DNA of 64,000 nucleotides, from assembly GCF_001194135.2 (NCBI RefSeq), contig NC_068985.1:106725102-106789101 (forward strand). The letters are read 5' to 3'. Below the pieces are notes generated by a model that was given only the letters and a program-made list of their open reading frames with translations, searched no databases and had not been told where the DNA came from. Below, piece after piece: positions 1 to 64,000 of this stretch; position 1 is the first letter of the stretch, and each line of letters starts with the position of its first letter. The position numbers were made by a program, and so were the translations under genes. Origin of the DNA: Octopus bimaculoides (lineage: Eukaryota).

Positions 1-330
1 TGTAGCACTAATCTAATCTTAAGTATTCTATTGCATATTCTGACTACCACGATTACCTTATCAACCCATTTCTCCGCAAGAAGTATACCTACGCCCCTGA
101 CCCCGTCAGTGTTCCCTGCCCAGAAAATCTTGTACCTGTGTTCTTTGCTTGTGAGGAACCTAGCTGAACCTCCTCTCCACCTTACTTCTTAGATGCGGCA
201 CAAATGTACACATCTCCGTTCAAGCATCTCAACAATCTCACCAGACCTACCTTTCAGCGTGCCCACGTTGAGTGTCCCAACCCTAAAGGTGTGGGAGGTG
301 TGGGCCCGTGAGACCCTGGGATGAGGGACA
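1..330 (-). mobile_element. 5' part of an RTE-clade LINE ORF (AP-endonuclease N-terminus), running off the left end of the window
   Basis: Reads FRVGTLNVGTLKGRSGEIVEMLERRCVHLCRI*EVRWRGGSARFLTSKEHRYKIFWAGNTDGVRGVGILLAEKWVDKV with one stop (189-191) where Q of the QE motif is expected. Confidence 0.85.
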
Positions 331-533
331 GCAGCGTCATGTAACTGAAAAGAAAGCTTGCATTTGGCAGAATTCACAAACAAACAATAGCCTTCAACCT
401 GCATACACTACATCATCATTTTTATGCGCTATATGATCACTACTTTACATAGGAGATAAACCCTAAGTAGGGGTGAGGATGATGTTAAGCCTTTAGAAGT
501 GTTCATGGGAGACAACCAAAGGATGACAGAGGA

Positions 534-633
534 NNNNNNNNNNNNNNNNNNNNNNNNNNNNNNNNNNNNNNNNNNNNNNNNNNNNNNNNNNNNNNNNNNN
601 NNNNNNNNNNNNNNNNNNNNNNNNNNNNNNNNN
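534..633. other. Assembly gap (further gaps at 13313-13573, 32447-32569 and 41985-41994)
   Basis: Runs of N. Confidence 1.
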
Positions 634-1599
634 CATCTGGCCATGTTGTGGGAAAACAATGATATTGGAATACAGCTACACTATTTGGCACACTGAATTT
701 TATTTTATAGTAGATAAATACAGTTGCCCCATCGGAATCTACTTACCTATGACCAACCACCTCACCCAAAGTAGAACAAAATAGATATTTAATGAAGCCG
801 CAAAAGTTAAGGATTAAAATTTGCTGTATTTTCATTTGTTGAACCAGCAAATTTATTAATGAAATATTGCACAGATATTGTTAATTTGAAGTTGATGAAG
901 GATAGGAAACAAAAACAAAACAGGAATCTAATGTCATGTACTAACCCCCTAATCACATTCATTAGACCCTTTCTTGAAACAACTGTGAAGGACATGTATT
1001 TACTTATCCCTTTTTCAAGCTGGGAGACTGTATTCACCATAGTGAAAGCAAAATATTTATTAATTTGCTCTTCAGAAAAAGGGTTTCCTTAGTAAATTAG
1101 TAAGTGGGATTAAATTTTGTTTTAAACATTTACCTCTTTATAGATGGGTACCAGAAGAGTGTTTCCACCTTCTTGATAGTTTACTAATAAACAAATGTGT
1201 ATCATGAAGGCTTGGTAATGCAAAAGTTAATAATAGTCAAAGGAAACTTAAATATCCTCACATGATTGTGTAAATTAAGAGGTACTGGATTATCAGTAGT
1301 GTACTTATACTTAATTACTGGGTTACTGGATGGGAGTCAATTAAAATAACTCTGAATGCTGTGACCCAACATTGTCACAAGCCAAGGAGCCGAAAAATAA
1401 AAATAAATATCTAGAGCAGACCAAAAACTTGGATCCTTATAGTCCCTTATGATCTATGAATTATGCATTACACAGGATAATGTAGCAAATCATAACTTAT
1501 CCTTAAACTTGATGACATCTTGGAAGAACAATGTAAAAGAAAAAACAACATCACAGGATGGTGCTACACTATATTTTGTTTTTAGCATCATGAACTGGA

Positions 1600-2420
1600 C
1601 TTTGACATCATACCATCAAACTTATCAACCTGACGAACACAGACCTAGGAAAGATTAGTAAACATATTGTAGAGAAACATCATCCCCAGTGTGAAAGATG
1701 TAGCCCATGTTATACCTTAGAATAACACAATTACTGTCAGAGTAGTTCAAGCCTATCTTGAACAGACACAGAGAGGCATTAAGTACTACTATGAAAAAAA
1801 CCTAGATTTAACATTTAATTTTACAAACTCAAATCACTATTCATATCTAAAACTATATGAAGCACCAAGTTACATCCATAAAGACACCAATCACACACAA
1901 AATATATCATCAATAATTAACTTAGCAAATATCTCATGTAAAGCTTTGAAACAAACAAGCTAATGTTTACAGATGTAGTCTAATAATATAAAGTAACCCC
2001 GTCAAGATATGGGTTTACACAGAACTACATTGGTGGTCTAACAACAACGCTAGAAATAAGTATAGAAGTATTAGCCACCCTACAATATTCAAAATCTCCT
2101 TCAAACTAATTAGGAAATATTTCAGATTGCAACACAAACTCCCCAATTATCCAAAGCATATATAAATAGGCTTGACCTAATCCATTTAAGCTATATTATT
2201 TCCATCAAAAGCATATGTTTCAAAACCTATTTATAAGAAAGGACACAATGTTAGCCAAGTTACAACTGAGAACTGAAAATTAAGAACATATTGGAACATA
2301 TTGACTAAGGTATACCCATACTCAAGGAATAACAAAAAGTGTAACCTTTGTACAACCAAAAGTATAGATACACTAAGATGCTAACGTTAAGAGAATTGCA
2401 TCCTAAATACATATGACAAT
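1600..2420 (+). mobile_element. Decayed Penelope-like element (RT and GIY-YIG fragments)
   Basis: Fragments KLINLTNTDLGKISKHIVEK (from 1618), LDLTFNFTNSNHYSYLKLYEAPSYIHKDTNH and PYSRNNKKCNLCTT (~2315-2357) resemble PLE RT and endonuclease motifs; many stops and deletions. Confidence 0.7.
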
Positions 2421-3005
2421 GAAATCTTACAGTCACTATAGACTGTTAACATACCTGTAGAGGTCTAACAAACTACAAAAACATGCTCTTCCAAAGACTC
2501 AATTGAAACCTTTCTTATGAAATGTAAACATTACTATGCTCAATCTTCACTACACCACACTTCTATTTGCTCCAGGTTATGGTAATTACTGTGTGATAAT
2601 TTGTAAAATACTCTATGACTGGTTGATTCTTATTATGACATTTTCCACTCTTAGTGATTAAACCTCTCAGGAGGGATGTACATGCATTCATGTATTTAGA
2701 AATGTACACTGAGGCTTGTGTATATAAGTGTGTGTATATGTGAACCATACATATATCTACATATGTGTGGGTGTATGGATATATGTGTGTGTAGGTACAT
2801 ATCTTTATCTTCTATCTTTTACATGTTGCAGTCATTGGACCGTGGCCATGTTGGGGTACCATGACCTCAGTACTTATATTTTGAAACCTGGCACTTTATC
2901 AGTCTTTTGTCAAAACTAAATTACAGGGATGTAATCAAAGCAATACAATTGTCAAATGGTGGTGGGAAACAAACACAAACACATACACATATATCCACAC
3001 ACACA

Positions 3006-3048
<43 letters not shown>

Positions 3049-3552
3049 GATAAATAGATAAATACACACACACACACGATATATATATATGGTAGGCTTT
3101 TTTCAGTTTCTGTCTACCAAATCCACTCAAAATGCTTTGGTTGGCCCAAGGCTATAGAGAAGACACTTGCCCAAGATACCATGCGGCGACACTGAACCCA
3201 GAACCGTGTGGTTAGGAATCAAACGAGAGAGAGAGAGAGAGGTAATGGTTTTCTATTTTCATGTACATTAGGCTTTAAATAATGCACACTTTATATGTGC
3301 ATGAAGTTGAGTAAAAAGTCATCCAGACACATATACATAAGTCTATATTTATAGATATAATAGAAAATGAATGAACTGAAACACTTATGAGAGACTAAGT
3401 CCAAGTATGAATTCTGAACAGAACTAGTTTGCATGCAGGTGAGTGTAGATAGTTTGGCATATGCTAATACTGATATATAAGGAATATACTTATAAATATA
3501 GATATGCATGTGTATATATATATATATACACGTCTGTTGTTATTATTTGTAT

Positions 3553-3558
3553 ATTCTC

Positions 3559-3594
<36 letters not shown>

Positions 3595-3730
3595 GAGAAT
3601 TTACGAAAAAAAACAACAGACGAGGACAGGTGGTGTAAACAACAAAAGGATGTATTAGTTTAACGCTCGGGAATAGAGAAAGTCTTTAACGTTTCGAGCT
3701 ACGCTCTTCAACAGAATCAAATAAGGAGAA
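3553..3730 (-). mobile_element. Penelope-terminal-like repeat with a hammerhead-like motif; begins with a 48-nt perfect palindrome
   Basis: gggagaatttacgaaaa...gtattagtttaacgctcgggaatagagaaagtctttaacgtttcgagctacgctcttcaacaga; a related copy lies at ~27365-27480. 3553-3600 = attctccc(at)16gggagaat. Confidence 0.55.
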
Positions 3731-3740
3731 AAACAAGGAG

Positions 3741-3784
<44 letters not shown>

Positions 3785-5218
3785 AAGACTTGTGGGTTGG
3801 AGAAATACATAACAGCAATATGAGAGAGGAAAAAAAAAAAACGAAGAAACCCAGTAAACTAGTGATGTCAGCCAGCATCAACAACAGAAAAAATGGGGTG
3901 GGATTTGTAAAAATTCAAAAGGTTTTATAGAAATTGGAATTGCTTGGAATATGTTAATAGCTAAATAAGATATTTTGGAATAATTTGAGTATATTTGTAT
4001 TCATTATGCCAACAACATAAGGTAGGTTCTGGGGACCTTATAATAAGCTTTTGAACTGGAGATTTGAAATAGGTGAGACTCATCATGGAACGATATATTA
4101 AACTGAGGAAAATCAAACAGAAGCTTGGGCAGAATAAGAGGAACAATATAATTTGTATCAGAAGTGAAAAGCTGTAAAACAAGCACTGAATATCAATGAT
4201 ACCATTGAAATGAGTTCAAAAGCATTTAATTATAAATATTAAGGCAAAAATTTCAGAAAATGCTCTCCTTCACATAAATTCTCCAGTAACTGGAAGAGTT
4301 ATAGAAAAATCGATCATCATTTGGAAATAATTAAGAAATTTAACTTTTTAAGTAGAAATATGAAATTTAAAATTCAATTTTCCAGCAACTATAATAACTG
4401 AAATTCTTGCAATGTGAGTGAATTTGCAAGAATCAATACTGCAAATGTCTTCAGAGAAGTGTTATAATTGAGACTGGCATGCTGAGTAACTGACATGGCC
4501 ATAAACACTGTCAAAACCATTTGAAATATGAGAAAAGGGAATATATTTTCATTTGGAACAGACATTTGGCATGTTGCATTAGTGAGATGTTACTAGATTT
4601 ACTAAAGACATAATGTTACAGGCTGTACAGATACAGTTTACCATCATATCTTCAAACAGTTTTAACCATCTATAGTTTAGCTTTCAGAGATACCAAGATA
4701 TAAGTTAAATCTTTTATTAAAGAATTTTAAACAAATAGCAAATGATCAGACAAAAAATAGTCATGATGTCATCATAGAGTATATATGTACACACACACAC
4801 TTATATATTCATATATACATATATGTATACACATATACACATGTATGCATGTCATCAGTATCTCATCATATTAATGCCATCATTATCATTTTCAAATCCA
4901 CTTTAATATTTTCTATGGTTGGATGCCCTTCCTGTTGCCAACTTCACCTGTTTCCAAGCAAGGTAATACTCCTCCTTGCCTGTCATGTTTTCATGGCAGA
5001 TTGGAAACAAGGGACATTGCTTGTATGATGGCAATGCACATTTACACCTATGGAATGATATCATGTTAAAAGGACAGATACACATACACACACATACACA
5101 TTAAGAGCTTCTTTCAGTTTCCATCTACCAAATCCACTCACAAAGCTTTGATCAATCTAGAATTATATAAGTCAAGTACACACACATACATACATCTGTA
5201 TGTATGTGCAGATAACAT

Positions 5219-5265
<47 letters not shown>

Positions 5266-5954
5266 TAACCTTTTCTTAATCCCACTATAATGGAAATATG
5301 AACAGAAAGAGACTATAAAAGAGCTATTTAATGCTATTCAGAAGAATGAAATTACATTTTAAATATGTTAAAGACAAGAAGTGAATGAAATGAGATTGGC
5401 TTCCATGACAAGAGATGTCAGTGCATAGCGAAGAAATAGATTACCTAGCCATTACAACAACATAGTAGATTAATCATATTGTATTATCAGGTTGGAGGAA
5501 AGACAATTATTAAATGGGTTAAGAAAGGACTAGAAGTTAAAAAAATGATATTCAGTTTCCACATGGTTGTGTTGAAAGATAAGTTGAGAATGCACCATCT
5601 CTAATATAATGCAAAAATCTCATAAATAATTGATTATGAGATATCTCACTAATAGATCCGATTAACATTTTGGTTAATTAGTTTCTTTTTTTTCCTATTA
5701 AGAAATAATAATTAATATGAACAGACAATGTTTCTGTTTGACTTTTTGTTATGTTTTAGCAATGAGAGTGCACACCAACACAGCATCATGACAGAGGTGA
5801 TGCTGTGTTGAAAAATGACTGATAAAGTTGAAATTTAACCAGAATGGAGTTTAAAATGAGAAAAGAATTATCTAAAACTTGTAAAATATTTCAAAGAGAT
5901 CTGTATGTTTCATTTGAAGGATATAGACTTTCTTAAAATTTTCTGTACATAATG

Positions 5955-5992
<38 letters not shown>

Positions 5993-8630
5993 AAAGAAAT
6001 GAATTAATGTAGTGTTATGTCACTGTTGCTTTCCCTTTACAATGGGAACATGAGAGATATTGCTATAGATGAAGGACTTGAAGTATCAAACAAAAGATTG
6101 AAAACTGTAGAACCAGTCAAAGTGCAATATGTATTAGTTTTTTTTAATGTATTTTGTCCAACTGTTGTAAACAGCAATATCTTAGGGAAAATGAAGAATT
6201 GCTCTGCATCTATGCATGTGAACATATTTCTATAGTAATTTTGTTTTGGGTGGAACTTTCAATTTTTTAAATAGAGCTTAAATTACATTAAAATATATCA
6301 CGAATTGCTAAAAAGGAAAGTGAAAAAATAATTTTTCTTAGTAATTGTGTTAATAGAAGTCTATAACTTGTTAGCATTAGTAGACCCTGAGATTGAAGAA
6401 TAGACACTGACCTAATCTGTCAAGCAAACAAATGGCAAAAAAAAAGGCACATTATCTTTTTGATTGAGTAATTATTGTAGTGGGTATTCAACAACATATT
6501 CAAATAGAAAATATTCTAAGTTTTACAATTTCCTTTGAAATCCAGTTTTCTATCCTAGTATGGGTGAGGTGACATTTTCAAATTTCAACAGAGTATTTTG
6601 AGAAAAATTGGTTTTTAAGTTGGTGACAATTCAACTCAGTTATGAAGTAATAGAGAATGTGCCAGGAAACTAACATGATATAATGAGTTGTGTGCTGTGA
6701 CAACTGAAACACAACAACCTTAATATGATTTCAACTCATGACCATTTAGTCAGTGATCTAGCACTGCAAACACACAGGAATTGTGTTTTTATTATAAAGT
6801 AGATAAGTCTATATAATACTTAACAGAATACAAACAATATAAAAGGAATTAAAATAAAAAAAACCTAGATAAGATTTTTAACACTAAATGAATGATGATA
6901 ATGATACTACTTGAAAATGGTGATACAACACTTATATTGTACAGTTGCTACTATGTATACCAATCTGTATAGTTTAATTGTACTCTATTGTTGTTAGATA
7001 ATAACTTAAAAGTAAAATAATTTAAATGATAATATTAAAAGTATATTAAAAATATATATTATAGCTTCCTTTTGAACTCTAAAACAATAATTTCTGGGTG
7101 CCTAGTCATAGTGTATTCTCCATCTTTACACTGAAGTGTTCCATATGTTTTTCATATTATTGTTAACTGGGGATGGTAGAAAACTATTGCTGACATCTGG
7201 TACTAGTTGACAGTTCAAAACAAACTGCAATTAAATTAGTAGAGATCAATCAATTCTAAAGGAACCAGAAGATTAATACTCTTGGAAATGACAAGATTTT
7301 TGAAGTATATATACTAATATAGCTAACCAATGTAGAGTGTGCCATGTGGAGTATGTACTTGTTTTGAAGTATATACTCACTTTTATTGATAACTAGTGAA
7401 GTATGTACTTCTATTAAGAAGGATTTTAACTACATAAAACAATTGTTTAAAGTTTTTAAAATCTGCCAAAGTTATTTGAAAACATAGTAGTTACAGGGAG
7501 TTATAATGTACATCTTGAAAATGAAGATGGGGAATTTCCTGAAGTTTCTTATTATAAAGCAGAGACAGGGCAAGCAATTGATTGATATGTTTAATGAAAG
7601 TCCAAGATCACCTTCTCTCCCCCACTAGTTTTGTATCTTGACAGATATATTTGTAATTTTGAGACAGCTGGGATCAATCACAAATTTACGGCTTTTATTA
7701 AAGGGAAAGAAGTAATTTTTTCCTTGTGATTTTGCGATTGTGTAATTTGAAGCACTGATCATTTATCCATTTCTAAGCTATAATGGTTGCTAGATCTATT
7801 TTGTATCATAGTAAAGATAAGTATGGAATGCCGTGAGAGACTGATCATTATTTGCACAGCCGTGTTCATTAAAACTGATGCCATCTAGTTCAGTTGTGGG
7901 ATGAAAGTACATTAAATAGGGCAACATGTTCTGAAAATTCAACTACACTGCAAGATCTGATAATAGCTCTGGCCACATTTTATTAACAACCTCTGTTGGA
8001 ATAATATAGAACTTAATATAAGATATGAACCATTGTTAAAACAAATCACTGCCAGATATGCCTAGTCCTCCAAGACAATCCCATGATCTACTGTATCAAA
8101 TACTACATTTAACAGCAAAAGAAGATACAGGTTTGAAAGAACATAATTGATTTTCTTTTTTCCTCATCTAACAATTTTTAAGATGACTTTCTATTAACAT
8201 TTTTATGATTTCCTTCTTCACTGTTGATTTGCAGTTTTGTGACAGTGAATCAGAATATTATGGAAATAACATTCTACTTCAGTAAGTTTACATTTATCAT
8301 TAGCACTAATGATCTCCAACATAGATGTGACCTTATTCAATTATTTAATTTAAACTACAGCCTATTTTCAAATAAGAACAAAAATGAGAAGAAAGAATAA
8401 AAGAAAGAAATTTCATAATAATTGCCAGTTGAAATTTTACTGAACATCTCCATTCTTTTTCCTTTTTTATATTGCTATTTGTCTTTATTTCTTTGATGAA
8501 AATAATATGAAGATCAAAAAATTGTGATAGAGTTGAAAGTTAAAAACAAAAATATTTCAAGAACGGAACTCAAGAAGACATACTATCAGAATGGTCTAAT
8601 GACATCACAAGTTATGAAATTATTAGAGTG

Positions 8631-8691
8631 ATACATACATACATACATACATACATACATACATACATACATACATACATACATACATACA

Positions 8692-8759
<68 letters not shown>

Positions 8760-8764
8760 ATATT
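8631..8764. repeat. (ATAC)n followed by (AT)n microsatellite
   Basis: Seen directly in the sequence. Confidence 0.98.
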
Positions 8765-10666
8765 AATGTAGAAATGAAAACTAAATTTATGTATATTAAC
8801 ATGATATAATAACATATGAAAGAATGCAGTCATTATTTCTGATTACTTTTTTTTTATTAGTTTCAACCACTGAATTATCACAATTTAGGGAACTTCTTAA
8901 AGGGTTTAAATCAATTATATCAACCCCAGTAATTTGACTGATATTCATTTTACTGATCTCAAATGAGAGACAAGACATAAAATCAACTTGCTGTAATGGG
9001 TAGAAACCAATATGGAACAATATTCCAGATGGTATTTTTTGTTTGAAGTAACAATTTTCCCTCATTACACTGCTAACACAAAAAGTAGGACACCTTATTG
9101 GCTTATAAACCATTAGTATATTTGGTAGTATATTATGGTTCCAAAACAAAATAGGTATCCCTACCAGCGATTAATATGTACATACCAGTTTCCAGGAATG
9201 TTTTTAACATGTAAATTGGTCTATCTAGAAGTGTTATACCATTAAATTTAGTGGATATTTAAGCAATGTGTGTGTGGATGGTTAATAGGTTGGATGTGGT
9301 GCTGAAGAAGGTGCTGAAGAACTGAAATATGCATATAAATCCATTAGCTACTTTCTATCTTCAATCACATTGTTTATATAGATGTATTCATATATGAAAC
9401 AATATATTGGATAGTCTTCAGCTTGATAGAGAAAAAGTGTGACTGGGTAGGTAGATCTGAAGATCACACCTCTTCATTTGGTCAATAACTTATTATAGGA
9501 CTGCTTAATCAAGGCAAACCTGGGGTTAGGCAATAACAAGAGTAATAAACCTTATACATTTTAAATTTTTGAAAGTATTTCCAAGAAAAAAAGAAATTCG
9601 TTTTCCGATACTTTGGTACTCCAGCATGGTCAGATTCCCAGTGAAATGAAAGAATGTGAATTCTTAAAATTGCTCATAGAATTTAAGAACACAAGGAAAT
9701 ACAGAGTGAAATAACTGACAAAATAAACACCATACTGAAGGGAAAATAGTATTTCAAACTAGCTGTTTAATACATTAGTGATAGTTGTTCATAGCTTCAA
9801 CTTAAATCTTCAACAATTCAATATCTGGGTAACAGAATGATACAAATGGAACATTTCTAAATGTTCTATGTTTGCTACAAAATTTTAGAAGATGCTGTAA
9901 AGATAGTTGTTGTTCTGTTAGATCTCAACAGAGACAATTAATGGATAAACCTGTGAACCAGAAATAAGACATTGTGGAAATACAGAAACATCTTTAGAAA
10001 GAGTTACTCAGGAAGGTATATTGGAAACTGGGGTAAAAACCACCCTAACGAAGAGCTTCTCATTCAGCTTTCTTTTTGAATAGTTAAAAAGGAGTAAAAA
10101 AAAAATGTTAAAAAAAAATATGGTTTTAGATGAACAGAAGACTGAAAGGCAGTTTTGACAAGAAACATAAAAAAGATGAGAAAATAACTTGAAAGATTAA
10201 CTTGTAACATTTTGTATAAATGTTGACAGATGAGTTGAGATTAAAATATCTGGCTATGACTGGAACATTGTAAGAATCTAGCAGTTATTATTCTTAACTT
10301 CGCATATTTAATTATTGGATTTATCAGTGTGTGTGTGTGTGTGTATGTGTGCTGTGTGCTGTGTGCATACACACACGCATTGTGTGTGTGCATGCATATA
10401 TAACGATGATGAAGATGACGATGATGATGATGATGATGATTGGCAGTGTTGATGATGATGATGGCAATGGTGGGATGATCTGTTTTTTTCTTCTCTGAAA
10501 GTAAATTTTAAAATTTTCTAATTCTGAGCAACATTTCCACACATGCAATTTTAATTGTTTGTGACAAGAAGGTAAAGAAATATATCAGTAATAACAGTGA
10601 ACAGAAGATAATTTGTTTTGAATGATGCATTTGAGATGTTAACAGAATGAATAAACTTGATAACTA

Positions 10667-10777
<111 letters not shown>

Positions 10778-12449
10778 CTATTACAAGATACAGCAAGTAG
10801 GGAGGCAGATTGGTAGAAATAAATGAAATAAATATTGAAAAAAAAATATGTATATATATATGTGTGCGTGTGTGTATATATATATATATTAGAATAATAT
10901 GCGGCAACATTGCAAATAATGTTCCCACAAGAAAAGCAAAAAAGAAAGGAAGATGAATGACCCGTTAGCCAAGAAATAACACTTTATGTAACAAATCTTT
11001 AGTTGAACTTAGGTTGAACAATATATAAACATATATGTCATGTATGCCAAACCAATAACTTTAAAAACTTCTGACTTGATTTTTCAAATTATTATTATTA
11101 TTTTGAAATGATTTTAAAATTTATATTTTTAAATCAAAATTTTCATCTTTTTTTGTTTTTCTCTTTTGTCAAAAAATTCGGAAAAATATGTTATAATTTT
11201 TTTGACAAGCTGAAGGTAATTTCCAACCAAAAACCATTTTTTTTTTAAAATCATTAATTTGATTGAGTCAATTTGCAGTTTGTAATAAGTTTTTCTAATG
11301 ACAACAACATTTTATGATTCAAAGTGGCAACAGAAGTCAGGAAAATATTATTTATAATAATGTTATTAGATTAGCAGAATGAACAGTTATCAATACAGCT
11401 CATTGCAGGAGTACAGTCAGAGTTACAATTATACTTTGAAAAGTTTAAATGCCTTAAAAATGTTTTTTTGGTGCAAATTAACTAACTCTCTAACACCAAG
11501 TTGAACATCAGATCTGCAAACACAACTTAGTCTCAATTGGAGTTATTTTCAGTACAGGAAGATAGGCCAAAAGGAGCATAAGTCTATATTCCTATTCTCA
11601 AAACAATCAGACAATAAGGTAAGTTTATTTCTTGACCAACGTTTCATGAAATTATGTAATATTTTACATGAGAAATAATATTAGGAATAAGTGGATAAAG
11701 TCAACTAATTTTTTTTTAAACTTCTTGAGAAATGCAATACTATAGTGGAAATAAAGAAAAAAAGCAGTAAGAAAAAAAAAAAAAAATCATATGCGAACAT
11801 TTCAACAAATTTTAAAATATTCAATAAAATATAAATTTTGAATATAAAAGTGAACTGCTTTTGAAAGAGCAAACAAGAATAAAATTTACATTTTTTTTCT
11901 AAATTAAATTTGAAAAAAACGATAACAGCAAAATATCAAGATTTTGTAAATTTATAAAAAAATTAAAAGAGAATGTTAGAGTAATATAATAAAAAAATTT
12001 CAAAAAATTGAGTATAGAATATAAGAAAAGAAGAAAATTAAACAAATTAATTTAGAAATACCTATGTCTACTAAATAGATAGTCCTTCATTCTCTTGACG
12101 AAATAGCTGAGAGGGAGATTAATCTCAAAATGAAACAATGTGTTAACAATTTCAAAATTCTAACTATAAACATTTGAAATTAAAAAGATTAATATGATAT
12201 CAAAATGCTATGCAGATCATTCAAAAAGGGGAAAATTTGTGAATATGAAACAGAAAAGGGAAATTGAAAGGACAAATATTAATAGTTTTTATACATGTCT
12301 TTTTTTTTTATCCAACTCTATCTTATGTGTGACAAACATGTAGCTGAGAAATCTTTTCCCAAGAGGTAGAAAGAAATTTGTTTTAACACATGAACTATTT
12401 CAACATGTTAATACATTAGCAGTAGAGGTTAGTTTTTGTTTGATAACAC

Positions 12450-12527
12450 CACTCTTAAGACTTGTCTTTTACATATTTATTTCTGTTCTATCATACCAAT
12501 TGGCATATACTCAAGGTGTCTTAGGTG

Positions 12528-12579
<52 letters not shown>

Positions 12580-12760
12580 GCATGCTTTTCTTTGCATTGC
12601 CAATGAACTTATCAACTCCACTCATAAGTCATGCCTTTTAAGTATTTATTTATGCTCTATCATTCCAACTGGCATATTTTCTAAGTGTCTTCAGGTTCTT
12701 TATACACACACACACACACACACTTTCCTTTACCTTGTCAATGAACTCACCAACTTTAAT
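12450..12760. repeat. Old tandem duplication, two diverged ~160-nt units each containing a (CA)n tract
   Basis: tatttatttctgttctatcataccaattggcatat...(ca)n...gccaatgaacttatcaact recurs as tatttatttatgctctatcattccaactggcatat...(ca)n...gtcaatgaactcaccaact. Confidence 0.7.
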
Positions 12761-15099
12761 TGCAATGTACAGGATCTGGCATTTTTATCCATTGAGTGGG
12801 AAAGTATAGTGAATAAGAAATTTGAACACTGTAAGTGGTATAAAGTATTCTGAGTTCTATCTTGACTCAAAGATAGGTGTGAATATAAAAAAAATAATTA
12901 ATTGTACCCAAAGACTATAAAAAAAATTTACCAGGATAAAAAGCAGCATTGAAACTAAAATAAAATCAAAATAAGAATAAAACCTTAAACAAGATGAGAT
13001 TAATATTTTAATCCCTGTTTACCATTTTGATAATGATGTCTCTCAGACAGTGAGACATTTTAACATGGAAGTCTGTTGACTGAATTATCAAAAATAGTGG
13101 CAGAAAACATTCAAGAAAATGATGTAAAAGTAGAAGAGAAAGAGAAAAAAAATTAGTTAGGGAAAAAAGAATTTTCTTTTCATCAATTTCACAATTGAAT
13201 GCTGTCTGTTACAGTAGTAATAATAATTCAAAATACAGCTGTTTTGCATAGTTTTAGTGAGTTTAATCCTGTATAACAACTCAAAAATGTAAAAAAAAAA
13301 AAAAAAAAAAAANNNNNNNNNNNNNNNNNNNNNNNNNNNNNNNNNNNNNNNNNNNNNNNNNNNNNNNNNNNNNNNNNNNNNNNNNNNNNNNNNNNNNNNN
13401 NNNNNNNNNNNNNNNNNNNNNNNNNNNNNNNNNNNNNNNNNNNNNNNNNNNNNNNNNNNNNNNNNNNNNNNNNNNNNNNNNNNNNNNNNNNNNNNNNNNN
13501 NNNNNNNNNNNNNNNNNNNNNNNNNNNNNNNNNNNNNNNNNNNNNNNNNNNNNNNNNNNNNNNNNNNNNNNNNATATATATATATATATATACATACACA
13601 TACACAAATTGAAAAAAGAGGACCGGTTATGTTTCCATTTCATTTTATGGTAACTGAATTTGTTTTTCATTTAAACACTTTAGAGTTTAAACCAGCCATA
13701 TCTGGCCACAATATTCTACCTGTATTTTGTTTAAACTGGTAAGATCAAACTTCTCACACCTACCCTATAATGTTATTTTAAAAATAAACAATCACATCAT
13801 CAAAATCTGAAAGGCCTAAGATGCATGATTAATTCAAAGCAATATGAATAAATAAGAATTGCATTTGACAGAGTAATCTGAATGCTAAAGGGTTAAATAT
13901 TTGATATACTTTTTTTTTAATTGCCATATTTTAAAAAATATACAGTCCCTACATTTCAAGGAATTTTGTAAATAATTAAGATTTTGAACAGGTTTTGTAA
14001 AATGACTAACCTTATTTTAATAACTGAATAAGTTAGTGTTTGACCATAACAAAACATTCTTAAAATAATGAAGGATTTTAATTCATGTGAGAGCACTTGG
14101 AAAACTGGATGTACTTTAGACTCACAAGTTATAGCTTGCGTGTTTGGTATCAAAACAGTTAAGCTCCATATCTTACTCTTGAATGTTCATAATTCAAACA
14201 TAAGATTTAATAAGAGGATTCAAATGCAGGCTGAAACCCACTAAATGAAGTTTTATTCATAATGCAGCAGCATATGCTTAACCTCTTTTTAACAAACATG
14301 TCCTAAAATCAATGAATTACAGTGAAAATAACTATACCCACCTTACCCCACCTTATACACCCAAAAAGAACTTCCCAGCTAAACAGTTTTGACTTATTGG
14401 AAACAAATACATGAGGTTAGAAAGATACATAAACATTTCAGATATTGGATAAAATATTCAATTTCCTAGCTACCTATTTTCTTTCTCTTCTTACATTGGG
14501 TTGTGAAATTCTGCTGGAAAATTGCAAAATAAATTACACACACAACTCTGTAAATTGATCTTAACTGTTGTTCTTGTTATCATCATTACTATTATTATTT
14601 ATTATTACCATAAATATAACATTTCACTGGAATTTCACAGTTAAATATAAACTTTTATTCAGTAATAATTAGATTCTACAGGGAGTAGTGGGGATATAAA
14701 AATATTTTTTTATCAAACACACAAACACTAACAAGGAACATGCTTTAAAATGGATTACGAATCAATAACAGTTGTATAGTTGATTTCCATCGAATATTAA
14801 AGAATTTTTGTAAACCCCTTTTAGTTATGAAATAAATTGGAACTCTTTATGTATGAACTTGTAGAATTGCTGGCAAAATTGAAAATATTGTCATATTAAT
14901 CTTTCACTTGACTTGCAAAACATATTTGTAGTACTAATGAATAGTAGTAACAACTGCTGACAAGACAATGAACACCTTCTTATGAAGATGACAAAGTGTC
15001 AGATAATGGTAATGTATTGGTCAATTTTAGAGAGGGGGTGTTTGTATTGCAGTGTGTTGTGCATTGAAAGAAGAGGGTTAGAAAATTAGAAACTAATAT

Positions 15100-15153
<54 letters not shown>

Positions 15154-15239
15154 GTTTTTTTTTTTTTGCTACAGAGCCTTGAGATGAAGTGGACATTTAC
15201 AAAGACAAGTTACAAACAGTGAGGTGGCCTTATACAGAA

Positions 15240-15290
<51 letters not shown>

Positions 15291-17839
15291 AATAGAGAGG
15301 GAGAGGGAAAGAAAGAGAGAGCATAAAGTAACAGGCTCATATAGCCTAGAAGCATTATATGAAATCTTATTTTAATAGTTAATACTGAATGGGAAGAGGA
15401 AAGCAATAACCATCATTTGAATGAAGTCCCAGGGAAGAGAAATGAAAACAACTATTTAAAACTTTAGTGCAGCTTCAATACCTTACAGAATTCTACTATG
15501 ATATGTTTATAAGGAGCCAATTAAAGTGTAGTTCTACTGGTCTATGATTACAAAATAATTTCAAGATATAAATTGACAGAGTGATGAATTTCATCAAAAC
15601 ATAATCTCAGAATCTGTTTCTAAAGGTTTTTGTTGGAAATGGAAAATAACTATACCATAATTGTACAGTGTCATTTGATTGATTTTCGCTGCCTATATGT
15701 GTGTGTCAGTGTGTGTGGTGGAGGGTGGGGGGTTACTTTTAATGACCAGCTTCTCAGTGAAATTTACCATTTTGCTGCTTGCTGCTAGCACTATGTTCTA
15801 CAGAGGTTTCATGAAACATTGACTGTTGAGTAGACATGAACTAAGACACTAGTATCTTCAAAGGTCCTTGACATACTCATCTGTTAAGTAGACTTCATGA
15901 AGCGTATCTCCTCATAAATCATTAGAATAATGACATAGTAGCCCTAGATCAAGCATGGCTTTAATTACAAATGTTGGAACACCTTTTGTATTCTATAAAC
16001 ATGTAGATAATTCAAGAATTAAAGTCGAATAGTTGCATTGCTTAGTGAGGTTGATGATTTTGGACAATTTCAAACCTCAAAAGTCCTCACAAATCAATAA
16101 AAACAACATGAGAATCAACTATATTTCACATTTAACAAATTGGTTTGGAATACTGGGCAAAACAGCTTTAGATTTTGGTCACCACCAAGGTTTATTCTAC
16201 CTTTCAACTTTTGGAGGTTGACAAAATAAATACCTGGTAAGTATTGGGATGGAGATGATAAAAGTAACTGCAACCCATTGTAAGTCATTACTATGATTAT
16301 TAGTGGTAGAATTTATCAACTCCAAAGTACCAGTCTAGTGTTGGGGTCAATTTAATTGACCACACTTGGCCTTGTGCCAAAAATTTGACACAATCATTAT
16401 ATAAAAAAAGAGAAAGGTAAGATCTCAGCAAGTTCCGAGTGTAAACTGATTTGAACTCTCAGTTGAAGCCAATTCATTTCACTTACATTTGCAATTCTTT
16501 ACAGAAAGGTCTTGCTCTATCTTTCTCTTATGGCTTATTTGTTTTACAACACACTGCTTCATTTATGCATTCTTTTTAAACTCAGATGAATAGAGAGAGA
16601 TGCATATAACAGACTAAATAGCATATTTGGCTATTTCAACTATGAATAAAATAAATTAGCTAAAAAGAAAAATGTACCTCTTTACATGAAACATTCTTGG
16701 TCCAGACTTGCAAGTCATGCTGACAATAATTAAGATCTAAAATCTTTAAAGTGTCTGATTTGCTTGCATTAATTTATAAAATTTATTGCACAAAAATTTG
16801 CTTTTTGTGCTGCTGCTTTTCATATAATTTTTTTCTATGTAAAACGAACCAGCTTCCTAGTAATTCATACTAACTTCAACTGAAATGTGAAGAATATAGG
16901 AAGATAACAATTTGGAAAAGTAAACAAAAAGTGAATGCTCGATCAAAGTTAATTATAAATTGAAATTAATCTAAAATATTGATTGGTAAAGAATTGGTGA
17001 AGTTGTAATGTCATGTTTGAAATCAACATGATGCAGTTAACTCCTGCCACCAAAATTTAATATATAAGTTTCCTATGTCACAATGGTTTTAAATATCAGG
17101 CTATTTGTATAATTAATTCATAGATCAAATATGGATCAGTACTTTTATAGCCTCCCAACACTAAGTAACTCCACAGTCACAATTCTACAGTCTTAGCTCT
17201 TCTTGCAAAGATTTTATTCTGGTAGAAGTTGAACTAGTCTTCCATATAGTCTAGCACTGTTTCCCATATGACTTACATGTTTAATATCCATTTTTAATAT
17301 TTAAGAATATACATAATTGCAGCATTCATACTTTATTTATTTAGTTATTTATTTTGAAAGGATTTAGTAATGGCAACATGGGGATAGAGATTGGCCCAGA
17401 TCAGACCATGCACTCAACTTACATGTATATTAGTGTGAAGTGAAAGATATTATTTGTGATGAGTAGATAGAATTAGGTTAATAGAGGAGTTGAGATGAAG
17501 ATCTGAAGTAGTAGAGCAAGCAGTTGATAATGCCAAGTTAAATCAGATGACCTACTTATTTTACTATGCAGTTTAAAACAAACAATAACAACAAAAACAA
17601 AGAGAAAACCAAGTCAGGGGAGAATATCATTGTAGTTCTTCAGCAGAAATAGTAGTTATTGAAAACTAGCTAACTAGGTTTTATGAGTGAGCTAGATTAT
17701 GTGTGTGTGTAGAGAGAGAGAGAGGGGGGGGGGTTGAAAAGACAGTTGAAATTTCATTTACCCTAGGTGAAGACTAGGTCAGCTTTTGGGTGCTGCATAT
17801 GATGCATTATCATCAGCTTTCAGATTTTGACAACAACTT

Positions 17840-18200
17840 TATTTAATTCAGAGATGACCAGTTTATGAAATTGAAGCTGTTTGTGATTACAGGCATGGCT
17901 AATGTGTTTATGGGCTCGATTTTGTTTCTAGCATTCAACTCTGCAGAATAACTTTTACTGGGGTAATTTTGCATGAATTTGATAGTTTCCCATGACAAAT
18001 GTAGCCTTAGTGCATTTATCAAATCCAAATTCTATTGTGATGTTATCACAAAATTGTTTCACTACGTGGAGTGCATACAGTTGTTGATCATTTCTTGCAA
18101 AAAGTTTCAAGTCATCCATATTAGAGAAGATGATAGATGGCTTTTTCTATATACCTTGTATCCATAATTTGTTTCATTCAGGAATTTACTTTGGGGGAAA
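17840..18200 (-). mobile_element. R4/Dong-like (RLE) non-LTR retrotransposon RT fragment
   Basis: xMDDLKLFARNDQQL...IEFGFDKCTKATF and AELNARNKIEPINTLAMPVITNSFNFINW match the RT core and downstream motif of R4/Dong elements. Confidence 0.75.
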
Positions 18201-19104
18201 CAGAGCTAAACAGAATAACAAAGGAGATAATAATTATTACTTCTTTCTGAAAGATCTTTCTCCTTCAGCAACATGCTGACTTTCATGTCCCTTAGACATA
18301 TACTATATAGCATTAGATAAATGTGTTTCTTGAGTCAGATTATACAGAATGTATACTGCACCCTGCAATATTATTATTTGTGTCTGTATATATAACACTT
18401 CGGATCTTTTCTGTGATTTTCTGTGTTTCTGTTAACTACAAATACAATTGTAACTACTACTTTTTTTTTTCCAAATACAGTTAATCTCTCTGTCTTTCTT
18501 TCTCTCTCCTTCACTTGCCAGAACTATACATTTCAAGAGTTTCTCAACCTTTTTTCATCTGGAAGGAGTGAGGTGTTGATCCACAATCTTCTCAAATCAG
18601 TCTTTATTTTGAAGGATTGTCATTGTTACTTGGTCACTTTCAGTGGAACATTTTGAGTAACAGTTGTAACATATTTTACCTTTTCTAATTTAGTGATATT
18701 TAAATATTGCTCACCAGATATGAGTAATACCTATGTTTGTATTTTCACTTGGCTAACATTATCCCACCTGAACTTGGTTGTCATTTTATTTTCTTGTTTT
18801 AAACAAACTCTATTACTATAGGACTACTTATGACTTCAACTCTTACGCTCATGAATATGTTATGTGTCAGTATGTTTAAAGATAAATGCTATCATAATAA
18901 TATAAATTGTAGCATATGTGCAATGCCACACATTCAGTGGATGGGTGTAGTCACTTAATCAACCCAGTATGTCACTGGTGCTAATTTTATAGATTTAGAA
19001 AGATTAAAGGCAAATTTGAACACAAAAAGTAAAAGAATGAAACTAAATACCACAAAGCATATGATTCTACTGGTTCTGCTAATGCTGCACCAGTAATAAG
19101 GATA

Positions 19105-19710
19105 ATTGTTTCAAACATAGGCACAAAGCCCAAAATTTGTTGGAAGCAAGAGATTAGATGATTACATCAACTCTAATTCTTGACTGGTTTATTTTATCCT
19201 ATAATAATAATAATAATTCTTGGTTACTTTAATTTATCCTATAAAAAATTTTGGTTACTTTATTTTATTTTATAATAATAATTCTTCCTACAATAAGTAC
19301 AATGCCAGATATTTGAGAGGAGAAAAGCTAGTCAATTACACGAACCCCAGTGCTCAACTGATATTTATGTTATTGATCATGAAAGAATGAAAGGCAAAGC
19401 TGACTTCGGCAGCATTTTAACTCCGGGAGCAAAGCCAGAAGAAATACTGGTAAGTGTTTGGTCTAGCATGCTAACAACTCTGCCAGCTCGTCACCTTAAA
19501 TCCTATACTAACAATAATAATAATAATAATAATCCTTTCTGAAATTTGGTGGGAGGTGGGTAGTCAATTATATCACCCCCAGTACTTGATGGATACTTAT
19601 TTATCAATCCCAAAAGGATGACATGTGGAATTTAAACTCAGAATGTAAAGATGGGTGAAATGGTGCGAAGCATTCTGTCTGGCATGCAAATGATTCTGCC
19701 AGTTCACCAC
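19105..19710 (-). mobile_element. Cluster of tRNA-head SINE copies (Octopus-type), interspersed with (AAT)n
   Basis: Reverse complements of gagctggcagaatcgttagc...gagttcaaattcc...ctttgcctttcatcc...tactggggtc; A- and B-box-like motifs in the head. Confidence 0.8.
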
Positions 19711-20486
19711 AGTAGCAGCAGCAGCAGTAGTAGTAATAGTAATAATATTTTATTACCACATGGATTGACAAAAAAATCAAGGACAGTACAGGACAATCCA
19801 GTGTAGTGTTACATTTAACAACAAAAAAGGTGTAAACAAGAGAATATATGGAATTATTGTATTTCTCTCCAGTATAGAAAATGACTAAAAAAAAACAAAA
19901 AAAAAACAGCATTATTAAGAAAGATTGTAAAATGTTTTTGAAAAAGTAATTTCTTTAAAATGAATGAAGTAGAATCCAAATGATTATAATCAATATTTTT
20001 AAACAACATTCAATATCAAAGTTACATGAAATTGTTTTCAGTTTAAATTTCTTAATTATTAAGTATTTTTATCTTGAAATTTGAAAACTTTCTGTATCAA
20101 CATTCTATATAAGGTTTTTATATACAATTTATATAAAATTAAAAAAAAACACATTTTTAATTGATGTTTTTTTTCTTCAACAACAAAGGAAAAAAATAAC
20201 AATAATGATGATTTAAATGTGAAAGCAAGATGAAATATTTGAATAGAGATATAAGTCAGCAGTAGTTGATGATGATTATGTAAGAAAAATAACCAAATGA
20301 GTTGTTATCAGTGGCACTCTAAAACATAAGCAAAACTCAAGGAATGCTGCTGTTTTATTTAATTTTATTTTTGTTTGCAAAAGTTTTGAAGACTAAAACA
20401 AAGTGAAAAAAAAAAGGACATTGAGAACATGATAATAATAAGATGTAGAAATAGTTAAGAGCTAAAAGGAGGGGGGATTTACTCAC

Positions 20487-20559
20487 CTTCAGATCTCTGT
20501 GTACAATACCATGGTGATGGCAATAATTAACACTCTCTAATATTTGCTGCATGCAGTGA
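20487..20559 (-). CDS. CaMKII: CaMKII exon 6b (73 nt): (S)[24 protein letters not shown]
   Basis: Acceptor catatttcag|TCACTGCATG; donor CTGAAG|gtgagt; same length and phase as exon 6a; HRD motif intact. Confidence 0.94.
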
Positions 20560-21929
20560 CTGAAATATGAAAGAACAATGGATTTGCTGATCAAAAAGCA
20601 GCTCACATGTCACCATAGCAACAACTGTCTGACTGACTGACTACCCCATGCATTACTAGTGCAGTAACTCCGCTGCAGCTATGCTTTGGATGAAAAATGG
20701 AGGGGAGAGGGATTGGATTTTGCTTGCCCGACCACTATTCTGTACACTAGCTAGGCAGATTTTCAGCTTCAGAGGACATTGATGAGGCTATTCAAGTGTA
20801 TTGAGGAATAGACGATATACATGCATTTAGGTGTATCTGATTATGTGCTCTTACACATGCACACACACACACACACACATACATACACACTTTCTTCATT
20901 CCTTTGAGTTGTTGGCTTCTGATGGAGCCTTAGGAGCACTGTAAAGAAATACGGTATGTCTTGGGCTTTTTTTAAACCTACCAGAGTCCATTCCTCTCCC
21001 ATGTCTGATCATAGCCAATTTCTTTCAGATGGAAAAAAGAAAGATGAAAGAGAGAAAGAGAAGATTAATCAGCCCCACCACCACCACCTCCCCAGTGAAC
21101 TGGTATTTTATTTGCCTTTTATCCTTTCAGGATTTATAAAGTTGACCTGGAAGGGATCTGAACTTCAAACACAGGGAGTTGGAATGAATATCACAAGCTA
21201 TTTTACGCAACATTCTTACGATTGCCAATTCAGTCTACATACATATATACATACATGTATATGCACATACACGATATGCATGGGTACATATACATGTTTA
21301 TATACACCTTTATATACACATATGTGTGTGTGTCTGTGTGTGCGCATGCATGTGTAATGAACCTCCACCTCATTTACCCTCCTGAAATGCACACACCTTT
21401 GTCATTGCCCACCTCTCTTTCACGTCACACTTCCACTGACAGTCTTCACTAACTCTCTTTCCATGTCACCTCAATACCTGTACTCTTTTTGTTAGCTCAA
21501 ATTACCTTCCCCCTTCCATACTACTGACTAGTTAGTACTCCTTCACCATCAGGCTGCTTCTAAGAGATAAACATCAAACTCTCTTAATCATTGACCAGTC
21601 TACAGCAAAACCGTATTTTTCTAGGCTACTGCTGCTTATCTCTCCATGTATACATTCCTATTATCATTCATTACTCTTGTAGCACAATCTATCATGTTTT
21701 ACCAATTCACTTTTCCACCAACGTCAGCCCTCTTCTCCCCACTTCACACTAGTCCATTCTCTGCAACTGCGCTTTTCAACTCATTTTCCCTTGAATAAAT
21801 GGAGACCACACAGAGCTAAGAGGAACCAGACACAAGGCAACCCTCATTAATTATGGTGTAAGGATAAGTTGCATCCTTTTATGAAGTGGTGGGTGAACAA
21901 ATGGAAAAATAATAGGTTGGAAGGACGCT

Positions 21930-22285
21930 TAGTCTTGTCTTGGCCAGGACATGACAATCTCTCCAGTACTGATGCCACAATAAATACATCCTGTACACCA
22001 TAACAAGGTTGGTGAATGAAACATTGTAGGGTTCAGGAGAACATTTAATCTCAACGAGGGCATGACACCCTTGCTAGTACTAGTGACATGAAAAAAATGC
22101 ACCCAGTACACTGTGTAATGTGGCTGGTGTGAGGAATGGCATAAAGTTGTAGACAATGTGCCAATAATAATAGATGATAGAGGTGTGGTCTCCAGTCCAG
22201 CCATTTCTAAAAGAGCACAAACTGTAAAGAACTGTCCAACATATGTCAGCATGGAAAGTGGATGCAAACTGATGAGAATGATGTG
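21930..22285 (+). mobile_element. RTE LINE 3' end / tail repeat
   Basis: aaaatgcacccagtacactgtgtaatgtggctgg...cagcatggaaagtggatgcaaactgatgagaatgatg, the tail family that recurs through the window. Confidence 0.55.
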
Positions 22286-22303
22286 TGTGTATCTATCTAT
22301 CTA

Positions 22304-22397
22304 AGATAGATAGATAGGTAGATAGATAGATAGATAGGTAGATAGATAGATAGATAGGTAGATAGATAGATAGACAGATAGATAGGTAAGTAGATAG

Positions 22398-22460
<63 letters not shown>

Positions 22461-22478
22461 GATAGATAGATAGATAGA
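22304..22478. repeat. (GATA)n microsatellite
   Basis: Seen directly; it produces the YLSI-repeat ORFs in the track. Confidence 0.98.
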
Positions 22479-24136
22479 GGTACATGTATGCACATAAATA
22501 TGTGTGTGTATCAATATATACACATCTGATGAGGAAATTACTTATGTAATAAACGTTTCCATAGTTTTTCTATCTGTTGTCACTGACCTGTTTGGTCTGT
22601 TTCAAGTAACTAGGACAGTGCATGGTCTTTCATTGGTCATTGATATAGTATGAAACAGAAGTTAGTCAAGAGATTTTATTTTAGGGTGATACTGTCCTTC
22701 TTAATAGTTACAGTTTAACATGATTGCAGCATCATTAAATTACAGATCTGAAGCACCCAAACACATATACATGTCTACATGTGTTCATTTTTACATATTT
22801 TTACGATGTTTGCATGGGTCAGATGGAATTTGTTGAAGCAGTTTTTCTATGGCTGGATACCCTGTTCTATCACCAGCCTCCCACCTGTTTTCCTATGACC
22901 AAACATGATTTTCACTGAGGCCTAGAAACAATTACATTGCTTAGACGATAGTGATGCTCATTTGCAACCATCACATAATGTCAAGACAAGGGTACACACA
23001 CACATACATATAGACAGCAGACTTCATCTGCTTTCTGGTTACTGACTCCACTCACAAGGCTTTGATAAGCCCAGGGCTATAGAAGAAGGCACTTGCCCAA
23101 GGTGCTACGCAGTGAGACTCAACTTGAGACCATATGATTGGAGAGAAAGCTTCTCAACCACACAGCTATAATTGTGTCTATCATAGCCACTCCAGTGCCT
23201 AACGCACCCATACTCGCAGTTTATATATAGTACATACATTCATATATAAAACCTAATTGTAATCGTTTAAGTAAGAATGTTGATCATAAATACATCATCA
23301 CTACTCTTAGGACTACTAATCTTTATAGTCGGGATTATATCTTATTCGTTTACGTGACACTTTATTTATATATTGTTTATTTAGGGAACCTAATAGAAAA
23401 TTCTCCACTCCTTTTTTGATTTATATGTGAAAACTAAGGAAGATGTCATTCCTTTACATATTTAATTAAATTTAGCTAAACATGCTTCCTCTTATATGGA
23501 TGAGAGAAATGTTTAGTTACTGAAAGTGGGGAATGCATGGAAAAGAGAAATGGAGAGGGGGGAGGAGAGATGGAGAGAAAGAAGGGAGAGAGAGACAGAG
23601 ACAAACAAACAGAGGAAGGTCTATCCAATAATGGTGTGTGTATTTTTGCATGTGAGTTGGTTCACTAATGATACACTGACTAAAATTGATAATTTTATAT
23701 TTTGATTTGAAGAATTTTTTAACCATTTCTCTCACAATATTCGCATCTGATCTTTCTCAGTAATCTTTAAGCCTTTTATTTAATTCCTAACCATTAAATG
23801 GTAGAGATTTCTAATAACTTCTTTCATTGCTTTTCACTTTTTTGGCCCCTGTTCATTTATTCTTTTCTAATTAAGTATTTGTGGTAAATAACCTGTCTTT
23901 ATTTTACTACTTTACTATTTATTTATATTTCTATAAATTTGTATTGTGTGAAGATGGATATATGACTGAGAATGTGTGTTTTGTAGAGAATTGTCTGTAT
24001 ATATGTGTGTTCCTGTGTGTATGCATAGAATGATATAAGTGAAAGGCAGATGTTCACATGTGAGAGAGTGTGTGTGAGAGAAAAAGAGAGTATGTATGTG
24101 TAAGAATATATACAAATACACTAGTGCAAACACATG

Positions 24137-24184
<48 letters not shown>

Positions 24185-24454
24185 TGCTTTATTTTCAATA
24201 CTAGGTCAAAGTTCACAGATATATGTGTATGTGCACGCGCAAACATCATGTATACATAGCACAGAGTGAAACCAACGTTCTGTAATGAGAAAAACAGGTG
24301 TGAGGAGTTCTGGAGTACAAGGCAGAATATCATCACAGATTATGACAGCCTTGGGGAAAAGTGTATATGAAATAAATGCAGTACACATGCCATTATTGAT
24401 CCAAGGAAGAGACTGAATGTTAATGAGAGGTTATTGAATGTAGGGAATGCATGG

Positions 24455-24485
<31 letters not shown>

Positions 24486-24549
24486 TGAGTCCAGCCCATT
24501 TGGATCTGGTAAAGAGACCAGCTACCAAAGTTGACAGCACGGTTAAAGA

Positions 24550-26100
24550 TATGAGGGCAAGCAATGTAGATGAACTATTGACAATACCCAGTAAAATAGG
24601 ATACATGCTATTCACACACACAGCCAATTAGTCAATCAAAGAGTAAAAGATGTCATTCCTAATGGCTATCACACAGAGTGCTATCATCAACTACAAAGGA
24701 TATGCTCTAGAAAGAAGTGAATACAGAGGTATTAAATTGATCGACTAGGATACAAATCACAGCCACAGTCCAATGACTAAAACAAGTAAAAGATAGATGA
24801 GATGCAGTTTGTTCTGGAGCCATGATGAGATATAACTCATACTTTCTTCTTAGTGAGACAACCACAGAAGAATTTTTAAGTACAAGCCATTATAACTTGC
24901 ATTTGCTGATGTGGAGAAGACCTCCGACAGGGTACCATGAACTGTAGTCTAGTGGTCACTAAGTAAACTAGATATAAATGAATGGTTTTAAGAATCCATG
25001 CAAGCTATCTATGAAGACACTGTCAGCAAAGTGAAGGTTAGCAATGAGTTCAGTGAGGAATTTAACATGCAGATAGATGTCCATTAGGGCTCAGTTCTTG
25101 TAGCCGAATCTGTTGAAGAATTAGAGAAGAAATTCTAGAAAGCAAAACCTAGTGCCAAGAAGTCTTAATATAAACTTAGCAAAGATTAAGTATCTTGTCA
25201 GCAAGAAAGAAGACAACCCACCAATGGCATCAGGGAAGTTATAGAGAAAAAATGCAGGTAGGAATTTGATATAGTCTAGCCAATGTAAATTATGGCTATG
25301 CAAGAATTAGAGTTAGGTTGACAGTGAACAATGACTCCGTAGGTAACAAATGTACAGAAGTAGTCAAGAGTTGGAAGACCTATGGGATACATTCTTTCAA
25401 ATGCTTGGAAAATTCCATAAAAGTAGAATACTTCTCTTAAAAATGTGACTAAATTAGAAGTGGAAAAGGGTATTTTACAAGCATACTAAACAGGAAAAAC
25501 AAATGGTGTGGAAAATATTTCATGAGCTGTTACCCCTATGAATTAAGCTTAATTGTATAAAGTGGGATATTTTCATGGTAGCAGTTCATGTGCACTGAAT
25601 GAAGAAAGCATATAAAGGCTAGAAAGAATGAGAAGAATATGGGAACATGACATAAAATGAATGTATAAGGAGAGAGGCAGTCAAGCATATTTGGATCCAA
25701 AGAAGTTAAAAGAATGGACCTATAGAGTTAAAAAATATGAAGGCAATTAAGACTAGTCTCTGAGATGCTGAAAATATCTGGTGAAATAGGACAATGCTAG
25801 TCACATGCATAGTCAATCAGAGTAAAAAGAAGTGTCTAGCATCAGTGTACTTGAACAGAGCATGAATAAATTCAGAGAAAGACTGAGTATAAAAAGAAAC
25901 AGATGCAATGTGCAAGAGAGAAGGTTGCCCTGGTACAGACTTCTCATTGTGAAGGATGACAACTGTGTAAAAAAAAAGTGTCAAGCACTCAAATGGAAAG
26001 AATCTTTAGAAAAAGGGAGACATGAGAAGTAGTAAAAGTTAGTCTCTGGACGCTGAACATCATGAAGGAGATGAAGAAAAGGAACACAAGTGGAAAGATG
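24550..26100 (+). mobile_element. Decayed RTE-clade LINE (RT domain to C-terminus) with a short SINE-tail insertion at ~24759-24795
   Basis: YRGIKLID, DEMQF, FADVEKTSDRVP, SKVKVSNEFSEEFNMQIDVH*GSVL, AESVEELER and RCNVQERRLPWY...DDNCVKK occur in the expected order. Confidence 0.8.
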
Positions 26101-28056
26101 TTGCACTGGAGTAGACATGAACACCCCACATGAACAAAAAAAAAAGATTTTAAAAATTATCAAGTTTGTACACACACACATATGTATATATTCACACATT
26201 GTCCTAAACCAGGACTGCTATGTTATGTTGGTAAATAATCTTTACTCAACAATGTCACCATTTACGAAAGATTCTTTAAGAAACTTTGGATGGTGCACCA
26301 GTTGCAAGCCAAAGTAATACATGAGCAAATTAAAAATCTAAGCCATTATCTCACTTGGGTGGGGGAAAAAGAAGTGTTAGAAAAGTAATGCAAAAAGGCT
26401 GAATGTTGAAATGGAAGTAGTTTGGGAAAGAAAGATGGACAGTTGAATAGGATGAATAATTAGAACCACAATAACATCCCAAAGTATGCTGTTCAACTTA
26501 TAACATTAAACTAATTTTCTCATTCAGTTTCTTTTTAATTCTTTTCACTCTTTCCTTCTCTTCCCTCTTTCACAGACAATTTTTCTCTCAGATGATAATG
26601 TGTGTATGTGCATATGTATGCATACCTAATGTTTACATATAAGTATATATGTATGTGTGTCTCCTATATCTACAGATGTATATTTATGCATAAACACTCA
26701 ACATGCATCATCATCATAATTATCAACGTAGTTTTATGTCTACTTTCCATTCTGGCAGGAGATGTACAGGTCACCAAGGACAAAGTCAGTATATAAGGTG
26801 CTGCTCACCTAGATGGGTTAGTGAACTGCACCTCACTCATGCCTTTCACTTTTGGCTTGGTTGCTACAGCAGGCTGCCCTTCCTAATACTAACCATTTTA
26901 CCAAGTGCACAAGGTACTCTTTTTGTTTTGTGACACCATCACTTGAAAGAAGTCATGTTGTCAACAAGAGTCCACTTTAGAAAGTGTAATGGACACTATT
27001 CTGTGGCACCAGTGCTAGAGAGGTAACTATATCAATGATAAGACTAAAGGGGCTTTTGAACCTATGTCTCTATGTCTCTACTTGCTCACTGACCTCTTTA
27101 CAGATTAAGAGGCAAGGTGTGAGTGATTCAGTGATAGAGGCATCAATGCCAATGGTATGTCATGACAGATGCATGATAGGGCCACTGCATTTCCTAGACA
27201 TATGTACAATCAAAGTAATGTGATCAGGGGGATAAAGTAATGGCAGAAGGCAATATGATCAAGGAATTAAAATGATGTCAAGGGAAGAGTAAGAAACAAG
27301 AGTATAATGGCAAGCACTGATGTCACTAGTGCAGGAGTGGATGACAAGGATGAATATATATATATAGGGAGAATTCACAAAAAAGAACAAAAGATGAAGA
27401 CAGATGTATTAGTATAACGGTCGGGAAGTGAAAAAGTCTTTAAGCCTACACTCTTCCACAGAAAGAAACAAGGAGAGAAAAAAAGAATGTGTAGTGGCTA
27501 GCGATCTATCATGGTGAATATATATATAATTAAAGAGAGAGAGAGAAAGAGAGAGTGAGAGAGAGAGTGTGCAAGCATATATATGTGTTGATTTAAATTA
27601 ATATCTACTATAATAAATTTTGGAGTGAATTTATATATTTCATTTCCGTTTCACTAAAGTGTAGTAGGAAAAGGAGGGAAAGAGAAGAAAGTGGGGGTAG
27701 TGTTCAAGAGAATGGAAGAGTGAAAGGTAGAGTTGTGAAAGAATGAGTATGAGAGAGACAGGAATAGGAGATAAATGAGAGGAAACAATAAAGGGACAAT
27801 AGAGAAATGGAGAGACAAATGACGGGAATGAAAAAGATAGTAAAATATAAACATGGCTGATGGTGAAAAGAGAGAAATTTATGGGATGCATCTGTGCAGC
27901 AATAACAACAGAGGTATTTACACAAAGACACACATACATAAAAATATTCAGAAGTCACTTTAAAATGAACACTCATATCTCATAGTGATTAAGTCCACAG
28001 ACAAATGAACACAGAGAAATACAAATACAGCACAAGAGCTAAAAACACATACATAC

Positions 28057-28090
<34 letters not shown>

Positions 28091-29388
28091 GAATGAAAAT
28101 TTGGATTAATAAGTTTAGCAATCGTGAACAGATGATCAGAAATGCATTATTTGTGGTATTGAATACTATATTTTAAATATTTGTACTGTGTTATGCATTC
28201 ATTTTTTTCCTAAGTATAGATATTTAGCAAATTTTATACATTTGGTTTTCTTTTTGTAGGTTGCTTTCCTTTTCTCTGAAATTTCATTTAGTTTCTGAAA
28301 TAATATAACAATCAGCAATCTGATTTATTAAACAAAATCCGGTTTCACTGATATATATTTCTAAAGTCTCAGATGAATAATTCAGGTTGAATTACGTAAC
28401 AAATAATCCAAACAATGTGTCTGAAATAATAAATATAAGACAGAATTAACATGACTGTCATTCATATATCTTCTAAAAGAAGTTTTGATGCATGTATATA
28501 TGAATAGATATCTTTTCTGTCCAGTTGAATTATTCATTATATATTAAATTTTATGTAACGTTTTACTCATCATATAGCTTAGTGATAAAACTAACACAGA
28601 GGTCCAAGAGTTCAACTCCTTTTAGAGACAAATATACACGCTGATCTATATTCTCTATAATATACTGCGTTGTTTGTTTGTGTATGTGTGTGTGTTTATG
28701 CGTGTGTATTTTGTTTTTGCATTTGATTTGCAAGATTCTTTATGCGAATTCGTGTGACTCTTCCTAGACACAATAATATACACACACACTCTTCCTAGAC
28801 ACAATAATACACACACACACATGTTTACATAACTTGTTATTATGTATTTCAGTAATAGGACTAATGAAATAAGCCATAAGTTCAACTCTTTTTAGGGATG
28901 AAAATATACGTCTATATCATCATTTTAACATTTACATTTACATGTTTGTATGGGACAGATGAGACTTCATTTAGGTAGAAATTTTAAACTCTGGATGCTC
29001 TTCCTGCCCCTACCCCTCACTTTTTTCCCAAGCAGGTTAATGTTTCCCACTGTCATTCAAATAATGGACACAAACAACACTGTTTGCAAGAATAGTGACA
29101 TATTGCTCTGAGTGTGCCCACATCAAAAACAAGACAAATCTACAGTCAGTATCCACATACACATCCAACAGGGTTCTTCTAATTTTCATCTACCAAACTT
29201 CGTTCACAATGTATTGGTTAACATATGGTTGTAGTATAGGACACCAGCCAATTGTGTCCAACAATAGGAGCTAAACTTAAAACATGCCTCATCTGAAGCA
29301 AACTTAAGAGATAGATACAGCTTGTACACTTTTCTTCTTTCTTTCTCTCTTTCCCCCTCCCTCTCTCTTTCTCTCTCTCTCTATATAT

Positions 29389-29790
29389 ATAATTAATTAA
29401 AAAATAAGGAGAAAACAAGACAACAAGGAAAAAACAACGTGATGATGTAGGATGTAGTACATGCAAAGTATTAATGAGACACTCAGAGAAGGAAAGAAAG
29501 AGTGGTTGTTTTACATTTCAAGCAAAGCTCTTCTTCAGAAACAGGAGACATAAGAAAGTCCAAAAGAAAAGGAAAATGGAGAAAAAAAATTGCCAACAGT
29601 CCACATTCTTCTTTCTTTTCTTTTGGACTTTCTTATGTCTCCTGTTTCCGAAGAAGAGTTATGCTAGAAATGTAAAACAACAATTTTTCTTTCCTTCTCT
29701 GAATGTCTCATTAATACTTTGCATGCACTACGTCCTTGTGTTGTTGTTTTTTCTTGTTGTCTTTTTTCCTCCGCTTTTTTAATTGATTAT
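29389..29790. repeat. Long inverted repeat (two ~185-nt arms, ~40-nt loop) built from a Penelope-terminal-like repeat
   Basis: gtagtacatgcaaagtattaatgagacactcagagaagg...gtccaaaagaaaag (to 29571) is matched by the reverse complement of 29615-29790; about 90% identity in the core by eye. Confidence 0.95.
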
Positions 29791-31369
29791 TTACCACATG
29801 TTTACATGGAAACCCATCCTTCCGACTGGCTTTGGAGTACCTAATTTGTGGATTTCTTTCTACCATCGAATTATATCACCTTATTCATTCAGAGTACGCC
29901 ATTTCTGCACCTTGATTATATGATCCTTTACCCATCTTTTTCTCTGCCATGACACGTGATGGTTATTTCCTTTTTCTTAAACATTTTCCCACACTCTTGT
30001 AATAAAGACATTGTACATAAAAAAATTTTAAAACTTAACCGAAACTCATTTATTCTATAATAATTCTTCTCTTACAATTTCATGACATAATCTGGCCGTG
30101 TAATGTATTTTCAAATTTAATAATACAGACTCAAATATAAACATAGAAACTGATGAAAATAGCCTAAAGTTTCTATCTTTACTTTTTAGCATTATTTATG
30201 CTAGACTAGCAGTTCAGACAGATAAAACAACATACGGACAATAACCACTATAACTTGTGTTATTCTACAATTTTTGTTGATAATTTCAGTAAGCAGTCTA
30301 GTATTTTGAAGCATGGTGTGATTAACAATAATAATCCAAAGCCATGTAACGCTACATGTAAACCAGAAACTGGAATTTACAAGAAAGTTCTTCAGGAGTG
30401 AGAGTTTGTAGAGATATGATGTTAAGAAGCAAACAGTTTTTGGAATCTGCAATGTTAATTACAAACTCACTAAATTTTATTTGAAATAATATATATGTCA
30501 ATTCTAAATCATCATCTATTGGAGATAAAAAAATTGTCTAAGTGATGTAAAAGATACACATCTTGCAAAAGTCACAAAGTGGTCTACCATCAATAATATT
30601 GTAGTAATAATGTCACTGGTACAGAAATTCTAAGTGTTGCAATCAAAGCAGCCAGGAATGTGAGCATCAAAAATTTCACAGCTACTGATAGGTAGTTAAG
30701 GACAATGACAGTCATGGATGAACAAGTAGATCTGAGGAAATTCAAACATTAAATAAAAAAGGTTAAATGACTTAAATATGAAAGGCTCAAAATTTCCAGA
30801 GAATATAATGGGGACGAAACTTGCTATATTAATAGTATCCTGTGATAATCAAGCCTTAAGGATTGGAGTTTCCACAACTAATCATAAATAAATAATGTTT
30901 TTCAGTGTTGTGTGACATGAATACACATTTAAAAATAGCTGTGGTGGGTACATCAACAAGTTTTTGAAAGGAAAAGTGCATCAGCTATTGGCACCTTTTT
31001 ACATTATAACAATCTGTAGAAATAGTAGTCTAATATGCATAACTCTAATGTGTGGTTTTTCTCTATAGTTATGCATAAATACATTTTACACACACACACG
31101 CACACACATCACCATCATCATTTAAAATCCACCTTTCCACGCTTGCATGGACTGAATGTAGTTTGTTACAACAGATTGTCTATGCCCAAATGCCCTTCCT
31201 ACTGCCAATTCTTATCTGTTTCCAGATAGGCATTGGCAGTGGGAAGGGTTGGTGCTGTTATCAACTGTCATGAAATGACATTTCTGTTCTGAATTAGTCA
31301 TGCATGAAATTCCAAGAGTTTAGGTTGCTTTGCTATGCACATAACTACAACTACTGAAAACATATACCT

Positions 31370-31804
31370 CAGGGATGGGCAACTTTTCGTCAACTGAGGG
31401 CTACATTGTACCATTTTCAAGTGGGAGAGGGCCACATGATAAAACACATATGCATGAAATATTACTTGCCCACTTTACACTGAATTTTTTGCAGTTCTTC
31501 TTAATTTTATTTGTCTTAGCATGAAAATTTACATTAAGTTGGTATCTCTTTCATTATTTCCTAATGGTAATAATGATGATTATTAGTGTAAATAAATTAT
31601 AGTTTAAAATACTGAGGTCAAAAAAAAAAAAAAAAAAAAAAAAAAGAAAAAGAAAATTCATTGATATTTTATTAAAGAACAAATTCCGTTATCTGTATCA
31701 ATGAGATTTTTGCACATTCACATTCTTTACCATATTTTGCGCTTGTAAAAATTCGTAACCAAGAAACTCATCGAGGGCCGTGGGCCACAGGTTGCCCATG
31801 CGTG
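31370..31804. mobile_element. Non-autonomous hAT (Charlie-like) MITE
   Basis: TIRs cagggatgggcaac (31370-31383) and gttgcccatgcgtg (31791-31804) match 12/14. The 8-bp flanks atatacct / atatacat match 7/8, consistent with a hAT TSD. Confidence 0.8.
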
Positions 31805-33079
31805 ATATACATTGTCTTTAACAAACCAGGCCTCCTAAAGCACTATATATTTTTCTTTATTTTTCTTCATCTCCATACATTTCATTCTACTGATATATTT
31901 GTTTGTTTATTCATTTTTTTATCTTGTTCTTTATATTTTCATTGCATAGTTTATTTATTTAAATATTATGAGACAGTCAGCTAAATCTTTGGAAAGCAAA
32001 TCGTTATGATAAACATATTCTTTCTTATTCTATCTTTATTTTAAAAAATTCTATGGTTTTTACTTTATTTTATTGCATTCTTTTTCTGAATTTGTATCTA
32101 CTGTTATCATTTCACTAATGCACTCCATATATGGTAATTCTGTCAAATAGATTTATTGTCTGTGACTATATAATTCTTTCTACTATAGGCAAAATGCCTG
32201 AAATTTTGAAGAAAGGGTTAGTCAATTACATCGACCCCAATACTCAGCTGAAATGTTCTGAAGCATAGTTCATTATTTATACCACATTTATATTTATGGG
32301 TGCAAATATATATATTCATTTATATACTTGTGACAGATGATGTAGCATTGTTTATGTAGCTAAAACAAATTATGAAACAGCTGTCAACTAATGGAATAAA
32401 CATCAGTTGTCTCACTCAACTTCTCTTATCTATTCATTATATATATNNNNNNNNNNNNNNNNNNNNNNNNNNNNNNNNNNNNNNNNNNNNNNNNNNNNNN
32501 NNNNNNNNNNNNNNNNNNNNNNNNNNNNNNNNNNNNNNNNNNNNNNNNNNNNNNNNNNNNNNNNNNNNNATATATATATATATATATACATGCACATACA
32601 TATCTTTCCACACACACACACACATATATATATTGCCATCTGTGTATATGCAAAAATACAATTAGAAGGTGATGCAGTGGATTTAACTGAGATAAAATTT
32701 CTACAAAACGATGTTGTGTTTAAATCACTATATTGGAGTGAAATGAGCATCATTGCAGCAGTGACTCACAAGAATGTGAAATGCATTTCACCTTCAATGG
32801 GGTTTGTCAGTAACATGCTCTTGATAGTCACCGGATTAAGTCAGCATTGATCAACTTAAACAAGGAGACCATCCAGAAGAGTTGCAAGAGATTCTGAAGT
32901 TGTCTGGAAGTCGTAATTGAAGCTAATGGTGATTTTATAGAATAAATTTACTCTTTAGTATATCAAGATATTTTTGTGTAATTTTGGTAAATATATCTGT
33001 TAAAATGAGATGTCAGCGTTATTTTCATTTTTGAGTAATTTAGACGAGAGTTTATTCACCGCACCATGTATATGTATAT

Positions 33080-35600
33080 AAATAAACACACAAAAAAGAA
33101 CAGCTCCCAGAAAGAATAACCAAGGAAAGAAACAACTTAAGTGGGATGGTGGAGACAGGCTACCACTTCACACATCCGAAGCTCAGGTCACAATGCACAT
33201 TGTCTCAACCTTCGAAATATGTGAATATTGCACATACTGCTTTGAAGACAAAGAAGTACCTAATTGCAGAGTAGACAGCTGCAGCTAAACAGAAGTGTTT
33301 TTTTGGATATGGTGCAAAGGACTGTAAAGCAGCTGACCTGGCTGCAACAAATACTGAATCAAAGTAATGTATATAAGCAAGCAAGACCACTGCAACTAGC
33401 AAATGATGCAGAGTGGCCACCCCTGATGCTACCACAAATGTCAAACCAGTGGCCACTTCAGACACCCCATACACCACACCAGTGTTATTATTGAATATGA
33501 GAGGCCTTGTAACACTCCACCAGCACAAAGTGCCATTCTTGAGAGGCTTAGTTACATGTAATCAAGCAATATGCATTTCACTAACAGATATACATCTAAC
33601 CACTGACATAGTAGACACTGAAAGACATATGGTGTATTTCAAAGTGATAAGAAGGAAAGAACTCATGGTGGAGTTGAGATGTACATCCAGGAAGATGTCA
33701 TGTCTGTAGTCTTATTGTCACTCAAACTCAGTTTGTGACACACATTAAGCAAATCAAAATGGTAGTATGTACAACATATTGTTCCCAGATGCCCTGAATC
33801 ATGAGGACTCATTCAAAATGATGGAAGAGAGAGTAACCAACAAAGATGATAACCTTCACATACTTCTTCTAGGAGACTTTGATTTCCCTAATATTGAATA
33901 ATCTGAGGGCCATCCCCTCTCAAGAATGTTACTGCATGAACAGAAGCAGGCAGAGTCTCTACTTGACCTTACAAATATGCAATTCATGAAGCAAATAATG
34001 CTCTACCCAACAAGGGGTAAAAATGTCATGGACCTCTTCTTTACAAATAAGGTGGTGCTCATCCATAATCTAAATGTGACACCAAAGATTGGAACTAACA
34101 AAGTATGGTCCAAGAAGAACTACAGACAAATACCTGATTCCTTTCCAGTAGGAACTTTCATAAAGCTAACTAAAAAGGTATTCTGAAAGAGGTGCTGGTC
34201 CGCCAGTCTCTCTATGCAAGATACTGACATAAAGCTACAACATTTTATGACAACCATATAAAACATAAGGTAAGTTTACTCCAGAGAGAAAGTCAAACTG
34301 ACAGAAAAACACAATTCTCAGATACAGGAAAATTCTAATGAGACAATGGACAACAATCTCATATCATCTAAACAGACCACTAAATGATAGTGTGGAACTC
34401 TATCTCAAACAAGAACTGCTTGAGATTGAAAGTGAACTCAAACACTCCTATGTAAAGGAGAGAGCAGAAAAAAAGAAGCCTGGACTGTAAAAGATGTAAA
34501 GGCAAACCCCAAAGCCTACCATAAATTTGCAAAACAGTCTGCTTCAGTACAGTACATGATAGTGCAACTGTTCAAAGAAAATGGCTCACTGACTACAGAC
34601 ACCTGAAGGATAAATGAAATGCTAAATATGCAATACAAAATTGCTTTCACACATCTGTTGGGACACTTGCAAATAAATATGCCAAACATGTTCTTTGACA
34701 CTATAGCTCTACATGAATGATGGCAATTATTGATTACATCGAAATAGAGGAAACTGATGCAATATCAGCTATTGATATTAGCAAGTGGAGTACTTCAGAG
34801 AACTGTCTTGGGACCACTACTGGTTATTTTGGCCCTCTCAGACATACCATCAGTAATACAGGCAGCCACTCCCACTATCTAAGCGAATGATGAAAACGAA
34901 GTACAAACAGTCATGAGTCCTCATAATGCTAATTCTCTACACAACGACCTACATACAAGTAGGCTGAAGAAAACAACATGCAATTTAATGCAGAAAATTT
35001 CAAGCTCTCTGCTATCAGCCATCTTGTGCTAACAATCGCAACAAAACTACTTTGGACCAAAAGGAGCAGCAACTCTAGAGTCAAATACAGTGTGTGTGAC
35101 CTGGGGATTGATATGAGCAATGATGTGTCATTTCATGTACATATCAAATGATGTTGGCAATGTGCAGGTGAATGGCTAGGTGAATTCTGAGAACTTTCAG
35201 GACATAGGACCAGGAAACTATGCTGTCTTATGGAGGACATTTGTCCTTAGCCATCTGGACTACTACTCTCAACTATGGTCAATTCACAGTGTCAATTTAA
35301 TAGAAAAATTCAAGGCAGTTCAGCGATGCTACACCAAAAAGAGATCTGCATCAATGAAACACTTGATCTGAAAGAGACTGAAGTTGAAGTGAAGGTAGGA
35401 GAGGTATGCAGTGATATACATAGAGAAAGACAGGCACCAAGCCCTGAACAGGACACCACTGCACTGCTCCAAAGGTCCCACTCATTCCATGTAGAGTGGG
35501 AACCAGGTATTGCAATGACTTAGGATTCAAAGGTTCACAACTATTTAATACTTTGTCAAAAAACTTGACATATTTATATGGAGTGGAGTAGACCTTCTGC
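33080..35600 (+). mobile_element. Decayed CR1-group LINE (ORF1 remnant, APE endonuclease, RT with internal deletion, C-terminal region)
   Basis: LLNMRGLV..ISLTDIHL, HGGVEMYIQED, LLLGDFDFPNIE, YPTRGKNVMDLFFTN, NPKAYHKFAK, GVLQRTVLGPLL, NNMQFNAE and TFVLSHLDYYSQLWS occur in order; the first half of the RT is missing near 34780. Confidence 0.8.
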
Positions 35601-36429
35601 TGTCCAAGACCCCAAATGAACCTACATCAAGGCAACAAACTCAAACAAGGGCAATAATATCAAATTCCTTCTCTCACCAAAAACCAACCTGATAGGAATG
35701 GCCACTAAAAAAAGCGATGATGCTAGCAGTGCTTCAGCATGGCCACAGCCTTTAGGCTGAAACATATAAAAGAATAGAAGAGGACATAAACACAGACACA
35801 CACATACATATGCATGCACATACACACACACATGTATAAATACATATACACATATATGCATATAGAAATATAAAAATATACACTCACATACCTTCATTTT
35901 AATACATACATACATACATACATACATACGTACGTACATACATATATACAGACAAATATATGCACAGATGTATATGCATACATATATTCACATCATCATC
36001 ATTTAATGTCCATTTTCTATGCCGGCATGGGTTGGATGCACACATACATATATGTATACATATATATATTCATACATATATAAACACACATACACACAAA
36101 CTATATATATATATTTATACAGTCATTGGCTGATTTTTGAATAGCTCCTTTGACCATCTAACCAGGTGATGACCATCATGTAATTACATAGCTGCAGATA
36201 ATCCTATGAGGAAGAGTGAATCAGCATGAGCTATTTCAGTTGATGCCTGTATAGCATACATTCAATGATGCCAGTGTTGATTCAACAAACAATTTGTGTG
36301 AGTATTATCCTATCTTTCCAGGGAACTGTCCATAGAACGTTCAGGCTCTAAATGCTTTGTGAGTATGAAATCGGACATTAGAAAGACATTATTGCATGCA
36401 TGTGCACACACTTTCTCTACCTACATACA

Positions 36430-36475
<46 letters not shown>

Positions 36476-37108
36476 AACACATACATCTGTAATGAACAGA
36501 ATGGTTATTAAAGAATATAAAGTATTAATTCATTCTATCATGCCACAGATACACATACATGCACACACACACACACATTATGGCTTGAACGGAGGGAAAG
36601 GAAACTACGTATAACACTTTCACATCCACTGAGATAAGTGAGGTTGATATGGTTGGTGTTCAGCTTGAACATTTATCTGTAATATGCCTGTAATGAACAC
36701 ACAATAGTAACTGAGGTGTAGAGAGTTTAAACTTGATTCATTACGTACTCACACACAGAAATAACAGTTCATTTACACATTGGGTAAAGAATATTCCAGG
36801 AAAAGGAAGAAACAAAATAGTAAAATAAAATAAATAAAAATAAGAAGTGAATAATTGAAAAGAAACCAATCCCCACCCTGCTGCCAGAACTGCGAGTAAA
36901 ATATGACCTTCTGGTAAAGGAAAGAAATCTATGTCAGCTGATATAACTTAGTGTCATTTGAACCATGGCTGAGAATCTTGCCAAGCTGGTGACCAGCAGG
37001 TGGAGAGCAAGCAAGCTGGCAGACAGTCAAGATGGTGGGTGGGAGATACATGAACATATCTGCTGCGGAACAGAACATAATTTCACTATTTTTGCGTCCT
37101 GCACCCAC

Positions 37109-37181
37109 CTTCAAGTCTCTGTGTATTATACTATTTTGGTGGCAGTGGTTAACTCCTTCTAAGATTTGTTGAATGCAGTGA
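37109..37181 (-). CDS. CaMKII: CaMKII exon 6a (73 nt): (S)[24 protein letters not shown]
   Basis: Acceptor tcttttcag|TCACTGCATT; donor TTGAAG|gtgggt; 1 nt + 24 codons, in frame with exons 5 and 7; contains the HRD catalytic motif. Confidence 0.93.
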
Positions 37182-37223
37182 CTGAAAAGATATAAGATGA
37201 CAGCATGTAGCGAGCACAAGTAG

Positions 37224-37226
<3 letters not shown>

Positions 37227-37278
<52 letters not shown>

Positions 37279-37397
37279 ACGAGAGAGGAGGAGAGAGAGA
37301 GAAAAAGAGAGAAACGAGAGGAGAGAGAGAAAGAGAGAGTAAGAGAGAGAGAGAGAGAAACGAGAGAAAGAGAAAGAGAGAGAGAGAGAGAGAGAGG
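37227..37397. repeat. (GA)n-rich tract; (UC)n on the CaMKII sense strand, directly upstream of exon 6a
   Basis: Seen directly in the sequence. Confidence 0.97.
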
Positions 37398-40300
37398 CTA
37401 GTTCATTTTGAGAACAATGCTGAAGGATGCTGGTAGCAAGATGCTAAGATATCAATAGTGCCACTGCATAGGAACACAATGTTATGATGCCAACGTGAAG
37501 TTTAGTAGGCACATTCAAGGCTCAAATCATGCTGTTTAAAGAGCAGTGGAGTGAAGTAGTAATGGTTAAATCAACTGTTTGACAGAAGAGGTAATTAAAA
37601 AAGCTATTAATAGAATACAGGTGTTGAAGAATGTTACCCAAGAAGACAAAAACAAAGAAGAAAGAAAGAGATAAATAAAAATTAAATTTAGAATAAAACA
37701 TGAGAAAGAATGGGGTTGGGTCGCAGTTTACATGTATTTTCTTGCACCTCAAAAGCATACACATCAAATTATGCAAGATCCATAAAGTTGGAATCGTCAT
37801 TATTGAAGACTGGAAGATCCTTGTGCTGACAATTTTCGATTTGTCACTCAGATATCATTCACTCACTGTTTCACCTGTCACTCAGATGTCATTTCACTTT
37901 ACTTGTCATTTCCCTCTACTTGTCACCCAGGACACATCAATCCATGCTTTCATTACTCAAATGTTATCTCACTCAACACTCTCTATGCCATTCAAAACAT
38001 TATTTGCACCTATTCTTGTAAAATGTTGAATATACTAGGAATAGTGGGGAATTTAAAAGACAATTGATATAACTTTGATGGTTTTAGGATGAATCGTACT
38101 CAGCTTGTAGGATAGTCAGGAGGACACTAAAATGCAAAAATGTTCCAAGCAGTTAAAAAGACATCAGTTGAAAGTTATTGGTGGTTTCAGACGCAAGCTG
38201 TATGATCAACCATGTTGTGAAAACTTCATTGCTGCATTTCAGCAATGGGGAAAATCTTGAAGTATTTGAGGGAGCTGGACAACATTATAGACATATCTAG
38301 ATTTGCATTTATATTGAAGTATGAGATAGGACATACAGATCGAGATATACTTTTCCTGTAACAGAGATAGGTGGGGGACACCGGGAGAGATCGTGTGTGT
38401 GTGTGAGTGCATGCGTGTATGTTCTGCCTCCACTGTAACATACATACAAAAGTTCACAGAATATTGTACATCTGATTTATCATTACCAGCTAAACCAACA
38501 ATAAATAAAACTATGGATACATACTAAAATCAATTACATCTAGATAATTTGTAATCTTTCTTATTCTGAGTAATGTCATAACATAGAATAGAACAGTAAA
38601 TACAGAGGAGGAGTTGGTTTATTAGAGGAATAGCACAAAACATTTTAGGGACCCCACAGTTAGATCTCCTGAATACAATACTCTCCCTGATCATGATTGT
38701 TAGGCACAAATCCATACATTCAAAAAGAAAGGTAAATAGAATGATTTTCTGACAGCATTAATAGAATGAAGTTATGCAGCCGCAAAATACAATTAAAAGT
38801 AAAATCACAAACTGCGCTTGTCACGATTTCAGTTATTCTTTTAAAGACCTTGCACCATTATTGCAATACTAACCATTCCTTGCTTTGGAGTTAATTATTT
38901 TCTCAAATTGATTAAACTCCTGATTTATTGATACATGCACGCACACCACACTCCTATCTATCTATCTATCTATCTATCTACCTACCTACCTACCTACCTA
39001 CCTACTTATCTTTACACACACAAATACATACTCATATCAGTGCATGTTCAGATACACATATAAACATATCTCCAGATACATATAAACTTTGTGATATTCT
39101 GAGATGGTCTACGAAATTTTATAGATAGGGAATTATCTCCCTTGTTGGACATAGTTAGCAGTGCATGACAGGAACTGGGGGAGGATATAAATAGTGGACC
39201 AGGAATGCACTTGAAGAGATTCCTCAAAGTACATTAACATCCAGACATTGATATGTGATGTTCTATATTATCTAGATAGCAGTCTAGTTGATTATTCTTT
39301 GACATGAATTTGATCTTACCAGTGAAGAAGACATTTTGTCTACTTCATGGGAAAACATCATAAACCCTTTTATTGGCTATGATTTATAGCTGAATTTGTT
39401 GTGGGATGCATCATCTATAAAGATGTTTTTACATATTTCTTACTGCTTCTACAGTTGCATTCTAATTGTAAACAAGCTTTCTCACTTGTAAGTATAAAGC
39501 ATTTAATATGCTGGACGAAAGACTAAGGACAGCTTTAGTGTAATTGAAAGCATGCTTTTCTGGGTCAAATTAGAAGCATGTCTCTTTTCCAGCAGGTTTT
39601 TTGCTGCCCATTTTCAATCCAAGGGGTTTTAAACAAAATATATTACAATCTAACATATAAGACATACCATTCATCATGACTTGTCTACATATTTTCTCAG
39701 TACTTGAACATTTGCATTATATATACATGCATATAAATATATATGTGTGCATGTATACATGTATCTTTTATCTATTGTTCAAGTCATTAGGCTGTAGGAA
39801 TGTTGGGCCACTGCCTTGAAGAATTCAGCATGTGTTAGCATGTCAGACAAAATGCTTACCAGCATTTTACCTGCCTGCCTTTCATCCCTTCAGGCTTGAT
39901 AAAATATAGTACCAGTCAAGTACTGGGGTCAATGCATTTGATTAAAGTCCCATCAAAAACTATTGGTTTTATATCAACAGTTCAAACCACCATTATCATT
40001 TTTTTTTAACTACTACTGTTATTACAATGATTATGACAACAGACATGTCTAAGTTCTTTTCAATTTTAAACTAAATAAGAATGATATTTAATGTTTAGTT
40101 AATTAACAAGTATTATGTCACTAAGCCTATAATAATGATGTTAATGCAGACAATGCTGATGTGTGTATTAATAGGGGGGGGGGAAGTAGTGAAATCAATA
40201 TTAATGGTGTTAATAAGAATTACAGCTACTGCTAGTCAACATCGTTTATTACTAATCTAAACAAACAATACAATTATTTAATGAATAAATAATTCAACAT

Positions 40301-41935
40301 AAAAAAACTGTTTCGCAAGAAGATTGTAATGTTTATTTAAAACACTAATCTATTAAGTTGTAAACAGTTAATGATTCACATATTTCTTAAATTGTTTCTT
40401 ACTAAGCATGCATGCCTAAATGCTCTTAATCCTAAATGATATTAACTCATTTAGGGTGGGGGAGAAATGACCCTTCAAAACTTCTTTAAGGACTAAATTT
40501 AGGGGGGGGGGGGGAAACCCCTTGAAAACTTCTTGAAAGACTAAAATTTCTGAATTACTAAAGTAGAATGTGTAGATACTACTCTGGATCTCTTTAATTG
40601 CCTTTATTGCCTATGCCGTAAACCCAATGAAACAATTAACCCATAGATATTCCAACCAGTTCTGACAATATTAACCACCACATCCTAAACAATTTATGTA
40701 GGCTTCCCAACTATCAACTAACAAACGAATTTTTAACAATGTATCTCAGTTAAGATTTGACCACCAGTAGTAGCTTTAAGGATAAAATGTATTACACAGC
40801 AACACCTATACCTTGCCCCCAGTAAAAACTACATAGGAAATGAAACATAACCTGGTACTACTTAAATTTAATATTACAATCAATACAGCAGTTGTTTAGA
40901 TATTGTTTAAGCTCCTTGAAAAACATTTCCCTCAAACTACAAGACACCAGGTACAAAGCAAAAATATTATCATACTTTTGTACCCTATTACCCGAAATTT
41001 TAACTACTATTAGCATATCATACATAATTCTAAACTTATTGAACACAGAATCATGAACCAATAAAGCATCAATCTGTGCAACTGTCCTGTAGCTTCTAAC
41101 TACACAATTAGGGTTAATGTGTACAAATGACTGGTTACTACTTAAGACAACACAAAAGCTTGCATTGGAAGGGCCCCAAACCCATTTAAATCACAATTTT
41201 CTTTGCATATGCATTCCTTTAAAAACCATGACAAGCAAACTTCTTTGGTTTCATACATTTGGCCATTAAGGATAATTCAATACCAGATCAACGTAAATAG
41301 AACATTTTATCTACAGCTAAAGCATATGAGGAGAATAATAACCTGTAATCTTTGTACAATGAAGGGCTTGCATATTTTTGGCAAAGGCGCCTTTATTCAA
41401 CAGCCATTCAGAAAAGATTCCAAACAGCATACGCAGAAATTTTAAGTTGTATAGATTTTACATGCTGATACTCTTCCACATCACTATCAACGGCCTACAT
41501 ATTCATATGCATGCATGTTTCAACTATCATTCTTTCCATGATTGATTCTATTCCTAAAAGACATCATGTTTTTAATTCTTATCACTAATAGTTTTCACCT
41601 TCACCAATATTAACAATTGTAAATCCATCAATATTAACTCTAAATCGATGTGCATGACCATTAGTATTGCTTTGTTTTGTTCTGACTTTGTTTAGCTTAC
41701 CATGTTAACAGATTTCATTCACTTTTCAATTTTGTTTCATTCTTACTAGACATTCTGAAGAGTATTTATGAAATAGTTTTATCATCTTCTACATGTCATT
41801 CTCAACAAATAAAAGAAAAAAGTAAAAACCTCCTTTCAGTCTATATTAGTAGTGTATTCAATACTTTCTATTCAACAGTGGCTATTTCTATTACTACCAA
41901 TAAATTTTATTGCTTTTATATGTGTGGGTGTATGC

Positions 41936-41984
<49 letters not shown>

Positions 41985-42149
41985 NNNNNNNNNNATCATC
42001 TTCTACATGTCATTCTCAACAAATAAAAGAAAAAAGTAAAAACCTCCTTTCAGTCTATATTAGTAGTGTATTCAATACTTTCTATTCAACAGTGGCTATT
42101 TCTATTACTACCAATAAATTTTATTGCTTTTATATGTGTGGGTGTATGC

Positions 42150-42192
<43 letters not shown>

Positions 42193-42564
42193 CAATCAGA
42201 TATATTCAATGAGAATACAGTATACTGAATTTTGAATAAGTGCTCTTGGTAGGGAAATGTCTAAAACCTTAAAGGTATTTAGACATTTAATAAGAGCAAT
42301 TATATGTTATAAAGTAAGACCAGGAAAAATTACATTAAAAAATCATCACAGAAGATATATGTCCAAAATAATATCGTATTAATAGATAGATATATAAAAT
42401 ATGACTATTTAAGAAGTTTAAAATATCTTACGATCATTTCATAAATGTATTACCCTTCAAAATGAAATCTAAAATTGATTATCATTATTAGGTAATACAT
42501 CCACTTGTCAGAGAAAAAGGGTGAATTTCCATGTAGTCAATCTAATGCTATGTATGTATGTATG

Positions 42565-42596
<32 letters not shown>

Positions 42597-43024
42597 CACG
42601 CTTGTGTATGTATATTTCTGTATGCATATATGTGCATCACCATATGTGTGTGTGTGTGTTTTGTCTGAATTTTTGGGTGAGGAGTAATAGTCATTATACA
42701 ACCAGACAATGGGATAGTGAATATAGGTATTGAGTAGGTGTAAAAAGTTAAATATAGTTATTTACTTAGTGGATGTAGGTTCAATCCCTAGGTCAGTCAA
42801 TGTATATATACTCTGGTTCAAGCAGAACAAGCAAGTTGCATCAGCGGGGAGGAGCATAAATAATAGGAGCATATCCCTGGTGTGGACAATGACATAAGGG
42901 CAATCTAACCCCCATACATTTAATAAAGGGTTTGGTTTACAATTTAGAAAATATTACAGAACACAGCAGGTACCTGAAGGGTAAAGGGTAAAGACAAAAA
43001 CATTACTCTGATTATATTAATAAT

Positions 43025-43650
43025 AATCCTTTCTACTATAGGACAAAAACCTGAAATTTGTGGGGAGGGGGTAGGTTAATTATATTGACTCAGTATGTAA
43101 CTGGTACTTATTTCATTGACCCAAAAGGGATGAAGGACAAAGTAGACCTTGGCGGAATTTGAACTCAGAATGTAAGGCTGGATGAAATACTGTTAAGCAT
43201 TTAACCTGGCGTGCTAACAGTTCTGCCAGCTCACCACCATAATAATAATCCTTTCTATTCTAGGCACAAAGCCTGAAATTTTTAGGGTGTGGGTGAGTTG
43301 ATTACATTGACCCCCAATGCTTAATTGGTACCTATTTCATTAACCTAAAAGGATGAAAGGTAAAAATCAGCCTCAGCAGAATTTGAACTCAGAACATAAA
43401 GAAATGCTGCTAAGCATTTTATCCAGAGTGCTAACAATTCTACCAGCTCATAGCAATAAGGATGATGATGATGATGATGATAATTGTTTAAATCTAGGCA
43501 CAAGGCCAGCAATTTTGGGAGAGGTGGTCAGTTCACTGTACATGGCTAGCATTTCATTTTGTTCTCAGAAAGCTTGGAAGGCAAATGTGACTGAGTCTGG
43601 ATTGAACTCAGAATGTACAGTGTATAAACAAACATCATAAGGCATTTTGT
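43025..43650 (-). mobile_element. Three tandem tRNA-head SINE copies separated by (AAT)n/(GAT)n
   Basis: Copies at ~43025-43238, ~43248-43452 and ~43484-43650, e.g. ggcggaatttgaactcagaa...ttctgccagctcacc. Confidence 0.85.
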
Positions 43651-44916
43651 CTAACAATTTCTAACTCCAAATTCCATTCACAAGTTATTAGTCAACCTGA
43701 ATCTATGGTAGAAGGTACTTGTTTAATGTGCTATGTAGTTAAATCAAACCTGGAACCTCATGGTTAGGAAACAAACTTACACTGAGAATAGCTTTAAAGA
43801 ATAAATCACAGTTTGCATAGTAAAGTAAGAGAAGAGTAGACTAATGGGCTTTTCCATAATATATCACATTAAAAAGAAATTACAAGAAAGAAACTAAAAG
43901 AAGGTACACACATTTATCAAATATGTATTTCTAGCTAAGATGTTTGGTCGATAACTATCAGAGCCTTCTTCATATATCATTCTGTGGTTGTCACTGTGAG
44001 CAATGATTCTCTAGTTGCAAGATATTTTTTTTGAATTTAAAGCACTATGTCCTATTGAAAACAAAATCAGCACAAACTATACCAGAGAGCAAGTGAATGA
44101 GTGGGTGAGTGAGTGACAGAGAAAAAGACAGAGTTGTAAAATATTAAGATGCTAACTGTTGTTAGGTTTGTCCACTATATAATTTATACATTGCTCTTCA
44201 GCAACTGAAACATTTAAAATGGAAACCATGTGTTGGAACAGAAATAATCCAAATCCAAATTACAAAGAATCAGTCTGACAACCAGAGTCTGAGTATGACA
44301 GATTTCAATCAGAGTTAAAATGGATTAATTTAAAGGCTTATGCATTTGTAACAACACTATTTTGATGGAACTGTCATCATTCTCTAAGAGTATCCAGTTG
44401 TAAATTTTTATTTTAATTATCCATGGTCCAGAAAACAAAATGATCCAGAAGTTTCTGTGTATTGGGGGAAGTGGGGCAGAAAATATAAGCAATATCTCAG
44501 CTTTGACACCTGTGCTTCTCTGCCAATGTTGTACATTTTCCTTGTCTACTTCCACCCTGTTTAACTTCATGTATTAGCCATCATTTTATAACATTTTGTA
44601 GTTACATTCTTGTGTAGATTTTATCCCTTTCATGATTTCTGCTGTTAGTTTCCCTCCTTTCTTCATAACAATTGGTCATTTCAGCCTGTCTTGTAATTAT
44701 TGGTTTCTTTCATACCAGAAAACAAACCTTTTTGGCTTTTAGTCATATTTGGTAGTTATTTGTATTAGTTTTCCATTATTCTTTATTAATTTTGCAGAGT
44801 GGGTACTTTATAATTATAACGATAACATATTAGCAGAATAGTTAGAGCATTGGAAATTTTCTGACATTGCGCTTAAATTAGAAATCATCATTATTTTTAT
44901 TATTATTAAAATGTCA

Positions 44917-45122
44917 TTGAGGTGGCACAATCTTAGCATACCAGACAAAATGCTTGACAGTTTTCCATCCACCTTTGTTCTGAGTTCAAATTCCACTAAG
45001 GTCAACTTTACCTTTCATCCTTTTGAGGTCAATGAAATATTTACCAGTGAAATACTGGAGTTGATATAGTAGACTAGCCTCCTTCCCAAAAATTTCAGGC
45101 CTTGCACCGAAAATATAAAAAA
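44917..45122 (+). mobile_element. tRNA-head SINE
   Basis: gaggtggcacaatcttagc...ttctgagttcaaattccactaaggtcaactttacctttcatcc. Confidence 0.85.
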
Positions 45123-46489
45123 TTCTTCTTCTTCTTATTATTATTATTATTATTACTATTACTATTATAGCCAATGGCAGAATTGCTAAAATCATTTTGA
45201 CAGGATGTCATGTAGTATTTAGTTATGTCTCATATTTCAAGTTAAGAGTAATAAAATACATAGCAGTTAACTTTGAAGTTGATTTAATCAACTCTTCTCT
45301 TAAATTCACAGGCCTTGTACATAAATTATAAATCTTTCTTATTGCCGGTATATGTTACAGAGGATAATAATGTGATTTTGAATAAGTTTTGGCTAATTCA
45401 CTTTACGTAAAGCCATCACTTTTGGGAATTAAAATCATTCATCACACTGACTAAAATGGATTTGCAGTTGCAGAGGGCAAAGTAGTTACAGTTAATTAAA
45501 AAGTAAACATACCATTATTAATAAATAATCATGCAGTGTTACCAAATGGGTAAGTTATAAATAAAAAAAGTCAAAGCACAATTTAAAATAATGTAACATA
45601 ATAGATTATTTGTATAACATTCCAGAAAATCATTTGAGGATTTTAATGCTATGTACACAAAACTGAGTGAAATAATTTTATATCACACACCGAATTATTG
45701 TATGGGTACACTACATTGTTATGTGTGTGTGTTTGTTTGTTTGTTTACATTTGTACTCTACAAAAGCTGTGACCTGTGAGCAGTGCTGCTGCTGTTGTCA
45801 CTTCTGTCAACAAATCATCCACTCACTTTGCATCTTTGAAGACACGAAATGAAAGCTCTCTTACTTGAAAAGCAAGTAAGGGTTTCTGACAGGAAGGAGA
45901 TCTGAAGGTGAAACAATTCTTCAATAATATATTCATCTAACCCATGCTGGCATGGAAAATCCTCATCATCATCATTTAACCTCCATTTTCCATGCTGGCA
46001 TGGGTTGGATGGTTTGACAGGAGATGTCAATGAGTGAATGAACAAATTTCACCCATCTCTACTATAGCTGCTTAGTGCAGGTAAGGCTCTGCTGACAACT
46101 ACTATCATACTAAACCGTGCCCACTTCAGATGATATATTTTGGGGGCTTCTGCACCCTAAAATGTACATGAAGACCACTCAGCTACATTGATGCTACTGG
46201 CAAAGAAATGCAACATGAAATTGGTAACCCAAGCTAATATGGATAGGGGTACAAAGATTCCTGGAACTGCATGGTGGAATGCATATTGATGAAGTTGTAG
46301 TAGAGGTTTATCCCAAATGTAGTATGCCAGAGCAAGTGCAGGACATTATTTAATGGCATCCCTAATGCCAGGGTCAATTTTTGCTTATATCCTAACAAAG
46401 TTGATAAAATTAAGTTGCAGACATACCAATGTTGATTGAATTGATTATACCTACACTCAACAATAAATGCAAGGCACATTGTACTAATT

Positions 46490-46914
46490 TAATGGATTGG
46501 CAGAATTGTTAGTGTCAGACAACATACCTTGCAGTGTTTAGCTACAACCTTTTATGTTCTGAGTTCATATCCCACCACAGTCAACTTTGTTTTCATTCTT
46601 CTAAGGTCAAGTCCTGGGCAGGGTGGGGGATTTAACTGAGTAATTCCTACCTCATAACAAAGAACAAAAAATGTTGGCTTTCTGTCTATGTTAGAAATTA
46701 TTAGTGGAAGAATCATAAGTGTTGGGAAAATGCTTTGTGGAATTTATTCCAGCATTTTACCTTCTGAATTTAAACCCTTCCAAGGTCATTTGCTTTGCAC
46801 CTTTTCAGGGATGATAAAATAAAGCATTAGTCAAGAACTGCTGTTGATGGTTTTGACTGCTCCCCATCCTCTCAAAATTTCCAGCTTGGTGCCTAATACA
46901 TATTATTATTATTA

Positions 46915-46968
<54 letters not shown>

Positions 46969-47168
46969 CCAGCTGGCAGAATCATTAAGCATGCTGGATG
47001 AAATGCCACTAAGCATTTCGTCCTTTATGTTCTGAGTTCAAATGCTGATGAGGTTGACTTTGTCATCTTTTCAGGGTCAATAAAGTAAGTAGAGCCAACC
47101 ACTAGGTTGATGTAATCAAGTAACCCCTTCTCCAAATTTTCAGGCCCTGTGCCTATAGTAGAAAGAAA
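46490..47168 (+). mobile_element. Three tandem tRNA-head SINE copies
   Basis: Copies at ~46490-46700, ~46715-46900 and ~46969-47168 (ccagctggcagaatcattaagc...ttctgagttcaaatgc). Confidence 0.8.
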
Positions 47169-48399
47169 TTATTATTATTTGGTAAAAGCTGACTTAAGGA
47201 AGTAAGGAACTAAATTGAAGGCAATATAGCATTCAGTTCAAAGTTTATGTAATTATTATTTTTATTTAACTGGCAATACCTGTTGTGTCAAATCCCAAGA
47301 AATCACTATTGTCCCTATTATTACTCAAGGACAAGGAATTGTATGAAGTAGCAAAGTACTAGACAATATATTAATTTCTAATTATGACACTTTTCATTCT
47401 GGCTTCGAAACCCAGTGGAGTTAATTTTGCATTTCATACTTCAGGAATAAATTATATATCTATAACCTTGCCAAAATTATATCTCAAAGACTAAATCTTT
47501 TCTATGGAGCCAGAAAAATGCTTCAGGTCTCAGTAGGTGATGACACTAGACAAAGCTCATGTAAGACGCAGTGATGTATAATTTATATACCTGAGATAAA
47601 ACAAATGCTACACACATAAACATCCTTGATCACATTTAATTTATTCATACACAGCCACATTGAGGATCAACCCTACACACACATACACACAAAGTCACAA
47701 CTCATAGAAAAACAGTGTCATTTGTTTGCATGAAAACGTGTTCAGTAACTGATGTGTTCATGTCTCAAACATCTCAAAGGTGAACTTTTACCATGGTTGG
47801 TAACAAGTAAAGGTTGGTGACAAGAATCCAGTCATCGAAAATTTGTTTCAATGAATTTTACCTAAACCACATAAGTATGAAAATGTAGATGTAATGATCA
47901 CATCTATATTTATAAATATCTACGTTCATAAATATAAACCTCTGCTGATTCACCGAAAGCGATAAATTACAGGACTCAATACAAATGTAGAGAGTATTCT
48001 TTAATACATTATAACTGAAAGGTTCCATATATGTGTAGATATAAATATATCTATATATTTATATACACATTTACACACACACACACACATATATATAGAC
48101 ACAGTGAACCCTCACTAATTGATAACAGGAGAAGCATATTTCTTTTAGTGGACCATCCAGGATAATGAATGGTAAGGGTTAGTATTGTATACACACATGA
48201 TACTGAAAAAATATACAGTGTATGCTGAACATGATAAAAAGTAACAAAATTACAGAAACTACTGTAAGCATCACATAACTATACAAATCATATGCATATA
48301 TTGCTTATGAAATTATTTAATATTACTGAAAGTAAAAAAATAAAAAGTTAATACCATAAATGGTTAATTTCATTTAATTTCAAATGATCTTGATGTGAT

Positions 48400-49700
48400 A
48401 GTAAAGATACAGAAGATAACTTGCCATTGTAAATTACTAGATCTATGATGCCTCATTGATCCTTTCCCCTTTTCTTGTCAAAATTTGAGGTGACTGAAGA
48501 AGGGCTGAATCACCAGCAGGTCATCAATATTATCAGTAGGCTAAACAGCTTCAGCAAGGTTAGGACAAACTGACTTGGGGGAGTCAAATTTCAGTTGTTT
48601 ACCTGCTGATATGGTTTCTAGATCATGAATTTCCTAAAGGCTCTAAAGGTGTTCATAATATTGTTGAAAATTAAAAAATCAATTATGAAATCCTGCTGTC
48701 AAGATACACTCCTATAATACTGAGTTTGTAGTTCTTGGGCTATACTTTGTCATCTTCATTGTTATCACTATCTCAGGTGTTACAGCAAGAACTTCATCAG
48801 TTATTTCTTCTATGGTTAACACTTGCTATCCAGGGTGTCACTCCCAATGTTTGCTAGCCAGGCTCTGATGTTCTCCTGTGTGAAATCTGTTTCACTTGTC
48901 TGCTAAAGTACACAATGTAAATACCCAACCTCAAATCTTAAAATCTTACATAAGTTTCTTGGTTCAGTTTTTAAGCAGTGGCTGCATTGTTGAGGTAACA
49001 ATAGAGGGCAACATGTACCTTATTTTACTACTATTGCTGACAAATTGGTGACCATCTATTGCTGACAAATGGGTGAAAAGATGCACTGTCCAAAATTAGT
49101 GGCACTTCCAGCTCACCAGTAGAAAGTTGAGGTCATTGTAGGGGTGTTTATGCATTGCAGTAATGAAATGTAATAAAAACAAATCATTAAAGATATGCAT
49201 GTTGAACCACAGTTTCTTGGAATGACAAAATGCACTAGTAGCTAGAGCACTGTTTGCAAACCTCTCTGTGCTGATATATTCCCATCACCCCTAACTTTTT
49301 AATGGTACATACTGTCAGCAAAATGCAACACATCAAAAAAATATGTACCTAATTTATAACCAGGTGTGAAGGCTTTATTCTTAAAATCTTAGTTATTCTA
49401 AAGTAGTGAATGCCAATACAACTCAATTTCATTGTTGTTATTTAATTGGGAAATTACGAGCCCTTCATACTTCAGTCAGTTAACCTGTTCCTGAATGGTT
49501 CATTTCCTTGGTTGGTACACTTCTTGCTTCACCAAGGGTAATATTATTACTAATTCCACAGTGATTTCTAAATCACCATAATACCAGTCATTAGCTTCAA
49601 AACTCTTGTCACCTTTATGCCTGGCTAACATAACAGCAACACAAGACATTTCTATACCATAGAAGTTAATAACATAGGACGACTGACAGATACACCAGAT
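48400..49700 (-). mobile_element. Highly decayed Tigger/pogo-like transposase remnant
   Basis: Minus-strand fragments SFEANDW..FRNHCGISNNITLGEA (CENP-B HTH-like) and HSKKLWFNMHIFNDLFLLHFI (DDE_1-like); TIRs not convincingly found. Confidence 0.45.
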
Positions 49701-51463
49701 CATTACCTCTCAAGGTCTGTATTTTTATAACTTTCATATGCTTCCTGAACAAATGAAGATTTAGAATTACTTTATAATATTTCAAAGAAAATGCAATAAA
49801 TTTGTCCTTAGCCTTGCATATGTGTAACATTGTTCACTTTCTAACAGCATACTCTTCACAAACTCACTACCAAAACACCAGCCTCTACAGTCCTTATAGT
49901 TTCTGCTTTATAGGTAAGGTGAAAAGTTTCTTTAGATTATTACACTCATGAAATTGTGATGTAAAAATGCAAGGCTGAAAGATGTGTAGTGAATGAAAAT
50001 TGCTGAATGATACAAGTTGTATCATGTTGTGTATGTTGGCTATTGTTACAGTGTGCACTGTATATACCACACTGAACCTATAAGTCTTGTATAAATTTTA
50101 CTCATAAAGAAACATACAAATTTCAGCAACTTTATCCTGTGCTTAATCTTTGTTTCTGAGTGTATACTATAAGACTTGAAAACAAATTATGGCCATTTAC
50201 ATTATGAGACTGCAAGAACTGAATTATTATAAAGAAAATCAATGTTAATTAACAAATTTTCAACAAATTTATACAAAAAAAAAATTTTCCACCATAATAA
50301 CATATTTCTCATAACTAATAGATTGAATACAGACAGATAGAATCAGGGAGCAGAGAGGATGAATGAATTAAAATACTAGAATTAAGAGTTTATTTAGTCA
50401 GGGGATGTGCAGTGTGTGTTCTAGACATGAGCATAATAAAAGCTAAAAATAACTAGAATGAATCCAGAGGAAATATCACTTGTCTTAGGTCCTTATTTTT
50501 GTCACTCTCCTATTATCCCTCCAACTACCCAGTATTTCATAAAAAAGGAGCAAAATAATTAGTTTCCCATTTTGATTTCTGATAGTATTATTGAGTGAGC
50601 TTAACATTTATGATTATTAAGCTATTAGTATATAGTATTCAACTAACACATCCACAATATATGCTCTCTTCAACATTGATATTCAAAGATGATCGGGGAA
50701 ATCAACATTGATAGTCACTCTTCTAGCTTAGATTTATTTCAGTTTATCTGATATTCAATTTAACAGAGTATAATTAAATGCAGGTTCACTACACACACAC
50801 ACACACACACAGGTGCGCACATAAGTGCAAAACAAGGTGGAAAAAATAGTATTCATCACAACTGTCCGATGAATGAGAACATGAAACTCTGAATAACAGT
50901 TCTGTGATAATTTTGCAGCTTTAATAAAAAGTATATATATATAAGTGAGTAAATAGTGGGGCTGTGTTAACCGCATGTGGAGAAATAATAGGAAAATGAA
51001 GAATAAGGCAGAATGCTAAACTGGAAGCATATTTTAATAAAGATCTTATTTTAATATATATATATATAATAAACCAGAGAGATTTACTAAAGATGTAAAA
51101 AAGATTTAGTCATGAAAATCAACAGCCCTCCAGAATTAGAGTTTTAAAAACAATCACCATATTCAGTTTGTAGTTTAAGTAGACTTGGACTGTTAAGAAG
51201 TCCATCTCTTTAGGCTGGAACAATGTGGGCCTACTAAGAATGACTAGTATTGGTATTCCTGAGAGACTAAAATCAATGAAAGTTTGAATGAAATACATTT
51301 TTAAAGTGATGTTTGCAGTGAGAATGAATTGCTTAACAAGTCAAGTCTACTTGAGAAAAAATATTGGTACTCCTATACATGTGTGTGTGTACATAAACAC
51401 ACACACGCACACACATGTATAGGAGTACCAATATAAACACACATACACACACACACACACGTA

Positions 51464-51606
51464 TATATTAAAAATGGGAAAGGCCAGTTTAATGGATTAC
51501 CTTAGGTTTCCTGTCCATAAAGAGTTTAGCTTTATGGTGTATCGTCAGATCCCAAAAACCTGTTGGCCCATGACCTCTTAAACTGGCCTTCCCTATTTTT
51601 AATATA
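51464..51606. repeat. Small element with 29-nt terminal inverted repeats (MITE-like)
   Basis: tatattaaaaatgggaaaggccagtttaa (51464-51492) versus ttaaactggccttccctatttttaatata (51578-51606), 27/29 complementary. Confidence 0.8.
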
Positions 51607-51775
51607 CACCACTCTACATTTTAGAGTGTGCTGCTTCTTTCAGATTTACGTTTTCTAAAAACGATATATATATATCTTTTACTTGTTTCAGTCATTAGAC
51701 TGGCCATGCTGAGGCACCATCCAACCCATTCCAGCATGGAAAACAGATGTTAAATGATGATGCATGTTTATATAT

Positions 51776-51851
<76 letters not shown>

Positions 51852-54197
51852 CATTATGATAAGAGTAGGCATGGTGTGAAATGATTCTCCAATATGGCTG
51901 TTTGAGACAACTGACACCTCATATTCTTTATGTTTTTATATTCTGACAAAAATATTAAGATTATGAGTATTTTACCTGGTGAAAGCCAAATTAGGAATTC
52001 ACAGTAATTACAGGACAGCCCAGAGAGGATTAGCCAAGGTCACTGTCAAGTTAAAAAATACTAAGATCTAATGTCTGCTGATAATAACATTAATAACTTC
52101 TAACATATAAATCCAAGAATTTTGAAAAATGTTTATGATCAACTGTACTAATCACAGTACATTAGTGATGTTTATTTTATTAGCCCTGGAAGTATAAAAG
52201 GCAAAATCAGTCCGAGAGAAACTCAAATTTGGAATGTAAAAGTATCTTATTTAATACCACAAAGCAACTTTTCTATTATTTTACCACTTTGTTACCCACC
52301 TCTCGTATTGTTGTGTGGTGCTTTCTAGCTTTAAATACTAGACCACAAACATAAGCAGAAGTGAAGTCGATTAAATTTCTCCTATTTCTTAATTAGGACT
52401 AATTTTATCAACCCAGAATGGTGAAAAATTAAGTTGACTTTGGTGGGATTTGACCTTAGAATGTAAAAAACCATAGTTAAAAACACAAGATATTTTATTT
52501 AATGACCAACTGATTCTGCCGAGCAACAGTACACATCCTATCATATAACTATTTTCATATTCTATGATTATTTTTATTTACAGGTTACAATAAATACTGA
52601 TTACTTCAACCTATTACAATCTCAAGGTCTAGAAATGCTGTATAGTTCTGACTTAATACAAATATATTACAAATTCACATTGTACTAACTACAAATAGCT
52701 GAAAAGTGAAGTTAGTTACAAATAAGATTTGAACTCTGAACCAAGTAGGATGAAACTATATACAGTAAAGATATTACAGTCACTACTAATTGCACACTGG
52801 GTAGGTGATGGTGGGAAAGGAAATGTGGGCAACCCATGATACCTTAATTATATATATAAAATGATAAAATGTAAACATCAGAATGGGTAGCTAATAATGG
52901 AAATGGCTGTCAAATAGGGTGAATACCTCCAGGTATTTACTAGAGGGAAGGATTAATGGTCAACCAAACTGAGTCCCATGTATATTTGTAATGCATCTTT
53001 TAAACCCCAAGCAATTAACTGCCAACATTGGTGAGATTTCAACTCATAACAGAGACAAACAAAATTGTAAACAGTGTAAAATATATCATGTAAGCAAAAG
53101 AAAACATGTTAAAAAATGGGAACAAGAAATATTTAAACTGTAAGAGATTTTAGTAACAACAGAAACAAACAAATATCAAAAAAATAAACACCATTCAAAT
53201 TATTTTGAGATGTAAAAGCAAACTATTTTGTCAGTTGAGTTCTTATTTTACAGTGAATCTTCAGGTTTTATTGGGTTGTTCAGTTCAGCAAGCTGAAATT
53301 AACCTCAAGATATGCTATGTTGTAGCAGGCCATGCAGTGCAACTAGCAGACACTTCTGAAAGTTTCTGCAGTCAGTGGAGACATTGATGCAATTATAGTT
53401 TCAATTACAAGCAACAATCTTAAATATTTATCCTAAATTTTTGGATTTGATGAGCTAAAAGTTAAAAACTGGCTTTAATGAAACATTTCTCTATTTTCTA
53501 CTTTTGGTAATTGCTTAACCAGTAATATCTATTGTACATCCATATTGCTATATCACACTCAGTACAGTTCCTGTATTCTTCCTACTGCTAACCATTTAAC
53601 TTTATAGTAAACAAGAAACCCACTTGTTAGTAAGGTTTAAAATATTGTAGATACCATAAGGTAGCAATAAAATCAACTTAGAGAGAGAGAGAGATCAGCT
53701 GTCAGATAATGAATTGAAAACTTCTTCCAATATAATTAACATTAATTACATATAAAGAAGCAAAAGAGATGATAATAGTAATAATATTGATATTTACTTT
53801 TAACATAGGCACATGGGCAAACATTTCAAGAAAGGAGTGTAGTTAACTAACTGAAGAGTAATATTCAATTAGTATTTATTCTATTAATCTTAGAAGGATG
53901 AAATATAAAGGTAGCCTTAGCAGGATTCAAACTGCAATGTATCTTACACTGCAAAGCATTTATCCAGTATTCTATTATGTTATCAATCACCATAATGACA
54001 ACTATGATTTCTAACATGAGTACAAGGCTGCAGAAGTTGTGTGTGGAAAAGTAGTTGATTTAATAGATACCAGTAGCCTATTGGTATTTATTTTATTGAC
54101 TTCCACAAAGATAAAAAAAAAAAAAATCAAGGTTGTCCTATAGCAGAAATTTAAGTTTGAATATATAAGATAATAATTATGATGATGATGATGATAA

Positions 54198-54893
54198 TAA
54201 TAATAATAATCCTTTCTACTAAAAGCACAAGGCCTGAAATTTTGGGAGAGGAGACTAGTCAATTACATTGACCCCCATGTTTCACTGGTGCTTAATTTAT
54301 TGAGCCCAAAGGATGAAAGGCAAAATTGGCTTTGGCAGAATTCAAAATATAACAATAATAATAATAATCATTTCTACTATAGAGCCTATTACAGCAGTTT
54401 TTAGGGGAGGAGCAAGTTGATTATATTAACCCCAGTACCTGACTGGTACTTATTTTATTGACCCTGAAAGAATGAAAGGCCAAATCAACTTTGGCAGAAT
54501 CTGAACTCAGAATGGAAAGACACACAAAACGCCACTAAGCATATGTTAATGATTCTGCTAGCTCACTACCTTATTTCTTCTTCATAATAATAATAATAAA
54601 AATAATCCTTTCTACAAAGCAAACCTTGGTGAAATTTGAACTTAGATCATTCAAATAATAAAAGTAATAATTGTTTCAAATTTTGGCTCTAGGTCAGCAA
54701 ATTTAGGGAGATGGAATTAATTGATTGCATCACCCCTTGACTGGTACTTTATTTTATCAACCCTTAACAGATGAAAGCAAAGTTCATCTTGATGCAGTTG
54801 GAACTTCTGACATTAAGAGCCAATAAAAGATGCTGTTAAGCATTTTTGTTCGACACAATGACAATTCTGTCGGCTCACTACCTAACAATATCG
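54198..54893 (-). mobile_element. Cluster of tRNA-head SINE copies
   Basis: Copies at ~54198-54345, ~54367-54572 and ~54670-54893; a further minus copy at ~55895-56075 and plus copies at ~56800-57110. Confidence 0.8.
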
Positions 54894-55079
54894 CCAAATG
54901 AATTGCTTTTGCAAAAGAGTTGGTTCTGCATGCACAGGAAATAACTTTGATCATTTGTGGGGATATAAATGAAGTCCTCAAAAATGAAGTTGTTATGGTA
55001 CTTCTGAATACAATTAAAAGGAGAACAGAACAACAAAATAGACATTTTAGCTAGTGATAAAAAGAAAAAACTATATCTT

Positions 55080-55340
55080 GCAATTGACAGGTTATGCCCG
55101 TTTCATATTAAAACCTAGAAAAAGAAAGACCGCAGTAGCATATTGACTTGTAGTACAAAATCCTCAAAGGAGTTAACATGGTCATGATCCTGCCAATTAC
55201 CATTGAGGTTTTGGGAATAGTGACCAAGAATTTGAGAACAACCCTTGAAAACCTAGAACTTAATTTGAGACTGGATGCCATGCTGAAAACCTGTTTCATT
55301 GGTTCAGTACAAATTATCCAGAAAGTCCTCAATGCAAAGT
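55080..55340 (+). mobile_element. R4/Dong-like RLE C-terminal fragment
   Basis: ILPITIEVLGIVTKNLRTTLENL...LKTCFIGSVQIIQKVL resembles the VVPVVIGALG...LLGTARILRKVL terminus. Confidence 0.6.
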
Positions 55341-57229
55341 AAAAACAGATATGAACAGCAGAAAAAGGCTTTTATATATATATATATATATATATAAAAG
55401 TGACCAAAAATTGCTCCTCATTCTAGACCATAAGTTGTGGTTTGATAGGAAGTATACTTAAACTAGTTACAACACCAATAAACATGTAACAGCAGAATAT
55501 TAATAATAAATTTCTTTTGTTTAATCTGATTGCTTTTTGTCAGTGAAGTGTACAGTTAAATGACTGAAGTCACTACCTCACAAACATTTATTTATTTTAT
55601 TAATGCTGGAGGTGACAAAGCAATGTCAACCTTGTCAGAAGTTGAGATTGAATGGGTTGAACATCTGGAACTCTAATACCTCAAGCATCTTCATAAACTA
55701 AACAAGAAAATAGCAAAGAAAGGAAGATTATTTTTATTAGAAACCATCATCATCATCATCATCACTATGGCAAATAAAGAAAGTATTATTATTTACTCCT
55801 AACTCGACGATTTGCTTTGTTGGTAAACAGCCAATATTTTATGTATCACACTCTCCAAGAGATTTATAAAGCCATGCAATATGAACAGTTAATAATGGTT
55901 TCTAATTTAGGCACAAAGCCAGCGATTGAGGGAGAGGAGATTAATCAAGTAAATCAACCCCCAGAACTTCACAGGTAATTCATTTTGTCAACCCTGAAAG
56001 GATGAAAGGCAAAGCTGACCTCAGCAGGATGTGAACTCAGAATTTAAAGAACCATAACAAACACCATAAGGCATTTATCAGATCTGTTAATCAGACAGTT
56101 TACTGCCAATATGGTAAAAACAGATTTCTTCACGATACCAAATTAGATTTTTGATAGTTTGAAATGTCTAAATCATTTTATGAAATGTTGCTAAATGAAA
56201 GAGTATTAACAATAGAACCTTGATTGTCTAAGAAAAGCTGCTAAATTTGTAGAATGCTAAAAAGATAGCAAAAATTCCTGACAGATAACAATATGGAAAT
56301 AGGGTTGGTGCCAACAATATAACAATACATTTTTTACTATTTAACTATTTTTTCTTTTTTCCTTTTGATGAAAATATTGAAACTAAGGGATGAAGAACCT
56401 GCTGCAGTTAACAATATACAGAAACATTAGTGCAAACATAGTCAAAATTGTATCCTGTCACTTACAGCTCTATTTATTCAAGTATCAACATGTTACAACT
56501 GATTATGGGTTTTTATTCTTCTTCTTATTATTATTATTATTATTATAAGCTATTACATGCTAATTTGATTAGGAGAGATGTTATCCTGAGGAAACAAATC
56601 TTCTCAAATCTTAAGAATTTTGGTTAAGGTTCTTGCAGGATTACAGGATGGCACTTTTCTGCAGGTCCTCAATTCAGGTTGTAATTCCAATTTTATGCAA
56701 TCTCTCAGGTGGTTACTTAGGTGTTGGGCTGAGTGCACCAGTTGTTACAGACACAACTTTCATTTTTATATTCTAGAACCTTATCATCTCTTTGGTTATA
56801 TTGTAGCAGAATAATAGAGTGTCAGCAAAAATGCTTTGCAGTATTTCTTCCAGATATTTACTTTCTTTGTTCAAATTGTGTTTCATCCATCTGGGGTTGA
56901 CAAAATAAAGTACCACTCAAGTACCAAGTTTGATTAAAGAAAATAACTCCTATCTTTAAATTAGGAACAATTATTATCATTATATTCTGAGTTTAAATTC
57001 CACTGAAGTCAGCTTTGCCTTACATCTTTATGGGGCTGATAAAATAAACTGCCAGTTACATACTGGAATTAATGTAATCAACTAACTCCATCCTGAAATG
57101 TTTGTCCTTGTTGCTGTTGTTTTTGTTATTGTTGTTAAGCAGTCTTATTTTTATTGCATGTTTTCACTGCACTGCTGAACACAGCTCTGAGTATCTTGAA
57201 TATGTTCAATGGTTTGTTTTGAATTTCTC

Positions 57230-57420
57230 TTTTCTGATGTATTGAAAATGCTGTGTGAAATGTGTATGCAGTACCTAGGGGTATCATTTTCTGCATGTTG
57301 CACATATATGTAAGTGCTGGTGGGGGTCTTGCTTCTGCATTTTAATCATTCCACCTATTACTATTGAAACCATTTCTGTTTTCAGCACTCCACATACTGG
57401 TTATCTCTATTTAAAGATCT
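57230..57420 (-). mobile_element. R4/Dong-like RLE C-terminal fragment
   Basis: EIEITSMW...KTP...LGTAY pattern on the minus strand, frameshifted. Confidence 0.5.
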
Positions 57421-58509
57421 TCATATCTAGATTATTTTTTTATTACTTAAAGAGGTATGTTATCTTTTATTAGAAATAATAATACAATAATAATGTGTTG
57501 GAAAATGATAAGTTGATTACTTCCTAATTGATCCCTAAGGATGAAAAGGAAAATCAACCTCTGTGGTAGATTTTTGGCGGGCAAGTCACAAGAAATACTG
57601 AAGGAAAGAACTACTGGTGTATTAGTCAGGCTTGAATGGTGATGGTGGTTGTAGTGATAGGGTGAGTTTTTGTGGTGATGGTTGGGCTACAATGTGTTGG
57701 TGGTGGTGAGGGTAGCATACAGCTTGTTAATTTGTATGAGTAATTATTGTAATAATGGTTGAAGAGATAGTGCATCAATTGGTTGATACATCAGTAGGCT
57801 AGAGGTTGTGCTGGTAAGTAATAGTTCAAGATTGCAGTTATGTCTAAATACAATGAATGAGTGGAGAGAGAAAAACAGAAATTGATGAGTAGTTTGACAA
57901 TGGTTAAGAAAAATCATATTGACTGATATAATAGAGAAAAATATGATAACCATAGCTAAAGAATAAAAGGTTTATAATTCATATCTTGTGACTGGTATTG
58001 TGTTATGTCCATCATTAAGACATTCAACTAACTACCAAGTCTATCAAATATCAGGTTTAACCAGCAAGTGTTTTGTTTGCTAGTAACATTGAGTTCACAT
58101 CCTCCTCTGGGTATATATACTCTATATGTATACTCTACTGGATTGTCTTGCTTGAGACACTACTGCATCCCAAAACCAAATAAATTAAGTGCTTCCCTCT
58201 CTGATAAAAATGTTAGTGTGAACGAACGATAAGTGTTTACATGGTAGTTATGTTTTGCAGTCCCTAGATACTACCATGCTGAAATGAAGCACCAAGTTGT
58301 GTAGTAAACAGAGAGGATTATGCAGGTGACGCAGTTGAAATTTTGGATGCAAAGCTGCAGCTATTACAAGGGTGATAATCTCTTTCACTTGATTCATTAA
58401 ATCATAAATATTTATATTGATTAAATAAGCTGTGTGTAATTGTACAGTTAAACAAGTGCTAAAGACAAAAACACTAAGATGTAGGCATTTCAAAAATATT
58501 AGTCTGAGA

Positions 58510-58900
58510 ATTCTTGTCGTTGAAAATGTTGATGTATCTATATAGGGTAGGCAGGTGTACCTTGTCATAGGTTTAATACTTCAATCTTCATAATACTAAT
58601 GGTGTTTGATATGCTGAAGTATTTATATAGAGTACTGTTTAGTCTAAAGCTTGACACATTAAGATTCATAATACTGATGGTGTTCAATGTGTTGAAGTAT
58701 TTATATAAAACAATGCATCTTGTTTAAAGTTCAACACATTAGTATTCATAATACTGATGGTGTTTGATATGTTGGTGTATTTATATAAGATAGAATGGTT
58801 TGTCTTCCCTAAAGTTTAACATTCAGGCAACAACAATACTATAGTGTCAGAGATGTTGAGATATTAACATAAGGTAGAGTCATATGTCTTGTCTTTTGGA
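58510..58900. repeat. Minisatellite, ~79-nt unit, about 4-5 diverged copies
   Basis: ttcataatact(a/g)atggtgtt..at.tg.tg..gtatttatata starts at 58587, 58665 and 58745, with weaker copies on either side. Confidence 0.85.
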
Positions 58901-60055
58901 ATTCATTTTAATAAGAATGTCAGATAGGTTGATGTGGTCGCACAGAATAGAATGGTGTGTCTAAAACTTCACAGTATAATACTGGTTGAATCAAATATAT
59001 TCATTTGCTGACAAAAAATTGATGAAAGGATAGAATTAAGAATAATGTGACTTCTTGTATGATTTGAAGTGGGTTTTGCTGCCGCTAAACATATGTCAAT
59101 GCGAACTGTTATAGCCAGTCTGACCAATAATTAACATTTGTATTTGGTTGTTGTCTAAGATCTTAAGTGTTAAACTAAATGCCTGCTATCCTAGAAAACT
59201 TGATTAGATGAACAGAGTAGTAGAGTAGTTTAGTGGATGCACTTAATAGGGAATACATGGCTAGCATTTAAATAACAAGTGAAATTAAAATTTTAGATAT
59301 TAGATAGTGTGGGACAAGATTTCAGACTAAAAATCCTAGATATAATTAATATTTTTTTGTTTCTTATTTCTATATCAAATAAATCCTAAATATGTACGTA
59401 TCCTACAAAAAACACTTTATCTTACCCTCATACAAGAGATATACTTGTGTATGTGTATACCAAAATCACATCAACAAATTTAGGATATTTTAAAAGTATT
59501 TAGGAAAGTTCGAATTCTCAGAGAGACTACTTTTACTAATTACAAATACAACTCTATATTGAAGCCAGTAAAGGATTTCTCTTGGGGGCAGCATGACCTG
59601 CTCAATGTAGAAGCCAAATCTCTCCTAATAAACTATTATCTTTGAAGTAGGCTCCACTTGGTAGAGATTTAAATTTTCAAACACCAAAGCCCACGATAAA
59701 GACATGGAAACCATGGCTAGAAACACTGATCTTAGCTATCCTCAAGCTTCTTAAGGAAATTTAAGGACTAATTTTATTCTCTCTAATCTAATATACACCT
59801 TCAATATTTGGAGAGAAAAAATAATGAAAACAGTAAAATTTATTAAACTGGAACATTGTGCAGGAATGAGTTTAGAAATAATTAAAAACATAAGTGAGAA
59901 TGATCTAACTAGTGAGTGGTGGGTAAAGAAGACAAGGAGTGCAATTATAGCAAAACTTCTTTATTAGGAAGAATAACTTTAACAATGGCAACCAACTGCT
60001 CATTCCAATGACATAGTTTGTGAAGGAATAAAGAAATAAAGAAAGAATGTAATAC

Positions 60056-60121
60056 CTGGCATCTGCTTCACTGTAAAACTCTCTAGCAACTATATCTTCA
60101 AATAATTCACCACCTGTTACT
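60056..60121 (-). CDS. CaMKII: CaMKII exon 5 (66 nt): (x)VTGGELFEDIVAREFYSEADA(S)
   Basis: Acceptor ttttcag|AGTAACAGGT; donor GATGCCAG|gtatta; 1 nt + 21 codons + 2 nt. Lies inside ORF-track entry 59905..60141. Confidence 0.96.
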
Positions 60122-60206
60122 CTGAAAAGAGAGATAAGCAAAAGGGATTAACACAATGTTATAAGAAAATAGAGTTTTTTAACAACAACAACAACAACAA
60201 CAATAA

Positions 60207-60419
60207 TGGTTTCAAAATTTTCAGCACAAGGCCGGCAATTTTGGGGTACGGGGCTAGTTGATTATATTGACCCCAGTGCTAAACTGGTACTTATTTTATT
60301 GAACCCAAAAGATGAGAGGCAAAGTTAACCTCAGCAGAATTTGAACTATGAACATAAAGACGGACAAAATGCTAGTAAGCATTTTGTTCAGTATGCTAAC
60401 GATTCTGCCATCTTACCAC
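60207..60419 (-). mobile_element. tRNA-head SINE, ~85 nt upstream of the exon 5 acceptor
   Basis: cagcagaatttgaactatgaac...gctaacgattctgccatcttacc. Confidence 0.85.
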
Positions 60420-61443
60420 TTTGATATTTAATAATAATAATAATAATAATTATTACTACTACTACTACTACTACTACCACTACCATTACCACTACCACTA
60501 TGATTATTATGGGTTTCAGCAAGTGCAGACTTATTTTTTTGCTCTCACAATTAGCTTTAGAATTACTACCTTTTCCAAGGATTTTCAGAAATTGGATGTT
60601 ATTTTACGTGTTTGTATTGTTAGTATTATTTTACAAGGCAAGTTAATGTTATTTATTTGGGTCTCTAAAAAAAAAACAAAAAAAAAACTGTTTTTATTAA
60701 CATTTGGGCTTTTGTTTTGGTTCAACTTGATTCACAATGGCATCAAGTTGAGGAAATGCTTTCTAAACCCAAAATTAAAAGAAAAAAAAGAAGCATTTCT
60801 GCCACTGCATAGCAGAATAACATGAACAAACCTGCATTGCAACAATGCACACAATGTTTAAAAATACAAAATGTTTAATTTCAGGCAAAAAGCTTTTAAT
60901 TTTTTTTTTTCCCCATGATTCTGAGAACCAACTTTGCAAAAAACAACAGTTACAACAATTGACACTCACACACAAATGTTGTCAAACAAGAAGTCCATAT
61001 ATGAAATTAATTTTGCTTGCACTGCCTTCAATGTTGAATCCTTGAAGATGGACAGTACACAACCTGAAACAATGCTGTGTTAGAATTGCCTAAAATATAC
61101 ATTCACAATTGGACAAGAAGACTGATCTACCTTTGTCTCTAAGGAGAAGCTTTCACTATACCCCCAAAAGACAATCAGGAACACTGTAAGATATCCTACA
61201 AATGTGTAAAATACCTAGGGATGTCTCACATGCTTCCCCAGTTATCAGAAAAAATGCCTTACACATTGATAAAGGTGAAGATTACAGTACCATCTGACTA
61301 ACTTGTAGGACTGAGGACAAAGCTCACAGAAAGTAGACACTGGGTGTGAAACAGCTGGCCACAAGTGCTGTCCAAAAATATAACAAGTAATATTGACTCC
61401 TAGCTACACATTACTTTTGTAAAACAATATGGGCACTTGTTAA

Positions 61444-62229
61444 ATGCAATTAGAAAAAAATTATATGCAATTAGGAAAGGTCAGTATAGATATGCATGTC
61501 CGGATGATACCGCAGAAGTACAGGGTCATTCCAGAGCTGTATCCTATTGTGTTGGTTGATTTTAAGGCAATAGAACTAGTTAGTGGTGCTGGGAAGAAAG
61601 CCCAGCTGTTATATTTGTGGCAGCAAAAGCCACTTGAGGGTTTTCTATTATGCAGAGCTAGCAAAATGCTAAAGGTTGATCAGGGTTTGGGAGCTGTTGT
61701 TCCAATAGCAACACCACCTGCATCACTGGTTGTAGATATGAGGATGGTTGAAAAATCATCCTCAATCTTAGTCTTAGATGTAAACCATTCTAAGGTACTC
61801 TCTCCTACCCTGAATCTAGTAGAGAAAGTCATTTCAAGAAACCAAACAGGTAGGAACCTTGTTTCCCTTTCCTAGCTAGGAAACATAGTACGACTCCATC
61901 ATTTTGTGAGGAGATCTATGGAAGGAAGTAAATTTCCAAATAGTTGCAGAAAACACAAAGAGGTAAAAGAGAAAAAAAGCAGCTCAAAAGGAAACCCAAC
62001 CACAGAAGAAAATAACAATAAAATATAAGATCCCATTCTCTTCAGAACAACAATTAATGATGATAAGGAAGATGATGATAGCCCCCTCTGGATGTTAAAC
62101 CAGTGCTTCATAGATAACAGAGTGGTACAGCAGGCATTGCCTGGATTCAAAGAACAAATAGATTCAGAATATGACGGATGTTCTGAAGACAGACACCTAG
62201 TGAAAAACAATAGTAATTTATTACAATGA
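61444..62229 (+). mobile_element. Decayed ORF1 of a non-LTR retrotransposon with a gag-type zinc knuckle
   Basis: One frame runs 61444-62229 with two internal stops. A shifted frame gives GRKPS-CYICGSKSHLRVFY (61607-61648), i.e. CX2CX4HX4C with the last Cys changed to Tyr. Confidence 0.6.
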
Positions 62230-62609
62230 ATTCAACCATGTGTATCCTCAAGTAAAGTTAACAAGTATCTTAGAATGCAGGAGGCTCTAGTATGAGTAAT
62301 GTCAGACAAACAGAGATGTGTGGTATGCCTAACCCAACCTAGCCAGTGATTTCTCATCCATATGTAGGCAAAAACTCCAAATATTTTCCATGTTTTATTT
62401 CCTTTTTAGATGATACTTCATTCAAATTATTCTCAGATTTTATGGAATTATTTGTATATTTTATAAATTTTCAACTTGTCTATACAGCTGGATAATGACT
62501 TTCATCCCTTCTCTTGACTTTATATAACTGTTTCCACCATACATCTAGTTTAACATTTCCTTGTTTATTTTAATGTATCTTCCAAGCTCTTGTGGCTAAT
62601 AAAGAAACA

Positions 62610-62653
<44 letters not shown>

Positions 62654-62863
62654 AGGCAATGAGCTGGTAGAATCGTTATCACATTGGGCAAAACGCTTAG
62701 TGGCATTTCATCTGTCTGCACAATCTGAGTGCAAATCCCATCGAGGTTGACTTTGCCTTTCATCCTTTCGGGGTTGATGAATTAAGTGCCAGTAGTGTAC
62801 TGGGGTCAATCTGACTGGCCTCTTCTCCCAAAATGTCAGGCCTTGTGTCTATAGTAAAAAGGT
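62654..62863 (+). mobile_element. Near full-length tRNA-head SINE flanked by (TAT)n
   Basis: gagctggtagaatcgttatc...ctttgcctttcatcctttcggggttgatgaattaagtgccag...tactggggtcaatc. Confidence 0.9.
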
Positions 62864-64000
62864 TATTATTATTACCATTATTATTATTATTATTATTATT
62901 ATTAGTAGTAGTAGTAGTAGTAGTATTTGCCCTGAGCTCCATGAAATTTTGTCTCTTTCACTTTTTCTGTTATTTTTGCATAAAAGGCTTACGTTCATTT
63001 TATTTTTCTTTATAGTTCTGTTGAAAATTGACATAGACATTAAATGAGCATGTCTCTGCTATTGAAAAGGAAGGCTGCAATTTTGTAAATTTGTTCATTT
63101 TATTTATTTATTTCTGTTTTTAAAAAAGTGGATGAAACAAAATCAATAATTTTCAGAGGTCAGCATCAAAATTTAGCCAATTTGAAAACAAACAGTAATA
63201 CTGTCACCATGACAACAGAAGACTGACATCATTGCAACTCCATTTCTACTTATACTTTAACATCACACAAGAATAATTGTAGTAGTAACAGCAACAATAA
63301 AAACAGAATAACAAGAACAATAATAAAAACAAAATCAGCACAGCAGTAGCAAAAATAGTTAAAAGAGTGATAACGATAGAAACAGCAAGATCAGAATTAA
63401 AAGAAAGAATAGTGAAGGTTCTCCAAGCTTGTTGGTTCTAAAGGAGACTGCAAAAACAGCAACACAAATGACACTGGTTTTACTACTTTTAGCACCACAA
63501 CCACCACTCCCTCGTTCACCATGGCAGTCAGATCCAGCAGGAGTAATGGCAGCAGTAACTTTACCAAAAACATAAAGATCAACTCTTTTTTTTCTTTTCT
63601 TTTTGCAGGAAAAGCACAAAATTTTGAGGAACAGTATGCAAGCACTCATTAAGATACACAGCAAGAAGCTCCTATTGGTAGTACCACCATATTGCCTGGA
63701 AAAACACAGGCAGAAAAACTGTAGTATATTGGTATGTGTCAGTTTTGAACTGACAAATTCAAATGTCCACAAATACCTAAATGGAAAAGTGCTTGAGCAG
63801 AATATGGTATGACACTGATTTTGTCACCTGAGTCAAGCAACATGGCAGAGTTGAAGCAAATTTCCTCTGTGTAACACATACACAGAGATATTCTACAGAC
63901 CGTGAGCAAGAGGCAGGATTTTGTCCCTCATCCCAGTATACAAGGGAGAGGAAAGGGGTGAAGATAAAAGTTTTTGAATGTGCAGTCAGAATTGAACATC

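What the first reader, a model, noticed from the sequence alone, without database searches (positions are those of the whole stretch)
20487..37181. Duplicated catalytic-loop exon in CaMKII: two mutually exclusive 73-nt exons 16.5 kb apart
Seen in sequence: two exons of identical length and phase with intact AG/GT ends and open frames lie between single copies of exons 5 and 7. They encode [24 protein letters not shown] and [24 protein letters not shown] (7 of 24 residues differ). Synonymous positions have diverged while HRDLK and QQILE are kept, and the flanking introns show no extended similarity, which argues for an old duplication with both copies under selection. Established: this segment is helix alphaE plus the HRD catalytic loop. 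As I recall, vertebrate CAMK2D also has two alternative versions of exon 6. Inference: this animal makes two kinase-core variants from one CaMKII gene, either convergently with vertebrates or by retaining an ancient arrangement. I do not know whether this has been described in cephalopods.
Basis: partly seen in the sequence, partly recalled or inferred. Interest (0 to 1): 0.88.

Follow-up and report, generated by a model that had tools for sequence, protein, structure and literature searches.

The report
Alternative catalytic-core exon pair in CaMKII
This cephalopod CaMKII gene really does carry two interchangeable 73-base exons for the helix just before the catalytic loop; octopus gene models already use both, and the same pair is found in other molluscs and in annelids, so it is an old and ordinary-looking but little-described isoform switch.

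Summary
On the minus strand lie CaMKII exon 5 (60121-60056), exon 6a (37181-37109), exon 6b (20559-20487) and exon 7 (10777-10675). All four have AG/GT ends. 6a and 6b are both 73 nt and in the same phase. They differ at 7 of 24 residues, their synonymous sites are saturated, and their flanking introns share no similarity.

Using one copy keeps the frame. Using both or neither gives early stop codons.

The N gap lies inside the intron between the copies and touches no coding sequence.

Octopus bimaculoides RefSeq models come in pairs that differ only by this swap. 6b is the commoner form in models and transcripts.

The same 5-6a-6b-7 layout, always 73 nt with AG/GT, occurs in a bivalve and two annelids, with class-specific residues kept. 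The pair therefore predates the mollusc-annelid split. Nematodes and vertebrate CAMK2D and CAMK2B-like genes also have two copies. An insect and a spider have one.

The vertebrate CAMK2D 6A/6B pair is published and dated to Chordata. I found no paper on the invertebrate pair. With 24 residues I cannot tell whether all pairs share one bilaterian origin.

Verdict: real, a new member of a known kind, of moderate interest.

The parts
60056..60121 (-). CaMKII exon 5 (66 nt; ...[21 protein letters not shown] + first two bases AG of a Ser codon), single copy
   Evidence: AG acceptor and GT donor read directly
37109..37181 (-). Exon 6a, upstream copy (73 nt, phase 2-in/0-out; [24 protein letters not shown]); donor GTGGGT
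   Evidence: identical peptide in O. bimaculoides XP_052823878.1 and two other isoforms
37226..37396 (-). (CU)n-rich tract on the sense strand just upstream of exon 6a (92% pyrimidine in the 200 nt before the acceptor); possible splicing-regulator platform (inference only)
32447..32569 (.). Assembly gap (N run) inside the 6a-6b intron, flanked by (AT)n; no coding sequence crosses it
20487..20559 (-). Exon 6b, downstream copy (73 nt, same phase; [24 protein letters not shown]); donor GTGAGT
   Evidence: identical peptide in 36 Octopus/Acanthosepion proteins, an O. vulgaris GenBank protein record, and JGI/Logan transcript contigs
10675..10777 (-). CaMKII exon 7 (103 nt; [34 protein letters not shown] + G), single copy

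Best explanation
This is a pair of tandemly duplicated, mutually exclusive exons in the single CaMKII gene of a coleoid cephalopod (the peptides are identical to Octopus proteins). The pre-mRNA, read from the minus strand, joins exon 5 to either 6a or 6b and then to exon 7. Each copy is 73 nt (3n+1). Including both puts a stop nine codons into 6b. Skipping both puts a stop in exon 7. Only single-inclusion mRNAs therefore encode a kinase; the others would be truncated before the catalytic loop and are expected to be removed by nonsense-mediated decay (inferred). The two products differ at seven positions of helix alphaE, the alphaE-beta6 loop and strand beta6, directly before an unchanged HRDLK. 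These are positions 3, 9, 12, 15-17 and 19 of the exon, or residues 117-133 of the octopus protein. The catalytic residues are the same. The likely effect is a tuning of the kinase core (activity, stability or docking of the regulatory segment) in particular cells or stages; this step is inferred and untested. 6b is probably the default form and 6a the regulated minor form. The pair is inherited from at least the common ancestor of molluscs and annelids, and both copies have been kept by selection.
For: Anatomy and frames. Old duplication with purifying selection: dS saturated, dN 0.136; no intron similarity. Use of both exons: O. bimaculoides isoforms X18 and X19, and X2 and X1, differ only at the seven exon-6 residues. 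6b is found in an O. vulgaris GenBank protein record (QHX41518.1) and in JGI/Logan transcript contigs. A metatranscriptome mRNA of a mollusc-like animal carries a 6a-type exon spliced between exons 5 and 7 (L036). Conservation: Pinctada, Owenia and the compact-genome annelid Dimorphilus all have 5-6a-6b-7, with both copies exactly 73 nt and AG/GT. Haliotis, Solemya and Nucella proteins show 6a-type exons. Every lophotrochozoan upstream copy is closer to the window's 6a (1-5 differences) than to its 6b (7-8). Every downstream copy is closer to 6b (1-5) than to 6a (6-9). Orthologous copies differ mostly by synonymous changes, for example 9 synonymous against 2 non-synonymous codons for 6a versus Pinctada. 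CaMKII identity: E = 1.9e-46 to the solved Drosophila CaMKII chain 5fg8, which is identical at 76 of the 81 aligned residues. Default status of 6b: 36 of 39 cephalopod proteins found carry it. Its donor is nearer the consensus (GTGAGT against GTGGGT), as in Pinctada, Owenia and Dimorphilus.
Against: No junction reads or long reads were examined. Use of 6a in cephalopods rests on three RefSeq model proteins of one species, and I did not check what evidence supports those models. No O. sinensis or O. vulgaris protein with 6a was found. NMD of the double-inclusion and double-skip forms is inferred from frames alone. No functional difference between the two cores has been measured in any species. 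Donor strength does not predict usage in mouse Camk2d, where the upstream 6A dominates. The species of the window was not identified.
Confidence: 0.85

Rival explanations
1. Origin question, reading A: the spiralian, nematode and vertebrate pairs arose by independent duplications of the same 73-nt exon, that is, recurrent convergent evolution.
For: Vertebrate 6A (ESVNHCH...) and 6B (EAVLHCHQMGVV) carry none of the class-defining residues of spiralian 6a (I3, G9, I19) or 6b (M3, Y12). Distances are uninformative, at 4 against 4 and 6 against 7 differences. An insect and a spider have a single copy. The published dating of the human CAMK2D event is Chordata, and the same authors report frequent convergent tandem exon duplications between vertebrates and invertebrates (PMC9741552).
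Against: The same exon, length, phase and tandem position recur in all seven loci. The Steinernema upstream copy shares EGV and a non-Val residue before HRD with spiralian 6a, and its downstream copy shares S9 and Y12 with 6b. Both the spiralian and the vertebrate pairs are each old enough to approach the bilaterian ancestor.
Confidence: 0.5
2. Exon 6a is an unused relic copy (a pseudo-exon) and only 6b is ever made into protein.
For: All transcript-derived cephalopod sequences found carry 6b. 6a has the weaker donor.
Against: The reading frame, the exact 73-nt length and AG/GT ends are kept in a cephalopod, a bivalve and two annelids, while the surrounding introns share nothing. Changes between orthologous 6a copies are mostly synonymous. 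RefSeq and GenBank models of Octopus, Haliotis, Solemya and Pinctada use 6a. An assembled mRNA carries a 6a-type exon.
Confidence: 0.04
3. The two copies belong to two different genes or haplotypes that were joined wrongly at the assembly gap.
For: An N run of estimated length lies between them, flanked by (AT)n.
Against: The divergence (17 of 73 nt, synonymous sites saturated) is far beyond allelic. O. bimaculoides models from a chromosome-scale record place both exons in one gene. The same order is present without gaps in Pinctada, Owenia, Dimorphilus and Steinernema. Exons 5 and 7 are single.
Confidence: 0.02

Closest known systems
Vertebrate CAMK2D mutually exclusive exons 6A/6B (mouse Camk2d, Genes Cells 2025, PMC12060085; human event catalogued by Martinez-Gomez et al. 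2022, PMC9741552)
   Same: Same gene family, same exon (alphaE to HRDLK), same 73-nt length and phase, two tandem copies between single exons 5 and 7, and mutually exclusive use.
   Different: The residues that distinguish the copies are different: vertebrate ESVNHCHLNGIV against EAVLHCHQMGVV, cephalopod [12 protein letters not shown] against [12 protein letters not shown]. In mouse the upstream copy dominates, and 6B is about 10% and seen only in olfactory bulb. In cephalopods the downstream copy appears dominant. Orthology of the copies is unresolved.
RefSeq Octopus bimaculoides CaMKII isoforms (e.g. XP_052823878.1 with 6a; isoform X19 with 6b)
   Same: The exon 5-7 peptides are identical to the window, and the isoform pairs differ only by the exon-6 swap.
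   Different: These are database models only. I found no publication describing the pair in cephalopods or any invertebrate.
Other deeply conserved tandem-duplicated exon substitutions (e.g. Ca-alpha1T/cca-1, conserved across protostomes; tropomyosin N-terminal pair), as reviewed in PMC9741552
   Same: Homologous exons of equal length used alternatively, conserved for more than 500 million years, with conservative substitutions that leave catalytic or binding residues intact.
   Different: Those cases concern channels and structural proteins. Here the swapped piece is the core helix and strand leading into the catalytic loop of a kinase.

Membership tests
CaMKII (CAMK2) gene | Kinase-domain sequence specific to CaMKII across exons 5-7 | tested here: met
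   E = 1.9e-46 to the solved Drosophila CaMKII chain 5fg8, identical at 76 of the 81 aligned residues; all 22 best PDB hits are CaMKII. 100% identical to Octopus CaMKII proteins over exons 5-7.
CaMKII (CAMK2) gene | Conserved exon sizes and phases 66 / 73 / 103 nt for exons 5, 6, 7 | tested here: met
   The 73-nt exon 6 recurs in seven loci from four phyla. That 66/73/103 are the vertebrate sizes is from my own recollection.
CaMKII (CAMK2) gene | C-terminal association (hub) domain PF08332 | not testable with these tools
   It lies outside the 64-kb window. The Octopus proteins that match exons 5-7 exactly do carry PF08332.
Mutually exclusive tandem-duplicated exon pair | Two adjacent homologous exons of the same length and phase with intact splice sites | tested here: met
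Mutually exclusive tandem-duplicated exon pair | Double inclusion or double skipping is non-productive | tested here: met
   Both give frameshifts with early stops. Removal by NMD is inferred, not tested.
Mutually exclusive tandem-duplicated exon pair | Mature mRNAs carry exactly one of the two | tested here: inconclusive
   RefSeq isoform pairs differ only by the swap and transcript contigs carry 6b. No junction reads or long reads for 6a in a cephalopod were available.
Orthologue of the vertebrate CAMK2D 6A/6B event | Same exon, length, phase and tandem position | tested here: met
Orthologue of the vertebrate CAMK2D 6A/6B event | Copy-by-copy orthology (6a with 6A, 6b with 6B) shown by shared derived residues or a supported tree | tested here: inconclusive
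   No shared class-specific residues. The NJ tree on 24 positions gives bootstrap values of 4-34% for the relevant groups.
Lophotrochozoan CaMKII 6a/6b pair (defined here) | Upstream copy with I3, G9 and I/V-I before HRD; downstream copy with M3, S9, Y12 and G17; order 6a then 6b | tested here: met
   Window, Pinctada, Owenia and Dimorphilus loci; Haliotis, Solemya and Nucella proteins; distances.

The most novel reading that the evidence does not exclude
The CaMKII exon-6 pair is one bilaterian-ancestral mutually exclusive exon switch. On this reading it is retained in spiralians, in nematodes and, through the vertebrate genome duplications, in CAMK2D and CAMK2B, and it was lost in arthropods. 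That would move its published origin from Chordata to Bilateria. It would be one of the oldest regulated isoform switches inside a protein-kinase catalytic core.
Probability: 0.35. Interest if true: 0.65.

Novelty: new member of a known kind. Interest (0 to 1): 0.45.

Why it matters
CaMKII is a central decoder of calcium signals in neurons and muscle. Almost all work on its isoforms concerns the variable linker. A second, conserved switch inside the catalytic core has been kept for over half a billion years in molluscs and annelids, and it is paralleled in nematodes and vertebrates. This implies that two versions of the kinase core do different jobs. The function of mouse and human exon 6B is still unknown, so invertebrates with a single CaMKII gene would be simpler systems in which to find out what the swap changes. 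For genome annotation the finding also explains several faulty gene models that string both copies together (Owenia, Nucella, Steinernema, Dictyocaulus, Metynnis, Lerista, Anabarilius).

Tried and rejected
1. A protein search with the bare 81-aa exon 5-6b-7 peptide returned only short fragments (<=142 aa) and no cephalopod sequence.

2. A profile of composite full-length sequences was swamped by vertebrate CAMK2D and Drosophila. It was useful only for revealing the vertebrate 6B peptide.

3. A query made of six tandem copies of the two 81-aa units finally ranked full-length proteins by their exon 5-7 match and brought in cephalopods, molluscs and annelids.

4. The look-up of encoding contigs holds only the longest isoform of a gene. 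The Octopus X18, Haliotis and Nucella loci therefore could not be fetched, and no second cephalopod genome sequence could be compared across the gap.

5. The exon tree on 24 residues has too little signal to link the nematode or vertebrate copies to 6a or 6b.

6. A scan for GCAUG (Rbfox-type) motifs near the exons showed no pattern shared among the protostome loci. Only the vertebrate loci share one.

7. I looked for a C. elegans unc-43 exon-6 pair in the published survey of mutually exclusive exons; it is not listed.

8. Rfam, long-ORF and Pfam passes over the window found nothing in the introns.

9. The metagenome scan gave no cephalopod 6a transcript, but it did give one 6a-type mRNA from an unidentified mollusc-like animal.

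10. I did not search for docking/selector RNA pairing. With 16-23 kb introns and no second cephalopod sequence, it would not be interpretable.
Full report
**1. The observation**

The CaMKII gene lies on the minus strand. There is no third exon-6-like or second exon-7-like match, even at E<=10.

Reading the DNA gives these exons:

| Exon | Coordinates | Length | Peptide |
|---|---|---|---|
| 5 | 60121-60056 | 66 nt | ...[21 protein letters not shown] |
| 6a | 37181-37109 | 73 nt | [24 protein letters not shown] |
| 6b | 20559-20487 | 73 nt | [24 protein letters not shown] |
| 7 | 10777-10675 | 103 nt | [34 protein letters not shown] |

All four exons have AG acceptors and GT donors. The finding's coordinates are exact.

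- The two copies share 56 of 73 nt. Seven of 24 residues differ, eight more codons differ synonymously, dN is 0.136 and dS is saturated.
- Colinear similarity ends 6 nt outside the exons. Everything else shared by the flanks is simple repeat.
- The joins 5-6a-7 and 5-6b-7 are open. The join 5-6a-6b-7 stops nine codons into 6b, and 5-7 stops inside exon 7.

**2. The assembly gap**

The N run (32447-32569) lies inside the 16,548-nt intron between the copies. It is 4.5 kb past 6a and 11.9 kb before 6b, and has (AT)n on both sides. No coding sequence crosses it, so the frame question does not arise.

What could matter is whether the two sides belong to one locus. I could not fetch a second cephalopod genome sequence to test this, because the look-up tool holds only the longest isoform of each gene. 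The indirect evidence is strong:

- O. bimaculoides RefSeq proteins, from a 127-Mb record, use both exons within one isoform series.
- The same exon order occurs without gaps in four other invertebrate loci.
- The divergence between the copies is far beyond allelic.

The 16.5-kb distance is approximate.

**3. Are both exons used?**

A search with a query made of tandem copies of the two 81-aa units reached full-length proteins.

- Thirty-six Octopus bimaculoides, O. sinensis, O. vulgaris and Acanthosepion pharaonis proteins carry the exact 6b peptide.
- Three O. bimaculoides isoforms (X18 = XP_052823878.1, X6, X2) carry the exact 6a peptide.
- X18 against X19, and X2 against X1, have equal length and differ only at the seven exon-6 residues, positions 117, 123, 126, 129, 130, 131 and 133.
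- 6b also occurs in an O. vulgaris GenBank protein record (QHX41518.1) and in JGI and Logan transcript contigs.

I found no transcript contig from a cephalopod with 6a. Its use there rests on gene models whose supporting evidence I did not check. One marine metatranscriptome contig (L036) is relevant. It is a full-length CaMKII mRNA, 78-80% identical to mollusc proteins. It has a 6a-type exon ([24 protein letters not shown]) spliced between exons 5 and 7.

**4. Distribution in other animals**

Genomic loci fetched through the look-up of encoding contigs were scanned with the window's exon peptides. The exact exons were then extracted.

| Locus | Animal | Exon 6 copies | Upstream copy | Downstream copy | Spacing |
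|---|---|---|---|---|---|
| L004 | Pinctada imbricata (bivalve) | 2 | 6a type | 6b type | about 0.8-1.1 kb |
| L001 | Owenia fusiformis (annelid) | 2 | 6a type | 6b type | about 0.8-1.1 kb |
| L005 | Dimorphilus gyrociliatus (annelid, very compact genome) | 2 | 6a type | 6b type | about 0.8-1.1 kb |
| L002 | Steinernema carpocapsae (nematode) | 2 | NCIQQVLEGVHFCHRSNVLHRDLK | [24 protein letters not shown] | 302 nt |
| L003 | Metynnis (teleost), CAMK2D | 2 | 6A | 6B | 1,662 nt |
| L007 | Lerista (skink), CAMK2B-like | 2 | gamma-like copy | canonical EAVLHCHQMGVV exon | 8,274 nt |
| L006 | Parthenolecanium (scale insect) | 1 | single copy, fused to exon 5 | - | - |
| L008 | Caerostris (spider) | 1 | single copy, both flanking introns present | - | - |

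In every two-copy locus both copies are exactly 73 nt with AG/GT ends. L007 is best matched by CaMKII beta structures.

Protein records extend the picture:

- Haliotis, Solemya and Nucella proteins add 6a-type exons.
- The nematode Dictyocaulus also has two copies.
- The fish Anabarilius has a CAMK2B-like gene with the same two copies as Lerista.
- Several published gene models wrongly include both copies: Owenia, Nucella, Steinernema, Dictyocaulus, Metynnis, Lerista and Anabarilius.

**5. Orthology**

Within Lophotrochozoa the two classes are clear. Upstream copies keep I3, G9 and an I or V followed by I before HRD. Downstream copies keep M3, S9, Y12 and G17.

- All six other upstream copies are 1-5 differences from the window's 6a and 7-8 from its 6b.
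- All six other downstream copies are 1-5 differences from 6b and 6-9 from 6a.
- Orthologous copies differ mostly synonymously. Against Pinctada, 6a has 9 synonymous and 2 non-synonymous codon changes, and 6b has 7 and 1.

The duplication therefore predates the mollusc-annelid split, and both copies have been under purifying selection since. Retention in Dimorphilus, whose genome is very compact, points the same way.

Beyond that the signal runs out. The Steinernema upstream copy shares EGV with 6a, and its downstream copy shares S9 and Y12 with 6b. However, the distances are ambiguous and NJ bootstrap values are 4-34%. The vertebrate copies share no class-specific residue with either spiralian class.

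The vertebrate pair is itself old. It is present in both delta and beta paralogues. The roughly 24 nt before exon 6B, including a GCAUG at -8, are nearly identical between teleost CAMK2D and skink CAMK2B.

**6. Mechanism**

Shown by the sequence: there are two interchangeable exons, and only single inclusion keeps the frame.

Inferred: transcripts with both or neither exon are removed by NMD. This was shown experimentally for 3n+1 and 3n+2 exon pairs in C. elegans (PMC4165533).

The swapped segment is the C-terminal part of helix alphaE, the loop after it and strand beta6, ending in HRDLK. The catalytic loop continues as PEN in exon 7. This assignment rests on general kinase knowledge and on the match to solved CaMKII structures. 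The catalytic His-Arg-Asp-Leu-Lys is identical in both forms.

The differences are conservative and clustered at positions 12-19. The likeliest effect is a tuning of core packing next to the catalytic loop, and hence of activity, stability or regulatory-segment docking. This is inference. No functional difference has been measured, even for the mouse pair (PMC12060085).

6b looks like the default form. It accounts for 36 of 39 cephalopod proteins, for all transcript-derived sequences, and for most mollusc models. Its donor is closer to the consensus than that of 6a in the window, Pinctada, Owenia and Dimorphilus. The 200 nt before 6a are 92% pyrimidine because of a (CU)n microsatellite. That could bind PTB-type repressors, but this is a guess.

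**7. What is known**

- Mouse Camk2d exons 6A and 6B were shown to be mutually exclusive by long-read sequencing. 6B makes up about 10% of transcripts, in olfactory bulb only, and the authors state that its significance is unknown (PMC12060085).
- The human event is in the catalogue of tandem duplicated exon substitutions. It is illustrated on structure 6ayw and dated to Chordata (PMC9741552).
- That paper does not mention CaMKII in invertebrates, unc-43, octopus or cephalopods.
- The C. elegans survey does not list an unc-43 exon-6 pair.
- Eight full-text searches found no description of the invertebrate pair.
- The octopus isoforms are already in RefSeq.

**8. Verdict**

It is a new, database-annotated but apparently unpublished member of a known kind. 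What this work adds is that the pair is ancient and conserved across molluscs and annelids, and that the same exon is duplicated in nematodes and in two vertebrate paralogues while being single in arthropods. Whether this reflects one bilaterian origin or repeated duplication is open. I put the single origin at about 0.35.

Noticed in passing
window 37226-37396: A (GA)n microsatellite on the + strand, which is (CU)n on the sense strand, lies directly upstream of exon 6a. It makes the 200 nt before the acceptor 92% pyrimidine. The region upstream of 6b is ordinary (54%).
   Followed up: partly
window 41781-42190: A 214-bp unit is present as 2.0 tandem copies at 100% identity inside intron 5. 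It is either a very recent duplication or an assembly artefact.
   Followed up: no
L003 about 61650-61676 and L007 about 21880-21906: The roughly 24 nt before vertebrate exon 6B (CAC[A/G]CCCCCTGGTGTTTGCATGCAG, with GCAUG at -8) are nearly identical between teleost CAMK2D and skink CAMK2B-like genes. Exon 6B itself is about 63/73 nt identical. This is an intronic element conserved across paralogues and could be an Rbfox-type site.
   Followed up: partly
L007 13557-13631 and 21905-21979; protein P0246: CAMK2B-like genes of a skink and a cyprinid carry an extra upstream, gamma-like exon-6 copy with intact AG/GT ends. The vertebrate pair is therefore not confined to CAMK2D and predates the delta/beta split.
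   Followed up: partly
L002 2563-2637 and 2939-3013; protein P0288: The nematodes Steinernema and Dictyocaulus have two tandem 73-nt exon-6 copies. The published C. elegans survey of mutually exclusive exons does not list such a pair for unc-43.
   Followed up: partly
L006 19548-19685; L008 12783-13680: A scale insect has exons 5 and 6 fused. A spider has both introns but only one exon 6. Arthropods sampled here therefore lack the pair.
   Followed up: yes
L036 (metatranscriptome contig Ga0314671_10019975): This is a full-length CaMKII mRNA from an unidentified mollusc-like animal, with a 6a-type exon ([24 protein letters not shown]) spliced between exons 5 and 7.
   Followed up: partly
proteins P0243 (Gigantopelta), P0242 (Macrostomum); loci L040, L047-L049: Some gene models contain a second, divergent exon-7-like segment. 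Some arthropod-like transcripts have an 11-residue insert PENLILSEKPK right after HRDLK. These may be further alternative exons at the next position. No second exon 7 exists in the window.
   Followed up: no
proteins P0245, P0247, P0250, P0288, P0241, P0244, P0246: Deposited gene models of Owenia, Nucella, Steinernema, Dictyocaulus, Metynnis, Lerista and Anabarilius string both exon-6 copies into one protein. These are annotation errors caused by this exon pair.
   Followed up: yes
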